Shown: positions 1 to 64,000 of the stretch, piece by piece
How positions within the stretch are numbered: the first letter of the stretch is position 1
How the letters are laid out: every line of letters begins with the position of its first letter
Assembly (NCBI GenBank): GCA_020353235.1
Contig: CP070693.1
Location: forward strand, 644,343-708,342
Origin: Dehalococcoidia bacterium
GTDB lineage: Bacteria > Chloroflexota > Dehalococcoidia > Dehalococcoidales > JAUYDJ01
Direction: 5' to 3'
Length of the DNA: 64,000 bases
Notes under the pieces: model-generated
Databases searched by the model: none
The model's input: the letters and a program-made list of their open reading frames with translations, nothing else
Told to the model about the DNA's origin: nothing
Position numbers and translations under genes: made by a program

Positions 1-432
1 CACTAGGGCGGCTTCGGCGCCGCTCAGCTGGCACAGGAGAGGCTCAACGTGGACCTGGCGGGAACCCCGCCGCCCGCTGTCCAGGTCATACTCCAGATTG
101 CAGTAGCCCGCAGCAACAGCGTCCATGGCGGATATTGCTTCCTGGCTCAGCAGAGCCCGACCGAGATTGGTGTGCAGTATCACCCCGGTAGCATTGACCG
201 CCGGATGCAGGCTGGGACTCTCCAGAAAATTGAGCTGAGCCGAAACTGCGGCCACTATATCATCGAGAGGGGGGCAGGGACTGCCCGCTGAGATAGCCTG
301 ACGGGCATCTTCAAGTTGCCTTCTGACCAAGTCCACCAGCAGGGTATGCGAGTAGGTCTGGCTGAGCCGCTTAAGCCGCCGGTCAGCAAGCAACCGGTCC
401 ACACTGGGCAGATGACGAAATTCGCTATTCAT
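1..432 (-). CDS. selA: L-seryl-tRNA(Sec) selenium transferase SelA, N-terminal 144 codons (gene runs off the window start)
   Basis: Absent from the ORF track because it runs off the edge. The reverse complement of 1..432 starts at ATG(432) and reads MNSEFRHLPSVDRLLADRRLKRLSQTYSHTLLVDLVRRQLEDARQAI...NATGVILHTNLGRALLS. The LPxxDRLL N-terminus and the NATGVxxHTNLGR motif are characteristic of SelA. It is divergent from selD. Confidence 0.85.
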   Translation of the reverse strand, partial: MNSEFRHLPSVDRLLADRRLKRLSQTYSHTLLVDLVRRQLEDARQAISAGSPCPPLDDIVAAVSAQLNFLESPSLHPAVNATGVILHTNLGRALLSQEAISAMDAVAAGYCNLEYDLDSGRRGSRQVHVEPLLCQLSGAEAALV

Positions 433-472
433 CGCCCGTATTCTACTACATCCAGCCTCAATTTCAAAGTTT

Positions 473-502
473 TTGCTTTAAATATCCGCTCAATGCTAAA
501 AT
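473..502 (+). promoter_or_regulatory. Candidate sigma70-type promoter for selD
   Basis: TTGCTT(473-478), 18-nt spacer, TAAAAT(497-502), about 40 nt upstream of ATG 542. Consensus matching by eye only. Confidence 0.35.
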
Positions 503-541
503 AGCAGACAAGACCAGGCTGATTCAGCAATTGAGGAGTCA

Positions 542-1592
542 GATGGAAAGAAAGCAAGACCCACGTTTAACCGAAAGTGTTCGTGGCGCCGGTTGAGCTT
601 CCAAGATAGGTCCGGGTGACCTCTTTGGGGCTCTAGGCGGACTACCGCTAATCTCCGACCCGAAGGTAATTCGAGGCATGGAGAGCCTGGACGACGCCGG
701 TGTCTACAAGCTGTCAGACGACCTGGCTATTATCCAGACCGTCGACTTCTTCACGCCCATAGTTGACGACCCCTATGCCTTCGGCCAGATTGCCGTCGCC
801 AACGCCCTGAGCGATGTCTACGCTATGGGCGGTAAGCCGCTGACTGCTCTCAACCTGGTATGCTTCCCGATAAACTCAATGGACGTCTCGGTTCTAGAGA
901 ACATCCTGAGGGGAGGCATCGCCAAAATGAACGAGGCGGGGGTAATCCTGATTGGCGGCCACAGCATTGACGATACCGAGCTGAAATACGGCCTGTCTGT
1001 TACCGGCACCGTCCACCCCGATAGACTGATCACCAATGCCGGCGCCGTCGCCGGGGATAAGCTTTTGCTTACCAAACCGCTGGGCACCGGCATTATCAAT
1101 ACCGCCCTGAAAGCGGGCATGGTGAGTGATGAGCTTGCCCGGAAGGTAACTGACTATATGGCTACCCTGAACAAAAAAGCCTCGGAATTAATGGCTGAAA
1201 TCGGAGTTCACGCCAGTACTGATATTACCGGCTTCGGCTTTCTGGGCCATTCGGCGCAGCTGGCCAAGGCCAGCCAGGTAGGCCTGGAATTTAACCTAGA
1301 CGCAATCCCCTACTTTAGCGAGGTCATCGACTTCGCCCAGCAGGGGCTGTGCCCCGCCGGGCTCTTCCGCAACCAGGAATACTACTCCTGCAAAGTAACT
1401 TTCCCCAAAGACGCACCACAGTATATACGCGACATTCTGTTTGATGCCCAGACCTCGGGTGGCCTGCTCATCTCCTTGGAGCCGGCCAAAGCTAAGCTGA
1501 TGCTGCGCCGGTTGCACCAGGCCGGCGTGAGTGACGCCGCCATCATTGGCGAAGTAGTCAGTGAGCCCAAAGGCAGGATTACCCTGAAGTAA
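542..1592 (+). CDS. selD: Selenophosphate synthetase SelD with an in-frame UGA (Sec) at 593-595 and an apparent 1-nt frame disruption at the C-run 600-602
   Basis: ORF 678..1592 is the SelD body (DDAGVY, FFTPIVDDPYAFGQIAVANALSDVYAMGGKP). Upstream, ATG 542 has a GAGGAG SD and encodes MERKQDPRLTESVRGAG-TGA-AS, the SelD glycine-rich loop with Sec where E. coli has Cys17. The next conserved residues, KIGPGDL, start at 603 but in the 678 frame. Confidence 0.8.
599..630 (+). promoter_or_regulatory. SECIS-like hairpin downstream of the selD UGA
   Basis: Core stem AGGUC(608-612)/GACCU(618-622) with loop CGGGU. The lower stem pairs 599-606 with 624-630, with A603 bulged and a U607/C623 mismatch. The apical loop lies 18-22 nt after the UGA. 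Confidence 0.5.
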
Positions 1593-1691
1593 GCTTACCC
1601 CAACCCTAACCCGTAATTACTCGGACTGTGATATAGGTCATATAAGTATTGAAAACCGGTTATTTAAAATAGGCCATAGCTGGAGAAGGCA

Positions 1692-4172
1692 ATGGCGGAG
1701 AAATCAAGCTCGCAGAAATCAGCGAAGGCTCATATCCACATGACCGGTATGACCTGCACCACCTGTGCCGCCACCATTGAGAAGGGGCTGGCGGATACGC
1801 TAGGCATTGACCAGGCCAAGGTCAGCTTCGCCTCGGAAAAGGCGGCGGTAGAGTATGACCCCCGTATGGTAAGCCTGGCCAAAATCAAGGGTAAAATCGC
1901 CGAGCTGGGCTACGCCACGGCGACCCGGAAATCAATCTTCCCGGTGGGCGGGATGACCTGTGCCTCCTGTGTCGCCCGCGTGGAAGAGGCACTAAAGAGC
2001 GCCCCCGGGGTAATCTCAGCCGATGTCAATCTGGCTTCGGAGAAAGCCACCGTAGAATATCTAGAGGGGACTGATATTGCCGAGCTGAGACGGGCGGTAA
2101 AAGAAGCCGGCTACGAGCTTGGCTCAGAGGCGGAGACCCTGGAAGATGTAGCTACCGCTACCCGCCGCGAGACGGGACGCCTGAGAAAGAGACTGATTAT
2201 AGCCGCGGCGCTGGCGGTGCCCATTTTTGCCCTTTCCATGTTTGTCCCCTCTTTCACCGGGAAGCCCTACCTGCTCTGGGCACTGGCCACGCCGGTGCAG
2301 TTCTGGGCGGGCTGGCGCTTCTACCGGGGCGCCTGGGGCGCCCTCAAGCACCGCACCGCCGACATGAATACCCTGATTGCCGTCGGCACCTCAGCCGCTT
2401 ATCTCTACAGCATGATTGCCATTCTCTTGCCCGCCCTTTTTGCCGCCGGCGGGCTGGAACCCCACCTCTATTTTGATACTTCCGCCATGATTATCACCCT
2501 CATTCTGCTCGGCCGCTTTTTTGAAGCCAGAGCCAAGGGACAGACCTCAGAGGCAATCAAGAAGCTCATCGGCATGCAGCCCAAGACGGCTCTGGTCATC
2601 CGCAACGGTGAAGAAACCGAAATCCCAATTGAGGATGTCCAGGTCGGTGACCTCATTCTGGTCAGGCCGGGGGAGCGGGTGCCGGTGGATGGCATCGTCC
2701 GCCGCGGGCACTCCACCATTGATGAATCAATGATTACCGGGGAGAGCATCCCGGTGGAGAAAAAGAGCGGTGATGAGGTCATCGGCGCCACCATCAACAA
2801 GACGGGCAGCTTTCGCTTTGAGGCCACCAAGGTGGGCAAAGACACCACCCTAGCGCGGATTATACGGCTGGTGGAAGAAGCCCAGGGGAGCAAGGCGCCC
2901 ATTCAGCGCCTGGCCGATATTATTGCCAGCTACTTTGTGCCCACCGGGATTGGCATTGCCATAGTTACTTTTATCATCTGGTACATTGTGGGACCTGCCC
3001 CCAGCCTCACCTTCGCCCTGCTCAATTTTATTGCCGTGCTCATCATCGCCTGCCCCTGCGCCCTAGGACTGGCCACGCCCACCGCAATTATGGTCGGCAC
3101 CGGCAAGGGCGCCGAACACGGCATTCTGATTCGCGATGCCGAGGCGCTGGAGAGGTCTCACCAGATAAACACCGTGCTGCTGGACAAGACCGGCACGCTG
3201 ACTCAGGGCGAGCCGGAGGTGACTGATATCGTTGCTGCCGCCTCAATATCTCAGGAAGAGGTGCTTAAACTGGCTGCCTCGGCAGAGCGAGGCTCGGAGC
3301 ACCCGCTGGGGGAAGCCATCGTCAGGGCAGCTGCAGCCAAAAAGCTAAAGCTTTATCCCGTCGCTGAATTTAACGCCATCCCGGGACACGGTATTGAGGC
3401 TTCGCTCAAAAAGAAGCCGCTTGTTCTGGGTAACCTGAGACTGATGGAAAGCCGAGGGCTTGCCCTCAATGGCATGGCTAAAGAAGCCGAGCGCCTGCGC
3501 GACGAGGGCAAGACAGTGATGTTCCTCGGCTGGGACAGCCAGGTGGTGGGCATCATCGCCCTGGCTTATACCCTCAAAGCCAACGCCAGAGACGCCCTGA
3601 AGGCACTGCACCGAATGGGTATCGAGGTGGGTATGCTCACCGGAGATAATCGGCGCACCGCTGAGGCGATTGCCCGAGAGGCAGGCATTGACCGCGTCCT
3701 GGCTGAGGTTCTACCCGAACACAAGGCGCAGGAGGTCAAGAAGCTTCAGGGTAAAGGCAAAGTAGTCGCCATGGTGGGGGACGGCATAAATGATGCCCCG
3801 GCGCTAGCCCAGGCTGATATCGGTATTGCCATCGGCACCGGCACCGATGTCGCCATGGAGACCGGTGATATCACCCTGATTAGCGGTGACTTGACCGCCA
3901 TCGCCACTGCGGTAGCGCTGAGCAAGCGCACCATGAGAACGATAAAGCAGAATTTATTCTGGGCTTTCGCCTATAATACGGCTCTTATCCCGGTGGCGGC
4001 CGGTGTCCTTTATCTTGTCTTCGGGCAGGGCGGTGTTCCCGCCGGACTCAACTTTGTCCTCGGTAACTATGGCTTCTTAAACCCGATTCTGGCAGCCGCC
4101 GCCATGGCGGCCAGCTCACTGACGGTGGTGTTCAACTCACTTCGTCTCCGCCGATTTAGCCCAGCCAAATAA
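1692..4172 (+). CDS. copA: Copper-translocating P1B-type ATPase
   Basis: Two N-terminal HMA domains (GMTCTTC, GMTCASC), a CPC transmembrane motif ([11 protein letters not shown]), the DKTGTLT phosphorylation site and the GDGINDAP hinge. Confidence 0.95.
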
Positions 4173-4185
4173 AGGAGGTGTCATT

Positions 4186-4374
4186 ATGGCAATTGACCCG
4201 GTTTGTAAGATGGAAGTAGACGAGAAGACAGCCGCGGCGACCTCAGAATATGAGGGCAAAAAGTACTACTTCTGTTCCGTGGGCTGCAAGAAAGCTTTTG
4301 ACCAGAACCCGGAGAAATACCTGCGCCGGGGAGGGGAAGGCGAAGCTGGAGCTGACATCGCCGACGTTGCCTGA
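4186..4374 (+). CDS. YHS/TRASH-type metal-binding domain protein
   Basis: MAIDPVCKMEVD...YYFCSVGCKKAFDQNPEKYL is the YHS pattern. It starts 13 nt after copA and has an AGGAGG SD. Confidence 0.8.
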   Translation: MAIDPVCKMEVDEKTAAATSEYEGKKYYFCSVGCKKAFDQNPEKYLRRGGEGEAGADIADVA

Positions 4375-4390
4375 CTTAATCCGGTGGGGA

Positions 4391-4630
4391 TTACCGGGAT
4401 AACAGCTTATCCAACAGTGGCTGGTCAAAGCCAACCACAATCTCGTCACCAATGACGATAACCGGCACGCCCATCTGCCCCGACTTCTGTATCATCTCCC
4501 GGGCTTTCTCCCTGTCCTCAGCCACATTGTGGTCAACGTAGGCAATCCCCTTCCCAGTAAGGTACTCCTTGGCTCTCCTGCAGTGGGGACAGGTAGGGGT
4601 GGAGTAGATAACTACTTTTGGCTCAGCCAT
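4391..4630 (-). CDS. Glutaredoxin-like small redox protein (NrdH/YruB-like)
   Basis: 79 aa with a VVIYSTPTCPHCRRAKEYL active site (CPHC) and a GVPVIVIGDEIVVGFD thioredoxin-fold C-terminus. Confidence 0.8.
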   Translation of the reverse strand: MAEPKVVIYSTPTCPHCRRAKEYLTGKGIAYVDHNVAEDREKAREMIQKSGQMGVPVIVIGDEIVVGFDQPLLDKLLSR

Positions 4631-4784
4631 TTCCCACCTCCAACCGCCGGTTCCTACCGGCTGCCTGAAAATCTTAATCAGAGTCTATCGGGAATGTCAA
4701 GCTCCGGCTCGCTTGATAGCCCCAGGCTATCCTGTTACTATTACTGGATAGTCCCTGAATTAACCGGTGAGGGAGCGAAGAGCT

Positions 4785-6938
4785 ATGTCACACGAAAAAG
4801 ACGAACGTGCCGCAACACTGGCTTCGCTTCGCTCTATTTTATGCCCGCGCTCGGTAGCCGTCATCGGCGCCTCCCGAAAAGCAGGCACCATCGGGCAGCT
4901 CATCTTTCAATCCCTGCTCCAGGCCAAGTTTAACGGCGTCGTCTATCCGGTGAACCCCAACGCCAAAGCCATAATGTCAGTCAAAGCCTACCCTTCCGCG
5001 CTTGATATACCCGGCAGTGTTGACCTGGCCATTATCGTGGTGCCGGCACCACTGGTAGCCAAGGTAGCTGATGAGTGCGGACGCAAAGGGGTGCACGCCT
5101 TAATCGTTATCTCCGATGGCTTCCGGGAGCGGGGGGCGGAAGGCGCCGCCCGGGAAAACGAGCTGAGAGATATTGCCCTGGGACACGGCATGCGCCTGGT
5201 TGGTCCCAACTGCATGGGGGTCATCAATACCAACCCCTCGGTAAACCTTAACGCCACTTTTTCCCGCATCTACCCGCCACGAGGTGACATTGCCCTGCTC
5301 TCCCAGAGCGGGGCAATGGGGCTGGTTATTCTGGAACATGCCCAGAACTTAAACCTGGGTATCTCCACCTTTGTCAGTGTCGGTAACCGCACTGACATCT
5401 CCTCCAATGACCTGCTGCAGTACTGGGAGCAAGACCGAAAGACCCGAGTCATCCTCCTCTACCTGGAATCTTTCGGTAATCCCAAAAAGTTCAGCCGCAT
5501 CGCCCGGCGGGTCTCAGTAAAAAAACCGATTGTGGCCGTGAAGGGTGGGCGCAGCTCGGCAGGCTCGCGGGCGGCGTCATCCCACACCGGCGCTCTGGCC
5601 ACGCCGGAGATAGTCTCCGACGCCCTTTTCCACCAGGCCGGCATCATCCGGGTAAACTCGGTAGAAGAACTCTTTAATCTGGCTACCCTGCTTTCCAACC
5701 AGCCCATACCGAAGGGGAAAAGGCTGGTAATCGTCACCAACGGCGGCGGGCCGGGTATAATTGCCGCCGATGCCTCGGAGCAGCACGGCCTGGCGCTGCC
5801 CGAATTTTGCCCGGAGACGAAACAGCGGCTCAAAGCCGTTATCAAGCGTGATATTGAACTGAACAACCCCCTTGACCTCACCGCCGGTGCCGGCGCTGAT
5901 GAATTTGAGGGGGTGCTCAAAATACTGGCCCAAGACCCGGACAGTGACGGCGTGCTGACCATATTCATCCCGCCTGTCGTTACCGACCCCCAGGCGATGG
6001 CCGAGGCCATCAGGCGGGTCAACCCCGCCTTCCGGCGGCAGGGCAAGCCACTGGTAGCCTGTTTTATGGGGCAGAAAGGGACACCAAGGAAGCTGGGCCC
6101 AGTGGGGAAATCGGTGCCCAGCTATCTCTTCCCGGAAGACGCCGTTTCAGCACTAGCCAAAGCCGCCCACTACCACGAACTGGCCCGGCAGCCGAAGGGC
6201 GCCATCCCCAAGATTGGCGGTATCAAGCCGGAGAGGGCACGAAAGATAATTCAAAAGGCGATGGCGCAGAATAGCCGGCGGCCACTCTGGCTTGCCCCCG
6301 ATGATATCTTCGGCCTGCTGGACAGCTACGGGATACGCTCAGTACCGACCTTACTTGCCCGGACACCGACTGAGGCCGCCGCCCACGCCTCAAAAATGGG
6401 CTTTCCGGTGGTGGTTAAGCTCAACTCGCCCAGTATCGTGCACAAGACCGATGTCGGTGGGGTTATTCTTGACCTTGAATCTGAAAGCGAGGTAAAAGAG
6501 GCCTTTAATGATATTAAAGCCAGGCTTACCAAGCTTGGCCGCGAGCGCGAGATGGACGGGGTAATCGTGCAGAAGATGATACGGGAAGGCACCGAAGTCA
6601 TCGTCGGCGTCACCCAGGACCCGTCTTTCGGACCGCTGATTATGTTCGGGCTCGGCGGCATCTACGCCGAGCTGCTCAAGGACATCGCAGTGAGACTGCA
6701 CCCCCTCACCGATTTGGATGCCAGGTCACTGATTGGCTCGGTCAAGATGGCCAAGCTTCTTGATGGCTTCCGGGAGCTGCCCCCCGCCGACACCAAGGCG
6801 CTGGAGGACCTGCTGCTCTGCTTCTCGGCACTGGTGGAGGATATCCCCGAAATTGCCGAGCTTGACCTGAACCCGGTCAAGGTAATGCCGAGAGGCGAAG
6901 GCTACTGGGTGGTCGACGCCCGGTCGATGGTGAAATAA
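4785..6938 (+). CDS. ADP-forming acyl/acetyl-CoA synthetase, fused alpha-beta form
   Basis: N-terminal CoA-binding region (SVAVIGASRKAGTIG), a succinyl-CoA-synthetase-like ligase region and a C-terminal ATP-grasp region (GFPVVVKLNSPSIVHKTDVGGV). I chose ATG 4785 because it has a GAGGGAG SD; the track's GTG 4767 lies inside that SD. Confidence 0.85.
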   Translation: MSHEKDERAATLASLRSILCPRSVAVIGASRKAGTIGQLIFQSLLQAKFNGVVYPVNPNAKAIMSVKAYPSALDIPGSVDLAIIVVPAPLVAKVADECGRKGVHALIVISDGFRERGAEGAARENELRDIALGHGMRLVGPNCMGVINTNPSVNLNATFSRIYPPRGDIALLSQSGAMGLVILEHAQNLNLGISTFVSVGNRTDISSNDLLQYWEQDRKTRVILLYLESFGNPKKFSRIARRVSVKKPIVAVKGGRSSAGSRAASSHTGALATPEIVSDALFHQAGIIRVNSVEELFNLATLLSNQPIPKGKRLVIVTNGGGPGIIAADASEQHGLALPEFCPETKQRLKAVIKRDIELNNPLDLTAGAGADEFEGVLKILAQDPDSDGVLTIFIPPVVTDPQAMAEAIRRVNPAFRRQGKPLVACFMGQKGTPRKLGPVGKSVPSYLFPEDAVSALAKAAHYHELARQPKGAIPKIGGIKPERARKIIQKAMAQNSRRPLWLAPDDIFGLLDSYGIRSVPTLLARTPTEAAAHASKMGFPVVVKLNSPSIVHKTDVGGVILDLESESEVKEAFNDIKARLTKLGREREMDGVIVQKMIREGTEVIVGVTQDPSFGPLIMFGLGGIYAELLKDIAVRLHPLTDLDARSLIGSVKMAKLLDGFRELPPADTKALEDLLLCFSALVEDIPEIAELDLNPVKVMPRGEGYWVVDARSMVK

Positions 6939-6994
6939 AATACGGGTGCGTTTTGAGGTATTGACTACGGTGACAATTAACTACGACCTACCAT

Positions 6995-7015
6995 CTCCAA
7001 GAGGCAGCTCTGGAG
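6995..7015. terminator. Hairpin between the convergent acyl-CoA synthetase gene and tRNA-Ala (weak bidirectional terminator candidate)
   Basis: CTCCA(A)GAG gcag CTCTGGAG: 8 bp with one bulge. No clear U-tract on either strand. Confidence 0.25.
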
Positions 7016-7049
7016 GAGTTAATAATGAAGTTCTACCTATTGATACTTT

Positions 7050-7125
7050 TGGTGGAGCTGAGGGGACTCGAACCCCTGACCTCCTCCGTGCAAAGGAGGC
7101 GCTCTCCCAGCTGAGCTACAGCCCC
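7050..7125 (-). tRNA. tRNA-Ala (anticodon UGC), CCA encoded
   Basis: The reverse complement folds as a cloverleaf: GGGGCTG TA GCTC AGCTGGGA GAGC G CCTCC TTTGCAC GGAGG AGGTC AGGGG TTCGAGT CCCCT CAGCTCC ACCA. It has the G3:U70 alanine identity pair, a TTCGAGT T-loop and a 76-nt length. Confidence 0.97.
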
Positions 7126-7137
7126 ACCTCAAAAAGT

Positions 7138-7166
7138 ATTATAATAGGCAAAGTTCCTATTTGCAA
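7138..7166 (-). promoter_or_regulatory. Near-consensus sigma70-type promoter for tRNA-Ala
   Basis: On the minus strand: TTGCAA(7166-7161), 17-nt spacer, TATAAT(7143-7138). The tRNA 5' end follows 12 nt downstream. Confidence 0.55.
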
Positions 7167-7182
7167 TTTGGCGTAATGTCCC

Positions 7183-8016
7183 ATGATAATACCAACCGCT
7201 CACATTATTATTCTGCTCATAACCGGCACCGGTGTCGGCTTTATCATCGGGCTGCTCGGCCTGGGTGGCGGCCCAGTTCTGATTCCTGTGCAGTACATCT
7301 TATATACCGATGCCGGTATCCCGACCGACACTGCGGTGAAGCTCGCCTTCGGCACCAATTTACTGGTGGTGCTGCCCATTGCCATCAGCGGCGCCTTGAG
7401 ACACCACCAGAGGGGAGCAGTTAAGTGGAAGGTAGCCCTGGTTATGGGGGGCTGCGGTCTGGTCACCTCTTTTGTTGGGGCTACCCTAGCCACCCACCTC
7501 CCCGGGGCTACCCTGAAGATAGTCTTCGGTGTGGTGGCGGTAGCCATTGCCGTCAGGATGCTTACCGCCCGGCTGCCGGAGACCAGAGAAGAAGAGCCTA
7601 AGTCAAACCCCTGGCTCTGGGCAGCCTGGGCGATTCCCATCGGTCTATTCACTGGCATCCTGGGCATCGGCGGGGGCATACTGATGATTCCCATCCTAGT
7701 GCTGGCGCTCAAACTCAGGATGCACAGTGCCGTCGCCACTTCGCTGGCTATCATGATGTTCAATTCCGCCAGTGGCGCCATCGGCTATATCATCAACGGC
7801 CTTAATGCGCCCAACCTGCCAGCTTATTCCCTCGGCTACGTTCACCTGCCCACCTGGTTGCTGCTGGCGGCAACCGGTGTCGGCATGGCCCAGCTAGGGG
7901 CGGTAACCGCCCACCGCCTGCCCGCCCGGCAGCTGAGATACATGTTCATTGCCGTCGTCTTCTATATGGGACTGAGGATGATTGGCGTTTTTGACTGGCT
8001 GGGCTGGCCGATATAG
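7183..8016 (+). CDS. TSUP (TauE/SafE) family anion-exporter-like membrane protein
   Basis: 277 aa and polytopic, with duplicated G-rich motifs (GLLGLGGGPVLIP, GILGIGGGILMIPIL) typical of TSUP. Confidence 0.8.
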   Translation: MIIPTAHIIILLITGTGVGFIIGLLGLGGGPVLIPVQYILYTDAGIPTDTAVKLAFGTNLLVVLPIAISGALRHHQRGAVKWKVALVMGGCGLVTSFVGATLATHLPGATLKIVFGVVAVAIAVRMLTARLPETREEEPKSNPWLWAAWAIPIGLFTGILGIGGGILMIPILVLALKLRMHSAVATSLAIMMFNSASGAIGYIINGLNAPNLPAYSLGYVHLPTWLLLAATGVGMAQLGAVTAHRLPARQLRYMFIAVVFYMGLRMIGVFDWLGWPI

Positions 8017-8020
8017 CCGG

Positions 8021-9775
8021 CTATAAAACTAAATTTAACAGCCCGCCGGTGACCAGAGCCACCGAGATCATTATCCCGGCCGCTTTCAGCATATTGACCA
8101 CCCCCAGCTCCCGGATGAGCACCACGAAGGTAGCCACGCAGGGAAAGAACATCGCCAGGACCACGCTGCCCACCACCAGCTGCCCGCTGGTCAAGCCCAG
8201 CGGCGCCAGCATGCCCAGCGCCACGTCTTTGCGCAGGAAACCGATGACCAGGGCAGTCACCGCTTCCTTGGGCAGCCCCAGCAGGCCGGTCACCACCGGT
8301 GCCGTGAAATTGGCGATTACCTCAAACACTCCCCAGAAATAGAGGATATTGATGGCCAGAATGGCAATTAAAATAATGGGCACGGCTTCCCGCAGGAAAC
8401 CGTAGCTTCTCAGCCACAGCTTCTGCAGCACGGCACGCCAGGGCGGCAGCCGGTAGGGCGGTATCTCGATGAGCAGCTCCGGGCTGAACCCCCGCACCGT
8501 ATGGTTCAGGATAAAACCCAGGACGACCCAGACCACAAAGAGGGTGCCGTAGACCATGGCGACATACTGTCCCCCCCGCGCCCCCACCAGACCGAATATC
8601 ATCGCCTGCAGGGCAGCGCAGGGCACGGCAATAGAAATCAGGGTAGCAGCGATGAATCTCTCCCGCCGGCTCTCCAGAATCCGGGTTGCCAGAACCGCCG
8701 GCACGTTGCAGCCAAAGCCGAGCAGCCCGGGAATGATAGCATAGCCGTGTAAACCGAGCCGGTGCATCACGGTGTCCACCAGAACCCCCAGTCGGGGCAG
8801 GTAGCCGACGTCCTCCAGCAGACCGAGCACCAGATAGAAAGAGATGATATAGGGCAGAACCATAGCTAGGGGGACGTAAAGCCCGCTGGAGAGAAGGCCA
8901 AAGGACTCGACGAAGTTTATTTCCCCATTGGTGAGCCTGCCGACTATAATTTCATGGAGAAAGCCGCTGCCGCCGAGCAATGAGCTCAGCCTTAACAGCA
9001 CTGGTGCCCACACCCCGTTAAAGAAGGGGTCAAGCACATAGTTAATCAGGCTCTCGCCGATGAAACGGACCACCCCGAAAGCCGCCGCCAGCACCACCAT
9101 GGCGATAAGGCCACCAGTCAGCGGCTGGACGCTGGCATCCTCCAGGTGCTCCGCCCAGGTATGGTGGCGGTGGCTAATCCGCTGGACGCTGTCGGTAATT
9201 TTACCGATAACCGCCCAGCGCTCGTCATGGCTCTGCGCCGGGAGGCGGGGTGAGGCTGCCCGGGGAATACTCTGCACCAGCTCTTTTATCCCCTGCCCGG
9301 TTACCGCCACGGTCGGTATCACCGGCACCCGCAGCAGCTCCTCCAGCTTTGCCAGGTCAATATCTATACCCCGGTGCCTGGTATCATCCCACATATTCAG
9401 AGCCACTATCACCGGGATATCCCGTTCCAGCAGCTGCAGGGTGAGATAAAGATTTCTCTCCAGATTGGTGGCATTGACCACATTGATGACCAGGTCGCCG
9501 TCGCCGAGCATGTCGAGGGCAATCTGCTCCGCTTCGCAGGTCGGCTCTAGGGTATAGGTGCCTGGCACATCAATGACCTCCACCTCCCCCTCGCCCAGCT
9601 TCATAGCGCCGTGGGTGTAGCTGACCGTGGTGCCGGGGTAGTTAGACGCAATTACCTTAACCCCGGTGAGACGGGAAAAAAGGACACTCTTGCCTACGTT
9701 GGGGTTACCCACCAGCAGGACTTTTTTGATTCCGGACTGCCTGTTTTTCTTATTGCCTAGCCTGTGACAGGCCAT
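8021..9775 (-). CDS. feoB: Ferrous iron transporter FeoB
   Basis: N-terminal G-domain (GNPNVGKS, DVPGTYTL, NMWD) followed by a polytopic membrane domain. Confidence 0.95.
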   Translation of the reverse strand: MACHRLGNKKNRQSGIKKVLLVGNPNVGKSVLFSRLTGVKVIASNYPGTTVSYTHGAMKLGEGEVEVIDVPGTYTLEPTCEAEQIALDMLGDGDLVINVVNATNLERNLYLTLQLLERDIPVIVALNMWDDTRHRGIDIDLAKLEELLRVPVIPTVAVTGQGIKELVQSIPRAASPRLPAQSHDERWAVIGKITDSVQRISHRHHTWAEHLEDASVQPLTGGLIAMVVLAAAFGVVRFIGESLINYVLDPFFNGVWAPVLLRLSSLLGGSGFLHEIIVGRLTNGEINFVESFGLLSSGLYVPLAMVLPYIISFYLVLGLLEDVGYLPRLGVLVDTVMHRLGLHGYAIIPGLLGFGCNVPAVLATRILESRRERFIAATLISIAVPCAALQAMIFGLVGARGGQYVAMVYGTLFVVWVVLGFILNHTVRGFSPELLIEIPPYRLPPWRAVLQKLWLRSYGFLREAVPIILIAILAINILYFWGVFEVIANFTAPVVTGLLGLPKEAVTALVIGFLRKDVALGMLAPLGLTSGQLVVGSVVLAMFFPCVATFVVLIRELGVVNMLKAAGIMISVALVTGGLLNLVL

Positions 9776-9783
9776 GTTACCAC

Positions 9784-10026
9784 CTAACCCACTTCCACAA
9801 TTATGCGGCTGGCCATACCGAAGCCAACCGCCACCTGCGCCCTGTCCACCTGAATGGTTACCGGTCCCCGCATCAGCATGGCGCTGACCTTGGTTATCCG
9901 TTTACCCGGCCTGATGCCGAGCGCACTAAGGCGGTTCACCATGCCGTGCCCGCCTTGAATTTCAACCACTTTGCCACTTTGCCCGGCCTGCATCCGGACT
10001 AAATTTACCTGTTTTGAATCTGGCAT
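9784..10026 (-). CDS. feoA: FeoA (SH3-like) ferrous iron transport protein A
   Basis: 80 aa: LVRMQAGQSGKVVEI...LSALGIRPGKRITKV. It lies directly upstream of feoB. Confidence 0.9.
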   Translation of the reverse strand: MPDSKQVNLVRMQAGQSGKVVEIQGGHGMVNRLSALGIRPGKRITKVSAMLMRGPVTIQVDRAQVAVGFGMASRIIVEVG

Positions 10027-10476
10027 CTACTTTTTCTCTGCTCTCCTTTCCTTCTGACGACAGCGATAGCAATAGCCGGTCATCCGAACCTCGGTACCGA
10101 CAATATCAAAGTCCCTGGCTGCGGAGACACTGCGTTTGACCTGACGCGACAGGGGATAATGAAACTCGATAACCCGCCCGCAGCCGAGACACACCAGGTG
10201 GTGATGCTCGGAAGGGGGCTTCACCTCATAGTGGTGGTGGGCTTCATCAAAGTGGACTTCATCCACCAGACCCAGTGCCTTGAACTTCTGCAGGGCGCGG
10301 TAAACCGTGGACAGGCTGATACCAGGCTGTCTCTCCCGGGCCTGACGGTAGAGCTCATAAGCATCAAGGTGTCCCTTGCCCCGGCGGATAATCTCCAGCA
10401 GCAACGCCCGCTGCTGGGTGACTCTCAGCCCAGCGCTGCTTAATGCCCTTCGGTTCTTCTCTTTAGACATAACCAT
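10027..10476 (-). CDS. fur: Fur-family metalloregulator
   Basis: Winged-helix N-terminus (RVTQQRALLLEII), a His-rich sensing region (HHHYE...EHHHLVCLGCG) and a C-terminal CxxC (CYRCRQ). Its stop abuts the feoA start. The start is uncertain: ATG 10476, ATG 10470, or the track's TTG 10482. Confidence 0.85.
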   Translation of the reverse strand: MVMSKEKNRRALSSAGLRVTQQRALLLEIIRRGKGHLDAYELYRQARERQPGISLSTVYRALQKFKALGLVDEVHFDEAHHHYEVKPPSEHHHLVCLGCGRVIEFHYPLSRQVKRSVSAARDFDIVGTEVRMTGYCYRCRQKERRAEKK

Positions 10477-10486
10477 AATCAATTAT
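10475..10486 (-). promoter_or_regulatory. Possible Fur-box-like inverted repeat (ATAAT-N2-ATTAT) in the fur leader
   Basis: ATAATCAATTAT lies inside TAGTAATAATTGATTATGG (minus strand). It resembles GATAAT/ATTATC Fur hexamers and sits between the promoter and the start codon. Confidence 0.3.
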
Positions 10487-10510
10487 TACTAATGCGACCC
10501 ATTTGCATCT

Positions 10511-10539
10511 ATTATAGCCGACAGCTGAATATTTGTCAA
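10511..10539 (-). promoter_or_regulatory. Consensus sigma70-type promoter for fur-feoAB
   Basis: On the minus strand: TTGACA(10539-10534), 17-nt spacer, TATAAT(10516-10511). Both hexamers match consensus perfectly. Confidence 0.6.
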
Positions 10540-10561
10540 CTAACCGGGAAAATTATCGGGC

Positions 10562-11380
10562 TTAGCAGCGTTTTTTTATTTCGGGAATAGCATCCTGGGC
10601 TGCCTGAGCCCCCAGCGAAATAAGCTTCTGGACCTGATGAAAGTCACCAAACCCGATATGGGCTACCTGAGGCTCAATGACAATATCAGCCCCCTCCAGG
10701 CAGTGCTCAACCAGGAGATAAGAACCGATATATACCGACTGCACCATCACGTTAATGATGTTGAGCTTTTTGAACTCCCCGCCCCGCCGGGCGCGGACAT
10801 CTGGCTCCGGAATTACGTTCACCGCGATGATGACATCGGCTCCCATCTGTTTCAGGACGCTCACCGGTACCGGGTTGACCAGCCCGCCATCAACCAGACA
10901 CCGGTTCTGCCACTTGACCACGGTGAAGACTACCGGAATTGAAATGCTGGCCCTTACCGCTTCTAAAACCGAGCCCTCGTTGATGACCACTTCCTCACCA
11001 GTCATAATATCGGTAGCCACACAGGCCAGGGGGATTTTTAAATCGGCAAAGTCGACATCGCCCATCTTCCGCTTCATGAACTCTTTAAGTTTCCGGCCCT
11101 GAATAAAGCCGGTTTTGGGCAGCGTCAGGTCGGTCAGCGGCGCCAACCTTTTCCAGCCCACCTCCAGGGCTAAAGCCCTTATCTGATGGGCGTCAGTGCC
11201 CCGGGCATAGAGGGCACCCACCGCCGCCCCGGCACTGGTGCCGGCAATCAGGTCAATCGGGATGCCTTCTTTTTCCAAGACTTCCAACACGCCAATGTGG
11301 GCCAGCCCCCGAGCCGCCCCACTACCCAAAGCCAGACCTATCTTCTTCTTTTTGCGGAACAACTCAGCCCACCTCTTCAT
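10562..11380 (-). CDS. Patatin-like phospholipase
   Basis: GLALGSGAARGLAHIGVL oxyanion loop, GTSAGA nucleophile elbow (GxSxG) and a DGG catalytic Asp motif (LVDGGLVNPVP). The start overlaps the upstream gene by 17 nt. Confidence 0.85.
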   Translation of the reverse strand: MKRWAELFRKKKKIGLALGSGAARGLAHIGVLEVLEKEGIPIDLIAGTSAGAAVGALYARGTDAHQIRALALEVGWKRLAPLTDLTLPKTGFIQGRKLKEFMKRKMGDVDFADLKIPLACVATDIMTGEEVVINEGSVLEAVRASISIPVVFTVVKWQNRCLVDGGLVNPVPVSVLKQMGADVIIAVNVIPEPDVRARRGGEFKKLNIINVMVQSVYIGSYLLVEHCLEGADIVIEPQVAHIGFGDFHQVQKLISLGAQAAQDAIPEIKKRC

Positions 11381-11876
11381 CTACGGGCCGCTTTTCGGCC
11401 CAGAACCAGGTGTTAATATTGAAGAAACTGACCGGCGCCAGAAACAGAGTAGCCAGGGCTAATAACAGCATCACCACATCCAGAACCAGGGCACCGATGG
11501 TCAACATTCTAACCCGGGCAAGCTCCTCCAGTACACCGAAACAGCCGCAGGGCTCGGCGCCGAATCCGTGAGCAATCAGCCAGCTGTTATTGGCGATAAA
11601 GATGGCGATCAGCCCCACCGCCAGAACGGCGGCCGGCCGCGCCAAGATGCCGCTGATTAAGAGCAAGCCGACAGCTATCTCAATAACCGGAAGCCAGAGA
11701 TAAATCAGCGGGGCGAAGGGCAGTACGAAATCGGCGAAGGGGGTAAAGAAAATGAAGAAGACATCATACTCATTGAATAATTTACCCGCCCCGGCAAGAA
11801 GAAAGACCAGCCCCAGGACGATAGCTGCCCCCGGCCCGAGCCAGCGTTTAAAGCGAACTGATTTTATTATCCCCAT
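11364..11876 (-). CDS. MauE/DoxX-like integral membrane protein
   Basis: 170 aa with about four TM helices and an EPCGCFG motif typical of the MauE family. Its ATG is embedded in the HerA 3' end (GAGGAGCTATGGGGATAA). Confidence 0.6.
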   Translation of the reverse strand: MGIIKSVRFKRWLGPGAAIVLGLVFLLAGAGKLFNEYDVFFIFFTPFADFVLPFAPLIYLWLPVIEIAVGLLLISGILARPAAVLAVGLIAIFIANNSWLIAHGFGAEPCGCFGVLEELARVRMLTIGALVLDVVMLLLALATLFLAPVSFFNINTWFWAEKRPVDEEVG

Positions 11877-13477
11877 AGCTCCTCAATGTCCTTTTCCGCC
11901 TGCTCTTTAGTCTCCGGCCCTTCCCCTGATGTCAGCTCTTTATATGACCGGACTGAGCCATACTCCCTAGTCTTGATGACCACCGGCATCGGCAAGGCAT
12001 GGCCAAAGATTAACGCCTGCTGTCTTGATTCCAGCCTGGCGAGCACCGATTTAAGCTCGCTTTTGCCCGATACCCCAGCCAGGACACTATCTATATCACG
12101 CTCGTTGTCCAGAAGGCAGGCAATCTTGGTCCCCATCTGCGACATTACCTCACTGTCAATGCCACTGGGGCGCTGGTCAATCACCAGCAGGGTGACATTG
12201 TACTTGCGCATCTCGCGGGCGATGGTACCGAAGATGGTCTGGCTGGAGACCTCCGGGTTGAGGAACTTGTGCGCTTCCTCAATGGTTATCACCAGGGGAC
12301 GGGGGCGTGCACCAGCCTCACCCATCGCCCTTTCCATCCGGTCGCGATACTGGGCATGGATGCGGCGGGTAAGCAGATTGGCCACCAACACATAGGCGGT
12401 AATATCGGTATAGCGGCCGAACTCCAGCACCACATTTATCCCCCGGTCAAGATAGTCCAGAGCGCTCTTTACCGGATTATCCGGAGCCTGCGGCACCAGA
12501 AAGGGGAGCCGGCCAATAGTCTGCAGCCCCCGCAGCAGGTTCTGAAAGGTGCTCTCATGAATGTTCAGCTCCCGGAGCAGTTCTTTCGCCTCTTCACTCT
12601 CCCTCAGGTCCAGAGTGCTCTGTAACCAGTTTTTACCCAGCCGCCGGCGCAACTGGTATACCGCTTCTACGGCGGGCTCGGTAAGATTCAGCGTCTGCCG
12701 CAGCAGGGTGACATCCTCCGGCTCGATTTCGTCATAGCCGATTCTGACCACAAAATCGGTGCTCACCTTGCGACGTCGTGAACTCTCCTCATCAAGGGTG
12801 AAAACGGCCACGCTGGAGGGGAAAAGCTGTTTTAGCGACTTGACCACCCGGCCCCCCTCGCTGCTACCCGCCCAGCCGTACTCACTGTGCATGTCAAAGA
12901 GTAAGTTCACCGCCGTACTCTTCTGCAGCATGCCGATGAGCAAAATGCGGGTTAAGAAAGTCTTGCCGGTGCCACTTTTGCCGAAGACACCATTGGAGCG
13001 CTTGACCAGTTCCTCCAAATTAAGGCAGATCTTGGTCTCCATATCCAGCGGCGTGCCGAGGTAGAACCTTCTCTCGTCCTCTCTACCGAAGACCAGCTCC
13101 ACATCCCGCTGTGAAGCCAGATTTACCACTGAGAAGTGACTGGGCACCGTCTTCACCGGCTGGGGCCCTTCCAGCATACTGGCCGCATCACCGCCAATGG
13201 TGAGGTAGGGCATCACCCGCAGTGTGCCGTAGGTCGCCGTGCCGGCCAGCACCTCAGCGATAAAGTCATCAGAGACATCGGGCGGGGTAATGGCCAGCCT
13301 TGGGTCGGTTACCCCCAGACTGATATCGGTTATCATGCCGAAGAAGCGCCGCTTCTGCCCTTCAACGGTGACATAGCGCCCCACCGCCATATCCTCCACC
13401 GATACCGGGCGGTCCAGTTTGACCTCTACCCCCTTCTCCAGGGAACCGGAGGTAACTATACCCAGCCGCTCGGTCAC
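11867..13477 (-). CDS. HerA-like (DUF87/FtsK-HerA superfamily) hexameric ATPase
   Basis: N-terminal HAS-barrel-like segment (LGIVTSGSLEKGVEVKL...GRYVTVEG...FFGMITDISL), Walker A GKSGTGKT, Walker B/EEAH (VITIEEAHKF) and LLVIDQRPSGID. The GTG start overlaps the upstream stop (GTGA). Confidence 0.8.
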   Translation of the reverse strand: MTERLGIVTSGSLEKGVEVKLDRPVSVEDMAVGRYVTVEGQKRRFFGMITDISLGVTDPRLAITPPDVSDDFIAEVLAGTATYGTLRVMPYLTIGGDAASMLEGPQPVKTVPSHFSVVNLASQRDVELVFGREDERRFYLGTPLDMETKICLNLEELVKRSNGVFGKSGTGKTFLTRILLIGMLQKSTAVNLLFDMHSEYGWAGSSEGGRVVKSLKQLFPSSVAVFTLDEESSRRRKVSTDFVVRIGYDEIEPEDVTLLRQTLNLTEPAVEAVYQLRRRLGKNWLQSTLDLRESEEAKELLRELNIHESTFQNLLRGLQTIGRLPFLVPQAPDNPVKSALDYLDRGINVVLEFGRYTDITAYVLVANLLTRRIHAQYRDRMERAMGEAGARPRPLVITIEEAHKFLNPEVSSQTIFGTIAREMRKYNVTLLVIDQRPSGIDSEVMSQMGTKIACLLDNERDIDSVLAGVSGKSELKSVLARLESRQQALIFGHALPMPVVIKTREYGSVRSYKELTSGEGPETKEQAEKDIEELWG

Positions 13478-14076
13478 GGTCTTATCCTCCCCAGAATTGC
13501 CTTCAGCTGGCTCAGCTGGCCGCTGAGCAGTATGGCCAGCTCTCTAGCGGCGGCTACCAGAAAGTCGTGCTGGTCTTCATAGGCCTGACTCATCTGGCGT
13601 AGTACCGCCGCCACAAGCTCATCATTAGAAATAGGAAGCGGATTGCTAATCAGGATATTGAGGAAGTCAAAGGACTGGCTGAAATCTTTGACTTCCGCTG
13701 GGGGGCAAAGATAGACAAAGCCGTGGATTCGGGCTGGCTTGGGGGGCAGGTAGTGATAGAGCCTGTCGTCCTGCCGGTGCCCGACGACCAGGGTGCTGAA
13801 TTCACTTCTAAACAGCTTCATCAGCTGGGGGCTCTGGCGGTAGATTCCCTCCTCAGACGCTTCGTCTTTGCCGCGGGCAATGGGGCGCCGCCCCGGCTCA
13901 AGGCTGGTGGTAGTAGCATTATAGACCACGCCGTAAAGCTCCACCGATCCGTCTCTGGTCTTTACCAGGCTGCCCAGCGGCGGTGACTGGTAAAGTTCAT
14001 AGCACTGCGCCACAAAGTCAGTGGTGCTGGCGGCAATAACTTCGCCAACTCTATCCGGGTGTGTAGAAGTGCTCAA
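13474..14076 (-). CDS. Hypothetical 200-aa protein with a beta-barrel-like N-terminus, translationally coupled to the HerA-like ATPase
   Basis: TTG start 8 nt after GAGG. The N-terminus VGEVIAASTTDFVAQCYE...LGSLVKTRDGSVELYGVVYN resembles a HAS-barrel. I recognised no other motif. Confidence 0.6.
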   Translation of the reverse strand: MSTSTHPDRVGEVIAASTTDFVAQCYELYQSPPLGSLVKTRDGSVELYGVVYNATTTSLEPGRRPIARGKDEASEEGIYRQSPQLMKLFRSEFSTLVVGHRQDDRLYHYLPPKPARIHGFVYLCPPAEVKDFSQSFDFLNILISNPLPISNDELVAAVLRQMSQAYEDQHDFLVAAARELAILLSGQLSQLKAILGRIRP

Positions 14077-14082
14077 TGGTGA

Positions 14083-14170
14083 ACCTCATCCCCTTAATCT
14101 CCCTCTCCTTGATAAGGAGAGGGAGAAGAGTGGATTAAGAAGGGCTGCGCCCTTCTAACTTCCCCTTCTT
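14083..14170 (-). repeat. Intercistronic two-hairpin repeat, copy 1 of 3
   Basis: ACCTCAtcCCCTTAATCTCCCTCTCCTTgatAAGGAGAGGGAGaagagtggaTTAAGAAGGGCtgcGCCCTTCTAActtcccc. Hairpin 1 is 14099-14125 (12-bp perfect stem) and hairpin 2 is 14135-14158. It is homologous to 58154-58240 and 59515-59612. Confidence 0.8.
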
Positions 14171-14294
14171 TGCCCTTTTTGCCCTGCTTGCTTCGCCCTT
14201 GCTTAGTTCTCTTTCTTAACTTTTGACTGTTTGGGTTTCTTTATGTTCTTTCTTCCCTTCTTGCCCACCTCGGCCTCCTCCATAATGAAATACT

Positions 14295-14744
14295 TTAATC
14301 AGCGCTTTCCTCAGGCGCAACCAGTATCCGGACTGCCCAGCGGGTATTGGCGGCATTAATCATGAGGTAAAATGTCCCCTTCCCTGCTATGGTAAAGACA
14401 TCAGCCTCCCTTTCCCGCGAATTGGCTGCGATGATTACCGGCATATCCGGCTCTTCTACATTGTAGACCATTATCTGAAAAGTGCCTATTGACTGGTCAT
14501 TGAGCTCCGAGGGTACATGCACCCAGTCAATAACCCAGGACTCACTCTCAATGGTAAACGGCTCGGTGGTTTTGGTACCAATCCCCGTCCACTCGGCAAC
14601 CAGCCCCGCCCCCGCCAGGACTATCACCTCCGGTGGCACCTCTGATTCCGCCTCTGCCGGGGCTTCCATCTTCGGCGTCTGCATCAGGCAACCCCCCAGC
14701 CCCAGAACCACGATAGCTGAAATTAGTAATATGGCTTGTCGCAT
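14295..14744 (-). CDS. Small lipoprotein of unknown function
   Basis: Signal peptide with lipobox (MRQAILLISAIVVLGLGGC). The mature part looks beta-rich and shows no recognisable motif. Confidence 0.7.
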   Translation of the reverse strand: MRQAILLISAIVVLGLGGCLMQTPKMEAPAEAESEVPPEVIVLAGAGLVAEWTGIGTKTTEPFTIESESWVIDWVHVPSELNDQSIGTFQIMVYNVEEPDMPVIIAANSREREADVFTIAGKGTFYLMINAANTRWAVRILVAPEESAD

Positions 14745-14753
14745 TTTAACCTA

Positions 14754-15953
14754 TTAAATCCACCTCGTTCTTTTGCTCTGGCTCTTGGCGGAAGTGAGGG
14801 TGGGGAGGCGTTCCGCAACCAGTGATGACTCCACCAGCTGCCAGAAGTTCTCCCGGTCGGCGGTGGTGATTACTGCCTGCTCGTGGGCTTCACTCAGCGC
14901 CACCGGGTAGCCCAGCCCGCGCCAGCACTGGTCCAGAACCAGACTGTGGACCAGATTAAGCAAGCTTTCATCGGTAGCGACCCACTTCGGCATCTCTATC
15001 CGGGCAACCTCATCCTCCAGCCTGATATAGCTGAAACAGACCTGGTGCTCGCCGTAGTGCTTGCGCACCACCGATGACTGGCTGATAAAGACGGGTGACC
15101 GCTGCCCTTCACCCAATAGATTAAAGAAAAGCTCCCGGTCCTGAACCCCGGCTACTTTATCGCACTCTTTTTCCTTACCCGGCGGGCAATTAAGGTCACA
15201 GTCAGTAGGCTCATAAGGGCACAGCGCCAGACGGAGCACATTGACCACATCGGTGCTGCGTGGAAAGCTGATGTAGCTGGCCAGGGCAAGCCGACGCTGC
15301 TTACCTAGCTTCCTTAATTCCTCAAGGTGGCGCAGAAAGCCCTCCCCCAGCATGGCCCCGGTGACAAAATCGGGGTAAGCCTCCAGCCCCCACAGGATAA
15401 GCGAGCCATCAACCAGCGCCAGCAACGGGCTATCCGGGGGCAGCCCGGCCGCCAGCTCAGCCAGCTGATGGCACTCCTCAACCGCCCGCTTAATGCCGAG
15501 TAGCGTCCCTTCAATGGGCTGCTCCCGCCCCCTGGTGGGCACGACTACCAGGTCTTTGTCCTCGGCATAGAGACGGGGAAAGCTGTCTAAGAAAGCGCTA
15601 GGCTCCGCCCCGTAATGAAGCCAGGCGGCGCCGATATTAATTAAGTAGCACCTGGTGGACTTATGGCGGTCAACATCAATATGGGAGCCATCGGTAGCCA
15701 GAACATTGAATTCCGAGGGCGGGGGCGGGGCTTCACAGCCCTGACTGAGTCCATCTAATAAGTCAGCCACCAGCCAGGTAATCTTACCCCGACTGATGGC
15801 GATTTTTCTTTTAAGGTCGGCAAGGTCAATAGCTTGGCTAGCGGCAATCTCCAGGGCATACTGCCGCCGACGGTTTCTCTCTTCAGTGCCCACTCTCAGA
15901 CGGGCAACCATACCACCAACCTGCGCCGCCAGCTTGCTTAAATCCAGTGACAT
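14754..15953 (-). CDS. NurA-like nuclease domain protein
   Basis: 399 aa with the NurA-type N-terminal catalytic pattern (NVLATDGSHIDVD) and a second DGS motif (LALVDGSLILWG). It lies in the same strand block as the HerA-like ATPase, and NurA-HerA pairing is established in archaea and some bacteria. Confidence 0.65.
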   Translation of the reverse strand: MSLDLSKLAAQVGGMVARLRVGTEERNRRRQYALEIAASQAIDLADLKRKIAISRGKITWLVADLLDGLSQGCEAPPPPSEFNVLATDGSHIDVDRHKSTRCYLINIGAAWLHYGAEPSAFLDSFPRLYAEDKDLVVVPTRGREQPIEGTLLGIKRAVEECHQLAELAAGLPPDSPLLALVDGSLILWGLEAYPDFVTGAMLGEGFLRHLEELRKLGKQRRLALASYISFPRSTDVVNVLRLALCPYEPTDCDLNCPPGKEKECDKVAGVQDRELFFNLLGEGQRSPVFISQSSVVRKHYGEHQVCFSYIRLEDEVARIEMPKWVATDESLLNLVHSLVLDQCWRGLGYPVALSEAHEQAVITTADRENFWQLVESSLVAERLPTLTSAKSQSKRTRWI

Positions 15954-15983
15954 TTCTTACTATCTGACCAGTCTCTATGCCCC

Positions 15984-16013
15984 AGTATAAAGCATTAAAG
16001 TCGGCTAACTCAA
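15984..16013 (-). promoter_or_regulatory. Candidate promoter for the NurA-like gene
   Basis: On the minus strand: TTGAGT(16013-16008), 18-nt spacer, TATACT(15989-15984), about 30 nt upstream of ATG 15953. Confidence 0.35.
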
Positions 16014-16026
16014 GCCAAAACAAGTG

Positions 16027-16035
16027 TGCTACAAT
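16027..16035 (+). promoter_or_regulatory. Extended -10 element (TGcTACAAT) just upstream of the LysE-family gene
   Basis: TG at 16027-16028 and TACAAT at 16030-16035. ATG 16045 is only 9 nt downstream and no SD intervenes. Confidence 0.35.
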
Positions 16036-16044
16036 GAAGCCAAT

Positions 16045-16656
16045 ATGCTTCCCATCATCTTAAGCGTGGTCGTCATTTCCCTCTCCGGGGTAATGGCACC
16101 GGGGCCGATGTTTGCCGTAACCCTGGCCAAAAGCTACCGCTCACCGTGGGCGGGGGCACTGGTATCCCTGGGCCATGCCACCATTGAAGTCCCGTTGATA
16201 CTGCTCATCTACTTTGGTTTCGCCCAGTTCTTCCAGAACAGTATGGTCCAGCTCGGCTTGAGCATCGCCGGAGGCGGTATGATTATCTGGCTCGGTATCG
16301 CCATGTTTCTCGCCCGCACCGAGGTAGTCCGCCAGGGCAAAGACCTGCCCTATAATGCCTTTGTCGCCGGCATCCTGACCAGCGGTTTCAACCCCTTCTT
16401 CCTGGTCTGGTGGGCAACCATCGGCAGTATGCTGGTGATGAAGTTCCTCGACTTCGGCACCGCCGGCTTAATCACCTTCATTTTGGTGCACTGGTTCTGT
16501 GATTTCGCCTGGCTATCGCTGGTGTCAATATTTATCTACCGCACCCACTCCATGTGGAACCGAAAGTTCCAGGAGTGGCTCTTTATCGCCTGCAGCCTGT
16601 TACTGGTGGGCTTCGGGGGGTGGTTTGTCTTCTCCGGAATTCAGATAGTAATTTAA
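16045..16656 (+). CDS. LysE/RhtB-family amino-acid exporter
   Basis: MLPIILSVVVISLSGVMAPGPMFAVTL is the typical LysE N-terminus (PGP motif), followed by about six TM segments. The track start at GTG 16024 falls inside the promoter element. Confidence 0.85.
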   Translation: MLPIILSVVVISLSGVMAPGPMFAVTLAKSYRSPWAGALVSLGHATIEVPLILLIYFGFAQFFQNSMVQLGLSIAGGGMIIWLGIAMFLARTEVVRQGKDLPYNAFVAGILTSGFNPFFLVWWATIGSMLVMKFLDFGTAGLITFILVHWFCDFAWLSLVSIFIYRTHSMWNRKFQEWLFIACSLLLVGFGGWFVFSGIQIVI

Positions 16657-16665
16657 GGAGCGCCG

Positions 16666-17697
16666 ATGAAGGTCGGTCTGGTCTATGACCCCATTTATCT
16701 CAAGCACGACACCGGGGGGCATGTGGAGAATGCCCGCCGGCTGAAGGCGATTATGGCTCACCTGGAGCAGACCAGGCTCAAAGCCAAGCTGACCGAAATC
16801 AAGCCCCGCCCGGCCACCACCGAAGAGCTCTGCTTGGTACATGAAGAGCAGCATGTCTTTCATATTCAGGAAGCCGCCGAGAGGGGTGGGGGCTGGCTCG
16901 ACGGCGACACGGTAATGTCGGCCAATTCTTACAAGGCAGCTATCTATGCCGCTGGCGGTGCCATCTGGACAACCGAGGCGGTTATGGACGGCAAAGTGGA
17001 TAGCGCCTTCGCCCTGGTCAGGCCGCCGGGGCACCACGCCACCCCCTGGCGAGCAATGGGCTTCTGCCTGTTCAACAATCTGGCGATTGCCACCCGCTAT
17101 GCCCTAGCTAAATACCAGTTAGAGCGCATCTTAATTATTGATTTTGATGTCCACCACGGCAACGGTAGCCAGGAAATTTTCTATGAAGAGCCGAGGGTGC
17201 TTTATATATCAACCCACCAGTTCCCCCTGTTCCCGGGAACGGGTTATGTTGATGAAATCGGCAGCGGGAAGGCGAGAGGGACGACCCTCAATATACCGCT
17301 GCCCTATGGCTGTGGTGACCGGGAATACGAACTGGTCTTCACCCAGATTATTATGCCCGCCGCCCGGCGTTTTCAGCCCCAGCTCATTCTGGTCTCGGCT
17401 GGCTACGACCCCCACTGGGCGGATGATCTCGCCCTGATGCAGGTGAGCACCACCGGCTTCGCCAAAATAGTGAAAATTATTAAAGAATTGGCCGACGAAC
17501 TTTGCTCGGGAAAGGCGGTCTTCTGTCTGGAGGGGGGCTATAATCTCGACGCCCTAGCCGCTTCGGTCAAGGCTACTCTTGATGTGCTCCGCGGTGAAAC
17601 CAGCCCTGAAGACCGGCTCGGTCAACCACACCAGCCACTGATTGCCGCCGACATTACGCCCCTGATTAAGGCGATAAAAGAAATCCACGCCCTCTAG
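16666..17697 (+). CDS. Histone-deacetylase-family (AcuC/acetylpolyamine amidohydrolase-like) zinc deacetylase
   Basis: RPPGHHA, DFDVHHGNGSQEIF, a GTGY region and SAGYDPHWADDL are HDAC class signature motifs. Confidence 0.9.
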   Translation: MKVGLVYDPIYLKHDTGGHVENARRLKAIMAHLEQTRLKAKLTEIKPRPATTEELCLVHEEQHVFHIQEAAERGGGWLDGDTVMSANSYKAAIYAAGGAIWTTEAVMDGKVDSAFALVRPPGHHATPWRAMGFCLFNNLAIATRYALAKYQLERILIIDFDVHHGNGSQEIFYEEPRVLYISTHQFPLFPGTGYVDEIGSGKARGTTLNIPLPYGCGDREYELVFTQIIMPAARRFQPQLILVSAGYDPHWADDLALMQVSTTGFAKIVKIIKELADELCSGKAVFCLEGGYNLDALAASVKATLDVLRGETSPEDRLGQPHQPLIAADITPLIKAIKEIHAL

Positions 17698-17698
17698 C

Positions 17699-18619
17699 CT
17701 AGGACTCTTCCTTGCCCCGGTGGGGGTAAATCGGGCACTGCTCACACTCTTCACTGCAGGGCTCAACATGGATGGTTACATTAGCCTGACGCAGCTTGCT
17801 GGCGATATCCTGTTCCAGATGGTCACACATCTGATGGGCTTCATCTATATTAAGGCTACGCGGCATCACCAAGTGGAGGTCAATATAACGCTGGTTGCCC
17901 GCCTTGCGGGTACGCAGTTGATGGAAACTGACCAGCTCGCCCTGGTGCTCCATAATGGCTAGATCAATAATATTCTCCTCATCGGGGGACAGCCTGACAT
18001 CAATCAGCCCGCCAAAGGAGCCCCGCAAAACATCATAGGCTACCTTCAGGATGAACAAAGCCACCAGCAGGGCGATGATGGGGTCAAGAATATTGAGCCC
18101 GGTAATGCGTATCGCTATCAGTCCGGCGAGCACGGCGGCCGCCGAGTAGACATCGGCGGCGATATTGCGGGCGTTGGCCTGCAGGGCGATGGAATCGGTG
18201 GCCTGAGCTACTTTCAGCAGGTGACGGGAAAGAAAGATGCTGGCGATTATGGAGACCAGCATTGCCCCGATGCCGGCTTCGGTCAATTCTAGGGTCGCCC
18301 CGGTCATAATGCGGCTCACGGCGGAATAGATAATCAAGCCAGCGACGGTAAAAATGAGCATCGCCTGGACGATGGCGGCAATATTCTCCACCTTGCCATG
18401 TCCGAAAGGGTGTTCCTCGTCAGCCGGTTTGGCGGCTATTCTGACGGCACAAAGGCTAACGGTAACCGCAAACAAGTCAAGAAAGCTATCCGCTGCCTGA
18501 GCCAGAATACTGATGCTCCCGGTGATAGCCGACACCGCCACCTTGAGCAAAACCAACCCGATTACCACCGCTAAAGCAAGCCTGACGACACCAACTCGAC
18601 TGGAAAACATACTCCTCAT
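17699..18619 (-). CDS. Cation diffusion facilitator (CDF) metal efflux transporter
   Basis: Six TM segments with AQAADSFLD and IAADVYS metal-site helices, plus a C-terminal cytoplasmic domain (HQLRTRKAGNQRYIDLHLVM...TIHVEP). Confidence 0.9.
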   Translation of the reverse strand: MRSMFSSRVGVVRLALAVVIGLVLLKVAVSAITGSISILAQAADSFLDLFAVTVSLCAVRIAAKPADEEHPFGHGKVENIAAIVQAMLIFTVAGLIIYSAVSRIMTGATLELTEAGIGAMLVSIIASIFLSRHLLKVAQATDSIALQANARNIAADVYSAAAVLAGLIAIRITGLNILDPIIALLVALFILKVAYDVLRGSFGGLIDVRLSPDEENIIDLAIMEHQGELVSFHQLRTRKAGNQRYIDLHLVMPRSLNIDEAHQMCDHLEQDIASKLRQANVTIHVEPCSEECEQCPIYPHRGKEES

Positions 18620-18625
18620 CTCTGG

Positions 18626-19537
18626 CTAGCTTTTACCATGAAGCGGAAGCCACTGCCAAAACCGACCCCACTCCCCCCTCTCCCAGACCACCAGCAGGGA
18701 AGGGGCGATGCCGATTGAGCTGAAGGTTCCGGCCACGACCCCTATCAGTAGCACCGCGGCAAAATTCTGGATGGATACGCCCACAAAGAGCATCAGGGCT
18801 AAGACCACAAAGAGAGTGGTTAGACTGGTATTGAGGGAACGGCTGAGCGTCTCAACTAAGCTGCGGTTGACCACCACCTCAAAGTCAGGGCTGACCCCCA
18901 GAGTCTGGTTCTCACGTATTCGGTCAAAAACGACCACCGTGTTGTTCACACTGTAACCAATAACGGCCAGAATGCCGATGATGAATTTTAAATCAACCTC
19001 CCAACCCAGCACACCACCGATAATGGAAAAAATGCCCAGCGCCATCAGCGTGTCATGGATGAGGGCAATCACGGCACAGCTGCCGTAGTGAAATGGTTTG
19101 GGCATACGGTGAAATGCCCAGGTAATATAAAGCAAAATACCGATGGCAGCCACCGCCACCGCAATGGCGGCATTCTGTGCCGTTTCCCGGGCTACCATCG
19201 GCGACACAGTATTAAATTCCGTCTCCTGGAGCTGCCCGAACCTAGCAGCAAGGGCTTCCTCCAGTGCCGTTTTCTCCTCCCCAGTCAGCTCGTGTGTCCG
19301 AATAATATAATCGCCCGCCTCGGTATGCTGAATAAGGGCGTTGCCGTAGCCCAGACCGGCTAATTCCTGTCTCAGGTCACCCAGTTCCACCGCCTGCTCA
19401 AAGTTCATCCTCACTATTGAGCCACTGCTGAACTCAATCCCGTACCTCAGGCCAAAGGTGGCCAGCGAAATAAAGCCGACCAGGATAATCAGCCCCGAAA
19501 GAGCAAAGAAGTAGAACCTTTTACCGATAATATTCAA
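18626..19537 (-). CDS. secF: Protein translocase subunit SecF
   Basis: NIIGKRFYFFALSGLIILVG...GIEFSSG... followed by the SecD/F membrane domain. I chose TTG 19537, which follows AGGAAGGAAATAACA and lies 2 nt after the secD stop. The track's 370-aa form overlaps secD. Confidence 0.9.
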   Translation of the reverse strand: MNIIGKRFYFFALSGLIILVGFISLATFGLRYGIEFSSGSIVRMNFEQAVELGDLRQELAGLGYGNALIQHTEAGDYIIRTHELTGEEKTALEEALAARFGQLQETEFNTVSPMVARETAQNAAIAVAVAAIGILLYITWAFHRMPKPFHYGSCAVIALIHDTLMALGIFSIIGGVLGWEVDLKFIIGILAVIGYSVNNTVVVFDRIRENQTLGVSPDFEVVVNRSLVETLSRSLNTSLTTLFVVLALMLFVGVSIQNFAAVLLIGVVAGTFSSIGIAPSLLVVWERGEWGRFWQWLPLHGKS

Positions 19538-19539
19538 TG

Positions 19540-20880
19540 TTATTTCCTTCCTAAGTACGGGCTGAACAGGGAAGCCCGCTGTGCCAGGGCAGTGCCCACG
19601 AACAGGCGCAGCAGGGTACGGGTAACCACAATGGCGGTGAACATGCTTACCGCCACGCCGATGGCCAGAGTCCAGGCAAACCCCTTCACCGGCGCGCCGG
19701 CCACCACCACACTGCCCACCCAGAAGAGAATGGCGCAAACGATAAAGGTGGTTACGTTGCTATCCCTGATTGCCGTCCAGGCACGATTAAAGCCGGCCTC
19801 AATGGCCGCCCCCAAAGTACGCCCCCCTCTCAACTCTTCTTTAATCCGCTCGAAGATAAGCACATTGGCGTCTACCGCCATGCCGATGGACAGGATAAAG
19901 CCGCCCAGTCCCGCCAGGGTGAGAGTGACCGGCCACAGCTTGAACAGCGCCAGGACCAGTACTCCGTAAAAGACCAGCGTCAGACTGGCGATAACTCCGG
20001 GCAAACGGTAGTAAATCATCATGAACAGCATCACAATGATGATGCCGATTATGCCCGCCTTAACACTCATATCAACGAAATCGGCTCCCAGTATGGGCGA
20101 TACCGTCTGGTCATAGAGTATTTCCAGAGACACCGGCAGACGGCCGGCATTCAACTGGCTTGATAATGCTTCCGCCTCAGTAAAGCTGAGCCCCTCAATC
20201 TGCCCCTTATCGGTAATCACACTGAGGACGACCGGGGCAAGCGGTCGGCCATCCTCCCCCCGCAGGGACTCATCCCCCTCAAATATGCCCAGCGGCTGCT
20301 GCCCCTCTACCAGGCGGCTGGTAATCTTCTCCGAAATCAGGCTCCCTTCCTCATCCCACTCAAAAACGAGCAATACGCCACCCAGCCTGTCCTGAGTGAC
20401 AAAGGTATTTTCCTTGAAATAGCGGCTGGTCAGTTCCTTCTTTTCACCACCAACCAACGCCGTAGCCGGCTTCCACCGACCCCGCTCGTTTTCCCACTTC
20501 GCCTCTTCCCCTTCATCAGCCAGCTCGCCAAACTCGAGCAGCGCCACCCGCGAGAGGCGTTCTTTTTCCTTGTCACTGATACTAAGCCCGGGCAATTCCA
20601 CCAGTATCCGGTCCTGACCCTGCCGCTGGATAACCGGCTCGGTAACGCCCAGCGGATTGATGCGGTTACCTATAACCTCAACCACCCCATCCATAACGTT
20701 GTCCACCTCCGCCGGCTCCACCGCCGATAAATCAGCCTGGTAAACGACATGGATACCGCCCTGCAAATCAAGCCCCAGCCGCATTGCCTCCCGACCAAAC
20801 AGGGGGTAGAGAAGGGAAACAATTGCAAAAATAAAGAGGCCGGCGATGCCTATCAGGACCAAGGTATTTTTTCTCAGCAT
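19540..20880 (-). CDS. secD: Protein translocase subunit SecD
   Basis: LGLDLQGGIHVVYQ, a periplasmic P1 domain and a C-terminal SecD/F transmembrane domain (DANVLIFERIKEE). Confidence 0.9.
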   Translation of the reverse strand: MLRKNTLVLIGIAGLFIFAIVSLLYPLFGREAMRLGLDLQGGIHVVYQADLSAVEPAEVDNVMDGVVEVIGNRINPLGVTEPVIQRQGQDRILVELPGLSISDKEKERLSRVALLEFGELADEGEEAKWENERGRWKPATALVGGEKKELTSRYFKENTFVTQDRLGGVLLVFEWDEEGSLISEKITSRLVEGQQPLGIFEGDESLRGEDGRPLAPVVLSVITDKGQIEGLSFTEAEALSSQLNAGRLPVSLEILYDQTVSPILGADFVDMSVKAGIIGIIIVMLFMMIYYRLPGVIASLTLVFYGVLVLALFKLWPVTLTLAGLGGFILSIGMAVDANVLIFERIKEELRGGRTLGAAIEAGFNRAWTAIRDSNVTTFIVCAILFWVGSVVVAGAPVKGFAWTLAIGVAVSMFTAIVVTRTLLRLFVGTALAQRASLFSPYLGRK

Positions 20881-20887
20881 TTTCTAT

Positions 20888-22411
20888 CTATCTCTTTGAC
20901 GGCGTTAATAACTGCTCAATATAGGCCAGTGCTTCGTCTCTGGTGGCTACCTTGCCCGCCGCCTGGGCTTCCCGCAACGCCTCCAGAACCTCCCCCATTT
21001 TCGGCCCCGGCTTCATTTTAAAGATACGGCTTAAATCGTGACCGCTGACCAGCTTGGGCGGAATAACCTGGCTCTCCTGCTGAAAGCGTTGCGTCAGTAT
21101 ATAATCTACTAGCTGAGCATGACCGCGCCACTGGGCTAAATCTAAATTGGGACCCCTGGTGGCAAGATGGTCAGCCAGACTTAAATATAGTATATCAAAA
21201 CTGGTGCCCTCCGTGTCACGAAAATAACGGTAAATTGCCCGGCTGGTGGGAAATTCATTCTGGCCCATCTGCATTGGGCGAAGGTGATGCTCTATCATCA
21301 TCTCCACCAGCTTTATTTCTTTGCTGCTGAAGCGCAGCCTCTCTAGAATACCGGCGGCGACCAGAGCCCCCTGCTGACCATGCCCCAGAAAGCGCATCCG
21401 CCCGCCTGGTTCAATCGTCTTAGCCTGCGGCTTGGCAATATCATGCAGCAGCGCGGCCAGTTTCAGCATCAGGCGCCGGTTGCTGCCGTAGCTGACCTTA
21501 AACTCAAAGTGCTTGGACAGCACTGCCGACCAGGGGACAACCTTCAGAACCTCATCGCCACCATACTCCCAGGTCTCCTGCTTCAGCAGGAAGTCAACGG
21601 CCGCCACGGTCGCTAGGGAGTGGTCAAAGACATTCCAGTAGTGCTCTTTGGGCTGGGCGACCCCCTTTGTCTCCGCCAGCTCAGGAATCATTGCCGTCAG
21701 CAAGCCCAGCTCATCAAGGTAGGCAATCTGCCCAGCGCCGGGGAAAGTCAGTAGCTGAAGCAGCTCCTCCCTTACCCGCTCTCTAGCTACGGTGTCCACA
21801 AGGTGGGCATGGCTTTTAATCAGCTTCTCCGTCTTCCGGTGAATGCTAAACCTGAGCTCAGCTGCCAGACGCACCGCCCGCAGCAAACGGGCCGCATCTG
21901 AGGCAAAGGCTGACGCTGACACCACCCGGACCACCCCCCACTTAAGGTCATCCCCACCGTGAAACGGGTCAATCAGCTCGGCGAGACGGGTTTGAGCCAC
22001 CACCGGAGCCAGCTCAACCGCCATGGCATCGATGGTGAAATCACGCAGGGCCAGGTCCTGTTCAATGCTGCCCCTGAATGTGGAGAAGTCAAGCTGCCAC
22101 TGACGCCCGGAGGGGGGCTTCCCGATCCAGACCACCCGGCCCACCCGGTTCTCTTCATCAAGAAGGACATACTTCCCCCCCAGAGCCCTGGCTAACTGAG
22201 GGGCAATCTCCAGCGCATCAGCGCTAATGGCAAAATCAATATCGGCGGTCTCTCTTTCCAGAATTACGTCCCGTACAAAGCCGCCCACCAGATAAGCCTT
22301 CACGCTGAGCCCGGTGAGAAGACTACTTACCCTGGTCAATACCGCCCGGGCTTCTGGCTCAATCAGATTAAAATGGACTTTTTGCATAGAACTGCGGTTC
22401 ATTGTCATCAA
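20888..22411 (-). CDS. cca: CCA-adding enzyme / poly(A) polymerase-family nucleotidyltransferase with HD domain
   Basis: GGFVRDVILERETADIDF nucleotidyltransferase head, RLLRAVRLAAEL, and an HD domain (LLHDIAKP, HGQQGA). Confidence 0.85.
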   Translation of the reverse strand: MMTMNRSSMQKVHFNLIEPEARAVLTRVSSLLTGLSVKAYLVGGFVRDVILERETADIDFAISADALEIAPQLARALGGKYVLLDEENRVGRVVWIGKPPSGRQWQLDFSTFRGSIEQDLALRDFTIDAMAVELAPVVAQTRLAELIDPFHGGDDLKWGVVRVVSASAFASDAARLLRAVRLAAELRFSIHRKTEKLIKSHAHLVDTVARERVREELLQLLTFPGAGQIAYLDELGLLTAMIPELAETKGVAQPKEHYWNVFDHSLATVAAVDFLLKQETWEYGGDEVLKVVPWSAVLSKHFEFKVSYGSNRRLMLKLAALLHDIAKPQAKTIEPGGRMRFLGHGQQGALVAAGILERLRFSSKEIKLVEMMIEHHLRPMQMGQNEFPTSRAIYRYFRDTEGTSFDILYLSLADHLATRGPNLDLAQWRGHAQLVDYILTQRFQQESQVIPPKLVSGHDLSRIFKMKPGPKMGEVLEALREAQAAGKVATRDEALAYIEQLLTPSKR

Positions 22412-22443
22412 TTCCAGATATGCTTAATCGTCCCTAAAGCTAC

Positions 22444-22473
22444 ACTATACCGCTACGGCATACCTTCTATCAA
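22444..22473 (-). promoter_or_regulatory. Candidate promoter for cca-secDF
   Basis: On the minus strand: TTGATA(22473-22468), 18-nt spacer, TATAGT(22449-22444), about 30 nt upstream of ATG 22411. Confidence 0.4.
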
Positions 22474-22668
22474 GGGGAAATAAAAGCAACCACTAAACGG
22501 CATCAGGCCAATAGAGAAAACCGGCACTTGAAAAGAAGCCTTGCCCAATTGATGGTGGTTAATCTTCTTTGGCAATACTTTTGGCAATGCTTTTCAGGAT
22601 AGTGAAAATGCCAATAGGTCGGGTGTTAAAAACCTGTTAAAATTGAGCCTAGCGTGGCGGAATTTTGC

Positions 22669-25107
22669 CTAATCCAGACTTATCGGGTCAATATCCACCG
22701 CCCACCCCTGGGGAAAGGGTATCTCCGCCAGAAAAGAGGGCAGCTCGGCACCGCGAAGCATAATCTGCCAGCGAAACCGCCCCCGCCGGCGGTGGATAAA
22801 AGCCGGTGCTGGCCCGACAAGGCTCAGGCCAGCAATGCCGCGGGTATCCCTTTCGGTAGTAATCAGCTGCTTCATCCTCTCCGCTTCCCGCTGGCCGCGG
22901 AAATTATTGGTATGGCTAAAAATTAGGCGTGCCAGCTGGGTGAAGGGAGGGTTATGGAGCTGGCGCCGGTAGGCGAGCTCCTGTTTATAGAAGAGGGTAT
23001 AGTCATGTTTGGCAGCAGCTTGAATGGCATAGTGCTCCGGGGCATAGGTCTGGATAATAACCTGCCCCCACTGACTGCCCCGCCCGGCTCGGCCCGCCAC
23101 CTGACTCAAGAGCTGAAAGGTCCTCTCCCCGGCTCGAAAATCGGGCAGATTCAAGCCGGTATCAGCGCTAACCACCCCGACCAGAGTGACCAGGGGTAAA
23201 TCCAGCCCCTTGGCAATCATCTGGGTGCCAATCAGGATATCAGCCTGATGGTCGCGGAACTTGTTCAGGCTTTCCTGATGGGCATGCTTGCCTTTAATAA
23301 CATCACTGTCCCAGCGCAGCCGTCTGGCCTGGGGCAGGACATAGCCGGTCTCCTGCTCCAGCTTCTGGGTACCTATGCCCAGAAACTTGATGCGCCGGCC
23401 TGAGCAGCGCGGACAGGCCTGGGGCACTGCCGTCCGGTGGTTGCAATGGTGGCAGACCAGACTGTTTTCAGCAAGGTGATAGGTAAGGGTAACCTCGCAG
23501 CGCCGACAGCGATAAACAAAGCCGCAGTTGCGGCACTGAATAAAGGTAGCCGCCCCCCGCCGGTTGAGAAACAGAATCACCTGCTCCCGATTGACTACAG
23601 CTCTGGTCATCGCCTCGGCCAGAGAGCGACTGAACAGGCTTCGATTGCCCGCCTTAAGCTCCTCCCTTAAGTCAACGATTTCAACCTCAGGCAAGGGTGA
23701 GCCCTCAGCCGGGGTAACCCGCTCCGGAAGCCGGAGCAGCTGGTATTCCCCCCGCTCGGCACGGTAAAAGGTCTCTACATCGGGGGTGGCACTGCCCAGA
23801 ATAACCACCACGCCGCTGAGCTCCGCCAGCTTTATAGCTGCCTGGCGGGCATGGTAGCGGGGCGACTTATCGTGCTGCTTGTAGGTCCACTCATGCTCTT
23901 CATCAATGACAATGAGGCCCAGTTCAGGCTGCGGGGCAAAGAGGGCACTCCGCGGGCCGATAACGACATCAAACTCTCCCTTGCGGATTCGCTGCCAGGT
24001 ATCAAACTGCTCTCCCAGAGATAGCTTGCTGTGGAGCACGGCTACCCTGTGGGGGAAGCGGGCGGCAAATCTCTCTATCGTCTGGGGGGTGAGCGAAATT
24101 TCGGGGACCAAAACAATGCCCCGCCTGCCCCGCCTCACCGTTTCCGCCAGCGCCTGGAGATAGACCTCAGTCTTGCCGCTGGCGGTAACCCCGTGGAGCA
24201 GAAAAACGGCCGATGAAGCCCCCTCAGTATTAAGCAAACTGGACCTGATGCGCGCCAGGGCTGATTTTTGCGCTGCGGTAAGCGTCAGCGGTGTTGAAGG
24301 CGTAATCCCCTCATAAAAACCCGGCTCACGCCTTACCTCAACCTGCTGAAAGTGAGCCAATCCCTGGCTGACCAGAGCCTGAGCCACCGCTTTATCAGTC
24401 TTGACCGCCTGCCTCGCCTCCCGCCAGGACACCGGCTGCGGCTGGTGAGCCAGAAAGTCGAGCAGGGCAGCCTGCTTGCGAGCTCTCTTCTCCCGCAGCT
24501 TAACCGCCGCCTGCCTGGCCTGGTCAATGGCCACCGCCAGACCGAGATAAAGCTCCTTTTTGGGCTTTACCCGGAGCGGCTCCATCTCATAGCTTCGGAC
24601 CAGTAGCCCCCGCCCAACCAGCTGGGAGACAAGGCTCGGCGCCTTTTTCTTGCCCAATACCTTCTCCAGTTCCTTCAGGGAAACCCGGCTCCGCTCCTGA
24701 ACCAGGTCAAGGACATATTTCTGTTCTTGATTAAGGGAGGTGGGGTCATAATCGCGCCGCTTTGGGGGCGGGGTGACGAAAGTGAGCACCTTACGCTCAA
24801 AACCGGGGGGTAGCATCAGAGCCAGGGCGTCAAAAAGGGGCGATAGATAGTATTCACTCAGCCAGCGGGCTAAAGATAACTGATGGGGGGCAAGAATGGG
24901 CTGGGGCTCGATAACGCCAGCAATCTCTTTGGTCTCTTCAACCACCGGGTGAGTGGTCAGTTCGGTAACAATACCCTGGAGAAGCTTCTCGCCGAAGGGA
25001 ACCCACACTGCCTGCCCGACGGCGACCTCTAAATCGGGGGGTATAATGTAGCTGAAGGTCCGGCGCTGGGCAATTGGTGAATTAACACTAACCTCAGCAT
25101 ACCCCAC
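22669..25107 (-). CDS. priA: Primosomal replication-restart helicase PriA
   Basis: N-terminal 3'-DNA-binding domain, helicase motifs (GVTASGKTEVY, DEEHE) and the Cys-rich insertion (CRNCG...CRRC...CHHC...CPRC). Confidence 0.95.
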   Translation of the reverse strand: MGYAEVSVNSPIAQRRTFSYIIPPDLEVAVGQAVWVPFGEKLLQGIVTELTTHPVVEETKEIAGVIEPQPILAPHQLSLARWLSEYYLSPLFDALALMLPPGFERKVLTFVTPPPKRRDYDPTSLNQEQKYVLDLVQERSRVSLKELEKVLGKKKAPSLVSQLVGRGLLVRSYEMEPLRVKPKKELYLGLAVAIDQARQAAVKLREKRARKQAALLDFLAHQPQPVSWREARQAVKTDKAVAQALVSQGLAHFQQVEVRREPGFYEGITPSTPLTLTAAQKSALARIRSSLLNTEGASSAVFLLHGVTASGKTEVYLQALAETVRRGRRGIVLVPEISLTPQTIERFAARFPHRVAVLHSKLSLGEQFDTWQRIRKGEFDVVIGPRSALFAPQPELGLIVIDEEHEWTYKQHDKSPRYHARQAAIKLAELSGVVVILGSATPDVETFYRAERGEYQLLRLPERVTPAEGSPLPEVEIVDLREELKAGNRSLFSRSLAEAMTRAVVNREQVILFLNRRGAATFIQCRNCGFVYRCRRCEVTLTYHLAENSLVCHHCNHRTAVPQACPRCSGRRIKFLGIGTQKLEQETGYVLPQARRLRWDSDVIKGKHAHQESLNKFRDHQADILIGTQMIAKGLDLPLVTLVGVVSADTGLNLPDFRAGERTFQLLSQVAGRAGRGSQWGQVIIQTYAPEHYAIQAAAKHDYTLFYKQELAYRRQLHNPPFTQLARLIFSHTNNFRGQREAERMKQLITTERDTRGIAGLSLVGPAPAFIHRRRGRFRWQIMLRGAELPSFLAEIPFPQGWAVDIDPISLD

Positions 25108-25130
25108 TGGTCATACTCCAACCAGACCGC

Positions 25131-25541
25131 TTACGCCTGCTCTGGCTCTGGTTCCGGTTCTGGCTCTTCGGGTTCCGTTTCCCCGACTTCCTTTTCGCGA
25201 CCGACCTGTTTCTCTTTGATGCGAGAGGCCTTGGCACTGAGTCCGCGCAGGTAGTAAAGCTTAGCCCGACGCACTTTCCCATGCCGCACTATTTCCACTT
25301 TTTCCACCAGTGGGGAGTTTAGGAGAAAGGTGCGCTCCACGCCTACCCCGTAGGCAACACGCCTCACCGTAAAGCTAGCCCCGGCGCCACCACGGCGGAC
25401 CCTGATGACCACTCCCTGAAATACCTGGGTGCGCTCCCGGTCACCTTCCACCACCTTATTGCTGACCTTGACCGTATCGCCGGGGGCGAAGGCTTGAATT
25501 TTAGGATTTAGTTTGACATCAACTACTGAGGCAATATCCAT
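25131..25541 (-). CDS. rplS: 50S ribosomal protein L19, with an acidic Pro/Glu-rich C-terminal tail
   Basis: [29 protein letters not shown]...SFTVRR is the L19 core. About 20 extra residues follow ([21 protein letters not shown]). Confidence 0.95.
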
Positions 25542-25588
25542 AACGAAGACTCCCTAAAATTTTATCAGAAAGACGCTCTATAAGTCGA

Positions 25589-26284
25589 CTAACTGTCTTT
25601 ACCTAGACTGACCCTGTCCAGTAGCTCGGGGCGGCGTTCTTTAGTGCGCCGTATCGCCTTCTCCCGACGCCACTTAGCGATTTGAGCATGGTTGCCGGAA
25701 AGTAAAACCTCAGGCACCGACCAACCGCGAAACACGGCCGGACGGGTGTACTGCGGATACTCCAGAAGCCCGTCAGTATGAGAGTCCTCCGCCAGTGATT
25801 CTTCCGAGCCGAGGACTCCAGGCAGCAGCCTGACCACCGCCTCGACGACTACCATCGCCGCCAGCTCACCACCGCTGAGGACATAGTCGCCAATACTAAT
25901 CTCATCGCTAACCAAGTGCTCGCGAATCCGCTCATCAACCCCCTCATAGCGGCCACAGATAAGAATGAGACGGTCGTGTCGGGATAGTTCCTGAGCCACC
26001 GACTGGGAAAAAGGACGCCCCTGCGGGGTCAGCAGGATAACTGAGCAGGTATCTTCGCCTTTGACCGATTCTACCGCCTCAAAAATAGGCTTGGGCTTCA
26101 ATATCATGCCCGCCCCACCACCGTAGGCATAGTCATCAACGGTGTGATGCTTGTCATGAGTATAGTCCCGAATATTGTAAATATTAAGACTAACCAACCC
26201 ACCGTCAACCGCCCGCTTAATGATGCTAGCGCTAAACGGACCGGGAAACATCTCGGGAAATAGAGTCAAAATATCAATACGCAA
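25589..26284 (-). CDS. trmD: tRNA (guanine37-N1)-methyltransferase TrmD
   Basis: [13 protein letters not shown]...[15 protein letters not shown]...[13 protein letters not shown]...[16 protein letters not shown] is the classic TrmD trefoil-knot signature. Confidence 0.95.
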
Positions 26285-26287
26285 CGG

Positions 26288-26788
26288 CTATTCCTTCCTG
26301 GGGGTGATATGCTCGGTCATTTCTCCCTTGATAATCTCCAAAGCATGAGGGATGACCGGTAATATCACCTCGAGGCACTCTGTAACTGCCTTGGTGCTGC
26401 CGGGGAGATTGATAATAAGACATTTCTTCCTGAGCCCAGCTACCGCCCGGCTTAGTATGGCGAAAGGGGTCACCTCGGCGGTTTTGGCCCGCATCGCCTC
26501 AGCCAGACCGGGCACTATCTTGTCCAGTATGGAAAGGGTGGCTTCCGGGGTTACATCACGCTCAGCTAGGCCGGTGCCACCGGTAGTCAGAACAATATCC
26601 AGGCTGCCTTCATCGGCCCACTCGGCAAGCTTGGCGGCAATGACGCTGGCTTCATCCGGGATGACCTCGTATTTAAGCAGGCCGGAGTTCAAGCGGGACA
26701 GGCTTTCTTTGATTGCCTGACTGCTCTTGTCATCGCGCTCACCACGCCACCCCTTATCGCTAATGGTAAGTATGCCCAGATTGATCAT
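26288..26788 (-). CDS. mog: Molybdopterin adenylyltransferase MogA/MoaB family
   Basis: GILTISDKG...TTGGTGLAERDVTPEAT...PGLAEAMR...LPGSTKA are MoCF biosynthesis domain motifs. I chose ATG 26788 (MINLG...). Confidence 0.85.
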   Translation of the reverse strand: MINLGILTISDKGWRGERDDKSSQAIKESLSRLNSGLLKYEVIPDEASVIAAKLAEWADEGSLDIVLTTGGTGLAERDVTPEATLSILDKIVPGLAEAMRAKTAEVTPFAILSRAVAGLRKKCLIINLPGSTKAVTECLEVILPVIPHALEIIKGEMTEHITPRKE

Positions 26789-26880
26789 AAAGCGCTTCTC
26801 CCCGGTAACTCGGTATTTTACCACACTCGCCGTGGACTAAGCAAAATGAGGCTAATTACAAGAAATTTTACATAAAGGAC

Positions 26881-26933
26881 TTGACAAACGTAAATTCTTG
26901 TGGTAGAAAGTGGTAAATTGTGGAGACCTGTGG
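26881..26933 (+). promoter_or_regulatory. mraZ promoter with four GTGG direct repeats at a 10-nt period (putative MraZ operator)
   Basis: TTGACA(26881-26886), 17-nt spacer, TAGAAA(26904-26909). GTGG occurs at 26900, 26910, 26920 and 26930: GTGGTAGAAA GTGGTAAATT GTGGAGACCT GTGGAATCCA. Confidence 0.6.
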
Positions 26934-26949
26934 AATCCAGGGGTGCCAT

Positions 26950-27375
26950 ATGTTTTTTGGCGAATTCGACTATAAGGTTGATGAAAAGGGCCGGGTGCCC
27001 ATCCCGCCCAAGTTCAGAAGCGAGCTGCTTGACGGGGTTGTCCTGACTGCCGGTATCGAGAAGTGCATCCTTGCCTACCCGTTGGCGGAATGGACCAAAC
27101 TGGCCGACAGCCTGACCACCGGTCCCATTACCCGCAGTAAATTGAGGAGACTAAATCGGGCTATCTTCGCCGCCGCCTTCAGTCTCAATATTGACGGACA
27201 GGGCCGGCTAGCCCTGCCTCCTCAACTGAGAGAATATGCTGAGATAAAGGATGAAGCAGTTGTAGCCGGAGTCAACAAGTATTTTGAACTGTGGAACAAG
27301 CCGAGGTGGGCCGAAGAGAAGACAATGAGTCGAGAGCAAGCCTGGCAGATTATGGAAAGCCTAGAGGAGCTCTAA
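26950..27375 (+). CDS. mraZ: Division/cell-wall cluster transcriptional regulator MraZ
   Basis: MFFGEFDYKVDEKGRVPIPPKFR... with a second SpoVT-AbrB repeat (DGQGRLALPPQLREYA). The track start GTG 26920 lies inside the operator repeats. Confidence 0.95.
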   Translation: MFFGEFDYKVDEKGRVPIPPKFRSELLDGVVLTAGIEKCILAYPLAEWTKLADSLTTGPITRSKLRRLNRAIFAAAFSLNIDGQGRLALPPQLREYAEIKDEAVVAGVNKYFELWNKPRWAEEKTMSREQAWQIMESLEEL

Positions 27376-28473
27376 ATGAAAAGCACACCTACCCACATCC
27401 CGGTTCTACTGGAAGAGACAATCAAGGCATTAGCCGTCCAGCCTGGAGGGCGCTATATTGATGGCACTCTTGGGGGCGGGGGGCATGCCTCGGCTATACT
27501 CGAGCACAGCTCACCTGGCGGACAGCTACTCGGTATCGACGCTGATGCCGAGGCAATAAAAGCCGCCAGGGCAAGGCTAGAAGCCTACAGCGGTTCAATC
27601 CTCCTGGTTAATGAAAACTTCGTTGATTTACAAACCATCTGCCTCAAGTATGACTTCTTCCCGGTACATGGCATCCTACTCGACCTAGGACTCTCCTCCC
27701 TGCAGCTCAACGGCAACAATCGCGGTTTCAGTTTCCAGCACGATGCTCCTCTCGACATGCGCCTTAGCCCACGCCAAGAGGTTACCGCCGCACAGCTCAT
27801 TAACGACTACCCCGAGAGAGAGCTGGCTCGCCTTATCCGGACTCTGGGTGAGGAAAGTTACAGCCGTCGCATCGCCCACCGCATTGTCCAGGAACGCCCG
27901 ATAAAGACCACCCTTCACCTAGCCAAGACAATCGAGCGGGCCATTGGACGCCGCGGCGGGCGAATCCACCCCGCCACCAAGACCTTCCAGGCACTACGAA
28001 TTGCGGTCAATAACGAACTGGCAAACCTAGAAGCCACCCTGAAACAGGCAGTCAAGCTGCTTGGCTTTGAGGGCAGGCTGGTGGTCATCAGCTATCACTC
28101 TCTGGAAGACCGCATCGTCAAAAAGTTTATGCACCAGGAGGCCAAGGGCTGCATCTGCCCACCGGGAACACCAGTCTGTGTTTGCGGCCACACTCCCAGC
28201 CTGAGGTTGGTCAATAAGAAAGTCATTACCCCCAGTGCGGCTGAGGTTCAACTTAATCCGCGCAGCCACAGTGCCAAACTGAGAGCCGCGGAGCGGATTA
28301 TCAGTCAGGAAGAGCGTGCTGAAGCCACCGAAAACCTGTTCTCCCTGCTTAAGCGGCAGGATGGCAACTGGAAGAAGCCGGTTCAGCTCAACAAGCTCCG
28401 CATGACCTTTGCTATACCCAGCCTCAGTCAGTGCTTGGAAAGAGTGAAAGAAGGAGAAGTACTCAGAATATAA
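27376..28473 (+). CDS. rsmH: 16S rRNA (cytosine1402-N4)-methyltransferase RsmH, with a ~50-aa C-terminal extension
   Basis: HIPVLLEE...[10 protein letters not shown]...DLGLSSLQL...RGFSF...[11 protein letters not shown] are RsmH motifs. The residues after ...[10 protein letters not shown] have no recognisable match. Confidence 0.95.
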
Positions 28474-28589
28474 ATTTGGTGGGCAGGATTAAGGCGCTCT
28501 TATCCACCGGCTAAATAGCTTACCAAAAGGGGGGTCACCAATGTGAAACGTAAAAAATTACAGATACAAAATGTAGAAAGGAGGGGCAA

Positions 28590-29804
28590 ATGAAAAAGCG
28601 GACAATAACCGCCATTGATGTTGGCACCACTAAAGTATGCACCACCATCGCTGAAGTAAATGACGAGGGCCCAATTCGGGTGGCCGGTGTGGGGATAACC
28701 CCATCCAAGGGGTTGCATAAAGGATTGGTAGTCAACATCACCGAAGCCAGAGAGTCAATCCGCGAGTCAGTGAAAAAAGCCGAGTACGCCAGCGGCTACC
28801 GGGTAGAATCAGCCTTTGTCGGTGTCACCGGGAGACACGTCACCTCACTAAATAATCGGGGGGTGGTAGCCATCACTCACAATGACCGGTTGGTGCGCCC
28901 ACCCGACTTGAGGCGAGTGCTCACCAGTGCCCAAAGCCTTAAGGTTGCCAATGACCGAAAGCTACTCCATGTTATCCCCCGAAGTTACTCGGTGGACGGT
29001 CAACCCGGCGTCAAGAACCCGGTAGGTATGCACGGCTTCAGACTGGATGTCGAGACCCATGTCATTACCGCCGCAGTAACCTCAGTGCAAAATCTGGTCA
29101 AGTGCATCCGGGGCGTCGGCGTCGATATCGACGACCTCGTCCTTGAGCCCCTGGCTAGCAGTGAGGCGGTACTAACCGAGGATGAGAAGAATGTCGGCAT
29201 CGTACTGGCTGACATCGGCGGTGGCACCACCGATATTGCTGTTTTCAAAGACGGTAGCATCTGGCATACGGCCATTCTACCGGTTGCTGGCTACCAGCTT
29301 ACCCGAGACGTAGCCATCGGTCTGGGACTGCCCTTTGACGTAGCGGAAGAAATGAAGAAGCGGTATGGCAGCGTTATGCCGATCTACGAAAGCCAGTCAG
29401 AAATGGCTACGGCAATATCTGAAGACGGGCACGGTATCTCCTACCAAGACCTGTGTGACATTATCCGGGCCAGAGTGGAGGAAATCATAAGGCTTATTGT
29501 CCTTGAGTTACCCCGCTCTGATTATGAAGCCCTGGTCCCAGCTGGCTTGGTACTCACTGGCGGAAGTTCTAATCTCTCCGGCATCGATGCCCTAGGGCGC
29601 GATATACTACAACTCCCGGTAAGGGTAGGCACGCCAACTAATGTGGCCGGCATTACCGATGCTATTCGCGACCCGGCCTACGCTACCAGTGTTGGCCTCC
29701 TGCTCTGGGGAACCAGCCATAAAAGCACACCGACCTGGCGACTCCCCAAGTTCAGCGGTGCCCTACGGCATTTAGTTTTCCGAATCAAGAACCTGTTTCA
29801 CTAA
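28590..29804 (+). CDS. ftsA: Cell division protein FtsA
   Basis: AIDVGTTKVCTTIAE, LADIGGGTTDIAVF and LTGGSSNLSGI are actin-fold motifs. There is a C-terminal amphipathic helix (LRHLVFRIKNLF) and an AAGGAGGGG SD. Confidence 0.95.
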   Translation: MKKRTITAIDVGTTKVCTTIAEVNDEGPIRVAGVGITPSKGLHKGLVVNITEARESIRESVKKAEYASGYRVESAFVGVTGRHVTSLNNRGVVAITHNDRLVRPPDLRRVLTSAQSLKVANDRKLLHVIPRSYSVDGQPGVKNPVGMHGFRLDVETHVITAAVTSVQNLVKCIRGVGVDIDDLVLEPLASSEAVLTEDEKNVGIVLADIGGGTTDIAVFKDGSIWHTAILPVAGYQLTRDVAIGLGLPFDVAEEMKKRYGSVMPIYESQSEMATAISEDGHGISYQDLCDIIRARVEEIIRLIVLELPRSDYEALVPAGLVLTGGSSNLSGIDALGRDILQLPVRVGTPTNVAGITDAIRDPAYATSVGLLLWGTSHKSTPTWRLPKFSGALRHLVFRIKNLFH

Positions 29805-29842
29805 TCAAAATAACTAGAAGGCAGTAAAGAAAGGAGGAGGAG

Positions 29843-30973
29843 ATGGCAAAGACAAGTTTCGCACCTAATCCAGCCAGGATTAAAGTCATCGGCCTAGGCG
29901 GCGGCGGCTGCAACGCTATCACTCGCATGGTCAGAGAAGGAATTCAAGGCGTAGAATTCATCGCCATGAATACTGATGCTCAAGCCCTGTCGGTTACTGA
30001 AGCACCAACCCGTATCCAGATCGGGGAGAAGCTTACGCGGGGGCTAGGTGTGGGTGGTGACCACGTCCAGGGGCAGAAGGCAGCCGAAGAAAACCGCGAT
30101 GAGCTCAAAGACCTGGTCACCGGGGCAGACATGGTGTTTATCACCGGCGGCATGGGTGGTGGTACTGGTACCGGCGCCGCTCCGGTAATCGCTGAGATTG
30201 CCAAGCACAGCGGTGCCCTGACCATTGCCGTGGTCACCAGACCGTTCACCTTTGAGGGTAATCACCGCTGCGAAGTGGCTGAGGATGGTATCGCCAACCT
30301 GATGGGCAAGGTTGATACCCTCATTATTATCCCTAATGACAAACTGCTCAACATCTGTGACCAGAAGACCGGAGTGGACAACGCCTTCAAATTAGCCGAT
30401 GACGTACTGAGACACGGTGTTCAGGCCATTGCCGAAGTCATCACTGTCCCCGGCATGATAAACCTGGACTTTGCCGACGTTAAGTCAGTAATGAAAGACG
30501 CCGGTCCCGCCTGGATGTCCATTGGCACCGGCACCGGGCAGAACCGAGCCGTTGAGGCAGCCAAGGAAGCCCTGTCCAGCCCGTTGCTTGATGTCTCGGT
30601 CAACGGCTCAAAGGGAGTGCTGTTCAATGTCGTTGGCGGCACCACCCTATCCCTTATGGAGGTTAACGAAGCAGCTGAAGTAATCAGGCAAGCCGTAGAC
30701 CCTGAGGCTAACATCATCTTTGGCGTGGCTAATGAAGCTGAACTGGATAAGGAGATCAGAATTACCCTGATTGCCACCGGTTTTATCTCCAAGTCAGGAA
30801 TGCCTGGAATGACCCAGGAAGACGAACTGGCTCAATTCCTGAAGGGCATGAAGAGTGAAGATGAACTCGATGTTCCCTCGTTCCTGCGCCGCCCTCTGTT
30901 TAGCCAGCGCCGTCAGGCAATGACACAATCGATGAAGGCGGTTAGACCGACGATAAATACTCCAGCTCAGTAA
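29843..30973 (+). CDS. ftsZ: Cell division GTPase FtsZ
   Basis: IKVIGLGGGGCNAI and GGMGGGTGTGAAPVIAEIAK (tubulin signature), plus the C-terminal conserved peptide DVPSFLRR. Confidence 0.98.
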   Translation: MAKTSFAPNPARIKVIGLGGGGCNAITRMVREGIQGVEFIAMNTDAQALSVTEAPTRIQIGEKLTRGLGVGGDHVQGQKAAEENRDELKDLVTGADMVFITGGMGGGTGTGAAPVIAEIAKHSGALTIAVVTRPFTFEGNHRCEVAEDGIANLMGKVDTLIIIPNDKLLNICDQKTGVDNAFKLADDVLRHGVQAIAEVITVPGMINLDFADVKSVMKDAGPAWMSIGTGTGQNRAVEAAKEALSSPLLDVSVNGSKGVLFNVVGGTTLSLMEVNEAAEVIRQAVDPEANIIFGVANEAELDKEIRITLIATGFISKSGMPGMTQEDELAQFLKGMKSEDELDVPSFLRRPLFSQRRQAMTQSMKAVRPTINTPAQ

Positions 30974-31011
30974 AATTCCCGGGAGCTTAAATCAGCCTCC
31001 GGGACTTAGTA

Positions 31012-31080
31012 AAGGCTGTAGGCGCTCAGAAAAGCTAGCCTTTTCTGGGTGTAATTTCCTACAGCCTTCTTTTTTCTTTT
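31012..31080 (+). terminator. Compound rho-independent terminator after ftsZ
   Basis: The outer stem AAGGCTGTAGG(31012-22)/CCTACAGCCTT(31058-68) encloses an inner perfect hairpin CAGAAAAG-ctagc-CTTTTCTG (31027-47). It is followed by CTTTTTTCTTTT. Confidence 0.7.
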
Positions 31081-31101
31081 CCACGCGGTAGGCCCGCCTC
31101 G

Positions 31102-31130
31102 TTGCCTTGTTATGCCCGATATGATATAGT
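31102..31130 (+). promoter_or_regulatory. Candidate promoter for argJ; spacing implies a leaderless or near-leaderless mRNA
   Basis: TTGCCT(31102-07), 17-nt spacer, TATAGT(31125-30). ATG 31139 lies 8 nt after the -10 and there is no SD. Confidence 0.45.
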
Positions 31131-31138
31131 TTCGGTAA

Positions 31139-32356
31139 ATGGAAGCCAGAATTGAGCCCATCCCCGCCGGGACGGTTACCTCCCCCCACGGTTTCCGGGC
31201 TGGTGCTACCTACGCCGGTATCAAGAAAAGAGCTGAAGATACACTCGACCTTGGTATTCTCTGTTCTGAAGCCCCGTGCAGCGCGGCGGCATTATTTACG
31301 GCTACTAAGATAAAGGCGGCACCGGTAATCCTGTCCCAGAAAAGGCTACGCTCCGGGAAAGCCACGGCGGTAGTGGTAAATAGCGGCTGTGCCAACGCCA
31401 GCACCGGCCAACCGGGACTTGATGATGCCACCGAGATGACAGCGCTGGTGGCTAAAATGGTGGATACCCCCGCCAACCGGGTCCTGGTAGCCAGCACCGG
31501 CGTCATCGGGCACTATTTGCCCATGGAGCGAGTCAGGGCCAGCCTGAAACAGATTGCCCTCAACACCGATGGGGGGCACAATCTGGCCAGAGCCATTATG
31601 ACCACCGATACCATGGCTAAAGAGATTGCGGTTGCCGTCAGCGTGGGGGCGGATAGCTTTACTATCGGTGGTGTGGCCAAAGGTTCCGGGATGATTCACC
31701 CCAACCTGGCCACCCTGCTCTGCTTCCTGACCACCGATGCCGCGGTAGATAGCCACTTTCTCAAGCTGGCTCTAAAAAAGGCGGTGGATATCTCTTTTAA
31801 TATGATTTCGATTGACGGGGATACCAGCCCCAATGATATGGTGCTAATCATGGCTAACGGGATGGCGGGTAACAAGCCGATAACGGCGGATAGCAAAGAG
31901 GCTTTTATCTTTCAACAGGCGCTTGACCAGGTCTGCACCAAACTGGCTAAAGCCACCGCCCGTGACGGGGAAGGGGCCACCAAGCTTATTGCGGTTACCG
32001 TGGGCGGGGCAGCTACCACCAGCCAGGCGAGGCAGGCAGCACGGACTATCGTCAGTTCACCGCTGGTGAAGGCCGCCATCCACGGCAACGACCCCAACTG
32101 GGGGCGGATTATCGCCGCCGCCGGGCGGAGCGGGGTGAAGCTGGTGGAAACCAAGCTTGAGCTTTATCTGGGCAATGTCTGCGTGATTAAAGCCGGCTGT
32201 CCCCTGCCCTTTCAGCAGGCAGAGGCGGTCAAAATTCTGGACAGCGATGAGGTGCCCATAAATTTACAGCTCAACCTGGGGGCAGCCACGGCTACCGCCT
32301 GGGGTTGCGACCTGTCCCAGGAATATGTCACCATTAATAGTCAATACAGCACCTGA
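31139..32356 (+). CDS. argJ: Bifunctional ornithine acetyltransferase / N-acetylglutamate synthase ArgJ
   Basis: GTVTSPHGFRAGATYAGIKK N-terminus and the autoprocessing site ...ATLLCFLTTDA (self-cleaving Thr), typical of ArgJ. Confidence 0.95.
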   Translation: MEARIEPIPAGTVTSPHGFRAGATYAGIKKRAEDTLDLGILCSEAPCSAAALFTATKIKAAPVILSQKRLRSGKATAVVVNSGCANASTGQPGLDDATEMTALVAKMVDTPANRVLVASTGVIGHYLPMERVRASLKQIALNTDGGHNLARAIMTTDTMAKEIAVAVSVGADSFTIGGVAKGSGMIHPNLATLLCFLTTDAAVDSHFLKLALKKAVDISFNMISIDGDTSPNDMVLIMANGMAGNKPITADSKEAFIFQQALDQVCTKLAKATARDGEGATKLIAVTVGGAATTSQARQAARTIVSSPLVKAAIHGNDPNWGRIIAAAGRSGVKLVETKLELYLGNVCVIKAGCPLPFQQAEAVKILDSDEVPINLQLNLGAATATAWGCDLSQEYVTINSQYST

Positions 32357-32381
32357 TGCTAGCGATAAATGGTAGTGACAA

Positions 32382-33173
32382 ATGAGTAAACAAAAAGTTA
32401 TTGTGGTCAAGATAGGCGGGGCTACCCTGGGTAAACACGACACCACCCTGGAGGACATCGTCTGCCTCCAGAAGCAGGGCAAATCACTGGTGGTGGTGCA
32501 TGGCGGCGCCAATGTAGTTACCGGCTGGCTCTCCCGACTGGGCATATCCACCCGATTTGTCCAGGGGGAGCGAGTCACCGACCGGGTAACCCTTGATGTG
32601 GTGACCGCAGTGCTGGCCGGGCTGGTGAATAAAGAGCTGGTGGCCGCCATCAACAGCCTGGGTGGTCAGGCAATCGGTATCAGCGGTGTCGATGGCACCC
32701 TGATTCAGGGCCGGATTAAGGACCAGGAGTCAGGCTACACGGGGACCGTGGTTAAAGTAAATACTGCCCCCCTGGAAGCTTTGCTGGGCAAAGGCTATAT
32801 CCCGGTGGTCTCGCCGCTGAGCCAGCACTCTTTTGACCGACCGGAAGATGCCCCCCAGATACTTAACGTTAACGGTGACCCCGTCGCCGGTGAAATTGCG
32901 GCCGCGCTTGGTGCCGAAGCGCTTATCCTGCTCACCGATGTTAGCGGTGTTAGCGACCAAGCAGGCAAGCTTTTACCCCAGCTATCGCCGGAGGCAGCCG
33001 AAGCCTTAATCACCTCCGGGGCAATATCGGGGGGTATGATTCCCAAGGTTAAAGCCTGCCTGAGGGCATTAGCCAGCGCCGAGACCACCTGCATTATCGA
33101 TGGCCGCCAGCCGCATGCCCTGCTCCAGGAAATAGAAGGGCATCACCGCGGCACCACAATAAAGAAGAAATGA
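32382..33173 (+). CDS. argB: Acetylglutamate kinase ArgB
   Basis: VVKIGGATL...VVVHGGAN...NVNGDPVAGEIAAAL... is the amino-acid kinase fold. The arg operon context agrees. Confidence 0.95.
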   Translation: MSKQKVIVVKIGGATLGKHDTTLEDIVCLQKQGKSLVVVHGGANVVTGWLSRLGISTRFVQGERVTDRVTLDVVTAVLAGLVNKELVAAINSLGGQAIGISGVDGTLIQGRIKDQESGYTGTVVKVNTAPLEALLGKGYIPVVSPLSQHSFDRPEDAPQILNVNGDPVAGEIAAALGAEALILLTDVSGVSDQAGKLLPQLSPEAAEALITSGAISGGMIPKVKACLRALASAETTCIIDGRQPHALLQEIEGHHRGTTIKKK

Positions 33174-33184
33174 GAAGGTAAAAG

Positions 33185-34366
33185 ATGACTAACTGGCCGG
33201 CAATGGCAGACAAATACCTAATGAACTTCGTGGAAAGACTACCGCTGACCCTGGTCAAGGGGCAGGGGGCAAGGGCATGGGATGAAAACGGCCGGGAGTT
33301 TCTCGATTTTGTGGGCGGCTGGGCGGTCAACAGCCTGGGGCACTGCCACCCGGCAGTTGCCCAGGCTGTTACCGAGCAGGTCAATACCCTGATTCAGGCT
33401 TCCAACCAGTTCTACACCATTCCCCAGATTCGCCTCGCCGAGCTCCTGGTGCAGCACAGCTGCTTTGATAAGGTATTCCTGGCTAACAGCGGGGCGGAGG
33501 CTAATGAAGGGGCGGTGAAGCTGGCCCGGCGCTATGGCAAGCTCCACTTAAAAGGAGCCTATGAGGTGATTACCACCACTAGCTCCTTTCACGGTCGCAC
33601 CCTGGCCATGGTCGCCGCCACCGCTCAGCCTAAATTCCAGCAGCCCTATATCCCTCTGCCAGCGGGCTTTGTCAATGTGGAGTATAATAATTTCGGGGTG
33701 ATAAAGGCAGCCACCACCAGTCATACCTGTGCCGTAATGCTGGAACCGATACAGGGGGAGGGGGGAGTTAACCTCCCCGACCCGGACTATCTGGCAGCGG
33801 TGCGGGCCTGGTGTGATGAGACCGGTATTCTGCTTATTTTTGATGAAATTCAAACCGGGCTGGGGCGAATCGGAACCCTTTTTGCCTACGAGCAATATGG
33901 TGTTGAACCTGATATAATAACCCTAGCCAAGGGGCTGGCTAGCGGCATCCCAATCGGGGCTATTCTAGCCAAAGACAGCGTCTCGGTATTTACCCCGGGG
34001 GAGCATGGCTCAACCTTCGGCGGTAACCCGGTAGCCTGTGCCGCTGGCCTGGCTACCCTGCAATTTATTATTGAGCATGATATTGCCGGTAATGCCCAGA
34101 TAGTAGGGCAGTACCTGATTAGTAGCCTAGAAGGCTTAAAACCGAAATTCCCGTTTATCACCGAGGTTCGGGGGTGTGGATTACTGGTGGCGATGGAGTT
34201 CAGCCAGGATATTGCCCAGGCAGTGGTAATGGCTTGCCTGGAGAGAGGCTTACTGATTAACCGGGTGAAGCCCAATGCCCTGCGCTTTATGCCGCCCCTT
34301 ATTATTACTAAAGCGGAGGTTGATGAAGCGCTCGGCATTCTGGCTGAAGCCCTGGCCAGTGTTTAA
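33185..34366 (+). CDS. argD: Acetylornithine aminotransferase ArgD
   Basis: Class-III PLP aminotransferase motifs: NSGAEANEGAVKLAR, FDEIQTGLGRIG and the TLAKGL PLP lysine. Confidence 0.9.
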   Translation: MTNWPAMADKYLMNFVERLPLTLVKGQGARAWDENGREFLDFVGGWAVNSLGHCHPAVAQAVTEQVNTLIQASNQFYTIPQIRLAELLVQHSCFDKVFLANSGAEANEGAVKLARRYGKLHLKGAYEVITTTSSFHGRTLAMVAATAQPKFQQPYIPLPAGFVNVEYNNFGVIKAATTSHTCAVMLEPIQGEGGVNLPDPDYLAAVRAWCDETGILLIFDEIQTGLGRIGTLFAYEQYGVEPDIITLAKGLASGIPIGAILAKDSVSVFTPGEHGSTFGGNPVACAAGLATLQFIIEHDIAGNAQIVGQYLISSLEGLKPKFPFITEVRGCGLLVAMEFSQDIAQAVVMACLERGLLINRVKPNALRFMPPLIITKAEVDEALGILAEALASV

Positions 34367-34384
34367 TCTTTAAGGGGGCAATTT

Positions 34385-35293
34385 ATGCCCAAGTTTAAAC
34401 AACGCAAGACTTTAGTAACCGTAATCGCCGTCCTCTCCCTTGTGGCGGTAGTGCTGTCAGTGTCAGCTATCCAGGTCGGGGTAGCCTCTGAAATCTGCAC
34501 CGGCGGTCTCCCCCTGCACGCCCAAGACCTCTCGGTAGTGCCGCCATCGGTAGCTGAGGACGCTAACCGGTTAGCCACCGAGCTCTTCGGTGATAACCAT
34601 GAGGAGTGTGACGCCTTTACCAACCAGCTACTGGGCACCTATCAGGGGGCTAAAGACAAGGACTTTATTCTGGTCTTTAACTCCGGTGGCTGGGGGTGGA
34701 ATCTAATCGAGGCCTCTCCCGGCTGGTTAAGCATTTTTACCGGCATTGAATATGAACTAAAGAATGCGGGCTATAAACCGCTGCTGGTAAGCTACCAGCG
34801 AACGACTGATAGCCTGCCGGGGCGCATTGATGAGCTGGCTGAAATGCTAAACGGTTACTCATCAAAGGCGAAAGATTTAGCCTGCCGGGTGGAGTTTCTC
34901 ACCACCCATCTCCCCAAGCTCAAGGTTATCATCGCCGGTGAAAGCAATGGCACAATTATCTGCGACCAGGTGATGGGCATCCTAGCCGACAACCCAAGGG
35001 TTTACAGTATCCAGAGCGGTCCCCCCTTCTGGCACGATAGTGTCATCTTAGACCGGACGCTGGTGATGACGGATAACGGTCGCACTCCGGATTCTTTCGC
35101 CGAGGGGGAAATTCTGGTTATGGTTCGGGCTAGCCTCAGGAACCTGCTCGGTCTACCAGAGCCCCCCAATGAATCAGGAGCGGTTCTGCACTTTATTAAG
35201 GCTCCGGGGCATGATTACTGGTGGCAATACCCCGAGGTCTACCGCCAGATCACTGACTTCTTAGAGCTAAACTTCGGCGTTGAGAAGTGGTGA
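34385..35293 (+). CDS. Membrane-anchored hypothetical protein with a GESNG (GxSxG-like) motif, embedded in the arg operon
   Basis: N-terminal TM anchor (TLVTVIAVLSLVAVVLSVSAI) and an IIAGESNGTIIC nucleophile-elbow-like motif. I recognised no family. Confidence 0.55.
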   Translation: MPKFKQRKTLVTVIAVLSLVAVVLSVSAIQVGVASEICTGGLPLHAQDLSVVPPSVAEDANRLATELFGDNHEECDAFTNQLLGTYQGAKDKDFILVFNSGGWGWNLIEASPGWLSIFTGIEYELKNAGYKPLLVSYQRTTDSLPGRIDELAEMLNGYSSKAKDLACRVEFLTTHLPKLKVIIAGESNGTIICDQVMGILADNPRVYSIQSGPPFWHDSVILDRTLVMTDNGRTPDSFAEGEILVMVRASLRNLLGLPEPPNESGAVLHFIKAPGHDYWWQYPEVYRQITDFLELNFGVEKW

Positions 35294-35318
35294 TAATTCA
35301 GCCAAGCGGAGGTCCAAA

Positions 35319-36530
35319 ATGCCAGATAAAGTAGTACTGGCTTATAGCGGAGGACTGGATACCTCAGTAGCCATACGGTGGCTTCAGGAGAAATATAATC
35401 TGGAGGTCATCGCCGTTACCGTGGACGTGGGTAACGAGCGTGACTTTTCTCTGGTTCAGCAGAAAGCGTGTAACGCCGGCGCCACCAAAGCGCTGGTGCA
35501 GGATGCCAAAAAAGCGTTTGTCGACCATTTTATCTTCCCGGCGCTAAAGGCAGACGCCCTCTACGAGGGACATTACCCGCTGGCCACTGCCCTGTCCCGA
35601 CCCCTGATTGCCCAGATTCTGGTAGACGTTGCCCGGGCGGAGAAAGCCACCGCCGTGGCTCACGGGTGCACCGGTAAGGGTAACGACCAGGTAAGAATCG
35701 AGGTCAGTGTCAATGCGCTGGCGCCCGACCTCAAGGTGATTGCCCCGGCCCGGGAATGGGATATGACGCGGGAGGAAAGCATCAGCTACGCCCAGCGCTT
35801 TAATATCCCGGTGCCGACTACCGTTGACAGCCCCTATTCTATTGATGAGAACCTCTGGGGGAGGAGTATTGAGTGTGGGGTTCTGGAAGACCCCTGGGTT
35901 GAGCCGCCGGAAGATGTGTTTACCCTGACCAAATCGCCAGCCAAGACCCCTGACAAGCCGAGCTATGTCGAGATTGGCTTCGAGCAGGGGGTTCCGGTAA
36001 CTATCGACGGCAAGAAGATGGACGGCGTTAGCCTGATTCAGCGACTGAGCAAGCTGGCCGGTGGGCATGGTGTCGGTCGGGTTGACCATTTAGAAAACAG
36101 GCTGGTGGGCATAAAGTCGAGGGAGATTTATGAAGCCCCCGCCGCCACCGTGCTGCTTCAGACACACCAAGCGCTGGAGGCGATAACCCTGTCTAAAGAG
36201 CAACTGCGCTTCAAACAGAAAGTAGCCACAGAGTATGCCGACCTGATCTATAACGGCCTGTGGTTCAGCTCGCTGCACCGCGATTTAGCCGCCTACGTCA
36301 AGAGCTCCCAGCGCTACGTCAGCGGGGCAGTCAGACTGAAGCTGTTCAAGGGGAGCTCGGCGGTGGTCGGCCGGAAGTCGCCCTTTTCCCTGTACCGCCA
36401 CAGTCTGGCCACCTATGATAAGGGTGATGAGTTTGACCGGAAGGCTGCCCCCGGTTTTATCCAGATATGGGGGCTGCCGGTCCGGACGCAGGCAGAGATA
36501 CAGCCCACCAAGCTAGTAGAGGAAGATTAA
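35319..36530 (+). CDS. argG: Argininosuccinate synthase ArgG
   Basis: KVVLAYSGGLDTS ATP-PPase P-loop, AHGCTGKGNDQVR and ENRLVGIKSREIYE. ATG 35319 has a GGAGG SD. Confidence 0.95.
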   Translation: MPDKVVLAYSGGLDTSVAIRWLQEKYNLEVIAVTVDVGNERDFSLVQQKACNAGATKALVQDAKKAFVDHFIFPALKADALYEGHYPLATALSRPLIAQILVDVARAEKATAVAHGCTGKGNDQVRIEVSVNALAPDLKVIAPAREWDMTREESISYAQRFNIPVPTTVDSPYSIDENLWGRSIECGVLEDPWVEPPEDVFTLTKSPAKTPDKPSYVEIGFEQGVPVTIDGKKMDGVSLIQRLSKLAGGHGVGRVDHLENRLVGIKSREIYEAPAATVLLQTHQALEAITLSKEQLRFKQKVATEYADLIYNGLWFSSLHRDLAAYVKSSQRYVSGAVRLKLFKGSSAVVGRKSPFSLYRHSLATYDKGDEFDRKAAPGFIQIWGLPVRTQAEIQPTKLVEED

Positions 36531-36531
36531 T

Positions 36532-37908
36532 ATGAGCCATATTCGAGGTCGCCTGAACAAGGCAGTCGATAAATTAGTCAATAAATATACCGCTTCTATC
36601 CCTTTTGACTGGCGCCTGTATCAACACGATATCGCCGGCAGCATTGCCCACGCCAAGATGCTCGCCAGACAGGGCATCATTGCCCCCAAAGAGGCGGAGA
36701 GCATTGTTTCGGGGCTGAAGGCAATCAAAGACGAGATAGAGCAGGGCAAGTTCCAGTTCAAGCCTGAGCTGGAGGACATCCACCTCAATATTGAAGCCGG
36801 CCTGATGGATAAAATCGGCGAGGCGGGGGGAAAGCTCCATACCGCCCGCTCCCGAAACGACCAGGTAGCGCTGGACCTGCGCATGTGGGCCAAAGAGGCC
36901 ATTGCCGAGACCCGTAACAAGCTGAGGGGACTGCAGCGGGCGCTGCTTGACCTGGCCGAAGCCAATAAAGAGGTGGCTATGCCCGGCTACACCCACCTGC
37001 AACCGGCCCAGCCGGTGCTGCTGGCCCATCACCTTCTGGCCTATTTTGAGATGCTGCAACGGGACATTGACCGCTTTGGCGACTGCCTGAAGCGCACCGA
37101 TGTTATGCCCCTGGGCAGCGGGGCACTAGCCGGGGTCGGCTATAACATTGACCGGGAGTTTCTCGCCGGGGAGCTGGGCTTCAGCGAGATAAGCCAGAAC
37201 AGCCTGGATGCGATCTCGGATAGGGACTTTGTCATTGAATATGAAGCCGCCGCCAGTCTGGGTATGATGCACCTCTCCCGACTGGCTGAGGAGATTATTC
37301 TATGGTCATCGGCTGAGTTTAATTTCATTGAGCTTGACGACGCCTATGCCACCACTTCCAGCATCATGCCCCAGAAGAAGAACCCCGATGTCGCCGAGCT
37401 AGTCCGGGGCAAGACGGGGCGCCTCTACGGTCACCTGACGGCCATGCTGACCACTATGAAAGCCCTCCCCCTGGCCTACAACCGGGATATGCAGGAGGAC
37501 AAGGAGGGCTTCTTTGACAGTGCCGATACCCTGCTGGCTACCCTGGAGGTAGTGACCGGTATAATTAAGACCATACGGGTTAAAAAGGAAAATATGAAGC
37601 AGGCGACCCAGCGCGGTTACCTGCTGGCTACCGACCTAGCCGATTATCTGGTCGGCAAGGGGGAGCCCTTCCGCAGTGCCCATAACATCATGGGTAAGCT
37701 GGTGAGCTACGCGGTGCAAAGGGGCAAAGCGCTTAACGAGCTCAGTCTGGCGGAATACAAGCAGTTTTCGCCATTATTTGGTGAAGATGCCAAGTCTATT
37801 ACCACCGAAACGTCTATCGCCGCCCGGGATAATACTGGCGGCACGGCACCGAAACAGGTAAATAAAGCCCTGGCTCGGGCGAGAAAAATAGTAAGCGGGG
37901 GTAGTTAG
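36532..37908 (+). CDS. argH: Argininosuccinate lyase ArgH
   Basis: Fumarase/aspartase family: TARSRNDQV, GYTHLQPAQP and SSIMPQKKNPD (signature loop). Confidence 0.95.
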   Translation: MSHIRGRLNKAVDKLVNKYTASIPFDWRLYQHDIAGSIAHAKMLARQGIIAPKEAESIVSGLKAIKDEIEQGKFQFKPELEDIHLNIEAGLMDKIGEAGGKLHTARSRNDQVALDLRMWAKEAIAETRNKLRGLQRALLDLAEANKEVAMPGYTHLQPAQPVLLAHHLLAYFEMLQRDIDRFGDCLKRTDVMPLGSGALAGVGYNIDREFLAGELGFSEISQNSLDAISDRDFVIEYEAAASLGMMHLSRLAEEIILWSSAEFNFIELDDAYATTSSIMPQKKNPDVAELVRGKTGRLYGHLTAMLTTMKALPLAYNRDMQEDKEGFFDSADTLLATLEVVTGIIKTIRVKKENMKQATQRGYLLATDLADYLVGKGEPFRSAHNIMGKLVSYAVQRGKALNELSLAEYKQFSPLFGEDAKSITTETSIAARDNTGGTAPKQVNKALARARKIVSGGS

Positions 37909-38112
37909 TTAAGCTGAAGTGGAGGGCAGCTTACGGGCTAACTTGTGCTGGCTACGCAGGCACCTAGTGCACAGGTTGAGCTTCTGGGGCTGACCGTCTA
38001 TTACCAAGGTAACCGGGTGAATATTGGGCACCCAACGACGATTAGTGTGTCGTTTGGAGTGACTGACATTATGACCGAATTGAGGGGTTTTCCCACACAA
38101 ATCACACTTCAA
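37909..38112 (-). CDS. rpmB: 50S ribosomal protein L28
   Basis: MKCDLCGKTPQFGHNVSHSKRHTNRRWVPNI... is the L28 signature. TTG start after GGGAGA. Confidence 0.9.
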   Translation of the reverse strand: MKCDLCGKTPQFGHNVSHSKRHTNRRWVPNIHPVTLVIDGQPQKLNLCTRCLRSQHKLARKLPSTSA

Positions 38113-38243
38113 TTAGCTTTTCTCCCTTGAGTATTGATTTATGGTAAAATACGCTATAATACTACCACAAGCCAGCAGAGTCTGGCAAGGATAACGGGAA
38201 AAGTAAAACCGGGCGGGTTAGTAACCATAAGGATGGTACCAAA

Positions 38244-39875
38244 ATGAAGAAAATTAACACCGCTAACGGGCAAGACCTGAGGGAAATGTTTGCTGCCGCC
38301 ACTACCTGGCTGGAGAAGAATGCGGTTGATATTGATGCCCTGAACGTCTTCCCGGTACCTGATGGTGATACTGGCACCAACATGCTGCTTACCATGCGCT
38401 CGGTCATTGATGAAGCCTACCGTGCCCCCGACCGCAGCGCCTCGGCAGTGTCTCAGGCAATGGCCAAAGGGGCGCTGATGGGCGCCCGGGGCAACAGCGG
38501 GGTGATTCTGTCGCAGATTTACCGCGGTCTGGCCGAGGGACTGGCCGATAAAGAATCATTCAGCGGTAAAGACCTAGCTACCGCCCTGCTACAGTCATCG
38601 ATACTGGCTTATAAGGGACTGAGCCAGCCCGTTGAGGGGACTATTCTCACCGTGATCAAGGACACCGCGGCGGCGGCTCAATCCCAAGCAGGCGGTGCCC
38701 AGAATGACCTGATATCGGTCATCGAGGCGTCGGTTGATGCCGCCAGTGAATCAGTAGCCAATACCCCCAAGCTTCTCGCCGTGTTAAGAGATGCCGGCGT
38801 GGTGGATGCCGGCGGTCAGGGGCTTTACACCATTCTAGAGGGGGCGCTTCATTACCTCAAGGGTGAAATGGAGCAGATACAGCTGCGCAAGCCACAGATA
38901 ATCGTCAGTGACGTTCACCCGACCAAGCTCCCCGAGATGATTGCCGATGAAGAGGTGCCCTACGGCTACTGTACCGAGTTCATGCTTAAGGGGGAGAAGC
39001 TCAACCCGGACAAGATAAGAGCCAAACTGGAGAAGAAGGGCGAATCGCTGATTGTGGTCGGTGATGAATCTACGGTCAGGATTCACATTCACACCCTGGA
39101 GCCGGGCAATGTTATTCGCTATGTCACCTCCCTAGGCACGATGCACCGGGTAAACATCCGCAATATGGACGAGCAGCACCAAGACTACGTGGAAATGCAG
39201 AAAGAAAGAATGCCCGAAATTGATGTCGCTATCGTAGCGGTGGCTTCCGGCGATGGGCTGGCCGAGGTCTTCAAGAGCCTGGGGGCAGCCGCCATTGTCC
39301 CCGGCGGACAGACCATGAACCCGAGCACCAAAGACATATTTCAGGCAGTAGAGACAGTGCCTTCGGATAAGTTTATCATTCTACCCAACAATAAAAATAT
39401 CGTGGCTACCGCCCAGCAGGTGCAATCCCTGACCGAGAAAAAAATCAAAGTGGTGCCCACCGAGACAATTCCGCAGGGAGTAGCCACGCTGCTCGCCTTT
39501 GACTACGAGGCTGACTTTGAAACCAATGCCCGCCTGATGAACCAGGCAAAGGCAACGGTGAAGTCCGTTGAAATTACCCGTGCCACCCGCTCCACTAAAA
39601 TAGGCGGCCTTGATATCAAGAAGAAACAGGCTATCGGTCTCCTCGATGGGAAGCTAATAGCCGCTGGTAAAGACCCCACCGATGTGCTCAACCAGGTACT
39701 GGCCAAGCTCAATCTGGATGAAGCTGAGGTGATTACCATCTACTACGGGGCTAACACCAAGCCGGAAGAAGCCAAAGCGGCCAGCACCCAAATCCAGGCA
39801 CAACACCCGCAGCTTCAGATTGAAGTCGTCCACGGTGGTCAGCCTCACTACAACTACATTGTTTCTGTAGAGTAG
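38244..39875 (+). CDS. DAK2-domain fusion protein (YloV-like)
   Basis: N-terminal DAK2 domain (LNVFPVPDGDTGTNM, GARGNSGVILSQ) plus a C-terminal DegV-like/uncharacterised half. The rpmB / yloV-like gene / recG neighbourhood is conserved in many bacteria. Confidence 0.85.
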   Translation: MKKINTANGQDLREMFAAATTWLEKNAVDIDALNVFPVPDGDTGTNMLLTMRSVIDEAYRAPDRSASAVSQAMAKGALMGARGNSGVILSQIYRGLAEGLADKESFSGKDLATALLQSSILAYKGLSQPVEGTILTVIKDTAAAAQSQAGGAQNDLISVIEASVDAASESVANTPKLLAVLRDAGVVDAGGQGLYTILEGALHYLKGEMEQIQLRKPQIIVSDVHPTKLPEMIADEEVPYGYCTEFMLKGEKLNPDKIRAKLEKKGESLIVVGDESTVRIHIHTLEPGNVIRYVTSLGTMHRVNIRNMDEQHQDYVEMQKERMPEIDVAIVAVASGDGLAEVFKSLGAAAIVPGGQTMNPSTKDIFQAVETVPSDKFIILPNNKNIVATAQQVQSLTEKKIKVVPTETIPQGVATLLAFDYEADFETNARLMNQAKATVKSVEITRATRSTKIGGLDIKKKQAIGLLDGKLIAAGKDPTDVLNQVLAKLNLDEAEVITIYYGANTKPEEAKAASTQIQAQHPQLQIEVVHGGQPHYNYIVSVE

Positions 39876-39880
39876 CTTCA

Positions 39881-40720
39881 ATGACGGTCAAGATTGTCAC
39901 CGACAGCGTCTGTGACTTCCCGCATGGGGTGGCCAAAGAGCTGGGAATTAGCGTCGTTCCACTTAATGTCCGCTTTGGTGACGAGGTCTACCGCGACGGT
40001 ATTGACATGACCGCCGAAGAGTTCTACCGCCGGCTCCAGTATGACAAAATCCTGCCGGTTACCTCAGTACCGACGCCGGCGACCTTTGCTGAGATATATG
40101 ATAAGGTGGCCGAGGAAACCGATGAAATCCTGGCCATCATGCTTACCTCCAAGCTCAGCGGTACCTATCAGGTAGCCGTGCAGAGTGTCGGCCTGATGAA
40201 GCGGAAATGCCGGGTTGAGGTGATTGATTCCGGATTGGCGGTGATGGCACAGGGGATGGTGGTTATTACCGCCGCCCGGGCGGCTCAGGCTGGAGCCAGC
40301 TTTGACGAGGTAATGGATATCACCCGCCGCAACCTGAAGCGAGCCGATATGCGGGCTGCTTTTGATACCCTGGAGTATCTCAGAAGAGGCGGGCGCATCG
40401 GTGCCGCCCAGGCTTTTCTGGGCTCGGTGCTCAAGATAAACCCGATAATAATGCTGAAAGATGGCGTGGTCCAGCCAGCAGGTAAAGAGCGCTCCTGGTC
40501 TAAAATAATCGATTACCTCACCAGATTTGTGACCAGCCATTCTTGTATCGAAGAGATGGCCATAGAGGACGCCATGTGTCCCGACGATGCCGAATTGCTG
40601 GCGGAACGGGTTAGCCCCCACTTCCCTAAAGAGCGCATCTTTCGTTCCAAGACCGGCCCGGTCATCGGTACCCATACCGGCCCCCATACCTTGGTGGTAT
40701 CAGTGCTGGGCGATAAGTAG
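39881..40720 (+). CDS. DegV-family fatty-acid-binding protein
   Basis: KIVTDSVCDFP..., TSVPTPATF, SKLSGTYQ and LEYLRRGGRIG are DegV motifs. Confidence 0.9.
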   Translation: MTVKIVTDSVCDFPHGVAKELGISVVPLNVRFGDEVYRDGIDMTAEEFYRRLQYDKILPVTSVPTPATFAEIYDKVAEETDEILAIMLTSKLSGTYQVAVQSVGLMKRKCRVEVIDSGLAVMAQGMVVITAARAAQAGASFDEVMDITRRNLKRADMRAAFDTLEYLRRGGRIGAAQAFLGSVLKINPIIMLKDGVVQPAGKERSWSKIIDYLTRFVTSHSCIEEMAIEDAMCPDDAELLAERVSPHFPKERIFRSKTGPVIGTHTGPHTLVVSVLGDK

Positions 40721-40756
40721 CCGCCATCAGCCGAGGCGAACAGAGGCAAGGTCCGG

Positions 40757-43201
40757 GTGATAAATACCGAATCACTGCGCAAAATTCTTGAGCTTGAGCA
40801 CCAGAAAGGCTACCAGGATTCAGCCGTAATCGGTGGCCTTGACCAGCTGCTGCGCAACTGGGCCAGCCAGGCGGCGGCATCACTCAACCAGCCCAGACTG
40901 CTGAAACGCTTTCAGAGCCTTAAACTGGCTAAATCCAGATACGCCTCCCTGACCAAACCCCGGCGCAAGGAATGGGTCCAGAGCCTGCTCGACTTTCTGT
41001 TCGAGTTTGAACAGGGACAGGTGGCCAAGAGCGCCGCCAAGCCACCGCCCCCAATCAGCCGACCGCCATCAAGGCCACGGGTAAGCGCGGTCAGCCAGTC
41101 CCTAGATGCGGCTATTACCGGCATTCACGGCATTAGCTCCACCCTGGCAGCCAAGTTCGGCAAGCTGGGGGTGAAAACAATCCGTGACCTGCTTTACTTC
41201 TTCCCCCGCCGCCACCTTGACTACAGCCAGCGCAAGTTTATCTCCCAGCTCACCGAGGGCGACGAACAGACCATTATGGCCAATGTCTGGGAGGCAAAGC
41301 TGGTTATGCTCGGCGGGCGGCGCAGCACCGAGGCTATCGTTGGCGATGAGACCGGTAATATCCGGGTAGTCTGGTTCAATAACCCCTACCTGGTCAAGAC
41401 GCTAACGCCCAATACCCGGCTGGTTATCAGCGGCCGGGTGAGCCTGTTTGGTGGCCGATATGTCTTTGAATCCCCGGAATGGGAGCTGGCTGAGGATAAA
41501 GAATTAATTCATACCGGGCGCCTGATTCCACTCTACCCGCTGACTCAGGGACTGAGACCGCGCCAGGTGAGAAAACTGATGAAAGAGGTGGTTGACCAGT
41601 GGGCGTGGCAGGTAGCCGATTTCCTGCCGCCGGAGCTGAGCAAGCGCTGTAACCTGCTGGAGCTACCCCAGGCGATAAGCCAGGCCCACTACCCCGATGA
41701 TGAGACCGCCATCGATAGCGCCCGCACCCGCCTCGCCTTTGATGAGCTCTTTCTCCTCCAGCTGGGGGTGCTGGGGCGAAAACGGGACTGGCAGGAGGGC
41801 CAGCCGGGCAACCCGCTTAACACCCAGAACGAGGTACTGGACAATTTTCTTAATTCCCTGCCCTTTGCCCTGACCCCGGCGCAGCAGCGCGTGCTCAAGG
41901 AGATACTGGCTGATTTACCCCGAACACAGCCGATGTCCCGTCTGCTCCAGGGGGAGGTCGGCAGCGGCAAGACGGTGGTCGCCACCGCCGCCCTGATTAT
42001 GGCGGCGGCTAATAGCTATCAGGGGGCATTTATGGCGCCCACCGAGATTCTGGCCGAGCAGCACTTCACCAATGTCTGCCACCTCCTTTCCCGGGCCGGC
42101 CAAGAAGAAGCCGGGGAGGACTACTGGCGCCGCTACGGCGGGCTTTTAGCTCAGCCGCTTACCGTGGCACTGCTCATCGGTGATATTACCCAGGCCAAGA
42201 AGCTGGGGCTGCAGCAGCAAATCCAGTCGGGTGAGATAGACATTATTATCGGCACTCACGCCCTGATTCAGAAGGGGGTTGAGTTTAAGAAGCTGGGGCT
42301 GGCGGTGGTGGATGAGCAGCACCGCTTTGGTGTTGCCCAGCGCTCGGCGCTGCGGCAGAAGGGCTTCAGTCCCCATGTGCTGGTAATGACGGCGACACCC
42401 ATCCCCCGGACTCTGGCCCTGACCCTCTACGGCGACCTTGATTTATCGGTTATTGACCAGCTCCCCCCGGGCAGGCAGGAAATAAAGACAAAGTGGCTCC
42501 ACCCCGCCCAGCGGGAGAAAGCCTACACTTTCATCCGCCGCCAGGTGGCCGGCGGCCGCCAGGCCTTTATCATCTGCCCCCTGGTTGAGGAATCAGAGGC
42601 AATTCAGGCCAAGGCGGCTGTTGCCGAATACAAGCGCTTAGCAGAAGAAGTCTTCCCCGAGCTGAAGCTGGGCCTGCTCCACGGGCGGATGTCGGCCAGT
42701 GAAAAGGACGAGGTGATGCGCCAGTTCCACGCCGGCACGCTGCATATTCTGGTATCAACCCCGGTGGTTGAGGTGGGCATTGATGTGCCCAACGCCACCG
42801 TAATGCTGATTGAGAGTGCCGACCGCTTCGGTCTCTCCCAGCTGCACCAGTTCCGGGGCAGAGTCGGGCGGGGGGAGGAGCAGAGCTACTGCCTGCTACT
42901 TGCCGAGAACCCGTCCATAGTGGCCAAAGAACGGCTGGATTCCATTGAGAAGATTCAGGACGGCTTCGCCCTGGCCGAAGAGGACCTCAAACTGCGGGGG
43001 CCGGGGGAATTCTTCGGCACCCGCCAGAGCGGATTGCCCGACCTGCGCATGGCCAAGCTCTCTGACATTGCCCTGCTGGAGATGGCGCGTGCCGAAGCCA
43101 TGAAACTCTTTCAGGTAGACCCCACTTTAGCCAAAGCCGAGCATAAGCCGCTGGCGACAGAGCTCGCCCGTGTCTGGCAAAAGGGCAGCGAGCTGAGCTA
43201 G
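40757..43201 (+). CDS. recG: ATP-dependent DNA helicase RecG (long N-terminal extension)
   Basis: Wedge/OB domain, helicase motifs (GEVGSGKTVVA, DEQHRFGV, MTATPIPRT) and the TRG motif region (FRGRVGRG...LRGPGEFFGTRQSG). Confidence 0.95.
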   Translation: MINTESLRKILELEHQKGYQDSAVIGGLDQLLRNWASQAAASLNQPRLLKRFQSLKLAKSRYASLTKPRRKEWVQSLLDFLFEFEQGQVAKSAAKPPPPISRPPSRPRVSAVSQSLDAAITGIHGISSTLAAKFGKLGVKTIRDLLYFFPRRHLDYSQRKFISQLTEGDEQTIMANVWEAKLVMLGGRRSTEAIVGDETGNIRVVWFNNPYLVKTLTPNTRLVISGRVSLFGGRYVFESPEWELAEDKELIHTGRLIPLYPLTQGLRPRQVRKLMKEVVDQWAWQVADFLPPELSKRCNLLELPQAISQAHYPDDETAIDSARTRLAFDELFLLQLGVLGRKRDWQEGQPGNPLNTQNEVLDNFLNSLPFALTPAQQRVLKEILADLPRTQPMSRLLQGEVGSGKTVVATAALIMAAANSYQGAFMAPTEILAEQHFTNVCHLLSRAGQEEAGEDYWRRYGGLLAQPLTVALLIGDITQAKKLGLQQQIQSGEIDIIIGTHALIQKGVEFKKLGLAVVDEQHRFGVAQRSALRQKGFSPHVLVMTATPIPRTLALTLYGDLDLSVIDQLPPGRQEIKTKWLHPAQREKAYTFIRRQVAGGRQAFIICPLVEESEAIQAKAAVAEYKRLAEEVFPELKLGLLHGRMSASEKDEVMRQFHAGTLHILVSTPVVEVGIDVPNATVMLIESADRFGLSQLHQFRGRVGRGEEQSYCLLLAENPSIVAKERLDSIEKIQDGFALAEEDLKLRGPGEFFGTRQSGLPDLRMAKLSDIALLEMARAEAMKLFQVDPTLAKAEHKPLATELARVWQKGSELS

Positions 43202-43203
43202 AC

Positions 43204-44169
43204 TCAGTATAAATGGCAGGCGACCAGATGCCCACCCCCCACATCCTTAAGCACTGGCTCCTCTTGAGAGCAAACCGGCATTACACGGTGGCAGCGGGGG
43301 TGAAAGCGACAGCCGGGTGGTGGATTCAGCGGGGAGGGAACACTGCCCGGCAGCAGGAGGCGGGTCTTTTTTCGGCCCACCTGCGGGATGGCCGATAGCA
43401 ACGCCTCGGTATAGGGGTGAAGGGCATTTTCAAAAATCGGCTTTACCCCGGCCATCTCCGCAATCCGGCCCAGATACATTACCGCAATGCGATGGGATAT
43501 TTCCCGGATTACCGCCAAATCATGGGCAATAAAGAGATAGGCCAGACCAAATTCCTGCCTCAGGTCGAGCATTAAATTCAGGATTTGAGCCTGAACCGAA
43601 ACATCCAGAGCACTGACCGGTTCATCAGCGATAATAAGCCTAGGCTCAACCGCCAGCGCCCGGGCAATGCCAATGCGCTGCCGCTGACCACTGCTGAACT
43701 CATGGGGGTAGCGGGCGGCATGCTGCCCCTCCAGGCCAACCTGCACCAGCATCTCGGCCACTTTTTGTCCCCGCTCCAGCTCATCCCCCAGGCCCTGGAT
43801 GAGCAGCGCCTCGCCAATGCTTCGCCCCACCGTCATCCGCGGGTCAAGCGAGGACTGCGGGTCCTGGAATATAATCTGGACTTCCCTCCGTAACTCTCTC
43901 AATGCCTTTTTGTCCAGCCGGGTGACATCGGTGCCCCGGTAGATGATTTCGCCTTCGGTGGGCTCTTCCAGCCTTAATATTGTCCGGCCCAGAGTGGACT
44001 TACCACAGCCGGATTCACCAACCAAGCCTAAAGTCTCCCCCTCTTTGATAAAGAAAGAGACGCCATCCACCGCCTTGACATCACCCCGATGGCGGGAAAG
44101 CAGCCCGCCGGTGACCGGGTAGTATTTCTTTAAGTCTCTTGCTTCCAGCAGCTTATGGTTCAACATCAC
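43204..44169 (-). CDS. Peptide/nickel ABC transporter ATP-binding protein (OppF/DppF-like)
   Basis: Walker [10 protein letters not shown], signature SSGQRQR, Walker B IIADEP and a C-terminal oligopeptide-type extension with Cys motifs. Confidence 0.9.
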
Positions 44170-45158
44170 TTCTTCATTCCCTGAGCAGAATAGAGGTGGC
44201 AGAAAACAGTATGCCCCTTGGTCACGTTAACCGGCGGCGGCTCTTTTTCACGGCAGATAGCCATTGCTTTGGCACAGCGGGGATGGAAGAGGCAACCGCT
44301 CGGTGGGTCAATCAGGCTGGGCACCGTTCCCGGAATGGATTCCAGCCTCTCCCTCTCCTGAGTTATACCCGGCAAACACTTAATCAAACTGGAGGTATAG
44401 GGGTGCTGGAAGATGGGATTGGTCAGCAACTCGGTGACACTAGCTATCTCAACTATTTTACCGGCATACATCACAGCCACCCGGTCACCAATTTCGGAAA
44501 CCAGTCCCATTTCGTGAGTTATAAATAGCAGAGATATCTGGCGGCTTTCTTTCAGCCGCTGAAAAATGTCCAGAATCTGGGCTTTTATGGTCACGTCAAC
44601 CGCGGTGGTTGGCTCGTCAGCAATCAGGATGCGGGGGTCGCAGGACAGGCTCATAGCAATCATCGCCCTCTGTCTCATCCCCCCCGATAGCTGGTGGGGA
44701 TAGTAGCTGGCCGCTTCGTCCGGTGAGGGTATGCCCACCTCTTTCAGCAAATCAATCGCCATTTCCCTTGCCTGGCGATGGCTCTTCTCAGAGTGGAGCT
44801 TTATCTGCTCCACAATCTGGTCACCGATGGTAAACACCGGGTTCAGGGCGGACTGGGCATCCTGAAATATCATGGCGATTTCCCGGCCCCGAATCTGTCT
44901 CATCCGGGCGGGGAGACAGCTGACCAGATTGATACCGTCGTAATTGATTTCACCACCGACTATCCGCCCCGGCGGGCGGTCAACCAGACCCAGAATGGAG
45001 AGCGCGGTTACTGTCTTGCCACAGCCCGATTCACCCACCAGACAGAGACACTCCCCCTTCTTTAGCTCAAAATCAACGTCGTCCACCGCCCGGACAGTAC
45101 CGCGCCGGGTGAAGAAATAGGTCTTTAGGTTTCTAACGCTTAAAATTGTCTCTTTCAT
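44166..45158 (-). CDS. Peptide/nickel ABC transporter ATP-binding protein (OppD/DppD-like)
   Basis: GESGCGKT, LSGGMRQR and LIADEPTTAVD. ATG 45158 (MKETILSV) lies 1 nt after the permease stop. Confidence 0.9.
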   Translation of the reverse strand: MKETILSVRNLKTYFFTRRGTVRAVDDVDFELKKGECLCLVGESGCGKTVTALSILGLVDRPPGRIVGGEINYDGINLVSCLPARMRQIRGREIAMIFQDAQSALNPVFTIGDQIVEQIKLHSEKSHRQAREMAIDLLKEVGIPSPDEAASYYPHQLSGGMRQRAMIAMSLSCDPRILIADEPTTAVDVTIKAQILDIFQRLKESRQISLLFITHEMGLVSEIGDRVAVMYAGKIVEIASVTELLTNPIFQHPYTSSLIKCLPGITQERERLESIPGTVPSLIDPPSGCLFHPRCAKAMAICREKEPPPVNVTKGHTVFCHLYSAQGMKK

Positions 45159-45159
45159 A

Positions 45160-46242
45160 TCACAGGCTGCTCCTCGGGTCGAAGGCATCCCTCAGTCCGT
45201 CACCGACGAAGTTAAAGGCCAAAACAGTCAGGAAGAGCATCACCCCCGGCGCCACCGCCACCCACCAAGCGGTGTCCAGGGTCTGCTGCCCGGCTCTTAA
45301 TACCATTCCCCAGCTGGTCACAGCAGGGTCACCCAGGCCGATAAAGCTCAGGGCAGCTTCAGCCACAATTACCCCCGGAATTGACAGCGTGGCGATGACG
45401 ATAATCAGGCTGATGACATTGGGGACAAGGTGAGTCAGCACAACCCGGCCATCGCTTGCCCCCAGGGCCTTCGCCGCCATGATAAACTCGCGGGTTCTGA
45501 GGGAAAGGGTCTCACTGCGGATTAACCGGGCGGTACCTGTCCAGCCGGTGAGGCCGATAACCAAGACGATGATAGCCAGGTTAGCGCCGAAGATAAAAAC
45601 AATGAGCACCAGGAGCAGAAAGAAGGGGAAGGTCATCATAATATCGGTGAATCTCATCAGAATATTGTCCGTTTTGCCGCCGAAATAGGCGGAGATAACA
45701 CCGATAAGTGTGCCCAGGGCAAGGGCAATGCCGGTCGCCAGCAAGCCGACCTGCAGTGAAACTCCGGCACCGGAAATTATCATGGCCAGCAAGTCTCTCC
45801 CCTTATTATCCGTACCCAGCGGGTGCTGCCAGTCCCCGGTAGCCGTTCTGGTGATAAACTGCCCCGTTTCCAGTTCATAAATCGACTCTTTGAGCGTGAA
45901 ACCAACCGGCGGTATGTTTTTCTCCTCGAAGCTGACCGCCGTCGGGTCAGCGGTTAAAAAGGGACCGATTATAGCCAGCAGTATCAAGAACAGGATGAAG
46001 CCCAGCCCGGCCACCGCCAGCCGGTTTCGCTTGACTCTCTGCCAGTAATAATTAACCAGCCTTCTGCTGGCGTAAAGAGGCGAGATAACATATATGATAA
46101 ATATCCCCCCCAGCGCAATATAGAGGTAAACCAGCGGTTCAACTATCGTTTCGATAACGAAGATATCCAGCAACAGCGTTAAACCAATTAGCAGCGCCGG
46201 CAATATCAGCGCCAGGTTGCGGATGCCGAATCTTTTAGTCAT
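45160..46242 (-). CDS. ABC transporter permease (OppC/DppC-like)
   Basis: Binding-protein-dependent transport inner-membrane component with an EAA-like loop (FIMAAKALGASDGRVVLTHLVPN). Confidence 0.9.
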   Translation of the reverse strand: MTKRFGIRNLALILPALLIGLTLLLDIFVIETIVEPLVYLYIALGGIFIIYVISPLYASRRLVNYYWQRVKRNRLAVAGLGFILFLILLAIIGPFLTADPTAVSFEEKNIPPVGFTLKESIYELETGQFITRTATGDWQHPLGTDNKGRDLLAMIISGAGVSLQVGLLATGIALALGTLIGVISAYFGGKTDNILMRFTDIMMTFPFFLLLVLIVFIFGANLAIIVLVIGLTGWTGTARLIRSETLSLRTREFIMAAKALGASDGRVVLTHLVPNVISLIIVIATLSIPGVIVAEAALSFIGLGDPAVTSWGMVLRAGQQTLDTAWWVAVAPGVMLFLTVLAFNFVGDGLRDAFDPRSSL

Positions 46243-47212
46243 ATCTTATCCTCGGGTCAAGATAGGTATAGGTGATATCGGTAATAAGGTTAATCATCAA
46301 AATCAGGAAAGCCGCAATCAGGGTTATCGCCACCACCACCGCATAATCGTCGGCAAAGATGGCATTAAAAGAAATCCGTCCCAGCCCGGGGATGCCAAAG
46401 ACAATCTCAGTGAGATAGGCACCGCCGAAGACAATGCTGCCCAAATCAAACATGATGATGGTAATCAGGGGCAGAATGGCGTTGCGGAAGACATGCTTAC
46501 CGATGACCGTCCTTTCCGGCAGCCCTTTCGCCCGGGCGGTGCGGACGAATTCTTTGCGCAGGTTATCCAACATCGCCGAGCGGGTATAGCGGGTATAGCC
46601 GGCGAGCATGCCGGTGCCGAGGGTAATCACGGGTAGAATCAGCTGCTTTAGATTGGCTAAAGAAAAGAGGGGCAGGCTGGTATCATAGTAGGTCTTGAAC
46701 AGCCCGAATTGTACCGCAAAGAGCAGAATGAGCATCACCCCCAGCCAGAAATTGGGGATAGAGATGCCGATAAAAGAGAAAAAAGTGGCAATATAATCGG
46801 TCCTGCTGTACTGCCTGACCGCCGAATAGATGCCAATTAAGATGCCGATTATACCGGCAAAGATAGAGCTCAGCAGAATCAGCTGGAAGGAATAAATCCA
46901 GTGGGTCTGAATTAATTCTATGACCGGCATTGAGGTGCTGAAAGACCAGCCCCAATCGCCCTGCACCAGATTGCCGATATAATTTAAATACTGCGCATAT
47001 ATCGGCTGGTCAAGCCCGTATCTTGCCTCAACGGCGGCAATCACCTGCGCCGCATCCTGCCCGCGGGCGGCCAGATTGGCCAGATACTTATCTGCCGGTG
47101 AAGTGGGGCCGATCCTGACCAGGACAAAGGTGACGGTCAGTATTCCCCAGGCGATGATTATGGCGTAGAGCAGCCGCCTGATAATGTAGTCTCTCAGCCA
47201 GGTCTTCTTCAT
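46235..47212 (-). CDS. ABC transporter permease (OppB/DppB-like)
   Basis: MKKTWLRDYIIRRLL... N-terminus typical of OppB/DppB, with an EAA loop (FVRTARAKGLPERTVIGKHVFRNA). Confidence 0.9.
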   Translation of the reverse strand: MKKTWLRDYIIRRLLYAIIIAWGILTVTFVLVRIGPTSPADKYLANLAARGQDAAQVIAAVEARYGLDQPIYAQYLNYIGNLVQGDWGWSFSTSMPVIELIQTHWIYSFQLILLSSIFAGIIGILIGIYSAVRQYSRTDYIATFFSFIGISIPNFWLGVMLILLFAVQFGLFKTYYDTSLPLFSLANLKQLILPVITLGTGMLAGYTRYTRSAMLDNLRKEFVRTARAKGLPERTVIGKHVFRNAILPLITIIMFDLGSIVFGGAYLTEIVFGIPGLGRISFNAIFADDYAVVVAITLIAAFLILMINLITDITYTYLDPRIRYD

Positions 47213-47244
47213 CGGTCTCAGCCGACCTCAATCCGGAAAAGGCG

Positions 47245-48960
47245 CTACTCAAAATACCACAGATGGTAGTTATAGCCCATATTTATGCCCGGCTCGAGCC
47301 CCCTAACATTGCTCTGGAAGCCGACATTAGCCAGCTGGAAGGCGAGGAAGTTCACCGGCTGTTCCTCGGACATAAGCACCGATAGTCCGGCATATACCTC
47401 CCGCCGCACCTCCTCGTCAAGGGCTTCTTTTGATTTCGCCTGCCGGAAGAGTCCATCAACCTGAGAGTTGAAAAAACCCCAGAAGTTCAAGCCTCCCTTG
47501 GTTGAGTAAAAGACGTCCGACCCCGAAGGCGATAGCGGGTGAGTGTTGAATAGTATCACCAGCATATCCCAGGGTTCCTCGCTGACCGCCCCGACACCGT
47601 TATTGTACCTCGGCTCCTGGTCGGTGCCCGGTATTTTATTCATCATGTACTTCCTGAGCTCGGTGGCCCAGGGCACAAACTTGAGCTCCACCTCGATGCC
47701 GATAGCAGCTAACTCCTCCTTAATCAGATGGCACACATCTTCGTTAACCTCGTTACCGGCATTGGTGACCAGAGTTAGCTTCAATGGCCTACCCTCTTCG
47801 TCCCTGACTTCAATATTGCCATCATCCCTCTTTACGGCATAACCCAGCTCAAGCAGTCTTTCTTGGGCCGCTTCTTTATCCAGCAACGACCCAACCCCGT
47901 ATTTAGCCAGGCCCTCATCCATATACCAAGGTGATGGCTTGGGGATGAAGCTGAAGGCAGGCTCACCAAAACCGTAGAGCACCTGCTCGACTATCAGTTC
48001 CTTGTCAATCGCCATTGATAGTGCCTGCCTGACTTCTCTCTGCTTCAGCCCCACCCAGCCGTTGTCCCGCTGGTTATAGGCGAGTAATAAATAGCTCCGG
48101 GTGGGCACGGTATAGACATTTAGCCAGTCCATCTCCCGGAACTTGCCCATCTTCTCCGGGTCAATGCCGGTGTAGGTAATGTCACCGGCTTCCAGGGCAG
48201 CGTGGAGGGTAGCCGCGGTACCGAATATCTTGATGGTGTACTGCTCAAAATAGGGGGCGCCGACATCTTTAGCGAGATAATATTCCGGGTTTCGCTCCAG
48301 GACAAACTTGTCGTTTCTAACCCACTCCAGAAATTTATATGGCCCCAGATTACCGGTATAGGTTAAGTTATTAAACTCGGGGGCCTCGGTAAAGGCCTTG
48401 ACATCGCCCTCATACTTAACGGCAATATATTTGGGATAGGGAGCCAGAGTGCGTACGTTATAGACAAATTCTGTGTCAACCGTCCGGCGGGTCAGGCTAA
48501 AAGTAGTCTCATCAACCACCTCGGCGGTGATAAAGACCGTTTCACCATCCACCTCTTCCTGCCAGTCACTTTTGTAGGGGTAGTTCAGCCAGTCAGAGAA
48601 CATCAGGTTCTCCAGGGTATAGACATAGTCCTCGGCGGTAACCGGGGAGCCATCACTCCACCTGAGGTCATTTCTGATGGTTACCGTATAGACCAGACCG
48701 TCTTCACTGACCTCAACGTCTCTAGCCGCACAGCGCAGCTGAATATCCCACTCATTATCATAGGCCACCAGTGAATCCACAGTATGTCCAGCATAGCCGA
48801 AGGAGGCGCTATCGGCGGCCAGAATCCAGTTGAGTGTTTCGGCGTCACCAGATGAGGTCCCCGAGATAAACACCCCGCTTGCCTCCTTAGCCAGCTGGCA
48901 GGAACAAGCGAGCAGGCTCATCGCCACCAAGAAAAAGGCCAGGATTTTTAATTTTGTCAT
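47245..48960 (-). CDS. ABC transporter substrate-binding lipoprotein, family 5 (peptide/nickel)
   Basis: Lipoprotein signal (FFLVAMSLLACSC). It has SBP family-5 length and layout and is first in the 5-gene operon. Confidence 0.85.
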   Translation of the reverse strand: MTKLKILAFFLVAMSLLACSCQLAKEASGVFISGTSSGDAETLNWILAADSASFGYAGHTVDSLVAYDNEWDIQLRCAARDVEVSEDGLVYTVTIRNDLRWSDGSPVTAEDYVYTLENLMFSDWLNYPYKSDWQEEVDGETVFITAEVVDETTFSLTRRTVDTEFVYNVRTLAPYPKYIAVKYEGDVKAFTEAPEFNNLTYTGNLGPYKFLEWVRNDKFVLERNPEYYLAKDVGAPYFEQYTIKIFGTAATLHAALEAGDITYTGIDPEKMGKFREMDWLNVYTVPTRSYLLLAYNQRDNGWVGLKQREVRQALSMAIDKELIVEQVLYGFGEPAFSFIPKPSPWYMDEGLAKYGVGSLLDKEAAQERLLELGYAVKRDDGNIEVRDEEGRPLKLTLVTNAGNEVNEDVCHLIKEELAAIGIEVELKFVPWATELRKYMMNKIPGTDQEPRYNNGVGAVSEEPWDMLVILFNTHPLSPSGSDVFYSTKGGLNFWGFFNSQVDGLFRQAKSKEALDEEVRREVYAGLSVLMSEEQPVNFLAFQLANVGFQSNVRGLEPGINMGYNYHLWYFE

Positions 48961-49099
48961 TTCCCGTCCCCCTTCCTGAGCTCCCCACTCCGCCTCAGCC
49001 CCCTATTATAAATCAATCAGGGCTTAATTACACGCCTCTCAGGTTGAAGAGGCAGGGCAGATTAGTGTAGAATTTACCCACATTCATGAAGGGTATGTG

Positions 49100-50338
49100 A
49101 TGAGAGTCCAGAGATGCAAAGGAATGCGCGACCTCTCCCCCGCCGAAATGAAGGTATTTGGCCAGATTGAGGGGCTATTCCGGGACATCTGTCTTAAATG
49201 GGGATACCAAGAGGTCAGGACGCCAACCATTGAGTCTCTCCACCTGTTTACCTCCACCGGAACGCTTACCCCGGGTATGCTGGGCAAGGTGTATTCCTTC
49301 CTGGACTGGGACGGCTGGAGCGGGGAACGGGTGGTGTTGCGACCGGATGGTACCATTCCGGTGGCCCGTTTTTACATCGACAGTATGGCGGATAAGGGGC
49401 TGGCCAAGCTCTTCTATATCACCAACACCTTTATTTTTGAAGAGACCGGCAAAGAGAACCGGGAGAAATGGCAGAGTGGAGCGGAACTAATCGGGGTGAA
49501 GTCAGTCACCGCCGATGTGGAGCTGGTCATACTAGCCTTAGAAGTCTTACAGAGTCTGGGCATTGAAGGGGTGGAGTTAAGGCTATCGCATGCCGGCATC
49601 ATCAGGGCGCTGCTCACCCGGCTCGGCTTAAGCGCTGAGGAGCAAGCCACGCTCTTTGACCAGATTCTGGAGGGGAATACCCGGGCGCTGGCCCGGCTAA
49701 AGCCTGGCGACGGCGGGCAGAAAGAAGCCCTCACCCTCTTGCTCGAGCGTAAAGAAAAGTCAACCCGATTTCTGCGGGAGGTAAAGGCGCTCTCGCCAGA
49801 ACTTGAGCGCCCGCTTAACAATTTAATCAAAGCGGCCGAACTGCTAGAGGCTCTGGGCTATGACTACCTGATTGATATTGCCTCCGGGCGGGGGTTTGAG
49901 TACTACACCGGTGTCATCTTTCAGCTCTCCGTCGGCAATAAGAAGATAGGCGGCGGGGGGCGGTATGATGCCCTCATCCCGCTGATGGGCGGTAAAGACG
50001 TCCCGGCCTCCGGTTTTGCCCTTTACCTGAACCAGCTGATGAAGCTGTTGAAGCCCAAAACGGAGCTGAAAACATCAGGCAGAAAGATATTAATCAGGGC
50101 TAAAGCTGACCTGCCGGAGATACTAACCGAAGGCTTCAAGCTGGCTAAAAGCCTCCATGGAGCTGGCTACAGTGCTGAAATCCAGCTCGGCGATGAGGCG
50201 CCGGCTGATTTGAGGTGGACGATTGAAATTCAGGACAAAGCACCCCGGTTTAGGCTGACTGACCGGGCTAAAAAGAAGCATTTTTCGGCGCCGTCAAGCG
50301 CTGAGATTCAGCAATTACTGGACAAAGAGAGTGAGTAG
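49100..50338 (+). CDS. hisZ: ATP phosphoribosyltransferase regulatory subunit HisZ (HisRS paralogue)
   Basis: HisRS-like fold (KGMRDL, GGGGRYDAL), but HisRS motif 2 is degenerate (FIFEETGKENREKWQ in place of FRYERPQxGRxRxF). It lies immediately upstream of hisG. Confidence 0.75.
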   Translation: MRVQRCKGMRDLSPAEMKVFGQIEGLFRDICLKWGYQEVRTPTIESLHLFTSTGTLTPGMLGKVYSFLDWDGWSGERVVLRPDGTIPVARFYIDSMADKGLAKLFYITNTFIFEETGKENREKWQSGAELIGVKSVTADVELVILALEVLQSLGIEGVELRLSHAGIIRALLTRLGLSAEEQATLFDQILEGNTRALARLKPGDGGQKEALTLLLERKEKSTRFLREVKALSPELERPLNNLIKAAELLEALGYDYLIDIASGRGFEYYTGVIFQLSVGNKKIGGGGRYDALIPLMGGKDVPASGFALYLNQLMKLLKPKTELKTSGRKILIRAKADLPEILTEGFKLAKSLHGAGYSAEIQLGDEAPADLRWTIEIQDKAPRFRLTDRAKKKHFSAPSSAEIQQLLDKESE

Positions 50339-50340
50339 AA

Positions 50341-51741
50341 GTGTCAATAAAAATAGCGTTGCCCAAGGGGCGTCTTCTGGCGGAGACCGCCCGCCGGCTG
50401 CAGCTGGCTGACCTGGGACTGGCCGGTTACTACCCCAAAACCCGCCTTTACCGCCTCACCTCCGAAAGATATCCTGACCTCTTTGCCAAGATATTCCACG
50501 AAAAGGATATCCCGATTCAGGTAGCGGTGGGCAACTATGATTTGGGTATCTGCGGGCTGGACTGGGTGGAAGAGCTGCTGGCCAAGTATCCGAGCTCGGC
50601 TCTGGTCAAAATCAGCAATTTAGGCTACGGCGAGGGCGGGCTGTACATGATGACCAGCCGCGCTGGCGGAGCACCCACGCTGAAAGACGCTCCGGCCAAG
50701 ATGAATACCATACGTATTGCCAGCGAGTACCCCAATCTGGCGGAAGCCTTTGCCCTGAGTAACCGGCTGAGGCGGTTCAGCGTCTTCCCCCTGTGGGGCG
50801 GAGCCGAGGTCTACCCGCCGGAAAATGCCGAGATGGCACTGGTCTCAAGAAGAAAGGGAGAGCCGCTGAGTAATGACCTGGTGCCCCTGAGTGAACTTAT
50901 GGGCTTCAGCGCCTTCCTGATTGCCAACCAGGCCAGCTGGGAAGAGAAAGACCTGAGTGAGATAACCTCGGCTATTGAGAGGGCAGTTTTGCCACCGCTT
51001 GAAGAAGAGACGCCTGCGGTGGCCAGCACTGGAACGCCGGTGCCCTACCCGGTTGGGGACACTGTGCGGCTGGCTATACCCGATGGACACCAGCAGCCGC
51101 CCACCCGGCAGCTACTCGATAAAGCCGGCATACAGGTTGATGATTACCCCTCGGCATCAGGCAACCGCCGCCCGACCACCAGCCTAGGCGGGGTCAGTAT
51201 CAAGGTAATCAGGCCCCAAGATATGCCGCTGCAGGTCGCCAACGGCAATTTTGACCTGGCCATTACCGGCCGGGACTGGCTCAGGGAGCACCGCTACCAG
51301 TTTCCCTCCAGCCCGGCGGTGGAGCTGCTCGACCTCAAATCGGGGCGGGTAAAAATAGTGGCCGTAGTCAGCCAAGACTTGCCGGTAAATGATAGCCGCG
51401 ATTTGCGGCAACTCAGCAACGGCGGCGAGAGCGGGCTGAGGGTGGCTTCAGAGTACGTCAATATTGCCGATAAGTATGCCCGCGACAACCACCTCGGCCG
51501 CTACCGGGTGGTGCCTACCTGGGGGGCCAGCGAAGCCTTTCTGCCCGAGGATGCCGACTTGCTGATTGAGAATACCGAGACCGGGCAGACCCTGGCCCGG
51601 CACAAGCTTAAAATTATTGATAATCTTTTTGAGTCGACTGCCTGTCTCATTGGCCGCAAAGACAGCGCTCGCTCTAAAAAGGGTGAAAAGATAAAGGCAA
51701 TCAGGGAAATACTGAGAGACGCCGTGGAGGAAGACAAATGA
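50341..51741 (+). CDS. hisG: ATP phosphoribosyltransferase HisG: tandem fusion of two short-form HisG modules (466 aa)
   Basis: Module 1 (aa 1-215) has KIALPKGRL and DIPIQVAVGNYDLGICGLDW, but its PRPP loop is degenerate (EMALVSRRKGEPLSNDL). Module 2 (aa 241-466) has RLAIPDG and DMPLQVANGNFDLAITGRDW, with a canonical PRPP loop (DLLIENTETGQTLARHKL). Confidence 0.85.
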   Translation: MSIKIALPKGRLLAETARRLQLADLGLAGYYPKTRLYRLTSERYPDLFAKIFHEKDIPIQVAVGNYDLGICGLDWVEELLAKYPSSALVKISNLGYGEGGLYMMTSRAGGAPTLKDAPAKMNTIRIASEYPNLAEAFALSNRLRRFSVFPLWGGAEVYPPENAEMALVSRRKGEPLSNDLVPLSELMGFSAFLIANQASWEEKDLSEITSAIERAVLPPLEEETPAVASTGTPVPYPVGDTVRLAIPDGHQQPPTRQLLDKAGIQVDDYPSASGNRRPTTSLGGVSIKVIRPQDMPLQVANGNFDLAITGRDWLREHRYQFPSSPAVELLDLKSGRVKIVAVVSQDLPVNDSRDLRQLSNGGESGLRVASEYVNIADKYARDNHLGRYRVVPTWGASEAFLPEDADLLIENTETGQTLARHKLKIIDNLFESTACLIGRKDSARSKKGEKIKAIREILRDAVEEDK

Positions 51742-53060
51742 AAATCATTACCGGCTTGGCTCAAGCCAGAAGCCTGCTGTCCCGGGAGCTCCCCAGCGGA
51801 CTATACCCGATTTCAGATGAGTTAAAGCGAAGTCTAAAGAAGATGTTTGGCACCGAGGACCCGGAGCAGGCGGTACGCATAATCATTGCTGAGGTGCGCC
51901 GCAACGGCGACGCCGCCCTCTTTGAATATACCGCCGCGATAGATGGCATGAAGCTCGCCTCGCTGGAGATAAGCCGGGAGCAGATAGCCGACGCCTATAA
52001 GAATGTGGATAAAGAGCTACTCGCTGCCCTAAAGCTGGCGGCAGAGCGAATCGAGGCGTTTCACCGCACCCAGAAGAAAAGTATGTGGCACGAAGTCACC
52101 AAAGACGGACTGGAGCAAAAAATACGCCCCTTGGAGCGCATCGGCGCCTATGTTCCCGGCGGCACCGCCGCCTATCCCTCAACGGTGCTGATGACGGCGA
52201 TACCGGCTAAAGTAGCCGGGGTGAAAGAGGTCATTCTGGCTACCCCACCCCGGGGTGCAGGAGCTATCCCCGCCCCCAATCTGGTGGCGGCGGATATTGC
52301 CCAAGTTGACCGTATCTTCGGCGTCGGCGGCGCCCAGGCAGTAGCCGCGCTGGCCTACGGCACCGAATCTATACCCAAGGTGGATAAAATCTGCGGGCCG
52401 GGCAATATCTTTGTCACGCTGGCCAAAAAGCTGGCCTTCGGGGCGGTTGATATTGATGGACTGCAGGGGCCAAGCGAGGTCTTGATTATCGCTGATGAGA
52501 CGGCTGATCCCGAATACCGGGCGGCCGACCTCTTAGCCCAGGCGGAGCATGACCCGTTAGCCTCAGCTATCTTGGTAACCGATTCCGCCAAGCTGGCCCA
52601 AGAGGTCAACCGGGAGGTAGACAAGCAGCTAAAAGAGCTGAGCCGGCGCGAGATTGCCGCCGAATCTTTAGAAACCACCGGCACGATAGTGGTGGTGGCT
52701 AATCTAGACGAAGCGGTTGAGCTAGCCAATCTCTATGCCCCGGAGCACCTCTGCCTAGTGGTAAAGAAGACAGACGCCTATAAAGACCGCATCGTCAATG
52801 CCGGCTGTATTTACGTCGGGGAAAGCTCAGCGACGGTGCTGGGTGATTATGTCGCCGGGACCAACCATGCCCTGCCCACCAGCGGCACGGCCAAGTTTAG
52901 CTCGCCACTCAATATTATTGATTTTATGAAGCTGACCAACCTGGTGACCATAGATAAAGCCAACTTAAAAAAGCTGGGCCCAGCCGCGGCTATCATCGCC
53001 CGCGCCGAGGGCTTTGAGGCTCACGCCAAGGCAGTGGAAAAAAGACTAGAAACAGGTTAA
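51738..53060 (+). CDS. hisD: Histidinol dehydrogenase HisD
   Basis: GAYVPGGTAAYPSTVLM, CGPGNIFV, AGPSEVLIIAD-like (QGPSEVLIIAD) and AEHDP. There is an ATGA overlap with hisG. Confidence 0.95.
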   Translation: MKIITGLAQARSLLSRELPSGLYPISDELKRSLKKMFGTEDPEQAVRIIIAEVRRNGDAALFEYTAAIDGMKLASLEISREQIADAYKNVDKELLAALKLAAERIEAFHRTQKKSMWHEVTKDGLEQKIRPLERIGAYVPGGTAAYPSTVLMTAIPAKVAGVKEVILATPPRGAGAIPAPNLVAADIAQVDRIFGVGGAQAVAALAYGTESIPKVDKICGPGNIFVTLAKKLAFGAVDIDGLQGPSEVLIIADETADPEYRAADLLAQAEHDPLASAILVTDSAKLAQEVNREVDKQLKELSRREIAAESLETTGTIVVVANLDEAVELANLYAPEHLCLVVKKTDAYKDRIVNAGCIYVGESSATVLGDYVAGTNHALPTSGTAKFSSPLNIIDFMKLTNLVTIDKANLKKLGPAAAIIARAEGFEAHAKAVEKRLETG

Positions 53061-53089
53061 GCTATTTATCTTAGGAGGTAGCTTCTTTC

Positions 53090-54187
53090 GTGAGTGAAGA
53101 AGGTATAGAGAAATTAATACGGCCCAATCTGGCTGCTTTGGGCGGCTACTCTGCCGCCAAATCGCCGCAGACACTAGCCAAGAAGATAGGCATCGCCGCC
53201 GAGAAGATTATCAAGCTGGATGCCAATGAGAATCCCTATGGCTGTTCGCCCCGGGTAAACAAGGCGCTGGCCAGCTATCCCTATTTAAGCACCTACCCCG
53301 ATGCCGGGCAGAGCGAGCTCAGGGAGTTGCTGGAGGGCTATACCGGCATTGATGCCGAAAATATTGTCGCCGGTAGCGGTAGCGATGAGCTGATTGACCT
53401 CATCCTACGCCTGTTTATCAAGCCGGGTGACGAAGTGATTAACTGCCCGCCTACTTTTGACATGTTTCGCTTCAGCACCCAGATAGGCGAGGGCACCCTG
53501 GTTGAAGTGCCCCGGGATGAAGACTTTGCCGTCAGCGTCAAGGCAGTCAAAGCGGCGATAACCAAAAAGACCAAGATAATCCTGCTGGCCAGCCCCAATA
53601 ACCCGACCGGGACGCTAACCCCGCGGCAGGACATTCTGGAGATACTGAAAATCGGGCTGCCGGTGGTGGTTGATGAAGCCTACTACGAGTTCAGTGGGGA
53701 GACGGTGGCACCGCTGGTCAAGCAGCATCCCAACCTGATGGTGCCGCGGACATTCAGCAAGTGGGCCGGGCTGGCCGGGCTGAGGGTGGGCTACGGCATC
53801 TTCCCGACCAAGATTGCCCGCTACCTGATGGCAATCAAGCCACCTTATAATGTCAACATGGCCGCCCTGGTGGCAGTGCGGGAGTCGCTGGTCGATGTCG
53901 ACTACCTGATGAGCACGGTCAAGAAGATAATCGCGGAAAGGGAGCGTCTCTTCGGCGAGCTCAAAAAGTTCAACTGGCTCAAACCCTTCCCCTCCCAGGC
54001 CAACTTCATTTTCGCCTCGGTGCTCAAGGGAGAAGCCAAGGAGCTTCAGCAGAAACTGCAGAGTAAGGGGATACTGATTCGCTACTTTGACCTGCCCTAC
54101 TGGCGGGACGGTGTCCGTATCAGCGTGGGCAAGCCCGAGCAGACCGACGCCCTCATCAAAGCGCTACAAGAAATAGGAGAAGAATAA
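53090..54187 (+). CDS. hisC: Histidinol-phosphate aminotransferase HisC
   Basis: KLDANENPYG, SPNNPTG and the RTFSKWAGLAGLRVGY PLP-lysine region. Confidence 0.9.
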   Translation: MSEEGIEKLIRPNLAALGGYSAAKSPQTLAKKIGIAAEKIIKLDANENPYGCSPRVNKALASYPYLSTYPDAGQSELRELLEGYTGIDAENIVAGSGSDELIDLILRLFIKPGDEVINCPPTFDMFRFSTQIGEGTLVEVPRDEDFAVSVKAVKAAITKKTKIILLASPNNPTGTLTPRQDILEILKIGLPVVVDEAYYEFSGETVAPLVKQHPNLMVPRTFSKWAGLAGLRVGYGIFPTKIARYLMAIKPPYNVNMAALVAVRESLVDVDYLMSTVKKIIAERERLFGELKKFNWLKPFPSQANFIFASVLKGEAKELQQKLQSKGILIRYFDLPYWRDGVRISVGKPEQTDALIKALQEIGEE

Positions 54188-54778
54188 ATGTCTAAGCGAC
54201 TTACCACCGTTAAAAGGGAGACCAAAGAAACCCAGATCAGCCTGGAGTTCAATCTTGACGGCAGCGGCCAATACCAGATAGCCACCGGGCTCAAGATGCT
54301 TGACCACCTGCTGTCCCAGCTGGCCCAGCACGGTCGGTTTGACCTCAAAATAGCTGCCCGCGGGGACGACTCCCACCACCTGATTGAAGATGTCGCCATC
54401 TGCCTAGGCAAAGCCTTTAACCAGGCGCTGGGGGAGAAGCGGGGCATCATCCGCATGGCCAATGCCTCAGTGCCTATGGATGACGCTCTAGCCACCGTAG
54501 CCGTGGACATCAGCGGGCGGGCCTATACCGTGCTTGAGCTACCCTTCGCCGGTAATGATATGGCCGGCTTTCCCACCGACCTTATCCGCCACTTCCTAGA
54601 GTCCTTAGCCATTGAAGCCAGGCTCAACCTGCACGTCAACATCGTCTACGGCACCAACGACCACCACAAGGCAGAAGCCTTGTTCAAAGCGCTGGGTAGA
54701 GCCCTGGATGTAGCCACCGGGGTTGATGCGCGCCTCTCTGGTGAACTGCCCAGCACCAAGAAGCGCCTGGAGCGCTAG
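54188..54778 (+). CDS. hisB: Imidazoleglycerol-phosphate dehydratase HisB
   Basis: [32 protein letters not shown] and [17 protein letters not shown] are IGPD signatures. Confidence 0.95.
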
Positions 54779-55395
54779 CCCCCATAGGGGCAGGCAACCA
54801 GACACAGGTCGCAAGCCACCAGCTTACCAGCTTGCGGTAGGTTATCAAAGATTGCCAGACAGCGACCGGAGTCCGGCAGGTAGTAGGGCTCAATGATGCT
54901 CAGGGGGCAGGCATCAATACAGGCGGTGCAGCCCTGACATAAGGGGCTCTCTTGGCGGCTATTCCCTGCCGGGTTGGTCGGTGGCAGGATAACGCCTGAT
55001 ACCCTAACTGCCATGAAGCGCAGCCAGGGGCCGAACTTGGGGTGAATAACCAGGGAATTCTTGCCCCAACCGCCTATCCCGGCCACCACCGCCTGCTGCT
55101 TCAGGTTAAGTTTTTTGCCCTGGGGATAGCCGCACCGGCCGATTATTTGGGCGGCAAGTCCCTTTCCCTGAATAAAATCAACCAGCGCCTGAAGCTTGGG
55201 CAGGGCGTGAGCCTTAAAGCCACCCAGCTGGATAACCCCCCGCTTATTCCGGCCGAAATCATCCAGGTCACGCCTGGGGTTAGTGACCAGTCCCAGGATA
55301 AGCAGGCTATCGGCACCACAGAGGGTAACCCCGCAGACATCAAACAATTTTTGCGCCTGGGCAATGATCGCCTGCTCTACACTCATCAGGAACAT
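54775..55395 (-). CDS. Short QueG / reductive-dehalogenase-superfamily-like 4Fe-4S protein
   Basis: [26 protein letters not shown] matches the QueG core. It is followed by [12 protein letters not shown] and CDLCLVACP cluster motifs. At 206 aa it is far shorter than QueG. ATG 55395 overlaps the purC stop (TAATG); the track's longer form overlaps purC. Confidence 0.6.
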
Positions 55396-56321
55396 TACCT
55401 CAGCTTGCGGCCGGTCAGCCTCTGGTAAGCCTCGCGGTAGCGGGCGGTGGTCGCCGCGATGACCTCGGCGGGGAGCATGGGGACGGGGGACTCCTGGTTC
55501 CACCCCGAATTAACTAGCCAGTCGCGAACCGGCTGTTTATCATAGCTGGGCTGGGATTGCCCCACCTTGTACTGCGCCGCCTCCCAGAAGCGGCTTGAGT
55601 CCGGCGTCAGCAGCTCGTCAATTAAAATCACCTGATTATTATCCCGTCCGAACTCCATTTTGGTGTCAGCAATGATAATACCCTGGGCGAGAGCATAGCC
55701 GCAGGCATAGCTATAAACCGCCTGGCTTTTCTCCTCTAGCTCCTCGGCCAGCTTTGTCCCCACCAACTCCTTCAGTTCGTCCATCGTCAGCGGCAAGTCA
55801 TGCCCACTCTCCGCCTTGGTGGTCGGGGTAAATATCGGCTCGGCTAATTCCTGGCTCTGCTTCAGACCCTTAGCCAGGGGAATACCACAGACGCTGCCCT
55901 TTTCTTGATATTCCAGCCACGCCGAGCCGAAGAGATAACCGCGGACGACACACTCGACCGGGATGCGCTCGGCTTTCCGGACCACCATTGACCGCCCCAC
56001 CAGGTAATCGGGATAGGCGAAACGCTCCGCCTGGGAAAGATAGGTATCCAGTAAGCGGACATCATCAATCACTTCCACCAGGTGATTGGGCACCAGATTG
56101 GCCGTCTGCCGGAACCAGAAGAAGGAAAGCTGATTGAGCACCAAGCCCTTGTCTGGGATGCCGCAGGGCAGGACCAGGTCAAACGCCGAGATGCGGTCAG
56201 TGGCCACAATGAGCAGCAGGTTGCCCAGCTCATAGGTATCGCGCACCTTACCCCGGAAGAAGGGGGGCAGGGGCAGCTCCGTCTTCAGTAAAACCTCCGA
56301 GCCGTTACTCATCAACGCCAT
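55395..56321 (-). CDS. purC: SAICAR synthetase PurC (long form)
   Basis: GKVRDTYELGNLLLIVATDRISAFD, ECVVRGYLFGS and ADTKMEFG are PurC motifs. Confidence 0.95.
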   Translation of the reverse strand: MALMSNGSEVLLKTELPLPPFFRGKVRDTYELGNLLLIVATDRISAFDLVLPCGIPDKGLVLNQLSFFWFRQTANLVPNHLVEVIDDVRLLDTYLSQAERFAYPDYLVGRSMVVRKAERIPVECVVRGYLFGSAWLEYQEKGSVCGIPLAKGLKQSQELAEPIFTPTTKAESGHDLPLTMDELKELVGTKLAEELEEKSQAVYSYACGYALAQGIIIADTKMEFGRDNNQVILIDELLTPDSSRFWEAAQYKVGQSQPSYDKQPVRDWLVNSGWNQESPVPMLPAEVIAATTARYREAYQRLTGRKLR

Positions 56322-56335
56322 TTCGCCTAACTGAC

Positions 56336-57685
56336 TTAAATCGCTCGGGGAGCAAGCTCGCCAGGTTCGGCCAAATCACCCTTCCACTGTGCCTGGGTCA
56401 AGCCCAGCCGTTCAAAAATCTCGTCAATATGACGCAGATAGTAGTGATAATCAAAGAGTGGCTTGAGCTCCTCAGCCGACAGGACATCGGCAACCTCAAG
56501 GTCACTCTTGAGCTGAGCCAGAAAGTCCCTGTTTCCCTTCCAGGCAACCATGGCGTTGCGCTGGACCAATTCATAGGCTTTCTGCCGGCTCATTCCCTTG
56601 TCAATAAGGGCCAGCATCACCCGCTGGGAGAAAACCAGGCCCTTGGTCAGCTCCATATTCTTTTTCATCCGCTGGGGATTAACCTGCAGCCCCTTGATTA
56701 CCGAGCTGAAAAGAGACAGCGAGTAATCAAGTAGCAGGCAGGCATCGGGGATAATAACACGCTCGGTACAGGAATGGCTGATGTCGCGTTCATGCCACAG
56801 GGCGATATTTTCCATTGCGGTCAAGGCATAGCCCCTCACCAAACGGGCCAGCCCGCAGATTCGCTCGCACAGCTCCGGATTACGCTTGTGCGGCATCGCC
56901 GAGGAACCAGTCTGGCCCACGCTGAACGGTTCCTCTACTTCCCGTATTTCACTCCGCTGCAGCCCCCTGATTTCGGTGGCAAATTTTTCCAGAGAGCTAG
57001 CCATTATTGCCAGCGCCGTCACGAACTGGGCGTGCCGGTCACGCTGCAGTATCTGGCTGGATACCGGGGCGGGGGTAAGCTTCAGCTTCTGGCACGCTTT
57101 TCGTTCCACTTCAGGGGATACGGTGGCATAGGTGCCGACAGCGCCCGATATCTTGCCCACGGCAATCGCCTTTTTGGCTTCGGTAAGCCGCTGCGAGTTC
57201 CGCCTCATCTCCTCCACCCATAAAGCCAGCTTCAAGCCGAAGGAAAGCGGCTCGGCGTGAACGCCATGGGTACGCCCTATCATGGGCGTATATTTGTGCT
57301 CGATTGCCTTCTGCGCCACTACCGAAACAAGCTCTTTTATGTCCTTGGTCAATAATTCGGTAGCTTCCACCATCTGCAGGCTGAGGGCGGTGTCAATCAC
57401 ATCTGAAGAGGTAAGGCCAAGGTGGATGAAACGGGACTCCTCACCCAGACTCTCGGAGACAGTGCTGAGAAAGGCAGTCATATCATGGTGGGTTTCCTTG
57501 AGAATCTCGGCCATGCGCTTGTGGTTACAGCGTGCCATCTTGATTTTGGGTATGGCCTCACGAGGAATAACGCCCAGCTCAGCCCAGGCGTCACAGACGG
57601 CAATCTCCACCTCCAGCCACTTCTCAAACTTGTTCTCGTCTGACCATACCCGCTTCATTGGCGGGCGGGAATATCGCTCAATCAT
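56336..57685 (-). CDS. purB: Adenylosuccinate lyase PurB
   Basis: MIERYSRPPM..., LGLTSSDVIDTA, GRTHGVHAEP and SSAMPHKRNP signature. Confidence 0.95.
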   Translation of the reverse strand: MIERYSRPPMKRVWSDENKFEKWLEVEIAVCDAWAELGVIPREAIPKIKMARCNHKRMAEILKETHHDMTAFLSTVSESLGEESRFIHLGLTSSDVIDTALSLQMVEATELLTKDIKELVSVVAQKAIEHKYTPMIGRTHGVHAEPLSFGLKLALWVEEMRRNSQRLTEAKKAIAVGKISGAVGTYATVSPEVERKACQKLKLTPAPVSSQILQRDRHAQFVTALAIMASSLEKFATEIRGLQRSEIREVEEPFSVGQTGSSAMPHKRNPELCERICGLARLVRGYALTAMENIALWHERDISHSCTERVIIPDACLLLDYSLSLFSSVIKGLQVNPQRMKKNMELTKGLVFSQRVMLALIDKGMSRQKAYELVQRNAMVAWKGNRDFLAQLKSDLEVADVLSAEELKPLFDYHYYLRHIDEIFERLGLTQAQWKGDLAEPGELAPRAI

Positions 57686-58146
57686 TGGCTGTCTCCTTGT
57701 AATTCGCTGCGGTACTTTTCATAGGCCTGGCGAATATCCTCATGCTTCAAGCCCAGAATCCCCGCCGCCAGATAGGCGGCGTTCTTCGCCCCGGCGGTGT
57801 CCAGCGCCATGCAGGCAACCGGTATCCCCGCCGGCATCTGGACTATGGAGTAGAGGGCATCAATCCCCTTTAGCTCGCCATGGGCGAGGGGTACCCCGAT
57901 AACAGGGAGGGTTGTCCAACTCGCCAGCACGCCAGGCAGGTGGGCGGCCCTGCCCGCGGCGGCAATGATGACCTCAATCCCCCGACGGCGGGCATTCTGG
58001 CCGAATTGCCTCGCCTTCTCCGGGGTGCGATGGGCGGAGATAACATCAACCTCATATTCAATGCCAAGCTTGGTCAATATATCCAGAGTCGGCTGAAGCG
58101 CCTCATTATCTGAATTGGAACCCATAATTACGGCCACCAGTGGCAT
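57682..58146 (-). CDS. purE: N5-carboxyaminoimidazole ribonucleotide mutase PurE
   Basis: VAVIMGSNSD..., SAHRTPE, AAGRAAHLPGVLAS and PVIGVP. Confidence 0.95.
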   Translation of the reverse strand: MPLVAVIMGSNSDNEALQPTLDILTKLGIEYEVDVISAHRTPEKARQFGQNARRRGIEVIIAAAGRAAHLPGVLASWTTLPVIGVPLAHGELKGIDALYSIVQMPAGIPVACMALDTAGAKNAAYLAAGILGLKHEDIRQAYEKYRSELQGDSQ

Positions 58147-58153
58147 TTAATCT

Positions 58154-58240
58154 ACCTCACACCCTTAATCCCCCCATCCTTCAAAGGAGAGGGGGAAGGA
58201 AGTTTTGAGAGGGGCTTCACCCCTCTTTGACTCTCTTTAA
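58154..58240 (-). repeat. Intercistronic two-hairpin repeat, copy 2 of 3 (fills the purD-purE spacer)
   Basis: ACCTCAcaCCCTTAATCCCCCCAtCCTTCAAAGGAGAGGGGGAAGGaagttttgAGAGGGGcttcaCCCCTCTttgactctctttaa. Hairpin 2 has a perfect 7-bp stem. The left arm of hairpin 1 is degenerate. Confidence 0.8.
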
Positions 58241-59512
58241 TTATAGCTTTATATTTTTTATTTCGGCGATGTCTTTACGGTAGTGACAGCCCTTGAAATT
58301 AATTCGGAAAATATTAGCATAAACCTTTTTTCGGGCTTCAACAAGAGTCTCGCCCCGGGCGGTTACCGTCAGCACCCGCCCCCCGCTGGTCAATACCTCC
58401 CCATCTGAGCCAAGCCTAGTGCCGGCCTGAAAAACGACAATATCTTTATCCAGCTCATCCAGCCCGCTAACCGGGAAGCCGGTCTGGTAGCTACCAGGGT
58501 AGCCACCGGAAGCCATAACCACCCCGACGCAGGCGTCCTGGCTCCACTCAATTTTTATTTGGCCCAGTTTATGGTTAATTACCGCCAGCATAATATCAAC
58601 CAAGTCGGTCTTCAGCCGGGGCAGGGTAACCTGTGCCTCCGGGTCACCAAACCGGGCATTAAATTCTAACACTTTTGGCTCATTATTGTTAACTATCAGA
58701 CCGCCGTAGAGTACACCCTGATAGGCCCTGCCTTCAGCGAGCATCGCCTTTACCGCCGGCAGCATAATAGCCTGCTGAATTTTTTGTGCCAGCGCCGCAT
58801 TATAAAAGGGCGGCGGGCTGTAGCTACCCATACCGCCGGTATTGGGGCCTCGGTCACCGTCAAATACCCGCTTGTAATCGCAGGCCGGCACTATCGGGAC
58901 CACGCTTTTGGCATCGGTGAAGGCAAAGACGCTTATCTCCCGGCCGGTTAAATGCTCTTCAATCAACACCCGCTCCCCCGCTGCCCCCAGCGCCTTTTGC
59001 TCCATAATCCAGGCAAGAGCATCCAGAGCCTCTTTCACTGATTCGGCCACGATTACCCCCTTCCCCGCCGCCAGCCCATCCGCCTTGACCACAATCGGGG
59101 GTATCTGCTTCTGGACATAGTCTTTAGCCTGGGCATAATCAGCGAAGGTGGCGCTCTGGCCACAGGGGATATTGTATTTATGCATTAATTCTTTGGCGAA
59201 GACCTTGCTTGACTCTATCTCGGCGGCTTTTTTGGTGGCGCCGAATATAGCCATGCCCCTCCTGATAAACTCATCGGTAATGCCCTCCGCCAGCGGGGCT
59301 TCGGGGCCGACCACGGTGAGGTCAATCTTCTTTTCCCGGGCTACTTTGAGTAGCGACTCAATATCAGTAGGCTTGATATCCAGGTTCTGGGCAAGCTGGG
59401 CGGTGCCGGCATTACCTGGCGCGGCGTAAATATCATTAACCTTGGAGCTCTGAGCTATCTTCCAGACTAAGGTATGCTCCCTCGCCCCACCCCCAACGAC
59501 TAGTATCTTGAT
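58241..59512 (-). CDS. purD: Phosphoribosylamine-glycine ligase PurD, probable non-canonical AUC (or AUA) start
   Basis: The track ORF starts at GTG 59314 (MVGPEAPL). The same frame stays open to 59512 and encodes IKILVVGGGAREHTLVWKIAQSSKVNDIYAAPGNAGTA..., which aligns residue for residue with the PurD N-domain (E. coli MKVLVIGNGGREHALAWK...). TAA sits immediately upstream at 59515-59513. Confidence 0.9.
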   Translation of the reverse strand: MKILVVGGGAREHTLVWKIAQSSKVNDIYAAPGNAGTAQLAQNLDIKPTDIESLLKVAREKKIDLTVVGPEAPLAEGITDEFIRRGMAIFGATKKAAEIESSKVFAKELMHKYNIPCGQSATFADYAQAKDYVQKQIPPIVVKADGLAAGKGVIVAESVKEALDALAWIMEQKALGAAGERVLIEEHLTGREISVFAFTDAKSVVPIVPACDYKRVFDGDRGPNTGGMGSYSPPPFYNAALAQKIQQAIMLPAVKAMLAEGRAYQGVLYGGLIVNNNEPKVLEFNARFGDPEAQVTLPRLKTDLVDIMLAVINHKLGQIKIEWSQDACVGVVMASGGYPGSYQTGFPVSGLDELDKDIVVFQAGTRLGSDGEVLTSGGRVLTVTARGETLVEARKKVYANIFRINFKGCHYRKDIAEIKNIKL

Positions 59513-59514
59513 TT

Positions 59515-59612
59515 ACCTCACCCCCTGTTTCCCCCTCTCCTTCAAAGGAGAGGGGGAGGAATGGATTTGAAGGGGCTTCGCTCCTTCAAACTACCCCCTG
59601 CTACTCTCTTCT
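59515..59612 (-). repeat. Intercistronic two-hairpin repeat, copy 3 of 3 (fills the guaA-purD spacer)
   Basis: ACCTCAccCCCTGTTTCCCCCTCTCCTTCAAAGGAGAGGGGGAGGaatggatTTGAAGGGGCttcGCTCCTTCAAactaccccctgctactctcttc. Hairpin 1 has a perfect 12-bp stem. Confidence 0.8.
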
Positions 59613-59622
59613 TTTTAAATGT

Positions 59623-61311
59623 CTATTCCCACTCAATGGTGGAGGGGGGTTTGGAGGTTATGTCATAGACAACGCGGTTGACGCCGGGGACTTCGTTGAC
59701 GATGCGGTTGGAGATGCGGGCGAGCACTTCGTAGGGCAGGCGTGCCCAGTCGGCGGTCATGGCATCATCACTGGTAACGGCACGGATAGACACCAGATAG
59801 CCGTAGGTCCGGTAGTCACCCATCACCCCCACCGACTTGACATCGGTCAAAATGGCAAAGCTCTGCCAGAGCTGGCGGTAGAGCTTGGCCCCCTTAATCT
59901 CGCTCATCACAATCCAGTCGGCACTGCGCAGTATCTCCAGCTTCTCCTTGGTCACCTCACCGATAATGCGAATCGCCAGTCCCGGTCCGGGGAAGGGCTG
60001 ACGCCAGACCATTTCTTCGGGCAGCCCCAGCTCCAGCCCGACCTGACGCACCTCATCTTTAAACAGATAGCGCAGCGGTTCCAGCAGGCTCAGTGTCATC
60101 TTGGCGGGCAGTCCACCCACATTGTGGTGGCTCTTTATCCGCGCCGGGGCGCTGGTGGAAGAAGAGGCACTCTCAATGACATCGGGGTAAAGCGTCCCCT
60201 GAGCCAGGAAATCAACCTTGCCAATACTACCGGCTTCCTCTTCAAATACCCGGATAAACTCCTCGCCGATAACCTTGCGTTTGGTCTCGGGGTCCACTAC
60301 CCCCTTTAGCCGGTACAGAAACCTCTCCGCGGCATCAACAAAGACAACGTTCATGCCCAGGTTAAGACGGAAGACATTAAAGGTCCGCTCCACTTCCTCG
60401 CGGCGCAGCAGCCCGTTATTGACAAAGATACAGGTGAGCTGGTCGCCGATGGCACGGTTGATGAGAGTAGCCACCACCGACGAATCCACCCCGCCGGAGA
60501 TGGCGTTGATGACCCGGCCCTTGCCTACCTGCTTTTTGATGGCCGCCACGCTTTCATTGATAAAGTTGCCCATCGTCCAGTTCCCCTGGCAGCCACATAC
60601 CCGATAGGCAAAGTTTCTCAGGATTTTCTTCCCCTCCGGGGTGTGGGCTACCTCAGGATGGAACTGGAGACCAAAGACACGCTTGCTGCCAATAACGGCC
60701 AGGGGCGAATTTTCGGTATAAGCCAGGGGGGTGAAGCCGGGGGGCATGGCATCAATCTGGTCGGCATGGCTCATCCATACCGGCATGGAAGACGGCAAAT
60801 CAGCAAAAAGCGGTGAGTCCACTTCGCTCAGGTGAAGGACGGCATACCCGTACTCGCGCTTGGTGCCCGGGGATACCTTGCCGCCGAGTTGCTTGGTAAT
60901 AACCTGCATGCCGTAGCAGATGCCCAGCACCGGCAGGCCTTTTTCATAAAAATAAGCTGGTGCCAGTGGGGCACCGGCTTCGTAGACACTGGCCGGACCC
61001 CCGGAGAGGATAAATCCTTTGGGGTTGAGCGGAGCTATCTTTTCCCAAGGGGTATCCGGGGAGACCAGCTCGCAATATACCTGACACTCACGGATGCGGC
61101 GGGCGATGAGCATGCTATACTGGGAGCCAAAATCAATAACGATAATTGACTCACGCTCAACGGTTGGTATCGCCTCTTTAGCCGGGGCCAGCTTCTCCTC
61201 GCCTATCTTCTCAGCAATCTCAAGATAGGTGGAGACCTCAATATCACCACTAGTGGTTACCCGGCGGCTCTTCTCAGTAACTCGCCTTGCCTTACCCCTA
61301 ACTCTTTCCAT
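59623..61311 (-). CDS. guaA: GMP synthase (glutamine-hydrolysing) GuaA, with a ~50-aa N-terminal extension or an unresolved start
   Basis: [20 protein letters not shown], the GATase Cys (GICYGMQ), the ATP-PPase SGGVDSSV motif and the C-terminal ...PPSTIEWE. No ATG/GTG/TTG lies between ATG 61311 and the GATase domain. Confidence 0.95.
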
Positions 61312-61318
61312 TTATCAA

Positions 61319-61347
61319 AGATTATCACTGTGCCAAATTGTTTTCAA
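61319..61347 (-). promoter_or_regulatory. Candidate promoter placing the TSS at or near the guaA ATG 61311
   Basis: On the minus strand: TTGAAA(61347-42), 17-nt spacer, TAATCT(61324-19), then 7 nt to the ATG. No SD. Confidence 0.3.
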
Positions 61348-61353
61348 GTGGTG

Positions 61354-61842
61354 CTACTTAAGGGTGAAGTTAGCTGAGCCGGTACCTATCGCCCCGGAGA
61401 GCTTGTCTCTAACGGTAAACTCCCACCGATATTGTCCCGGGATATCATCTAACCTACTGCCAAAGAATCCCCAGAGCCAAATATATTCAGGCATTTCAGG
61501 CAAATCATCTTCGTGGATATCGCCGACGTCTACCAGCTGTTCCACCATATCGCCATCAGGGCCGAATATTTCAAAATGGCTAAACTCCAGCCAACACTCA
61601 TATTTGTCCTCAATCTGTTTCACTGCCATGCTACGTGCCTCAAAATAAAGCCAGATACCATCGCCACGGTTAAAGGCTGCCCCCGGCTGAACTATATGGG
61701 CTCCATCAATCCCAACATAGGAACATATTGCTACATTTCGAATGTCCAGTTTTTGAGCACACCCTGCCGTCCAAATTACCAATGATATCAACAGAACGAA
61801 GATTAACAACAGAGCTGTTTTTAGCTTCCATTTCCTATTCAT
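61354..61842 (-). CDS. Lipoprotein of unknown function
   Basis: MNRKWKLKTALLLIFVLLISLVIWTAGC lipobox. I chose ATG 61842 because the track start at 61869 lies inside the upstream hairpin. Confidence 0.6.
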   Translation of the reverse strand: MNRKWKLKTALLLIFVLLISLVIWTAGCAQKLDIRNVAICSYVGIDGAHIVQPGAAFNRGDGIWLYFEARSMAVKQIEDKYECWLEFSHFEIFGPDGDMVEQLVDVGDIHEDDLPEMPEYIWLWGFFGSRLDDIPGQYRWEFTVRDKLSGAIGTGSANFTLK

Positions 61843-61861
61843 GCAGTACTTCCAAAACCTA

Positions 61862-61905
61862 AAGGGCACCAGCTACCACCATCTGGTCAGTGGTCTGGTG
61901 CCCTT
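61862..61905 (-). terminator. Long nested hairpin between the two lipoprotein genes (terminator/attenuator candidate)
   Basis: AAGGGCACCAG(61862-72) pairs with CTGGTGCCCTT(61895-905), 11 bp perfect, enclosing ACCAC...GTGGT. On the minus strand it is followed by TAGGTTTTGG. It contains the shared 17-mer AAAGGGCACCAGCTACC. Confidence 0.5.
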
Positions 61906-61929
61906 CTGCATCGCCTTAACTCTAAAATA

Positions 61930-62613
61930 TTATTGATAATAATCAACCATACAGGTAATGTAGTAAATATCTCCCGATTTATACACGGCCGCAGCGCCAT
62001 ATTGAGCGCCCTTAATAAGGAAATTTGCATCAAAATTCCTGGTGTTCTTCCAGACTGTAAATACGGCGCTAGCTATTTCCTCGGTAGTGCTATATCCGGT
62101 CGCCCGATAAACTTCTTTACCGGCGGCACGTGACGGGTATTCAAGCTGCCCACTTGCAACCATATCATTGTTATTGGCCATGGCCGTCTTGTAGAGATAC
62201 CTACCCCACTCCAGTTCATCCAGTCCGTTATCTATTCTTTCTTGATTTACCAATTCGAACAGCGCCTGTTCTACATCTGCCTCAATAATCCCGCCGGTTT
62301 CTTCTACTGGGACACCAAGCTGTTCGCTCAACTCTTCATATTGCGTATTCAGCTCGTCATAGTAGGCACTCAATTCTTCATGCTCAACTTGCAACGTCTC
62401 ATGTTCGCTCTCTAGTTCATCATAGTCAGCCTTCAAATCATCATACTCGGCCTGTATTGCGCTGACCTCACTCTGCAGGTTAGTTACCCGTACCTGAACT
62501 GCATCTCGCTCAGCTTTTACCGCGTCATACTCTTCCTCCGAGATACCGCAACCGACCAGAAGACACGGAAGCAATAAGAATATCACCCCAAACATAAGCC
62601 ACCTTCTTTTCAT
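61930..62613 (-). CDS. Lipoprotein with an acidic coiled-coil region and a C-terminal CAP/SCP-like domain
   Basis: MKRRWLMFGVIFLLLPCLLVGC lipobox, heptad-like acidic repeats (AEYDDLKADYDELESEHETLQVEHEELSAYYDELNTQYEELSEQL) and a C-terminus LVNQERIDNGL...W...MANNNDM resembling bacterial CAP domains. AAGGAGG SD before ATG 62613. Confidence 0.65.
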   Translation of the reverse strand: MKRRWLMFGVIFLLLPCLLVGCGISEEEYDAVKAERDAVQVRVTNLQSEVSAIQAEYDDLKADYDELESEHETLQVEHEELSAYYDELNTQYEELSEQLGVPVEETGGIIEADVEQALFELVNQERIDNGLDELEWGRYLYKTAMANNNDMVASGQLEYPSRAAGKEVYRATGYSTTEEIASAVFTVWKNTRNFDANFLIKGAQYGAAAVYKSGDIYYITCMVDYYQ

Positions 62614-62637
62614 CTCAGACCTCCTTATTAGTATTAA

Positions 62638-62681
62638 AAGGGCACCAGCTACCGTCATTATTTAACGCTTCAAGTGCCCTT
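62638..62681 (-). promoter_or_regulatory. 5'-UTR hairpin upstream of the CAP-domain lipoprotein gene, sharing a 17-mer with the 61862-61905 hairpin
   Basis: AAGGGCAC(62638-45) pairs with GTGCCCTT(62674-81). On the minus strand the stem is followed by TTTTAATACTAATAAGGAGG and then the ATG. Confidence 0.45.
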
Positions 62682-62721
62682 CATTTTACCCATCTTCCCT
62701 GCCCCCATCCTTGATAGTTGG

Positions 62722-62750
62722 AGTCTATTCCTGATAGGGTGAATTGTCAA
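62722..62750 (-). promoter_or_regulatory. Candidate promoter for the lipoprotein gene pair
   Basis: On the minus strand: TTGACA(62750-45), 17-nt spacer, TAGACT(62727-22). This implies a ~100-nt 5' UTR. Confidence 0.5.
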
Positions 62751-62886
62751 TACTATCTGTTATTACGCGTTACTTCATCCACCCATTTCGCTGTATTCTT
62801 AAAAATGTATTCGGAACAAACCTCCCTGCGATTTATTATTAGTAAGGGTTGTAAAACCCGGTTTAACCCCTCCCCCTGATGAAAGT

Positions 62887-62918
62887 AATAAGGCACAGTG
62901 TACAAGCTGTGCCTTATT
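62887..62918. other. Perfect 12-bp hairpin in a 411-nt divergent intergenic region
   Basis: AATAAGGCACAG-tgtacaag-CTGTGCCTTATT. No adjacent convergent gene requires a terminator here. Confidence 0.5.
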
Positions 62919-63069
62919 GTTATTCACAGTTAATCAGCTTGACAGTCCGCTAACCCCTTCAGTGCTTCGGAAACCAAGCTCAGGCCTTCGCTCAGCTTCC
63001 TTAGGTAGTGGCTAGTGTTTTGGGCTCCTTTGTAACACTGTGTTATACTAGCGCCAAGAAACGCTAGTT

Positions 63070-63690
63070 ATGTTAAAGCCAGATAATTCTCTTGCGGCGC
63101 AGATTGAGCGGGGCATTGCCATTCTGCGAGGGGGAGGGGTGGTTGCCTTCCCCACCGATACCGTTTACGGGCTGGGGGCCTGTGCCGATAATGAAACGGC
63201 GGTCGCCAAAATTTTTGAGCTAAAGCAGCGCCCACAGAATATAGCCCTGCCCCTGCTTCTGGCCGACAAATCACAGATAAGCCGGGCCGCCCCTTCCGTA
63301 CCGCCGATTGCCTGGCTATTAATTAATAAGTTCCTGCCCGGTGCCCTGACCCTAGTTTTACCCAAAGCTGATGCCGTTCTAGACATTGTTACCGCCAGCG
63401 GCAGCACCGTTGCCATTCGTATTCCGAACCATCCCGTCCCGGTCGCTTTTGCCCGGGAGCTGGGGCCGATTGCCGCCACCAGCGCCAATCTGAGCGGCCA
63501 GCCCAGCGCCCTGACCGCGGCCGAAGTTTATAACCAGTTTGGTGATAAGATAGACCTGGTTATTGATGGCGGCAAATGCCCCAAGGGGGAAGAGTCGACC
63601 ATAGTTGATGTTACCGGCCCGACACCGGTACTGCTCCGGGAAGGGGCGATATCCCGGCAAGAACTGGAACAGGTGTGTGAGATAAAATGA
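63070..63690 (+). CDS. tsaC: L-threonylcarbamoyladenylate synthase (TsaC/YwlC; Sua5/YciO/YrdC family)
   Basis: GGVVAFPTDTVYGLGA, PGALTLVL, RIPNHP and SANLSGQP are YrdC-domain motifs. Confidence 0.9.
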   Translation: MLKPDNSLAAQIERGIAILRGGGVVAFPTDTVYGLGACADNETAVAKIFELKQRPQNIALPLLLADKSQISRAAPSVPPIAWLLINKFLPGALTLVLPKADAVLDIVTASGSTVAIRIPNHPVPVAFARELGPIAATSANLSGQPSALTAAEVYNQFGDKIDLVIDGGKCPKGEESTIVDVTGPTPVLLREGAISRQELEQVCEIK

Positions 63691-63875
63691 CCCGGCGTAA
63701 GTGGGCGCTGATAACGGCGGTCCTGACACTGACCTACGGGGCATTTCTTTTATTTCAAGCCTTCTGGCCAGGTTGGACCACTGTGCAGAGCGGCACCGGC
63801 CTGAGCGTAGCCAAAATTGCCGGCGGTATAATACTGCTCGGCTGGGGAAGTGTTTTCTTCAGGCTGAAGGGATAG
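63687..63875 (+). CDS. Small two-TM membrane protein (hypothetical)
   Basis: 62 aa with two hydrophobic helices. There is an ATGA overlap with the tsaC stop. Confidence 0.45.
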   Translation: MTRRKWALITAVLTLTYGAFLLFQAFWPGWTTVQSGTGLSVAKIAGGIILLGWGSVFFRLKG

Positions 63876-63921
63876 GCGCTTTTATCAAAAGAATGCCGAT
63901 GTGGCTAAAGGAGATGGAGCA

Positions 63922-64000
63922 ATGCATATTGCGGTTGGCAGTGACCACCGGGGGCTGGAGCTCAAGCAAGCGGTCATCAAGCTGATTACCGACGCCGGGC
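63922..64000 (+). CDS. rpiB: Ribose-5-phosphate isomerase B (RpiB/LacAB family), first 26 codons; continues beyond the window
   Basis: MHIAVGSDHRGLELKQAVIKLITDAG matches the RpiB N-terminus. AAGGAGATGGAG SD region upstream. Confidence 0.8.
   Translation, partial: MHIAVGSDHRGLELKQAVIKLITDAG

Follow-up and report, generated by a model that had tools for sequence, protein, structure and literature searches.

A probable selenocysteine-containing SelD encoded in a single reading frame in a Dehalococcoidales-like bacterium

Background

Selenocysteine (Sec) is encoded by 19% of prokaryotic SelD genes, always at the same position (Mariotti et al. 2015, PMC4561486), and SelD constitutes the second-largest prokaryotic selenoprotein family (2026 review, PMC13188914). 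Chloroflexi were listed among the phyla with selenoproteins as early as 2006 (PMC1794560). The stretch of DNA analysed here (64,000 nucleotides, referred to as the window) comes from a Dehalococcoidales-like bacterium and carries a selD gene close to its left edge. An earlier note on this DNA reported that the Sec-containing loop and the enzyme body of this gene lie in different frames, separated by an extra C directly after the UGA codon, and proposed a homopolymer error, a recently broken selD, or +1 recoding stacked on Sec recoding as the cause. The locus raises the question of whether the gene is indeed split, and how its UGA codon is read. Our analysis indicates that positions 543..1592 very likely constitute an intact single-frame selD encoding a selenophosphate synthetase with a catalytic selenocysteine. 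Coordinates of the relevant features are collected in Table 1.

Table 1. Features of the selA-selD locus, in window coordinates
Feature	Position	Strand	Basis
5' part of selA (L-seryl-tRNA(Sec) selenium transferase), cut by the left edge of the window	1..432	-	TIGR00474 and Pfam
selA-selD divergent intergenic region, 110 bp, presumed to hold both promoters	433..542	.	Weak sigma-70-like match
Shine-Dalgarno-like GAGGAG	533..538	+	Read from the sequence; 4 nt upstream of the selD start
selD coding sequence, predicted Sec at codon 18	543..1592	+	Single-frame translation; SelD profiles; end-to-end alignment with structures 2YYE and 3U0O
In-frame UGA, putative selenocysteine codon (Sec18)	594..596	+	Aligned to E. 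coli Cys17; TGA or TGC/TGT in relatives
Putative bacterial SECIS-type hairpin, intragenic	595..633	+	RNAfold, -17.2 kcal/mol; bSECIS constraints; conserved in Sec-type relatives
Lower stem of the hairpin	595-599/629-633	+	RNAfold
Middle stem of the hairpin	601-605/624-628	+	RNAfold
Upper stem of the hairpin, AGGUC/GACCU, 5 bp	608-612/618-622	+	RNAfold
Apical loop CGGGU, 5 nt	613-617	+	RNAfold

Results and discussion

Reading frame of selD

A scripted coordinate check places the whole coding sequence, 349 codons and a stop, in one frame with a single in-frame TGA. The ATG at 543, the TGA at 594, the AAG at 603, and the ATG at 678 are all congruent modulo 3, and the TGA is the sole stop of this frame within 501-700; the loop and the enzyme body thus lie in the same frame. 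The earlier note was right to read a GAGGAG Shine-Dalgarno sequence followed by an ATG, and an opening peptide MERKQDPRLTESVRGAG followed by TGA and AS-KIGPGDL, but it set both codons one base too low: the ATG occupies 543-545 (542-544 reads GAT) and the TGA 594-596 (593-595 reads TTG). Translation of the single frame gives MERKQDPRLTESVRGAG-*-ASKIGPGDLFGALGGLPLISDPKVIRGMESLDDAGVYKL...GRITLK. The start context (..SRSQ-MERKK..) recurs in the closest relatives, L001 and L002.

The remaining signs of a split gene are explained in the same way. Positions 600-602 read TCC and not CCC, and the local C-run is CC (601-602), the very state that the earlier note had equated with an ordinary Sec-encoding selD. 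The TAA thought to close the frame of position 678 upstream sits at 568-570, in another frame, while 567-569 is TTA, an in-frame Leu codon of the segment 'PRLTE'. The TGA at 617-619 does exist; it belongs to the frame that contains position 542, which the gene does not use. The GTG codons placed at 576 and 582 begin one base later (577-579 and 583-585) and are out of frame, with AGT at 576-578 and CGT at 582-584. The reported frameshift is a counting artefact: positions were given one base too low before about 600 and correctly after it, and an extra C was assumed in order to bridge the mismatch. As the apparent double recoding reduces to a coordinate slip, there is no frameshift to explain, and the three proposed causes fall with it.

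Related loci point in the same direction. A protein search for SelD returned thousands of homologs, and a scan of one genome per species yielded 80 loci in which the upstream frame was read and the Sec column scored; the closest of them belong to Dehalococcoidales MAGs (91-92% identity). All 76 scorable loci are collinear in one frame, so that the comparison with orthologs, also suggested in the earlier note, calls for a frameshift in none of them. The other four remained unscored, two being cut by a contig end and two falling outside the motif, and one of each kind shows an in-frame TGA by eye. L001 and L002, close relatives that were assembled independently, contain the same TGAGCTTCCAAGATAGG as the window and read TGAGCTTCCAAG identically to it. 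A loop and body separated by an extra C at 600-602, whether through an assembly error, decay into a pseudogene, or +1 frameshifting, is accordingly left with next to no probability: nothing in the sequence speaks for it, given that the stops at 617-619 and 568-570 both lie outside the frame of the gene.

SelD family membership and the catalytic loop

With Cys put in at the TGA, the 349-residue product of the single frame matches two NCBIfam equivalog profiles of SelD over residues 4-346, namely TIGR00476 (full length, 379.9 bits, cut-off 125) and NF002098 (339.7 bits, cut-off 299). In phmmer alignments, the product is matched to E. coli SelD (PDB ID: 3U0O) over its residues 7-346 and to Aquifex aeolicus SelD (PDB ID: 2YYE) over its residues 8-341. 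The residue encoded by the TGA (U18) pairs with Cys17 of the E. coli enzyme and K21 with its Lys20 (GAG-[U]-ASK versus GAG-C17-GC-K20 in 3U0O), as the earlier note had proposed when it called the gene a Sec-encoding selD; the 2YYE alignment agrees, the UGA column corresponding to a Cys of the A. aeolicus protein. The AIR-synthase-like N- and C-terminal domains (PF00586 and PF02769) are found in P0001, a database protein 100% identical to residues 46-349, and both are carried by 120 of 120 homologs among the matches listed. Judged by these profiles and alignments, the gene product is a full-length SelD, a selenophosphate synthetase with a predicted ATP-dependent activity. Around the predicted Sec it would read GAG-U-ASKIGPGDLFGALGGLPLISDPK.

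A different product would result if UGA 594 were a genuine stop. The upstream ORF of 17 residues would then be meaningless, and a protein of 304 residues would be made from Met 678. This reading agrees with automatic ORF calling, as the ORF list indeed gives only the start at Met 678, and with the database entries: the closest database proteins among the matches listed (92-100% identical) have 304 residues and are called from the internal Met 46. Such a protein, however, would be devoid of the catalytic Sec/Cys-Lys loop corresponding to Cys17 and Lys20 of the E. coli enzyme, a cost of the Met 678 start that the earlier note had foreseen and that the closest database proteins illustrate. The SelD profiles, moreover, match residues 4-45, which precede this start.

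Peptide conservation across phyla covers both flanks of the TGA. The upstream segment, RLTE[ST]V.G[AS]G, recurs in lineages ranging from Chloroflexota to Desulfobacterota, Spirochaetota, and Cloacimonadota, and translation must therefore start before the UGA and run across it. Within the 80 loci, the Sec column holds TGA in 64 and a Cys codon (TGC/TGT) in 12. This pattern of TGA and Cys codons in one alignment column indicates that the in-frame TGA of the window is not a chance occurrence. Taken with the hairpin described below, these observations make termination at UGA 594 very unlikely, and the full-length, Sec-containing SelD remains the preferred reading.

The database calls P0001-P0008 and many others are mostly 304, 316-319, or 328 residues long and start after the Sec-UGA; the catalytic loop is consequently missing from predicted proteomes in a systematic manner. 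For expression, modelling, and annotation pipelines, positions 543..1592 with U at residue 18 should be used instead of the 304-residue call.

SECIS-type hairpin downstream of the UGA

The RNA following the UGA is predicted to fold into an interrupted hairpin of 15 bp (RNAfold; Table 1), which begins one base after the first base of the UGA, at position 595. The bSECIS model requires an apical loop of 3-9 nt, an upper stem of 4-16 bp, and a UGA-to-loop distance of 16-37 nt, together with a G among the first two loop nucleotides, with G or U as the usual next base, and a minimum free energy of at most -7.5 kcal/mol (PMC13188914). The hairpin of the window lies within all of these limits: its loop of 5 nt starts with C-G-G, its upper stem has 5 bp, 16 nt (597-612) separate the UGA from the loop, and its energy is -17.2 kcal/mol.

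On the single sequence, the energy of the hairpin is not significant (z = -0.2 to -2.2, dinucleotide shuffles). No SECIS-type Rfam family was matched in a search of the whole window at gathering thresholds or of positions 400-1700 at E of 10 or less, which returned one tRNA-Ala and two chance snoRNA matches. Because of the weak single-sequence shuffles and the lack of an Rfam family, comparative tests were used instead. In the first, the native fold of the 14 codons after the Sec/Cys codon was compared with synonymous recodings of the same codons. The hairpin of the window scores z = -1.85, with 5% of the recodings folding as well. Sec-type genes have a mean z of -1.37 (69% below -1) versus -0.31 in Cys-type genes; the difference has a Mann-Whitney p of 4e-4, a value that is optimistic since the sequences are phylogenetically related.

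Base pairing was also counted in an alignment of 65 Sec-type sequences. Columns 17-23 and 27-33, which make up the apical helix, pair with each other in 85.5% of cells, compared with 14-48% when the partner columns are slid, and the pair at columns 17/33 is found as 20 G-C, 11 C-G, and 10 G-U pairs, i.e., with swaps from G-C to C-G. Of the 65 Sec-type genes, 63 have a full apical hairpin in one or the other of two registers, versus 2 of 12 Cys-type genes. RNAalifold on the same 65 sequences recovers only a core of 3 bp because the two stem registers coexist, hence the use of pair counts on named structures. The presence of a SECIS-type hairpin that is specific to Sec-type genes directly after the UGA speaks further against a genuine stop at this codon.

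The two registers are distributed unevenly. The window and its closest relatives (L001-L003) share the register AGGUC/GACCU with a 10-bp lower stem, whereas most other Sec-type sequences have GUCCRGG/CCUGGAC; the long lower stem is common only to the closest relatives and is missing from more distant ones. Variability of the stem register is expected for bacterial SECIS elements. The register of this lineage might also reflect co-evolution of its SECIS with a divergent Dehalococcoidales SelB, and SelD might be the selenoprotein that maintains the Sec trait in such streamlined genomes; both ideas start from the register difference, and we regard them as speculative and improbable. A second small hairpin (GGCGG-ACUA-CCGCU) is predicted at 636-649 (+), just 3' of the SECIS-type one.

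TGA usage in the window

The UGA of selD could, in principle, be read as a standard amino acid, either by reassignment (Trp or Gly, as in genetic codes 4 and 25) or by SECIS-independent near-cognate readthrough. The finding in favor of this reading is that neither a selB nor a tRNA-Sec gene was detected in the 64-kb window (ARAGORN, Rfam, and NCBIfam annotation of about 50 ORFs), whose lone tRNA is tRNA-Ala. Of the 46 genes with family support in the window, however, 8 terminate in TGA, and an internal TGA occurs in selD alone, which excludes a genome-wide reassignment. In related loci, the UGA column alternates with Cys only and never with Trp or Gly. Furthermore, selA adjoins selD, and selB and tRNA-Sec lie beside selD in Dehalococcoidia relatives (see below). 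Decoding as a standard amino acid is thus given a very small probability, and Sec remains the favored reading of the codon.

A mechanical scan for further TGA-interrupted genes produced about 70 frame pairs, nearly all of them in non-coding frames. Two were examined and rejected as selenoprotein genes. At 13474-14154 (-), the segment upstream of the TGA has neither a start codon nor coding character, while 22669-25260 (-) corresponds to priA, whose profile match starts at residue 3 without any extension.

selA and the selenocysteine machinery

The gene divergent from selD is cut by the edge of the window. Its 144-residue translation (1-432, -) matches positions 1-142 of the 455 positions of TIGR00474 (selA) with E = 9.7e-41, and the Pfam SelA and Se-cys_synth_N families match it above their gathering scores. 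The syntenic gene of L001 is a full-length selA (552.7 bits versus a cut-off of 267.9). The only known role of selA is the synthesis of Sec-tRNA(Sec). One sigma-70-like match was found upstream of selA (467..440, -; 10 of 12 positions), the number of such matches being no higher than in shuffled sequences. Elsewhere, the window carries ordinary chromosomal genes, including copA, feoB/fur, secDF, priA, rplS/trmD, ftsAZ, opp, and arg, his, and pur genes.

Two Dehalococcoidia MAGs have genes of the Sec machinery next to selD. In L030, selD is followed by selB at 3922-5778 (361.5 bits with TIGR00475, cut-off 242) and tRNA-Sec at 5783-5882 (-). In L038, tRNA-Sec (2735-2828) stands directly upstream of selD. 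Together, selA and the Sec-type selD suggest that the Dehalococcoidales-like genome is probably that of a selenocysteine user, with selB and tRNA-Sec presumably located elsewhere in it. The compact Sec clusters of L030 (2971-5882) and L038 differ in layout from the divergent selA/selD pair in the lineage of the window.

On these grounds, a mechanism can be proposed. Translation would start at ATG 543, after the GAGGAG, and the hairpin at 595-633 would act as a bacterial SECIS at UGA 594-596. Its apical loop would presumably be bound by SelB together with GTP and Sec-tRNA(Sec), and SelB, competing with RF2, would bring Sec to the A site. Without a change of frame, translation could then proceed through ASKIGPGDL into the enzyme body. 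The resulting SelD would make selenophosphate, which the divergently encoded SelA would use for Sec-tRNA(Sec). As the selenophosphate made by SelD would feed the Sec-tRNA(Sec) synthesis of SelA, SelD would depend on its own pathway.

Comparison with known systems

The closest known counterpart is the Sec-type SelD of A. aeolicus (PDB ID: 2YYE and 2ZOD), a member of the same family with Sec at the same position of the N-terminal glycine-rich loop. The motif GAG-U-A-x-K-[IV]-GPGDL of the window is almost identical to 'SSGCAAKVGPGDL' in the crystallized protein, in which Cys presumably replaces the native Sec. The two proteins come from different lineages and share about 40-50% identity, as estimated by eye from the 2YYE alignment. 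In the class of Sec-containing bacterial SelD as a whole, the SECIS is intragenic and follows the UGA directly, as in the window; what sets the window gene apart is the lineage-specific lower stem of its putative SECIS, beginning one base after the first base of the UGA. E. coli SelD (3U0O) belongs to the same family and has the same architecture, the alignment spanning residues 7-346, with its Lys20 kept as Lys21, but it has a Cys (TGC/TGT-type codon) where the window gene has UGA and, probably, Sec.

Among bacterial elements, the SECIS of E. coli fdhF serves as the experimental paradigm. The hairpin of the window has no sequence similarity to it and is considered a putative SECIS; it does conform in full to the bSECISearch model of a stem-loop right 3' of the UGA (Zhang and Gladyshev, per PMC13188914). 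With +1 frameshifting, as in the autoregulation of prfB/RF2, the window gene has in common only recoding at or near a UGA, whereas the defining trait of such genes, protein halves in different frames, is absent from selD. A Sec-type selD with an intragenic SECIS next to selA is of an ordinary, already known kind. The biological weight of the locus is correspondingly small, Sec-containing SelD with an intragenic SECIS being textbook selenium biology.

Other features of the window

Several unrelated loci deserve mention. A HerA-like ATPase (11867-13477) and a NurA-domain nuclease (14754-15953), both on the minus strand, flank two ORFs (13474-14076 and 14295-14744, -) for which no family match was found; the region 11867-15953 (-) is a HerA/NurA-type cluster that may act in DNA repair or defence.

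The purD gene at 58241-59512 (-) has an apparent non-canonical start, ATC (59512-59510), which an in-frame TAA (59515-59513) immediately precedes. The listed ORF, starting at GTG 59314, lacks profile positions 1-68. Translated from the ATC, the product begins with IKILVVGGGAREH... and matches TIGR00877 from position 1 with 528 bits, versus 443 bits for the listed ORF. In the guaA-purD spacer (about 59525-59600, -), two GC-rich inverted repeats, TTTGAAGGAGCGAAGCCCCTTCAAA and CCCCCTCTCCTTTGAAGGAGAGGGGG, were noticed by eye as possible terminators or a possible regulatory element.

The ORF after hisZ (50341-51741, +; 466 residues) contains two diverged HisG domains that are not separated by a stop codon. 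Its halves (residues 1-241 and 242-466) are 29% identical (E = 2e-28), and the second has its own ATG at 51064, so that the region is either a tandem-fused hisG or two genes in the same frame.

Follow-up and report, generated by a model that had tools for sequence, protein, structure and literature searches.

A candidate NurA–P200–HerA DNA end-resection module and its lineage-specific neighbors in Dehalococcoidia

The HerA family comprises hexameric dsDNA translocases, and NurA is a nuclease that docks on the HAS-barrel face of HerA, the two forming a DNA end-resection machine in archaea, Deinococcus, and Thermus. Since a 64,000-nucleotide stretch of DNA from a Dehalococcoidia bacterium (the window) contains both genes within a compact cluster of six, we asked whether this cluster, or part of it, is one functional system. 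Our preferred answer, which we consider probable, is that NurA, P200, and HerA make up a vertically inherited module for DNA end resection, P200 being a so far undescribed third subunit consisting only of a HAS barrel, and that the genes following it are unrelated ones co-located with it in one Dehalococcoidales lineage.

Layout and domain content of the cluster

The minus strand carries six ORFs within 10562–15953, with overlaps of 4, 10, and 17 nt. The first encodes a 399-aa NurA-family nuclease (14754..15953), followed by a 149-aa lipoprotein (14295..14744) that has a signal peptide and the lipobox LGGC. Next comes P200, a protein of 200 aa (13474..14076), whose stop shares GTGA with the GTG start of a 536-aa HerA-family hexameric translocase ATPase (11867..13477). 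The ATG of a 170-aa MauE/DoxX-family membrane protein with a CGC motif (11364..11876) lies 10 nt within the 3' end of HerA, right behind GAGGAG, and the gene of a 272-aa RssA-like patatin phospholipase (10562..11380) shares 17 nt, from its ATG on, with the MauE-like gene. What an earlier note on this DNA had read from the letters, i.e., the six ORFs, these overlaps, the lipoprotein, and the NurA, HerA, MauE, and patatin families, was borne out by inspection of the sequence and by Pfam profile searches. The same is true of its view that composition looks native, since the GC content of the cluster (0.54–0.58) falls inside the range of the window (0.51–0.60). Short gene overlaps are frequent in compact genomes and are by themselves no proof of functional coupling. 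A perfect σ70 consensus promoter (TTGACA-17-TATAAT, 12/12 match, minus strand, 10511..10539), lying past the patatin stop and before the start of fur, is predicted to mark the downstream boundary of the transcription unit. A weak promoter-like site 5' of NurA (minus strand, 15984..16013; 9/12) is a consensus match only.

Both components of the known machine have the expected motifs. NurA matches its Pfam family with 102 bits (3.7e-29; cut-off 21), and D88, E160, and D182 are invariant while H357 is at least 90% conserved in 25 orthologs, distant ones included; by analogy, these four may be the catalytic residues. NurA has no significant sequence match in the PDB, and its C-terminal GYP..AH motif aligns weakly with that of Sso NurA 2YGK (E 0.29). 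HerA displays the features of NurA–HerA systems, an N-terminal HAS barrel (Pfam 2.8e-8, 34 bits) and an FtsK/HerA-type P-loop ATPase (DUF87, 1.1e-28, 101 bits), with a Walker A (GKSGTGKT) and a Walker B (hhhhEEAH) that are intact and invariant in 70 ortholog sequences. These conserved motifs suggest that HerA is an active translocase and NurA an active nuclease. Against the NCBIfam equivalogs helicase_HerA, HerA_Thermprot, HerA_antiphage, and HerA_antiphage_2, HerA reaches 57–85 bits for cut-offs of 800–970 and thus falls outside every curated NCBIfam HerA subfamily.

Conservation of the gene neighborhood

Synteny was scored in a HerA-anchored set of 80 Dehalococcoidia species genomes, in which denominators vary by gene (65, 45, or 61), and in a P200-anchored set (61 loci for HerA, 27 metagenome loci for patatin and MauE, and 17 for NurA). 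P200 is directly upstream of HerA in 65/65 HerA-anchored genome loci, and HerA follows P200 in 60 of the 61 P200-anchored loci; the two genes are truly coupled, and their pairing is deeply conserved. NurA belongs with them, as had been proposed, being found upstream of P200–HerA in 43/45 genome and 15/17 metagenome loci. The NurA/P200 spacer is variable and is occupied in other genomes by unrelated genes, which in other Dehalococcoidia include restriction-modification (R-M), toxin–antitoxin, AAA_15/21 ATPase, and IS200 inserts. In the window it holds the lipoprotein gene, which lies outside the conserved module and appears to be a lineage-specific insert: the protein has no family match in Pfam, PADLOC, or NCBIfam, and a homolog was found only in the nearest relative (L001), with weak partial matches in L010 and L018.

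The genes downstream of HerA behave differently from the triad. The MauE-like protein (Pfam MauE 5.6e-16, 59.4 bits vs. 27; DoxX 3.8e-7, 31.1 vs. 23.6) is encoded at 5/61 genome loci, all with a HerA identity of at least 78%, and at 3/27 metagenome loci, suggesting that it was inserted locally and recently between the HerA and patatin genes. The gene after HerA is patatin in 21/61 genome and 13/27 P200-anchored metagenome loci, and this adjacency declines with HerA identity, from 14/18 loci at ≥75% to 7/21 at 68–75% and 0/22 below 68%. Elsewhere, the next gene past HerA is trpE or encodes glutamate dehydrogenase, thiolase, PEPCK, and similar proteins.

These counts bear on the proposal of the earlier note that all six genes, or the P200–HerA–MauE–patatin quartet, form an undescribed defense-like system, with HerA acting through the membrane partner as scaffold or activator of a membrane-attacking patatin. 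The physical overlap of the four genes, the existence of HerA–effector systems (SIR2-HerA and DUF4297-HerA), and a patatin (PF01734 9.3e-34, 117.7 bits vs. a gathering score of 27.7) with intact GTSAG serine and DGG aspartate motifs all speak for it, as do weak PADLOC phospholipase-effector matches (4.6e-10). However, the complete quartet occurs at only 5/61 genome and 3/27 metagenome loci, all in the closest relatives; patatin is missing behind HerA in 40/61 loci and in 10/10 distant ones; the downstream neighbor is otherwise variable and housekeeping; and the lipoprotein, found at about one locus, is not conserved. The chromosomal synteny of the locus is also stable, its composition native, and its HerA very highly conserved. 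Patatin itself is RssA-like (best NCBIfam match, 3.7e-46, 157.7 bits) rather than CapV-like, scoring 29.1 bits against the NCBIfam CBASS lipase model (cut-off 200), and its neighbors are HerA/MauE and fur, with no adjacent CD-NTase. Among the six proteins there is no SIR2 or DUF4297 domain, HerA matches generic models only, and all that PADLOC and NCBIfam returned were generic matches to HerA and phospholipase models, scoring far under the family cut-offs. No defense-family model was reached. Synteny thus largely rules out a quartet or six-gene defense system, which we regard as very improbable. The earlier note had made its proposal depend on this synteny, which fails outside the closest relatives, and on the company kept by the ATPase, which in distant relatives is that of repair genes.

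A weaker form of the idea is that patatin, with or without the MauE/DoxX gene, was secondarily recruited to the HerA operon in one Dehalococcoidales lineage and is co-regulated with it, for example for membrane remodeling in a DNA-damage response, the module working elsewhere without patatin. In ~15 genomes with a HerA identity of 71–83%, HerA and patatin are on the same strand with a gap of −6 to +40 bp, which makes their co-transcription in that clade likely; no terminator-like site separates the two, and a strong promoter of its own serves fur beyond patatin. Yet even among close relatives about half have lost the adjacency (13/27 keep patatin), and no mechanism linking RssA-like lipases to HerA is known. 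Moreover, the flanks (fur-feoAB and the HDAC-like and LysE-family genes) are likewise syntenic in the same genomes, so plain inherited gene order suffices to explain the pattern, and we judge recruitment unlikely. The lipoprotein, MauE/DoxX, and patatin genes are probably co-transcribed with the module here, but they are lineage-specific neighbors with no conserved link to it; patatin, which ends the transcription unit in one Dehalococcoidales lineage, is a neighbor and not part of the core. We conclude that the HerA–membrane protein–patatin "system" is a local accident of gene order in that lineage and not worth pursuing as a defense candidate.

Ten more distant loci, with HerA at 30–45% identity, offer a view of an older context. 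P200–HerA is present in nine of them and NurA is linked in five, while patatin and MauE are each found in none. SbcD/Mre11, passing the TIGR00619 cut-off (SbcD subfamily), lies directly 3' of HerA in 6/10, with SbcC/Rad50 next where the contig continues. NurA–(P200)–HerA–Mre11–Rad50 clusters occur at L081 (which also has RecR and YbaB), L086, L088, and L089, so the ATPase of distant relatives appears to sit in canonical repair clusters. Other distant loci are different: L083 has Tn7-like genes, L090 has PrimPol, HNH, and type I R-M genes, and L093 is a phage-like contig. Neither the window nor the DNA up to 8 kb from HerA at the 80 Dehalococcoidia loci contains an Mre11/Rad50 gene, and it is by homology with distant relatives alone that the module would be tied to Mre11/Rad50.

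P200 and the proposed resection module

P200, the third core component beside NurA and HerA, has a HAS-type β-barrel (approximately residues 9–123) and a helical domain (126–198) but no ATPase. Its confident AF2 model (pLDDT 88.4, pTM 0.84) was compared with the PDB using Foldseek, and every one of the best 50 matches is a HerA chain (E 1.2e-6 to 2.8e-4, probability 1.00, 125–214 aligned columns, TMq 0.35–0.44), the first being Thermococcus kodakarensis HerA (E 1.2e-6). The predicted fold is thus a clear match to the HerA barrel. At the sequence level, the Pfam HAS-barrel (PF09378) match is under the gathering score (4.5e-3, 17.5 bits vs. 25.2) and is seen at E < 0.1 in 10/29 P200 members, and hhalign of P200 against the HerA N terminus is not significant (E 0.044). 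The Dehalogenimonas etheniformans ortholog is named "Helicase HerA barrel domain-containing protein" in UniRef, and a natural P200-like::HerA fusion (P0313) exists on a phage-like contig (hhalign probability 96%, E 4.5e-9). The best reading is that P200 is a HerA paralog that has the HAS barrel and helical domain and lacks the RecA/ATPase core. Although the family counts ~3,000 sequence clusters, no family model recognizes it at a curated threshold, and we found no paper describing it, in line with the earlier view of this protein as undescribed.

How might such a module work? HerA would be an active hexameric dsDNA translocase, with NurA as the nuclease docked at its HAS-barrel face. P200, translationally coupled to HerA via the GTGA overlap, is expected to bind it roughly 1:1, most likely lengthening the DNA channel by a further ring of barrels at the HAS face, and/or forming or regulating the NurA docking platform. 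In Dehalococcoidia the module sits on the chromosome, is inherited vertically, and experiences strong purifying selection. Ancestrally it would have belonged to a NurA–P200–HerA–Mre11–Rad50 context, from which a role in processing double-strand breaks or stalled forks is likely.

An alternative is that the triad is primarily an immune nuclease–motor system against mobile elements and not a repair machine. HerA ATPases are recurrent defense scaffolds, and the closest solved HerA by sequence is that of the Paenibacillus anti-phage SIR2-HerA system (1.5e-23), albeit with a match confined to the generic ATPase segment at the C terminus (residues 388–507). The mobile or defense-like neighborhoods of L083 and L090, the phage-borne fusion, and the inserts drawn by the NurA/P200 spacer point the same way. 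On the other hand, at least 573 species genomes yielded the triad, and its chromosomal position is fixed across 80 Dehalococcoidia loci, where HerA, more conserved than any other protein of the region (57–96% identity), follows its housekeeping neighbors (r = 0.92 with the identity of the flanking HDAC-like gene). With Mre11–Rad50 directly linked in most of the distant loci, RecR and YbaB at one of them, and no PADLOC match for NurA or P200, we consider an immune role improbable, and the end-resection module remains our preferred reading.

A bolder version of that reading, which we put forward tentatively as a little less than an even bet, is that P200 is an obligatory third subunit, giving the HerA hexamer a second ring of HAS barrels. 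NurA–P200–HerA would then be a distinct three-component resection machine (ancestrally with Mre11–Rad50) of Chloroflexota, other bacteria, and probably archaea, found in fused form in a phage-like element, and overlooked so far because P200 matches no family model. What deserves attention here is a large HerA subfamily that always comes with a HerA-like barrel protein, ATPase-less and translationally coupled to it, making NurA–P200–HerA a concrete candidate for DNA-end processing in Dehalococcoidia.

Comparison with known systems

The downstream lipase most resembles RssA/YchK-type patatin-like phospholipases (COG1752), sharing with them the patatin fold and its GxSxG and DGG motifs, although it stays below the RssA equivalog cut-off of 272. 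It is unlike CBASS CapV, lying far below the lipase cut-off and having no adjacent cyclase or signaling partner. SIR2-HerA/Nezha and DUF4297-HerA (PDB 8WIV, 8J4U, 8XAU, and 8ZIQ) also pair a HerA-family ATPase with the product of an adjoining gene, but the HerA in the window has neither partner, scores 84.6 bits against HerA_antiphage (cut-off 800), and has a distribution that is vertical and core-like, not sporadic.

The archaeal HerA–Mre11–Rad50–NurA operon (Sulfolobus and Pyrococcus/Thermococcus; PDB 4D2I and 9X1L) is closer and resembles the four distant repair clusters. It differs in gene order, in the addition of P200 in the window subfamily, and in that Mre11/Rad50 are unlinked in the window and at the 80 Dehalococcoidia loci; the archaeal HerA equivalogs give 73–74 bits with the window HerA (cut-offs 800–970). 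Deinococcus radiodurans drNurA–drHerA (PDB 7WRW, 7WRX, and 7F6D; PMC9960219) likewise combines a chromosomal NurA nuclease with a HAS-barrel/RecA-like HerA translocase, and the window proteins have intact motifs for ATPase and nuclease, although similarity between drHerA and the window HerA is too low for a phmmer match at E ≤ 0.001. In solved NurA–HerA complexes NurA docks at the HAS barrel (PMC9960219), and current models have a NurA dimer docking straight onto the ring of HerA HAS barrels; should P200 belong to the complex, this docking model would be incomplete for the present HerA subfamily. While drNurA–drHerA is described as a two-gene operon, in the window system a stand-alone HAS-barrel/helical P200 gene always lies between NurA and HerA.

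A six-gene cluster with a conserved core

All six minus-strand ORFs that an earlier note had proposed as a candidate undescribed, possibly defence-like system were recovered: a patatin (10562-11380), a MauE/DoxX-like protein (11364-11876), the ATPase HerA (11867-13477), a 200-aa protein termed P200 (13474-14076), a 149-aa lipoprotein (14295-14744), and the nuclease NurA (14754-15953). Reading the sequence bore out the described overlaps: the TGA stop of P200 and the GTG start of HerA share GTGA (13474-13477), the MauE-like ATG at 11876 lies inside the final HerA codons right 3' of GAGGAG, and the patatin ATG at 11380 sits 17 nt within the MauE-like gene. Pfam supported the assignments of NurA, HerA (DUF87 plus HAS-barrel), MauE/DoxX, and patatin, and the native composition noted for the cluster holds, its GC resembling the remainder of the window. 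A signal peptide with the lipobox LGGC marks the 149-aa ORF, which matches no family; the sole Pfam match of P200 is a sub-threshold HAS-barrel. We found a weak promoter-like site upstream of NurA and no convincing terminators within the cluster. Between the patatin stop and fur, directly upstream of fur-feoA-feoB, lies a sigma-70 consensus promoter (10511-10539, minus strand; TTGACA, 17-nt spacer, TATAAT), and fur-feoAB is therefore transcribed separately from the cluster. Such a perfect 12/12 match is unusual. Patatin is probably the final gene of the transcript in the source organism.

We scanned one genome per GTDB species for HerA, which returned at least 573 relatives, and took the 80 best, all from Dehalococcoidia MAGs or genomes (57-96% HerA identity), with 8-kb flanks, against which the window's proteins were compared using tblastn. 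P200 lies directly upstream of HerA in all 65 loci with enough flank (median gap 27 bp), and NurA is upstream in 43 of 45, directly abutting P200 in 16 and elsewhere separated from it by variable inserts of 0.1-4.3 kb. Patatin occurs within 700 bp downstream of HerA in 21/61 loci, and its presence follows HerA identity: 14/18 at ≥75%, 7/21 at 68-75%, and 0/22 below 68%. The MauE-like gene is found in 5/61 loci, each with HerA identity of at least 78%, and a lipoprotein homologue only in the 96%-identical relative, besides two weak partial matches. Where patatin is missing, the gene after HerA, often on the opposite strand, encodes an anthranilate synthase, glutamate dehydrogenase, thiolase, PEPCK, solute-binding protein, amidohydrolase, or Eco57I-type methylase. 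The reverse test, in which metagenome contigs were anchored on P200, gave HerA directly next in 60/61 loci, NurA upstream in 15/17, patatin in 13/27, and MauE in 3/27; a metagenome scan using a distant P200 as query returned no matches. Synteny in close relatives extends to the fur-feoAB and HDAC-like/LysE-family flanks. Identity values of HerA and its HDAC-like neighbour correlate (r = 0.92), and no other protein of the region is as conserved as HerA.

The HerA- and P200-anchored counts, together with the syntenic flanks, thus identify the adjacency of patatin, MauE, and lipoprotein to HerA as inherited local gene order within one Dehalococcoidales lineage, and NurA-P200-HerA as the conserved unit. 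The earlier note had taken a lack of synteny of the four coupled genes in other genomes as grounds against its system, and this is the pattern found; the six-gene interpretation is not supported as regards MauE, patatin, and the lipoprotein. Patatin is probably co-transcribed with the unit here, with no conserved functional link to it.

The NurA/P200 spacer (14077-14753 in the window, containing the lipoprotein gene) is a variable insertion spot of 0 to 4.3 kb, with further examples in other Dehalococcoidia (L035:5441-7249, L029:5861-7120, L057:6651-7309, L037:6863-7405, and L021:6300-6659, all HerA-anchored loci). What it holds varies with the genome: an AAA_21/AAA_15 ATPase and a 177-aa protein, a fusion of an N6_N4 DNA methylase with Mrr_cat, the antitoxin HicB preceded by a small ORF, an IS200-like Y1 transposase, small lipoproteins, or a 23S-rRNA-IVP protein. 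A Cys-Gly-Cys motif (EPCGCFG) is found in the MauE/DoxX-like protein, which also gives a weak NCBIfam match (E 0.007) to a Cu-binding RiPP-maturation family of the HvfX type. Elsewhere in the window, a tRNA-Ala(TGC) lies at 7050-7125 on the minus strand, and the SecF-like ORF as listed begins about 200 nt within the SecD-like ORF (18626-19738 and 19540-20880, both minus strand) with an N-terminal extension rich in arginine and glycine; SecF itself probably begins at a later start codon, downstream of the listed one.

P200 and the enzymes of the core

Both enzymes of the conserved unit retain their motifs. The Walker A (GKSGTGKT) and Walker B (hhhhEEAH) motifs of HerA are invariant in 70 sequences, and in NurA, across Dehalococcoidia and distant members, D88, E160, and D182 are invariant and H357 nearly so; HerA and NurA are therefore both presumed active. 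In the PDB, a sequence search with NurA gave no match, and a profile search matched Sso NurA alone, weakly and in the C-terminal part.

Modelling of P200 depended on the alignment. A shallow alignment (35 close homologues, ≥77% identity) gave a poor AF2 model, with a pLDDT of 49; with an alignment that took in cluster representatives 44-55% identical, pLDDT reached 88.4 and pTM 0.84. In the improved model, a helical hairpin is inserted into a beta-barrel (approximately residues 9-123), and residues 126-198 form a helical domain. Its top 50 Foldseek matches in the PDB are exclusively HerA chains, including T. kodakarensis 9X1L (E 1.2e-6), Sulfolobus 4D2I, D. radiodurans 7WRW, and the HerAs of SIR2-HerA and DUF4297-HerA, over 125-214 alignment columns (TMq 0.35-0.44). 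Pfam HAS-barrel matches occur in 10 of 29 diverse P200 members, and UniRef names the Dehalogenimonas etheniformans orthologue "Helicase HerA barrel domain-containing protein". P200 has no P-loop. Its hhalign alignment with the N terminus of the cognate HerA is in register and not significant (E 0.044), and a P200 profile search of PDB sequences found no match.

A natural fusion joins the two proteins. P0313, a HerA cluster representative of 786 aa, consists of a P200-like N-terminal domain (hhalign probability 96%, E 4.5e-9) followed by a complete HerA with its own barrel. The fusion gene (L093/L094:6001-8361) lies on a 63-kb phage-like contig (JGI 2162886008 / SRR404247) that is present in both the JGI and the Logan assemblies and encodes no NurA; a viral-contig pattern scan of IMG/VR for the fusion found no match. 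On this contig are numerous small ORFs that share one strand, together with genes for an Amidase_2 lysin-like protein, bpMoxR, a UvrD helicase, and a DnaG primase. Domain fusion, reciprocal 1:1 gene linkage, and start/stop overlap together speak for a physical partnership between P200 and HerA. P200 might add a further ring of barrels to the HAS face of HerA, a geometry that we infer; in solved complexes, NurA docks on that face (PMC9960219).

Distant relatives and the choice between repair and defence

An exhaustive HMMER search yielded 283 HerA relatives at E<1e-30 among 50%-identity cluster representatives. Genomic context was sought for eleven of these (30-45% identity), giving ten distinct loci with DNA. 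The order NurA-P200-HerA-Mre11-Rad50 is found at L086/87, probably archaeal on the basis of a deoxyhypusine synthase above the equivalog cut-off and a PPS_PS gene, and at L089; the bacterial L081, which also has ispF, reads NurA-P200-HerA-SbcD/Mre11-SbcC/Rad50-YbaB-RecR. P200-HerA-Mre11-Rad50 occurs at L088, P200-HerA-Mre11 at L091/92, NurA-P200-HerA at L083 and L090, P200-HerA at L084 and on the short contig L085, and NurA-HerA-Mre11-Rad50, with P200 absent, at L082. The proteins of about 200 aa are P200 homologues (HMM E-values 3.5e-6 to 5.7e-28; for L081, hhalign probability 97.8%, E 8.9e-13), and those downstream of HerA score above the cut-off of the SbcD subfamily and have matches among SbcC/Rad50 models. 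Patatin and MauE genes are present in none of the ten loci. These gene orders suggest that the ancestral context of the HerA subfamily is the classical DSB-repair cluster with P200 added. No Mre11 or Rad50 match was found in the window or the 80 Dehalococcoidia loci; this link has probably been lost in Dehalococcoidia. At L082 (4676-10093), whose HerA is the most divergent of those examined (30% identity), the 131-bp gap between NurA and HerA contains no gene, and P200 is therefore missing from some branches of the subfamily. On L088, a metagenomic contig of 31% GC from a possibly archaeal organism, an actin-fold protein (38-1108, minus strand; Pfam Actin, weak NCBIfam "syringactin" match) adjoins the cluster.

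Database comparisons gave only generic signals of defence. Four of the proteins (NurA, P200, lipoprotein, and MauE-like protein) had no PADLOC match, and the remaining two matched only generic HerA and phospholipase models. Patatin, in which both the serine motif (GTSAG) and the aspartate motif (DGG) are present, most closely resembles housekeeping lipases of the RssA type (157.7 bits, NCBIfam RssA); on the CBASS lipase model, with its cut-off of 200, it scores 29 bits. HerA reaches 57-85 bits against NCBIfam HerA equivalogs, anti-phage and repair alike, with cut-offs of 800-970. Its best PDB sequence match is the HerA of Paenibacillus SIR2-HerA (8WIV); an anti-phage assignment on this ground was rejected, as the match covers only the generic ATPase C terminus and scores are far under the equivalog cut-offs.

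Mobile or defence-like surroundings characterize two distant NurA-P200-HerA triads, L083 adjoining Tn7-like TnsA/TnsB genes (1-1700) and L090 adjoining PrimPol, an HNH-repeat protein, and type I R-M HsdR (2437-3984, 10154-13623), and neither the Dehalococcoidia triads nor those linked to Mre11-Rad50. This minority, like the phage-borne P200::HerA fusion, would fit a role of the module against mobile genetic elements, which we nevertheless regard as unlikely given its vertical inheritance, fixed chromosomal position, and very high conservation, and the linkage of relatives to Mre11-Rad50, RecR, and YbaB. On the same grounds, we favour a housekeeping role in DNA processing.

A proposed third component beside NurA and HerA

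Within a partial coverage of the literature, no paper turned up on a HerA-patatin association, on a NurA-P200-HerA module in Chloroflexota, on a third NurA-HerA component, or on a stand-alone HAS-barrel partner, all of which is an absence of evidence only. What has been well characterized, in archaea and in Deinococcus and Thermus, is NurA-HerA as a complex of two proteins. The locus is best read as a NurA-HerA end-resection module with a conserved third component that the papers found do not describe.

Follow-up and report, generated by a model that had tools for sequence, protein, structure and literature searches.

A fused pair of divergent HisG modules in Dehalococcoidia, probably an asymmetric ATP phosphoribosyltransferase pseudo-dimer

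ATP phosphoribosyltransferase (ATP-PRT) is a target for antibiotics and a textbook case of an allosteric enzyme. To our knowledge, mechanistic work on it has been confined to symmetric homo-oligomers. The closest described systems are the short-form HisG_S-HisZ hetero-octamer and the long-form HisG_L homo-hexamer. The solved structures relevant here, as we take them to be, are P. arcticus 5M8H/6FU2, A. baumannii 8OY0, T. maritima 1USY and L. lactis 1Z7M for the short form, and E. coli 1H3D, M. tuberculosis 1NH7 and C. jejuni 4YB5 for the long form. In P. arcticus HisG_S, Arg56 crosses the dimer interface to the PRPP pyrophosphate in the other subunit and stabilises this leaving group, and Arg32 is the second leaving-group Arg (PMC9734150). 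The R32A and R56A replacements lower the activity 25-fold and 42-fold, respectively. Arg32 and Arg56 are conserved in the short-form catalytic subunit, and D179 is conserved as well, being Glu in some sequences (PMC9734150). Neither the searchable full text, which does not include subscription papers, nor the reviews of his-gene fusion and elongation described a tandem or heteromeric HisG, and the tandem HisG arrangement and the logic behind it seem not to have been described.

Two HisG modules in one reading frame

We analyzed a window of 64,000 nucleotides from a Dehalococcoidia bacterium (GCA_020353235.1, CP070693.1:644343-708342). Reading of the sequence gave an uninterrupted 466-aa ORF with a GTG start and no internal stop (Table 1). 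A preliminary description, made from the sequence alone, had taken this ORF as two complete HisG modules joined by a linker, and the domain scans bore this out. Pfam PF01634 scored 77.8 bits on aa 1-215 and 120.1 bits on aa 241-466 (cut-off 25.5), and both halves separately passed the TIGR00070 cut-off of 75.75 bits. The module sizes (215-228 aa) fit the short-form catalytic unit (about 200-230 aa), and the Pfam scan of the 466-aa protein gave no match to the HisG_C regulatory domain PF08029. By phmmer, module 1 matched P. arcticus HisG_S (5m8h) with E=1.4e-8 over aa 3-203; module 2 matched PDB 2vd3 with E=7.5e-15. The two motifs quoted in the preliminary description were found in both modules, the N-terminal one as KIALPKG in module 1 and RLAIPDG in module 2, and the second as DIPIQVAVGNYDLGICGLDW and DMPLQVANGNFDLAITGRDW, respectively. 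Alignment of the two halves with each other, which had been proposed as a check, ran end to end with 29% identity (E=6e-29). This similarity is well beyond chance, and the divergence is too great for an assembly duplication. The linker ranged from 22 to 35 aa among homologues, in which its sequences were unrelated.

The operon order was hisZ-hisG'G-hisD-hisC-hisB, with 2 nt between the stop of the hisZ-like gene (50338) and the GTG start of the fused gene. The preliminary description had placed hisZ next to hisG, and a hisZ-like gene does adjoin it. The encoded protein scored 211 bits with TIGR00443 (hisZ, cut-off 271.65) and 206 bits with TIGR00442 (hisS), both below the equivalog cut-offs, and its assignment to the hisZ family, as judged from these profile scores, is tentative. 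No second hisG-like or hisZ/hisS-like ORF was found within the 64-kb window. The Rfam scan showed no riboswitch or attenuator near the his operon, its sole match being a tRNA at 7053-7125, and the promoter and terminator scans at the operon were at chance level.

Table 1. Positions of the his genes and of the HisG features discussed in the text, counted from the first nucleotide of the window
Feature	Position	Strand	Observation
hisZ-like gene, 413 aa, regulatory HisRS paralogue	49097..50338	+	Pfam tRNA-synt_His 195 bits
Fused hisG'-hisG, 466 aa + stop	50341..51741	+	two HisG modules; full-length relatives 465-507 aa
Module 1, aa 1-215, G1 type, HisG-fold paralogue without PRPP site	50341..50985	+	TIGR00070 101.6 bits
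Arg35 codon, module 1, P. arcticus Arg56 equivalent	50443..50445	+	R in 138/160 fused proteins
PRPP-loop remnant, module 1, aa 164-179, EMALVSRRKGEPLSND, unconstrained	50830..50877	+	P. arcticus D176, D179, T180, G181 and T183 columns variable/hydrophobic in all M1/G1 sequences
Linker, aa 216-238, Pro/Glu/Thr-rich	50986..51054	+	variable length and sequence, low conservation
Module 2, aa 239-466, G2 type, predicted catalytically competent	51055..51738	+	TIGR00070 128.1 bits
D248-G249-H250, invariant PDGH motif	51082..51090	+	160/160 fused proteins; His250 at P. arcticus Arg32 position
Gly274 codon, module 2, P. arcticus Arg56 position	51160..51162	+	G in 144/160 fused proteins
PRPP-binding loop, module 2, D404-T417, DADLLIENTETGQT	51550..51591	+	aligned with P. 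arcticus D176, T180, G181 and T183
hisD	51738..53060	+	TIGR00069 517.9 bits; ATG overlaps stop of fused gene (ATGA)
hisC	53090..54187	+	TIGR01141 336 bits
hisB (imidazoleglycerol-phosphate dehydratase)	54188..54778	+	NF002116 291 bits

The median dN/dS was 0.15 in module 1 and 0.10 in module 2 (36 locus pairs), and 0.48 in the linker (31 pairs). Module 1 sequences had a mean pairwise identity of 63.5% and module 2 sequences one of 71.6%, and the per-column conservation was 0.74 and 0.80, respectively, with 0.38 for the linker. As judged from these substitution patterns, module 1 is under purifying selection and is not decaying.

AlphaFold2 with an alignment of 77 diverse fused homologues predicted the chain with a pLDDT of 91.0 and a pTM of 0.89, all five models being at least 88.7, and with a shallow alignment of 56 close homologues the values were 59.6 and 0.44. 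Module 1 was mostly above 90, and the linker had a pLDDT of 53-64. For a two-module chain of 466 aa, a pTM of 0.89 indicates a defined orientation between the modules. In the model, the secondary-structure elements of the two modules corresponded largely one-to-one and in the same order. The helix following the PRPP loop (aa 416-420 in module 2) was replaced by coil in module 1, and helix 352-361 of module 2 had a mostly loop counterpart. When the whole-chain model was compared with the PDB by Foldseek, the top 50 matches were all HisG. Matches to the short forms had TM scores of 0.82-0.89 (target-normalised) and an rmsd of 2.3-3.0 Å over ~225 columns with 25-29% identity, one module, most probably module 2, being aligned. 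The HisG fold of module 1 is supported by its phmmer match to 5m8h and by the order of secondary-structure elements that it shares with module 2 in the predicted structure.

Residue pattern of the two modules

The catalytic positions were compared in P. arcticus numbering (Table 2). The P. arcticus sequence was rebuilt from alignments, and its numbering was correct at 9/9 anchors (R32, R56, K57, C115, D176, D179, T180, G181, T183). Modules of fused proteins (M1, M2) were grouped with the corresponding stand-alone proteins (G1, G2), and counts restricted to the fused form were made on 160 proteins, non-redundant at 90%.

Table 2. Residues at P. arcticus HisG_S positions in three groups of HisG modules
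Position	Canonical (n=20)	M1+G1 (n=33)	M2+G2 (n=27)
R56 (trans)	R 17/20	R 31/33	R 2/27, Gly commonest
R73	R/K 20/20	R 6/33, mostly H, Q, S	R 27/27
D176	D/E 20/20	acidic 0/33, hydrophobic	E/D 27/27
T180	T 19/20	variable	T 26/27
G181	G 19/20	variable	G 27/27
T183	T 19/20	variable	T 25/27
R32	R 11/20	R 18/33	H 27/27

The PRPP-binding loop had been reported for module 2 only, and the same was found here, with DLLIENTETGQTL in module 2 at the place of EMALVSRRKGEPL in module 1; the residue counts across the family agreed. The pattern acidic-x-x-[DE]-T-G-x-T-L together with Arg/Lys73 was present in module 2 and absent from module 1. In the former, R291 was near-invariant, and E410, T414, G415 and T417 occurred in 159/160, 160/160, 160/160 and 158/160 of the fused proteins, respectively; in the latter, loop positions 168-179 varied among the 160 proteins. 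The column of the trans-acting Arg56 differed between M1/G1 and M2/G2 with p=2e-12 (Fisher exact). Its module 1 equivalent, Arg35, was R in 20/22 diverse fused proteins and in 11/11 stand-alone G1 proteins, and it was replaced (by P, H, G or another residue) in 22/160 fused proteins (~14%). The module that bears the site thus lacks the trans Arg, and the module without the site has it, which means that the residue loss is complementary.

These results modify two terms of the preliminary description. Module 2 had been called canonical, which holds for the PRPP loop, but an invariant His replaces the P. arcticus Arg32 in it and the Arg56 equivalent is absent. Module 1 had been called degenerate, and its PRPP site is indeed lost; the module is nevertheless strongly constrained and keeps the residue that corresponds to the trans-acting catalytic one. 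Arg11 of module 1, the Arg32 equivalent, was kept in 136/160 fused proteins, mostly from Dehalococcoidales relatives, and was absent from stand-alone G1. The composite-site model set out below does not explain this retention.

Fused and unfused relatives

A word-indexed search with the tandem protein gave 3803 relatives, of which the best 120 were inspected. All of these 120 were 465-507 aa long, with ~100% query coverage and 65-93% identity, and those with a name were called "ATP phosphoribosyltransferase" and came from Chloroflexota or Dehalococcoidia. Scanning one genome per species confirmed at least 342 relatives, and 80 loci were kept. The tandem ORF was single and intact in 79/80 of these species-representative loci, a result that answers two refuting conditions named in the preliminary description, an assembly duplication and a stop codon separating two genes. 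Every locus with flanking sequence had a hisZ-like ORF immediately upstream of hisG, whether tandem or split. The closest locus among the matches listed was from a Dehalococcoidales MAG (94%), which places the window in this order. With a divergent member as the query, a second large fused clade was obtained, which included bacterium HR29, Tepidiformaceae and other Dehalococcoidia on contigs of 2-3.5 Mb. The intact tandem ORF was present in >200 database clusters, including contigs of >2 Mb, and an exhaustive search through 1.84 billion cluster representatives gave ~14 full-length tandem clusters, down to 34% identity. The architecture had been described as unusual; this is true in comparison with the characterized enzymes, whereas the Dehalococcoidia relatives recovered have it as a rule. 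In one related locus (L020), an in-frame stop was seen in the linker. An apparent HisZ-HisG'-HisG triple fusion (L061) was rejected as an artefact, as a run of N lies at the junction.

The 1.84 billion cluster representatives also contained single-module proteins of 213-253 aa, each matching one of the two modules alone. In the unfused loci, which came from Desulfobacterales and other contigs, the genes were consecutive and overlapping on the same strand. Two loci (L081, L082) encoded a hisZ-like protein, HisG1 (229 aa) and HisG2 (244 aa), and another (L085) had a partial hisZ followed by G1 (232 aa) and G2 (237 aa). The order hisZ (426 aa), G1 (226 aa) and G2 (253 aa) was seen in L086-L088, where the genes adjoin cytochrome c3 and sulfur-relay genes. 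L084, a 945-nt contig with no upstream flank, showed the G1-G2 pair only, the second gene beginning ...ALPDGH (G2 type). The stand-alone G1 family consisted of 109 clusters at 90% identity, with names from Desulfobacterales, Desulfococcaceae, Ca. Magnetomorum, Ca. Magnetoglobus multicellularis and Ca. Magnetomoraceae. In the loci examined, M1/G1 was always fused to, or overlapped, the gene of the active paralogue. Some of the short hits were mere fragments and were excluded. One candidate stand-alone gene (P0158) was set aside as probably a truncated tandem protein, being on a 930-nt contig with a 473-aa protein in the same cluster; P0148 was ambiguous (a 495-aa protein is in the same cluster), and both were left out of the bootstrap analysis.

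A distance-based tree (neighbour-joining, Poisson distances, 300 bootstraps) was built from the modules taken separately, the stand-alone proteins, further HisG proteins with a single module and three HisG sequences of solved structure. M1 and G1 formed one clade in 294/300 bootstraps (98%), and M2 and G2 formed another in 287/300 (96%). Within these clades the fused and unfused members were interleaved, the fused ones being monophyletic in 0/300 bootstraps for M1 and 6/300 for M2. The mean identity was 28% between G1 and G2, 31% between G2 and canonical HisG, and 26% between G1 and canonical HisG. The two module clades with interleaved fused and unfused members indicate that the duplication is old and that the 466-aa gene is a fusion of paralogues that had already diverged. 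The interleaving also indicates that fusion or fission occurred more than once. The preliminary wording "tandem-duplicated" does not hold in the sense of a recent event; the gene joins old paralogues that are still separate genes elsewhere.

Interpretation and comparison with known systems

The protein is probably an asymmetric HisG pseudo-dimer, obligate and with a single composite active site, that acts as a HisZ-dependent short-form ATP-PRT; this reading draws on residue conservation and on the predicted structure. The preliminary description had suggested a covalent pseudo-dimer of HisG in which one PRPP site is dead, and this is supported by the domain scans, the family conservation, dN/dS and the confident predicted structure. 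The covalently linked pair of old paralogues would replace the usual HisG_S homodimer. Module 2 would bind PRPP and ATP and perform the chemistry, and module 1, which would not bind PRPP, would be kept as the obligatory dimer partner. By analogy with P. arcticus Arg56, we infer a dimer-like geometry in which Arg35 of module 1 most likely crosses the interface into the module 2 site and stabilises the leaving pyrophosphate. Module 2 has lost its own Arg56 equivalent, which would face the dead site, and its His250 stands where Arg32 would be. We also infer a partnership with HisZ, which would activate the enzyme and, like its counterparts in other short forms, mediate inhibition by histidine; the complex would probably consist of two fused chains and four HisZ, and the number of active sites would be two rather than four.

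Other readings of module 1 were weighed against this proposal. It is unlikely, although not extremely so, that module 1 is purely structural, serving as a dimerisation scaffold or for HisZ docking with no catalytic input, and that Arg35 is kept for structure. The conserved core blocks and the strong purifying selection on module 1 would fit such a role; the trans role of Arg35 is assigned by homology only, and the residue is replaced in about 14% of the fused proteins. However, of the catalytic residues mapped, the one that M1/G1 retain almost universally in different phyla is known for its action in trans, and M2/G2 have specifically lost the counterpart of this residue, a complementarity that would be unexpected if its role were purely structural. 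The HisG clefts descend from a fold of the periplasmic-binding-protein type, which binds small ligands, and module 1 might be imagined as a regulatory domain with an intact inter-domain cleft, binding a ligand such as AMP/ADP or histidine as a second allosteric input beside HisZ. The conserved blocks lining the cleft of module 1 (KDIPIQVAVGNYDLGICG, SEYPNLAE and WGAAE-YPPE) and the descent of the HisG clefts point in this direction. Nevertheless, what was once the phosphate-binding loop shows no constraint on either sequence or length, the same blocks are conserved in every HisG and may be structural or belong to the interface, and nothing specific points to any ligand, so that we regard a regulatory module as quite improbable.

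Activity of both modules, with module 1 binding PRPP in a non-canonical way, is very improbable. Module 1 does pass the TIGR00070 hisG equivalog cut-off and keeps the glutamate of GAAE (E156, 153/160), but the equivalents of R73, D176, T180, G181 and T183 are lost in it and their replacements are not conserved within the family. A functional PRPP site would show constraint. The notion that the ORF is an artefact or a pseudogene, arising from an assembly duplication or from two genes with a missed stop, is scarcely credible. The in-frame stop in the linker of L020 could be read in its favour; the 29% identity of the halves, the intact ORFs in 79/80 genomes and >200 clusters, and a dN/dS well below 1 in both halves refute it.

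Going beyond the asymmetric pseudo-dimer, a more speculative possibility, which we put forward with clear reservation, is that HisZ with HisG1·HisG2, fused or split, constitutes a third class of ATP-PRT, in which the dead paralogue donates the trans Arg and has also gained a regulatory role, for example by binding an effector or through a changed HisZ interface and stoichiometry. If this were true, entry into histidine synthesis would be under half-of-sites control in Dehalococcoidia and in Desulfobacterales, including multicellular magnetotactic bacteria. The asymmetric pseudo-dimer itself would be a natural ATP-PRT in which the substrate-binding subunit is split from the Arg-donating one, and thus a clean system in which to examine the proposed trans role of Arg56 and the way HisZ activation crosses the dimer. 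It would also be a case, in bacterial central metabolism, of a retained dead paralogue with repeated fusion and fission. The sequences are already in databases under a generic name, and the proteins themselves are not new. The inactive-type paralogue alone passes the NCBI hisG equivalog threshold, and all source names are "ATP phosphoribosyltransferase"; this generic naming has consequences when the metabolism of Dehalococcoidia and Desulfobacterales is reconstructed.

Like the HisG_S-HisZ hetero-octamer, the system described here has catalytic modules of ~210 aa with the HisG fold, no C-terminal regulatory domain, an adjacent hisZ and, in module 2, the PRPP loop; dimer-type pairing with an Arg across the interface would be expected. 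In the HisG_S homodimer, however, the subunits are identical and the two sites equivalent, whereas the modules of the fused protein are 29% identical and belong to separate clades, and only one of them has a PRPP site. Its catalytic module has no Arg56 equivalent, the position being occupied by Gly274, and has His for Arg32, the Arg being in the partner module. Half as many active sites per complex are predicted as in HisG_S-HisZ, and the HisZ here is below the equivalog cut-off. With the long-form HisG_L homo-hexamer it shares the catalytic core and a dimeric catalytic building block. In contrast to HisG_L, it has no PF08029 histidine-binding domain, its extra mass is a second catalytic-type module on the N-terminal side, and hisZ is adjacent.

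Two further systems offer analogies. In the trypanosomatid AdoMetDC/prozyme and deoxyhypusine synthase heteromers, a dead paralogue is an obligatory partner (PMC5201418, PMC3663545). The HisG pair resembles prozymes, by analogy and not by membership, in that a dead paralogue is retained under selection beside an active one, and the features of a pseudoenzyme partner are present, namely residue loss, a dN/dS of 0.15 and co-encoding with the active paralogue. It differs in that the enzymes and organisms are unrelated, module 1 appears to contribute a catalytic residue in trans, the two modules are often fused, and HisZ is a third component. HisA and HisF arose by gene elongation through internal duplication, two half-barrels becoming one domain, in an account that names hisG only as an operon member (PMC7284861). 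The fused hisG is like these genes in that paralogous modules of a his gene were duplicated, diverged and became fused; unlike in HisA and HisF, the joined units are two complete enzyme domains, which are predicted to form a pseudo-dimer.

Naming of the inactive paralogue

When scored alone, the inactive HisG paralogue exceeded the cut-off of the NCBIfam hisG equivalog profile TIGR00070 (75.75 bits) at the three loci tested, either as module 1 of the fused protein or as the stand-alone protein G1. Wherever the sources named this paralogue, the only name given was ATP phosphoribosyltransferase, apparently a systematic misannotation.

Coordinates of the features in the window and at related loci (L-numbers, other contigs)
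Feature	Location	Strand	Detail
tRNA gene	window 7053-7125	-	
HisZ-like protein	window 49097-50338		413 aa
Inactive paralogue, module 1	window 50341-50985		TIGR00070, 101.6 bits
Arg11 codon	window 50371-50373		PKGR
Cys-rich ORF	window 54775-55503	-	242 aa; C-x2-C-x2-C-x3-CP, ferredoxin-like 4Fe-4S motif
Inactive paralogue, G1	L086:4324-5001		TIGR00070, 77.7 bits
Inactive paralogue, G1	L081:4001-4687		TIGR00070, 114.2 bits
Two HisG modules with in-frame stop codon	L020:763-2302		DAOUMH010000055.1
Apparent HisZ-HisG'-HisG triple fusion	L061:2830-5400		CAYWRT010000042.1; 855 aa

Within the window, the Cys-rich ORF was convergent with hisB and overlapped the hisB stop by 4 nt.

Variant arrangements and distribution at other loci

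At L020, the two HisG modules lay in the same frame, separated by a single in-frame stop codon within an expanded linker of approximately 60 aa; either the fused gene has recently been split by a natural event, or the stop codon is an error of sequencing. The apparent triple fusion at L061 was rejected as an artefact, given a run of N at its hisZ/hisG junction. Two further proteins were also seen in the exhaustive search of cluster representatives. P0195 (637 aa) resembled a HisZ-G1 fusion; it came from a very GC-rich contig and contained Arg/Pro-rich stretches that were frameshift-like in appearance. P0245 (777 aa) appeared to be a long multi-domain protein with a long-form HisG at its end and N-terminal parts similar to other his enzymes.

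Locus L039 (JAIWFK010000012.1), labelled as a Calditrichales MAG of very low coverage (cov 0.6), showed 64% identity to the query and the same hisZ-tandem hisG order as the window. Its label is probably a binning error and not a true occurrence in that phylum. At L081/L082:1-2761, a RuBisCO large-subunit gene and an inositol-1-phosphate synthase gene adjoined the unfused hisZ-hisG1-hisG2 triad, beside which a weak PaREP1 match was also found. The G1 of this triad was placed near Dehalococcoidales module 1 sequences in the tree.

The HisZ-like partner and Arg11 of module 1

The HisZ-like protein of the window scored below the NCBIfam equivalog cut-offs of both hisZ (211 vs 271.65 bits) and hisS (206 vs 286.75 bits), and its approximately 95 C-terminal residues lay outside the Pfam tRNA-synt_His match. 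The HisZ partners in the G1/G2 system, which ranged from 321 to 426 aa, may form a distinct HisZ subgroup.

In module 1, Arg11 is the equivalent of Arg32, the second leaving-group Arg of P. arcticus HisG_S. Despite the dead site of this module, the Arg was present in 136 of the 160 non-redundant fused proteins scored, a set made up mostly of Dehalococcoidales relatives; stand-alone G1 proteins carried E, G, D, S or K at this position.
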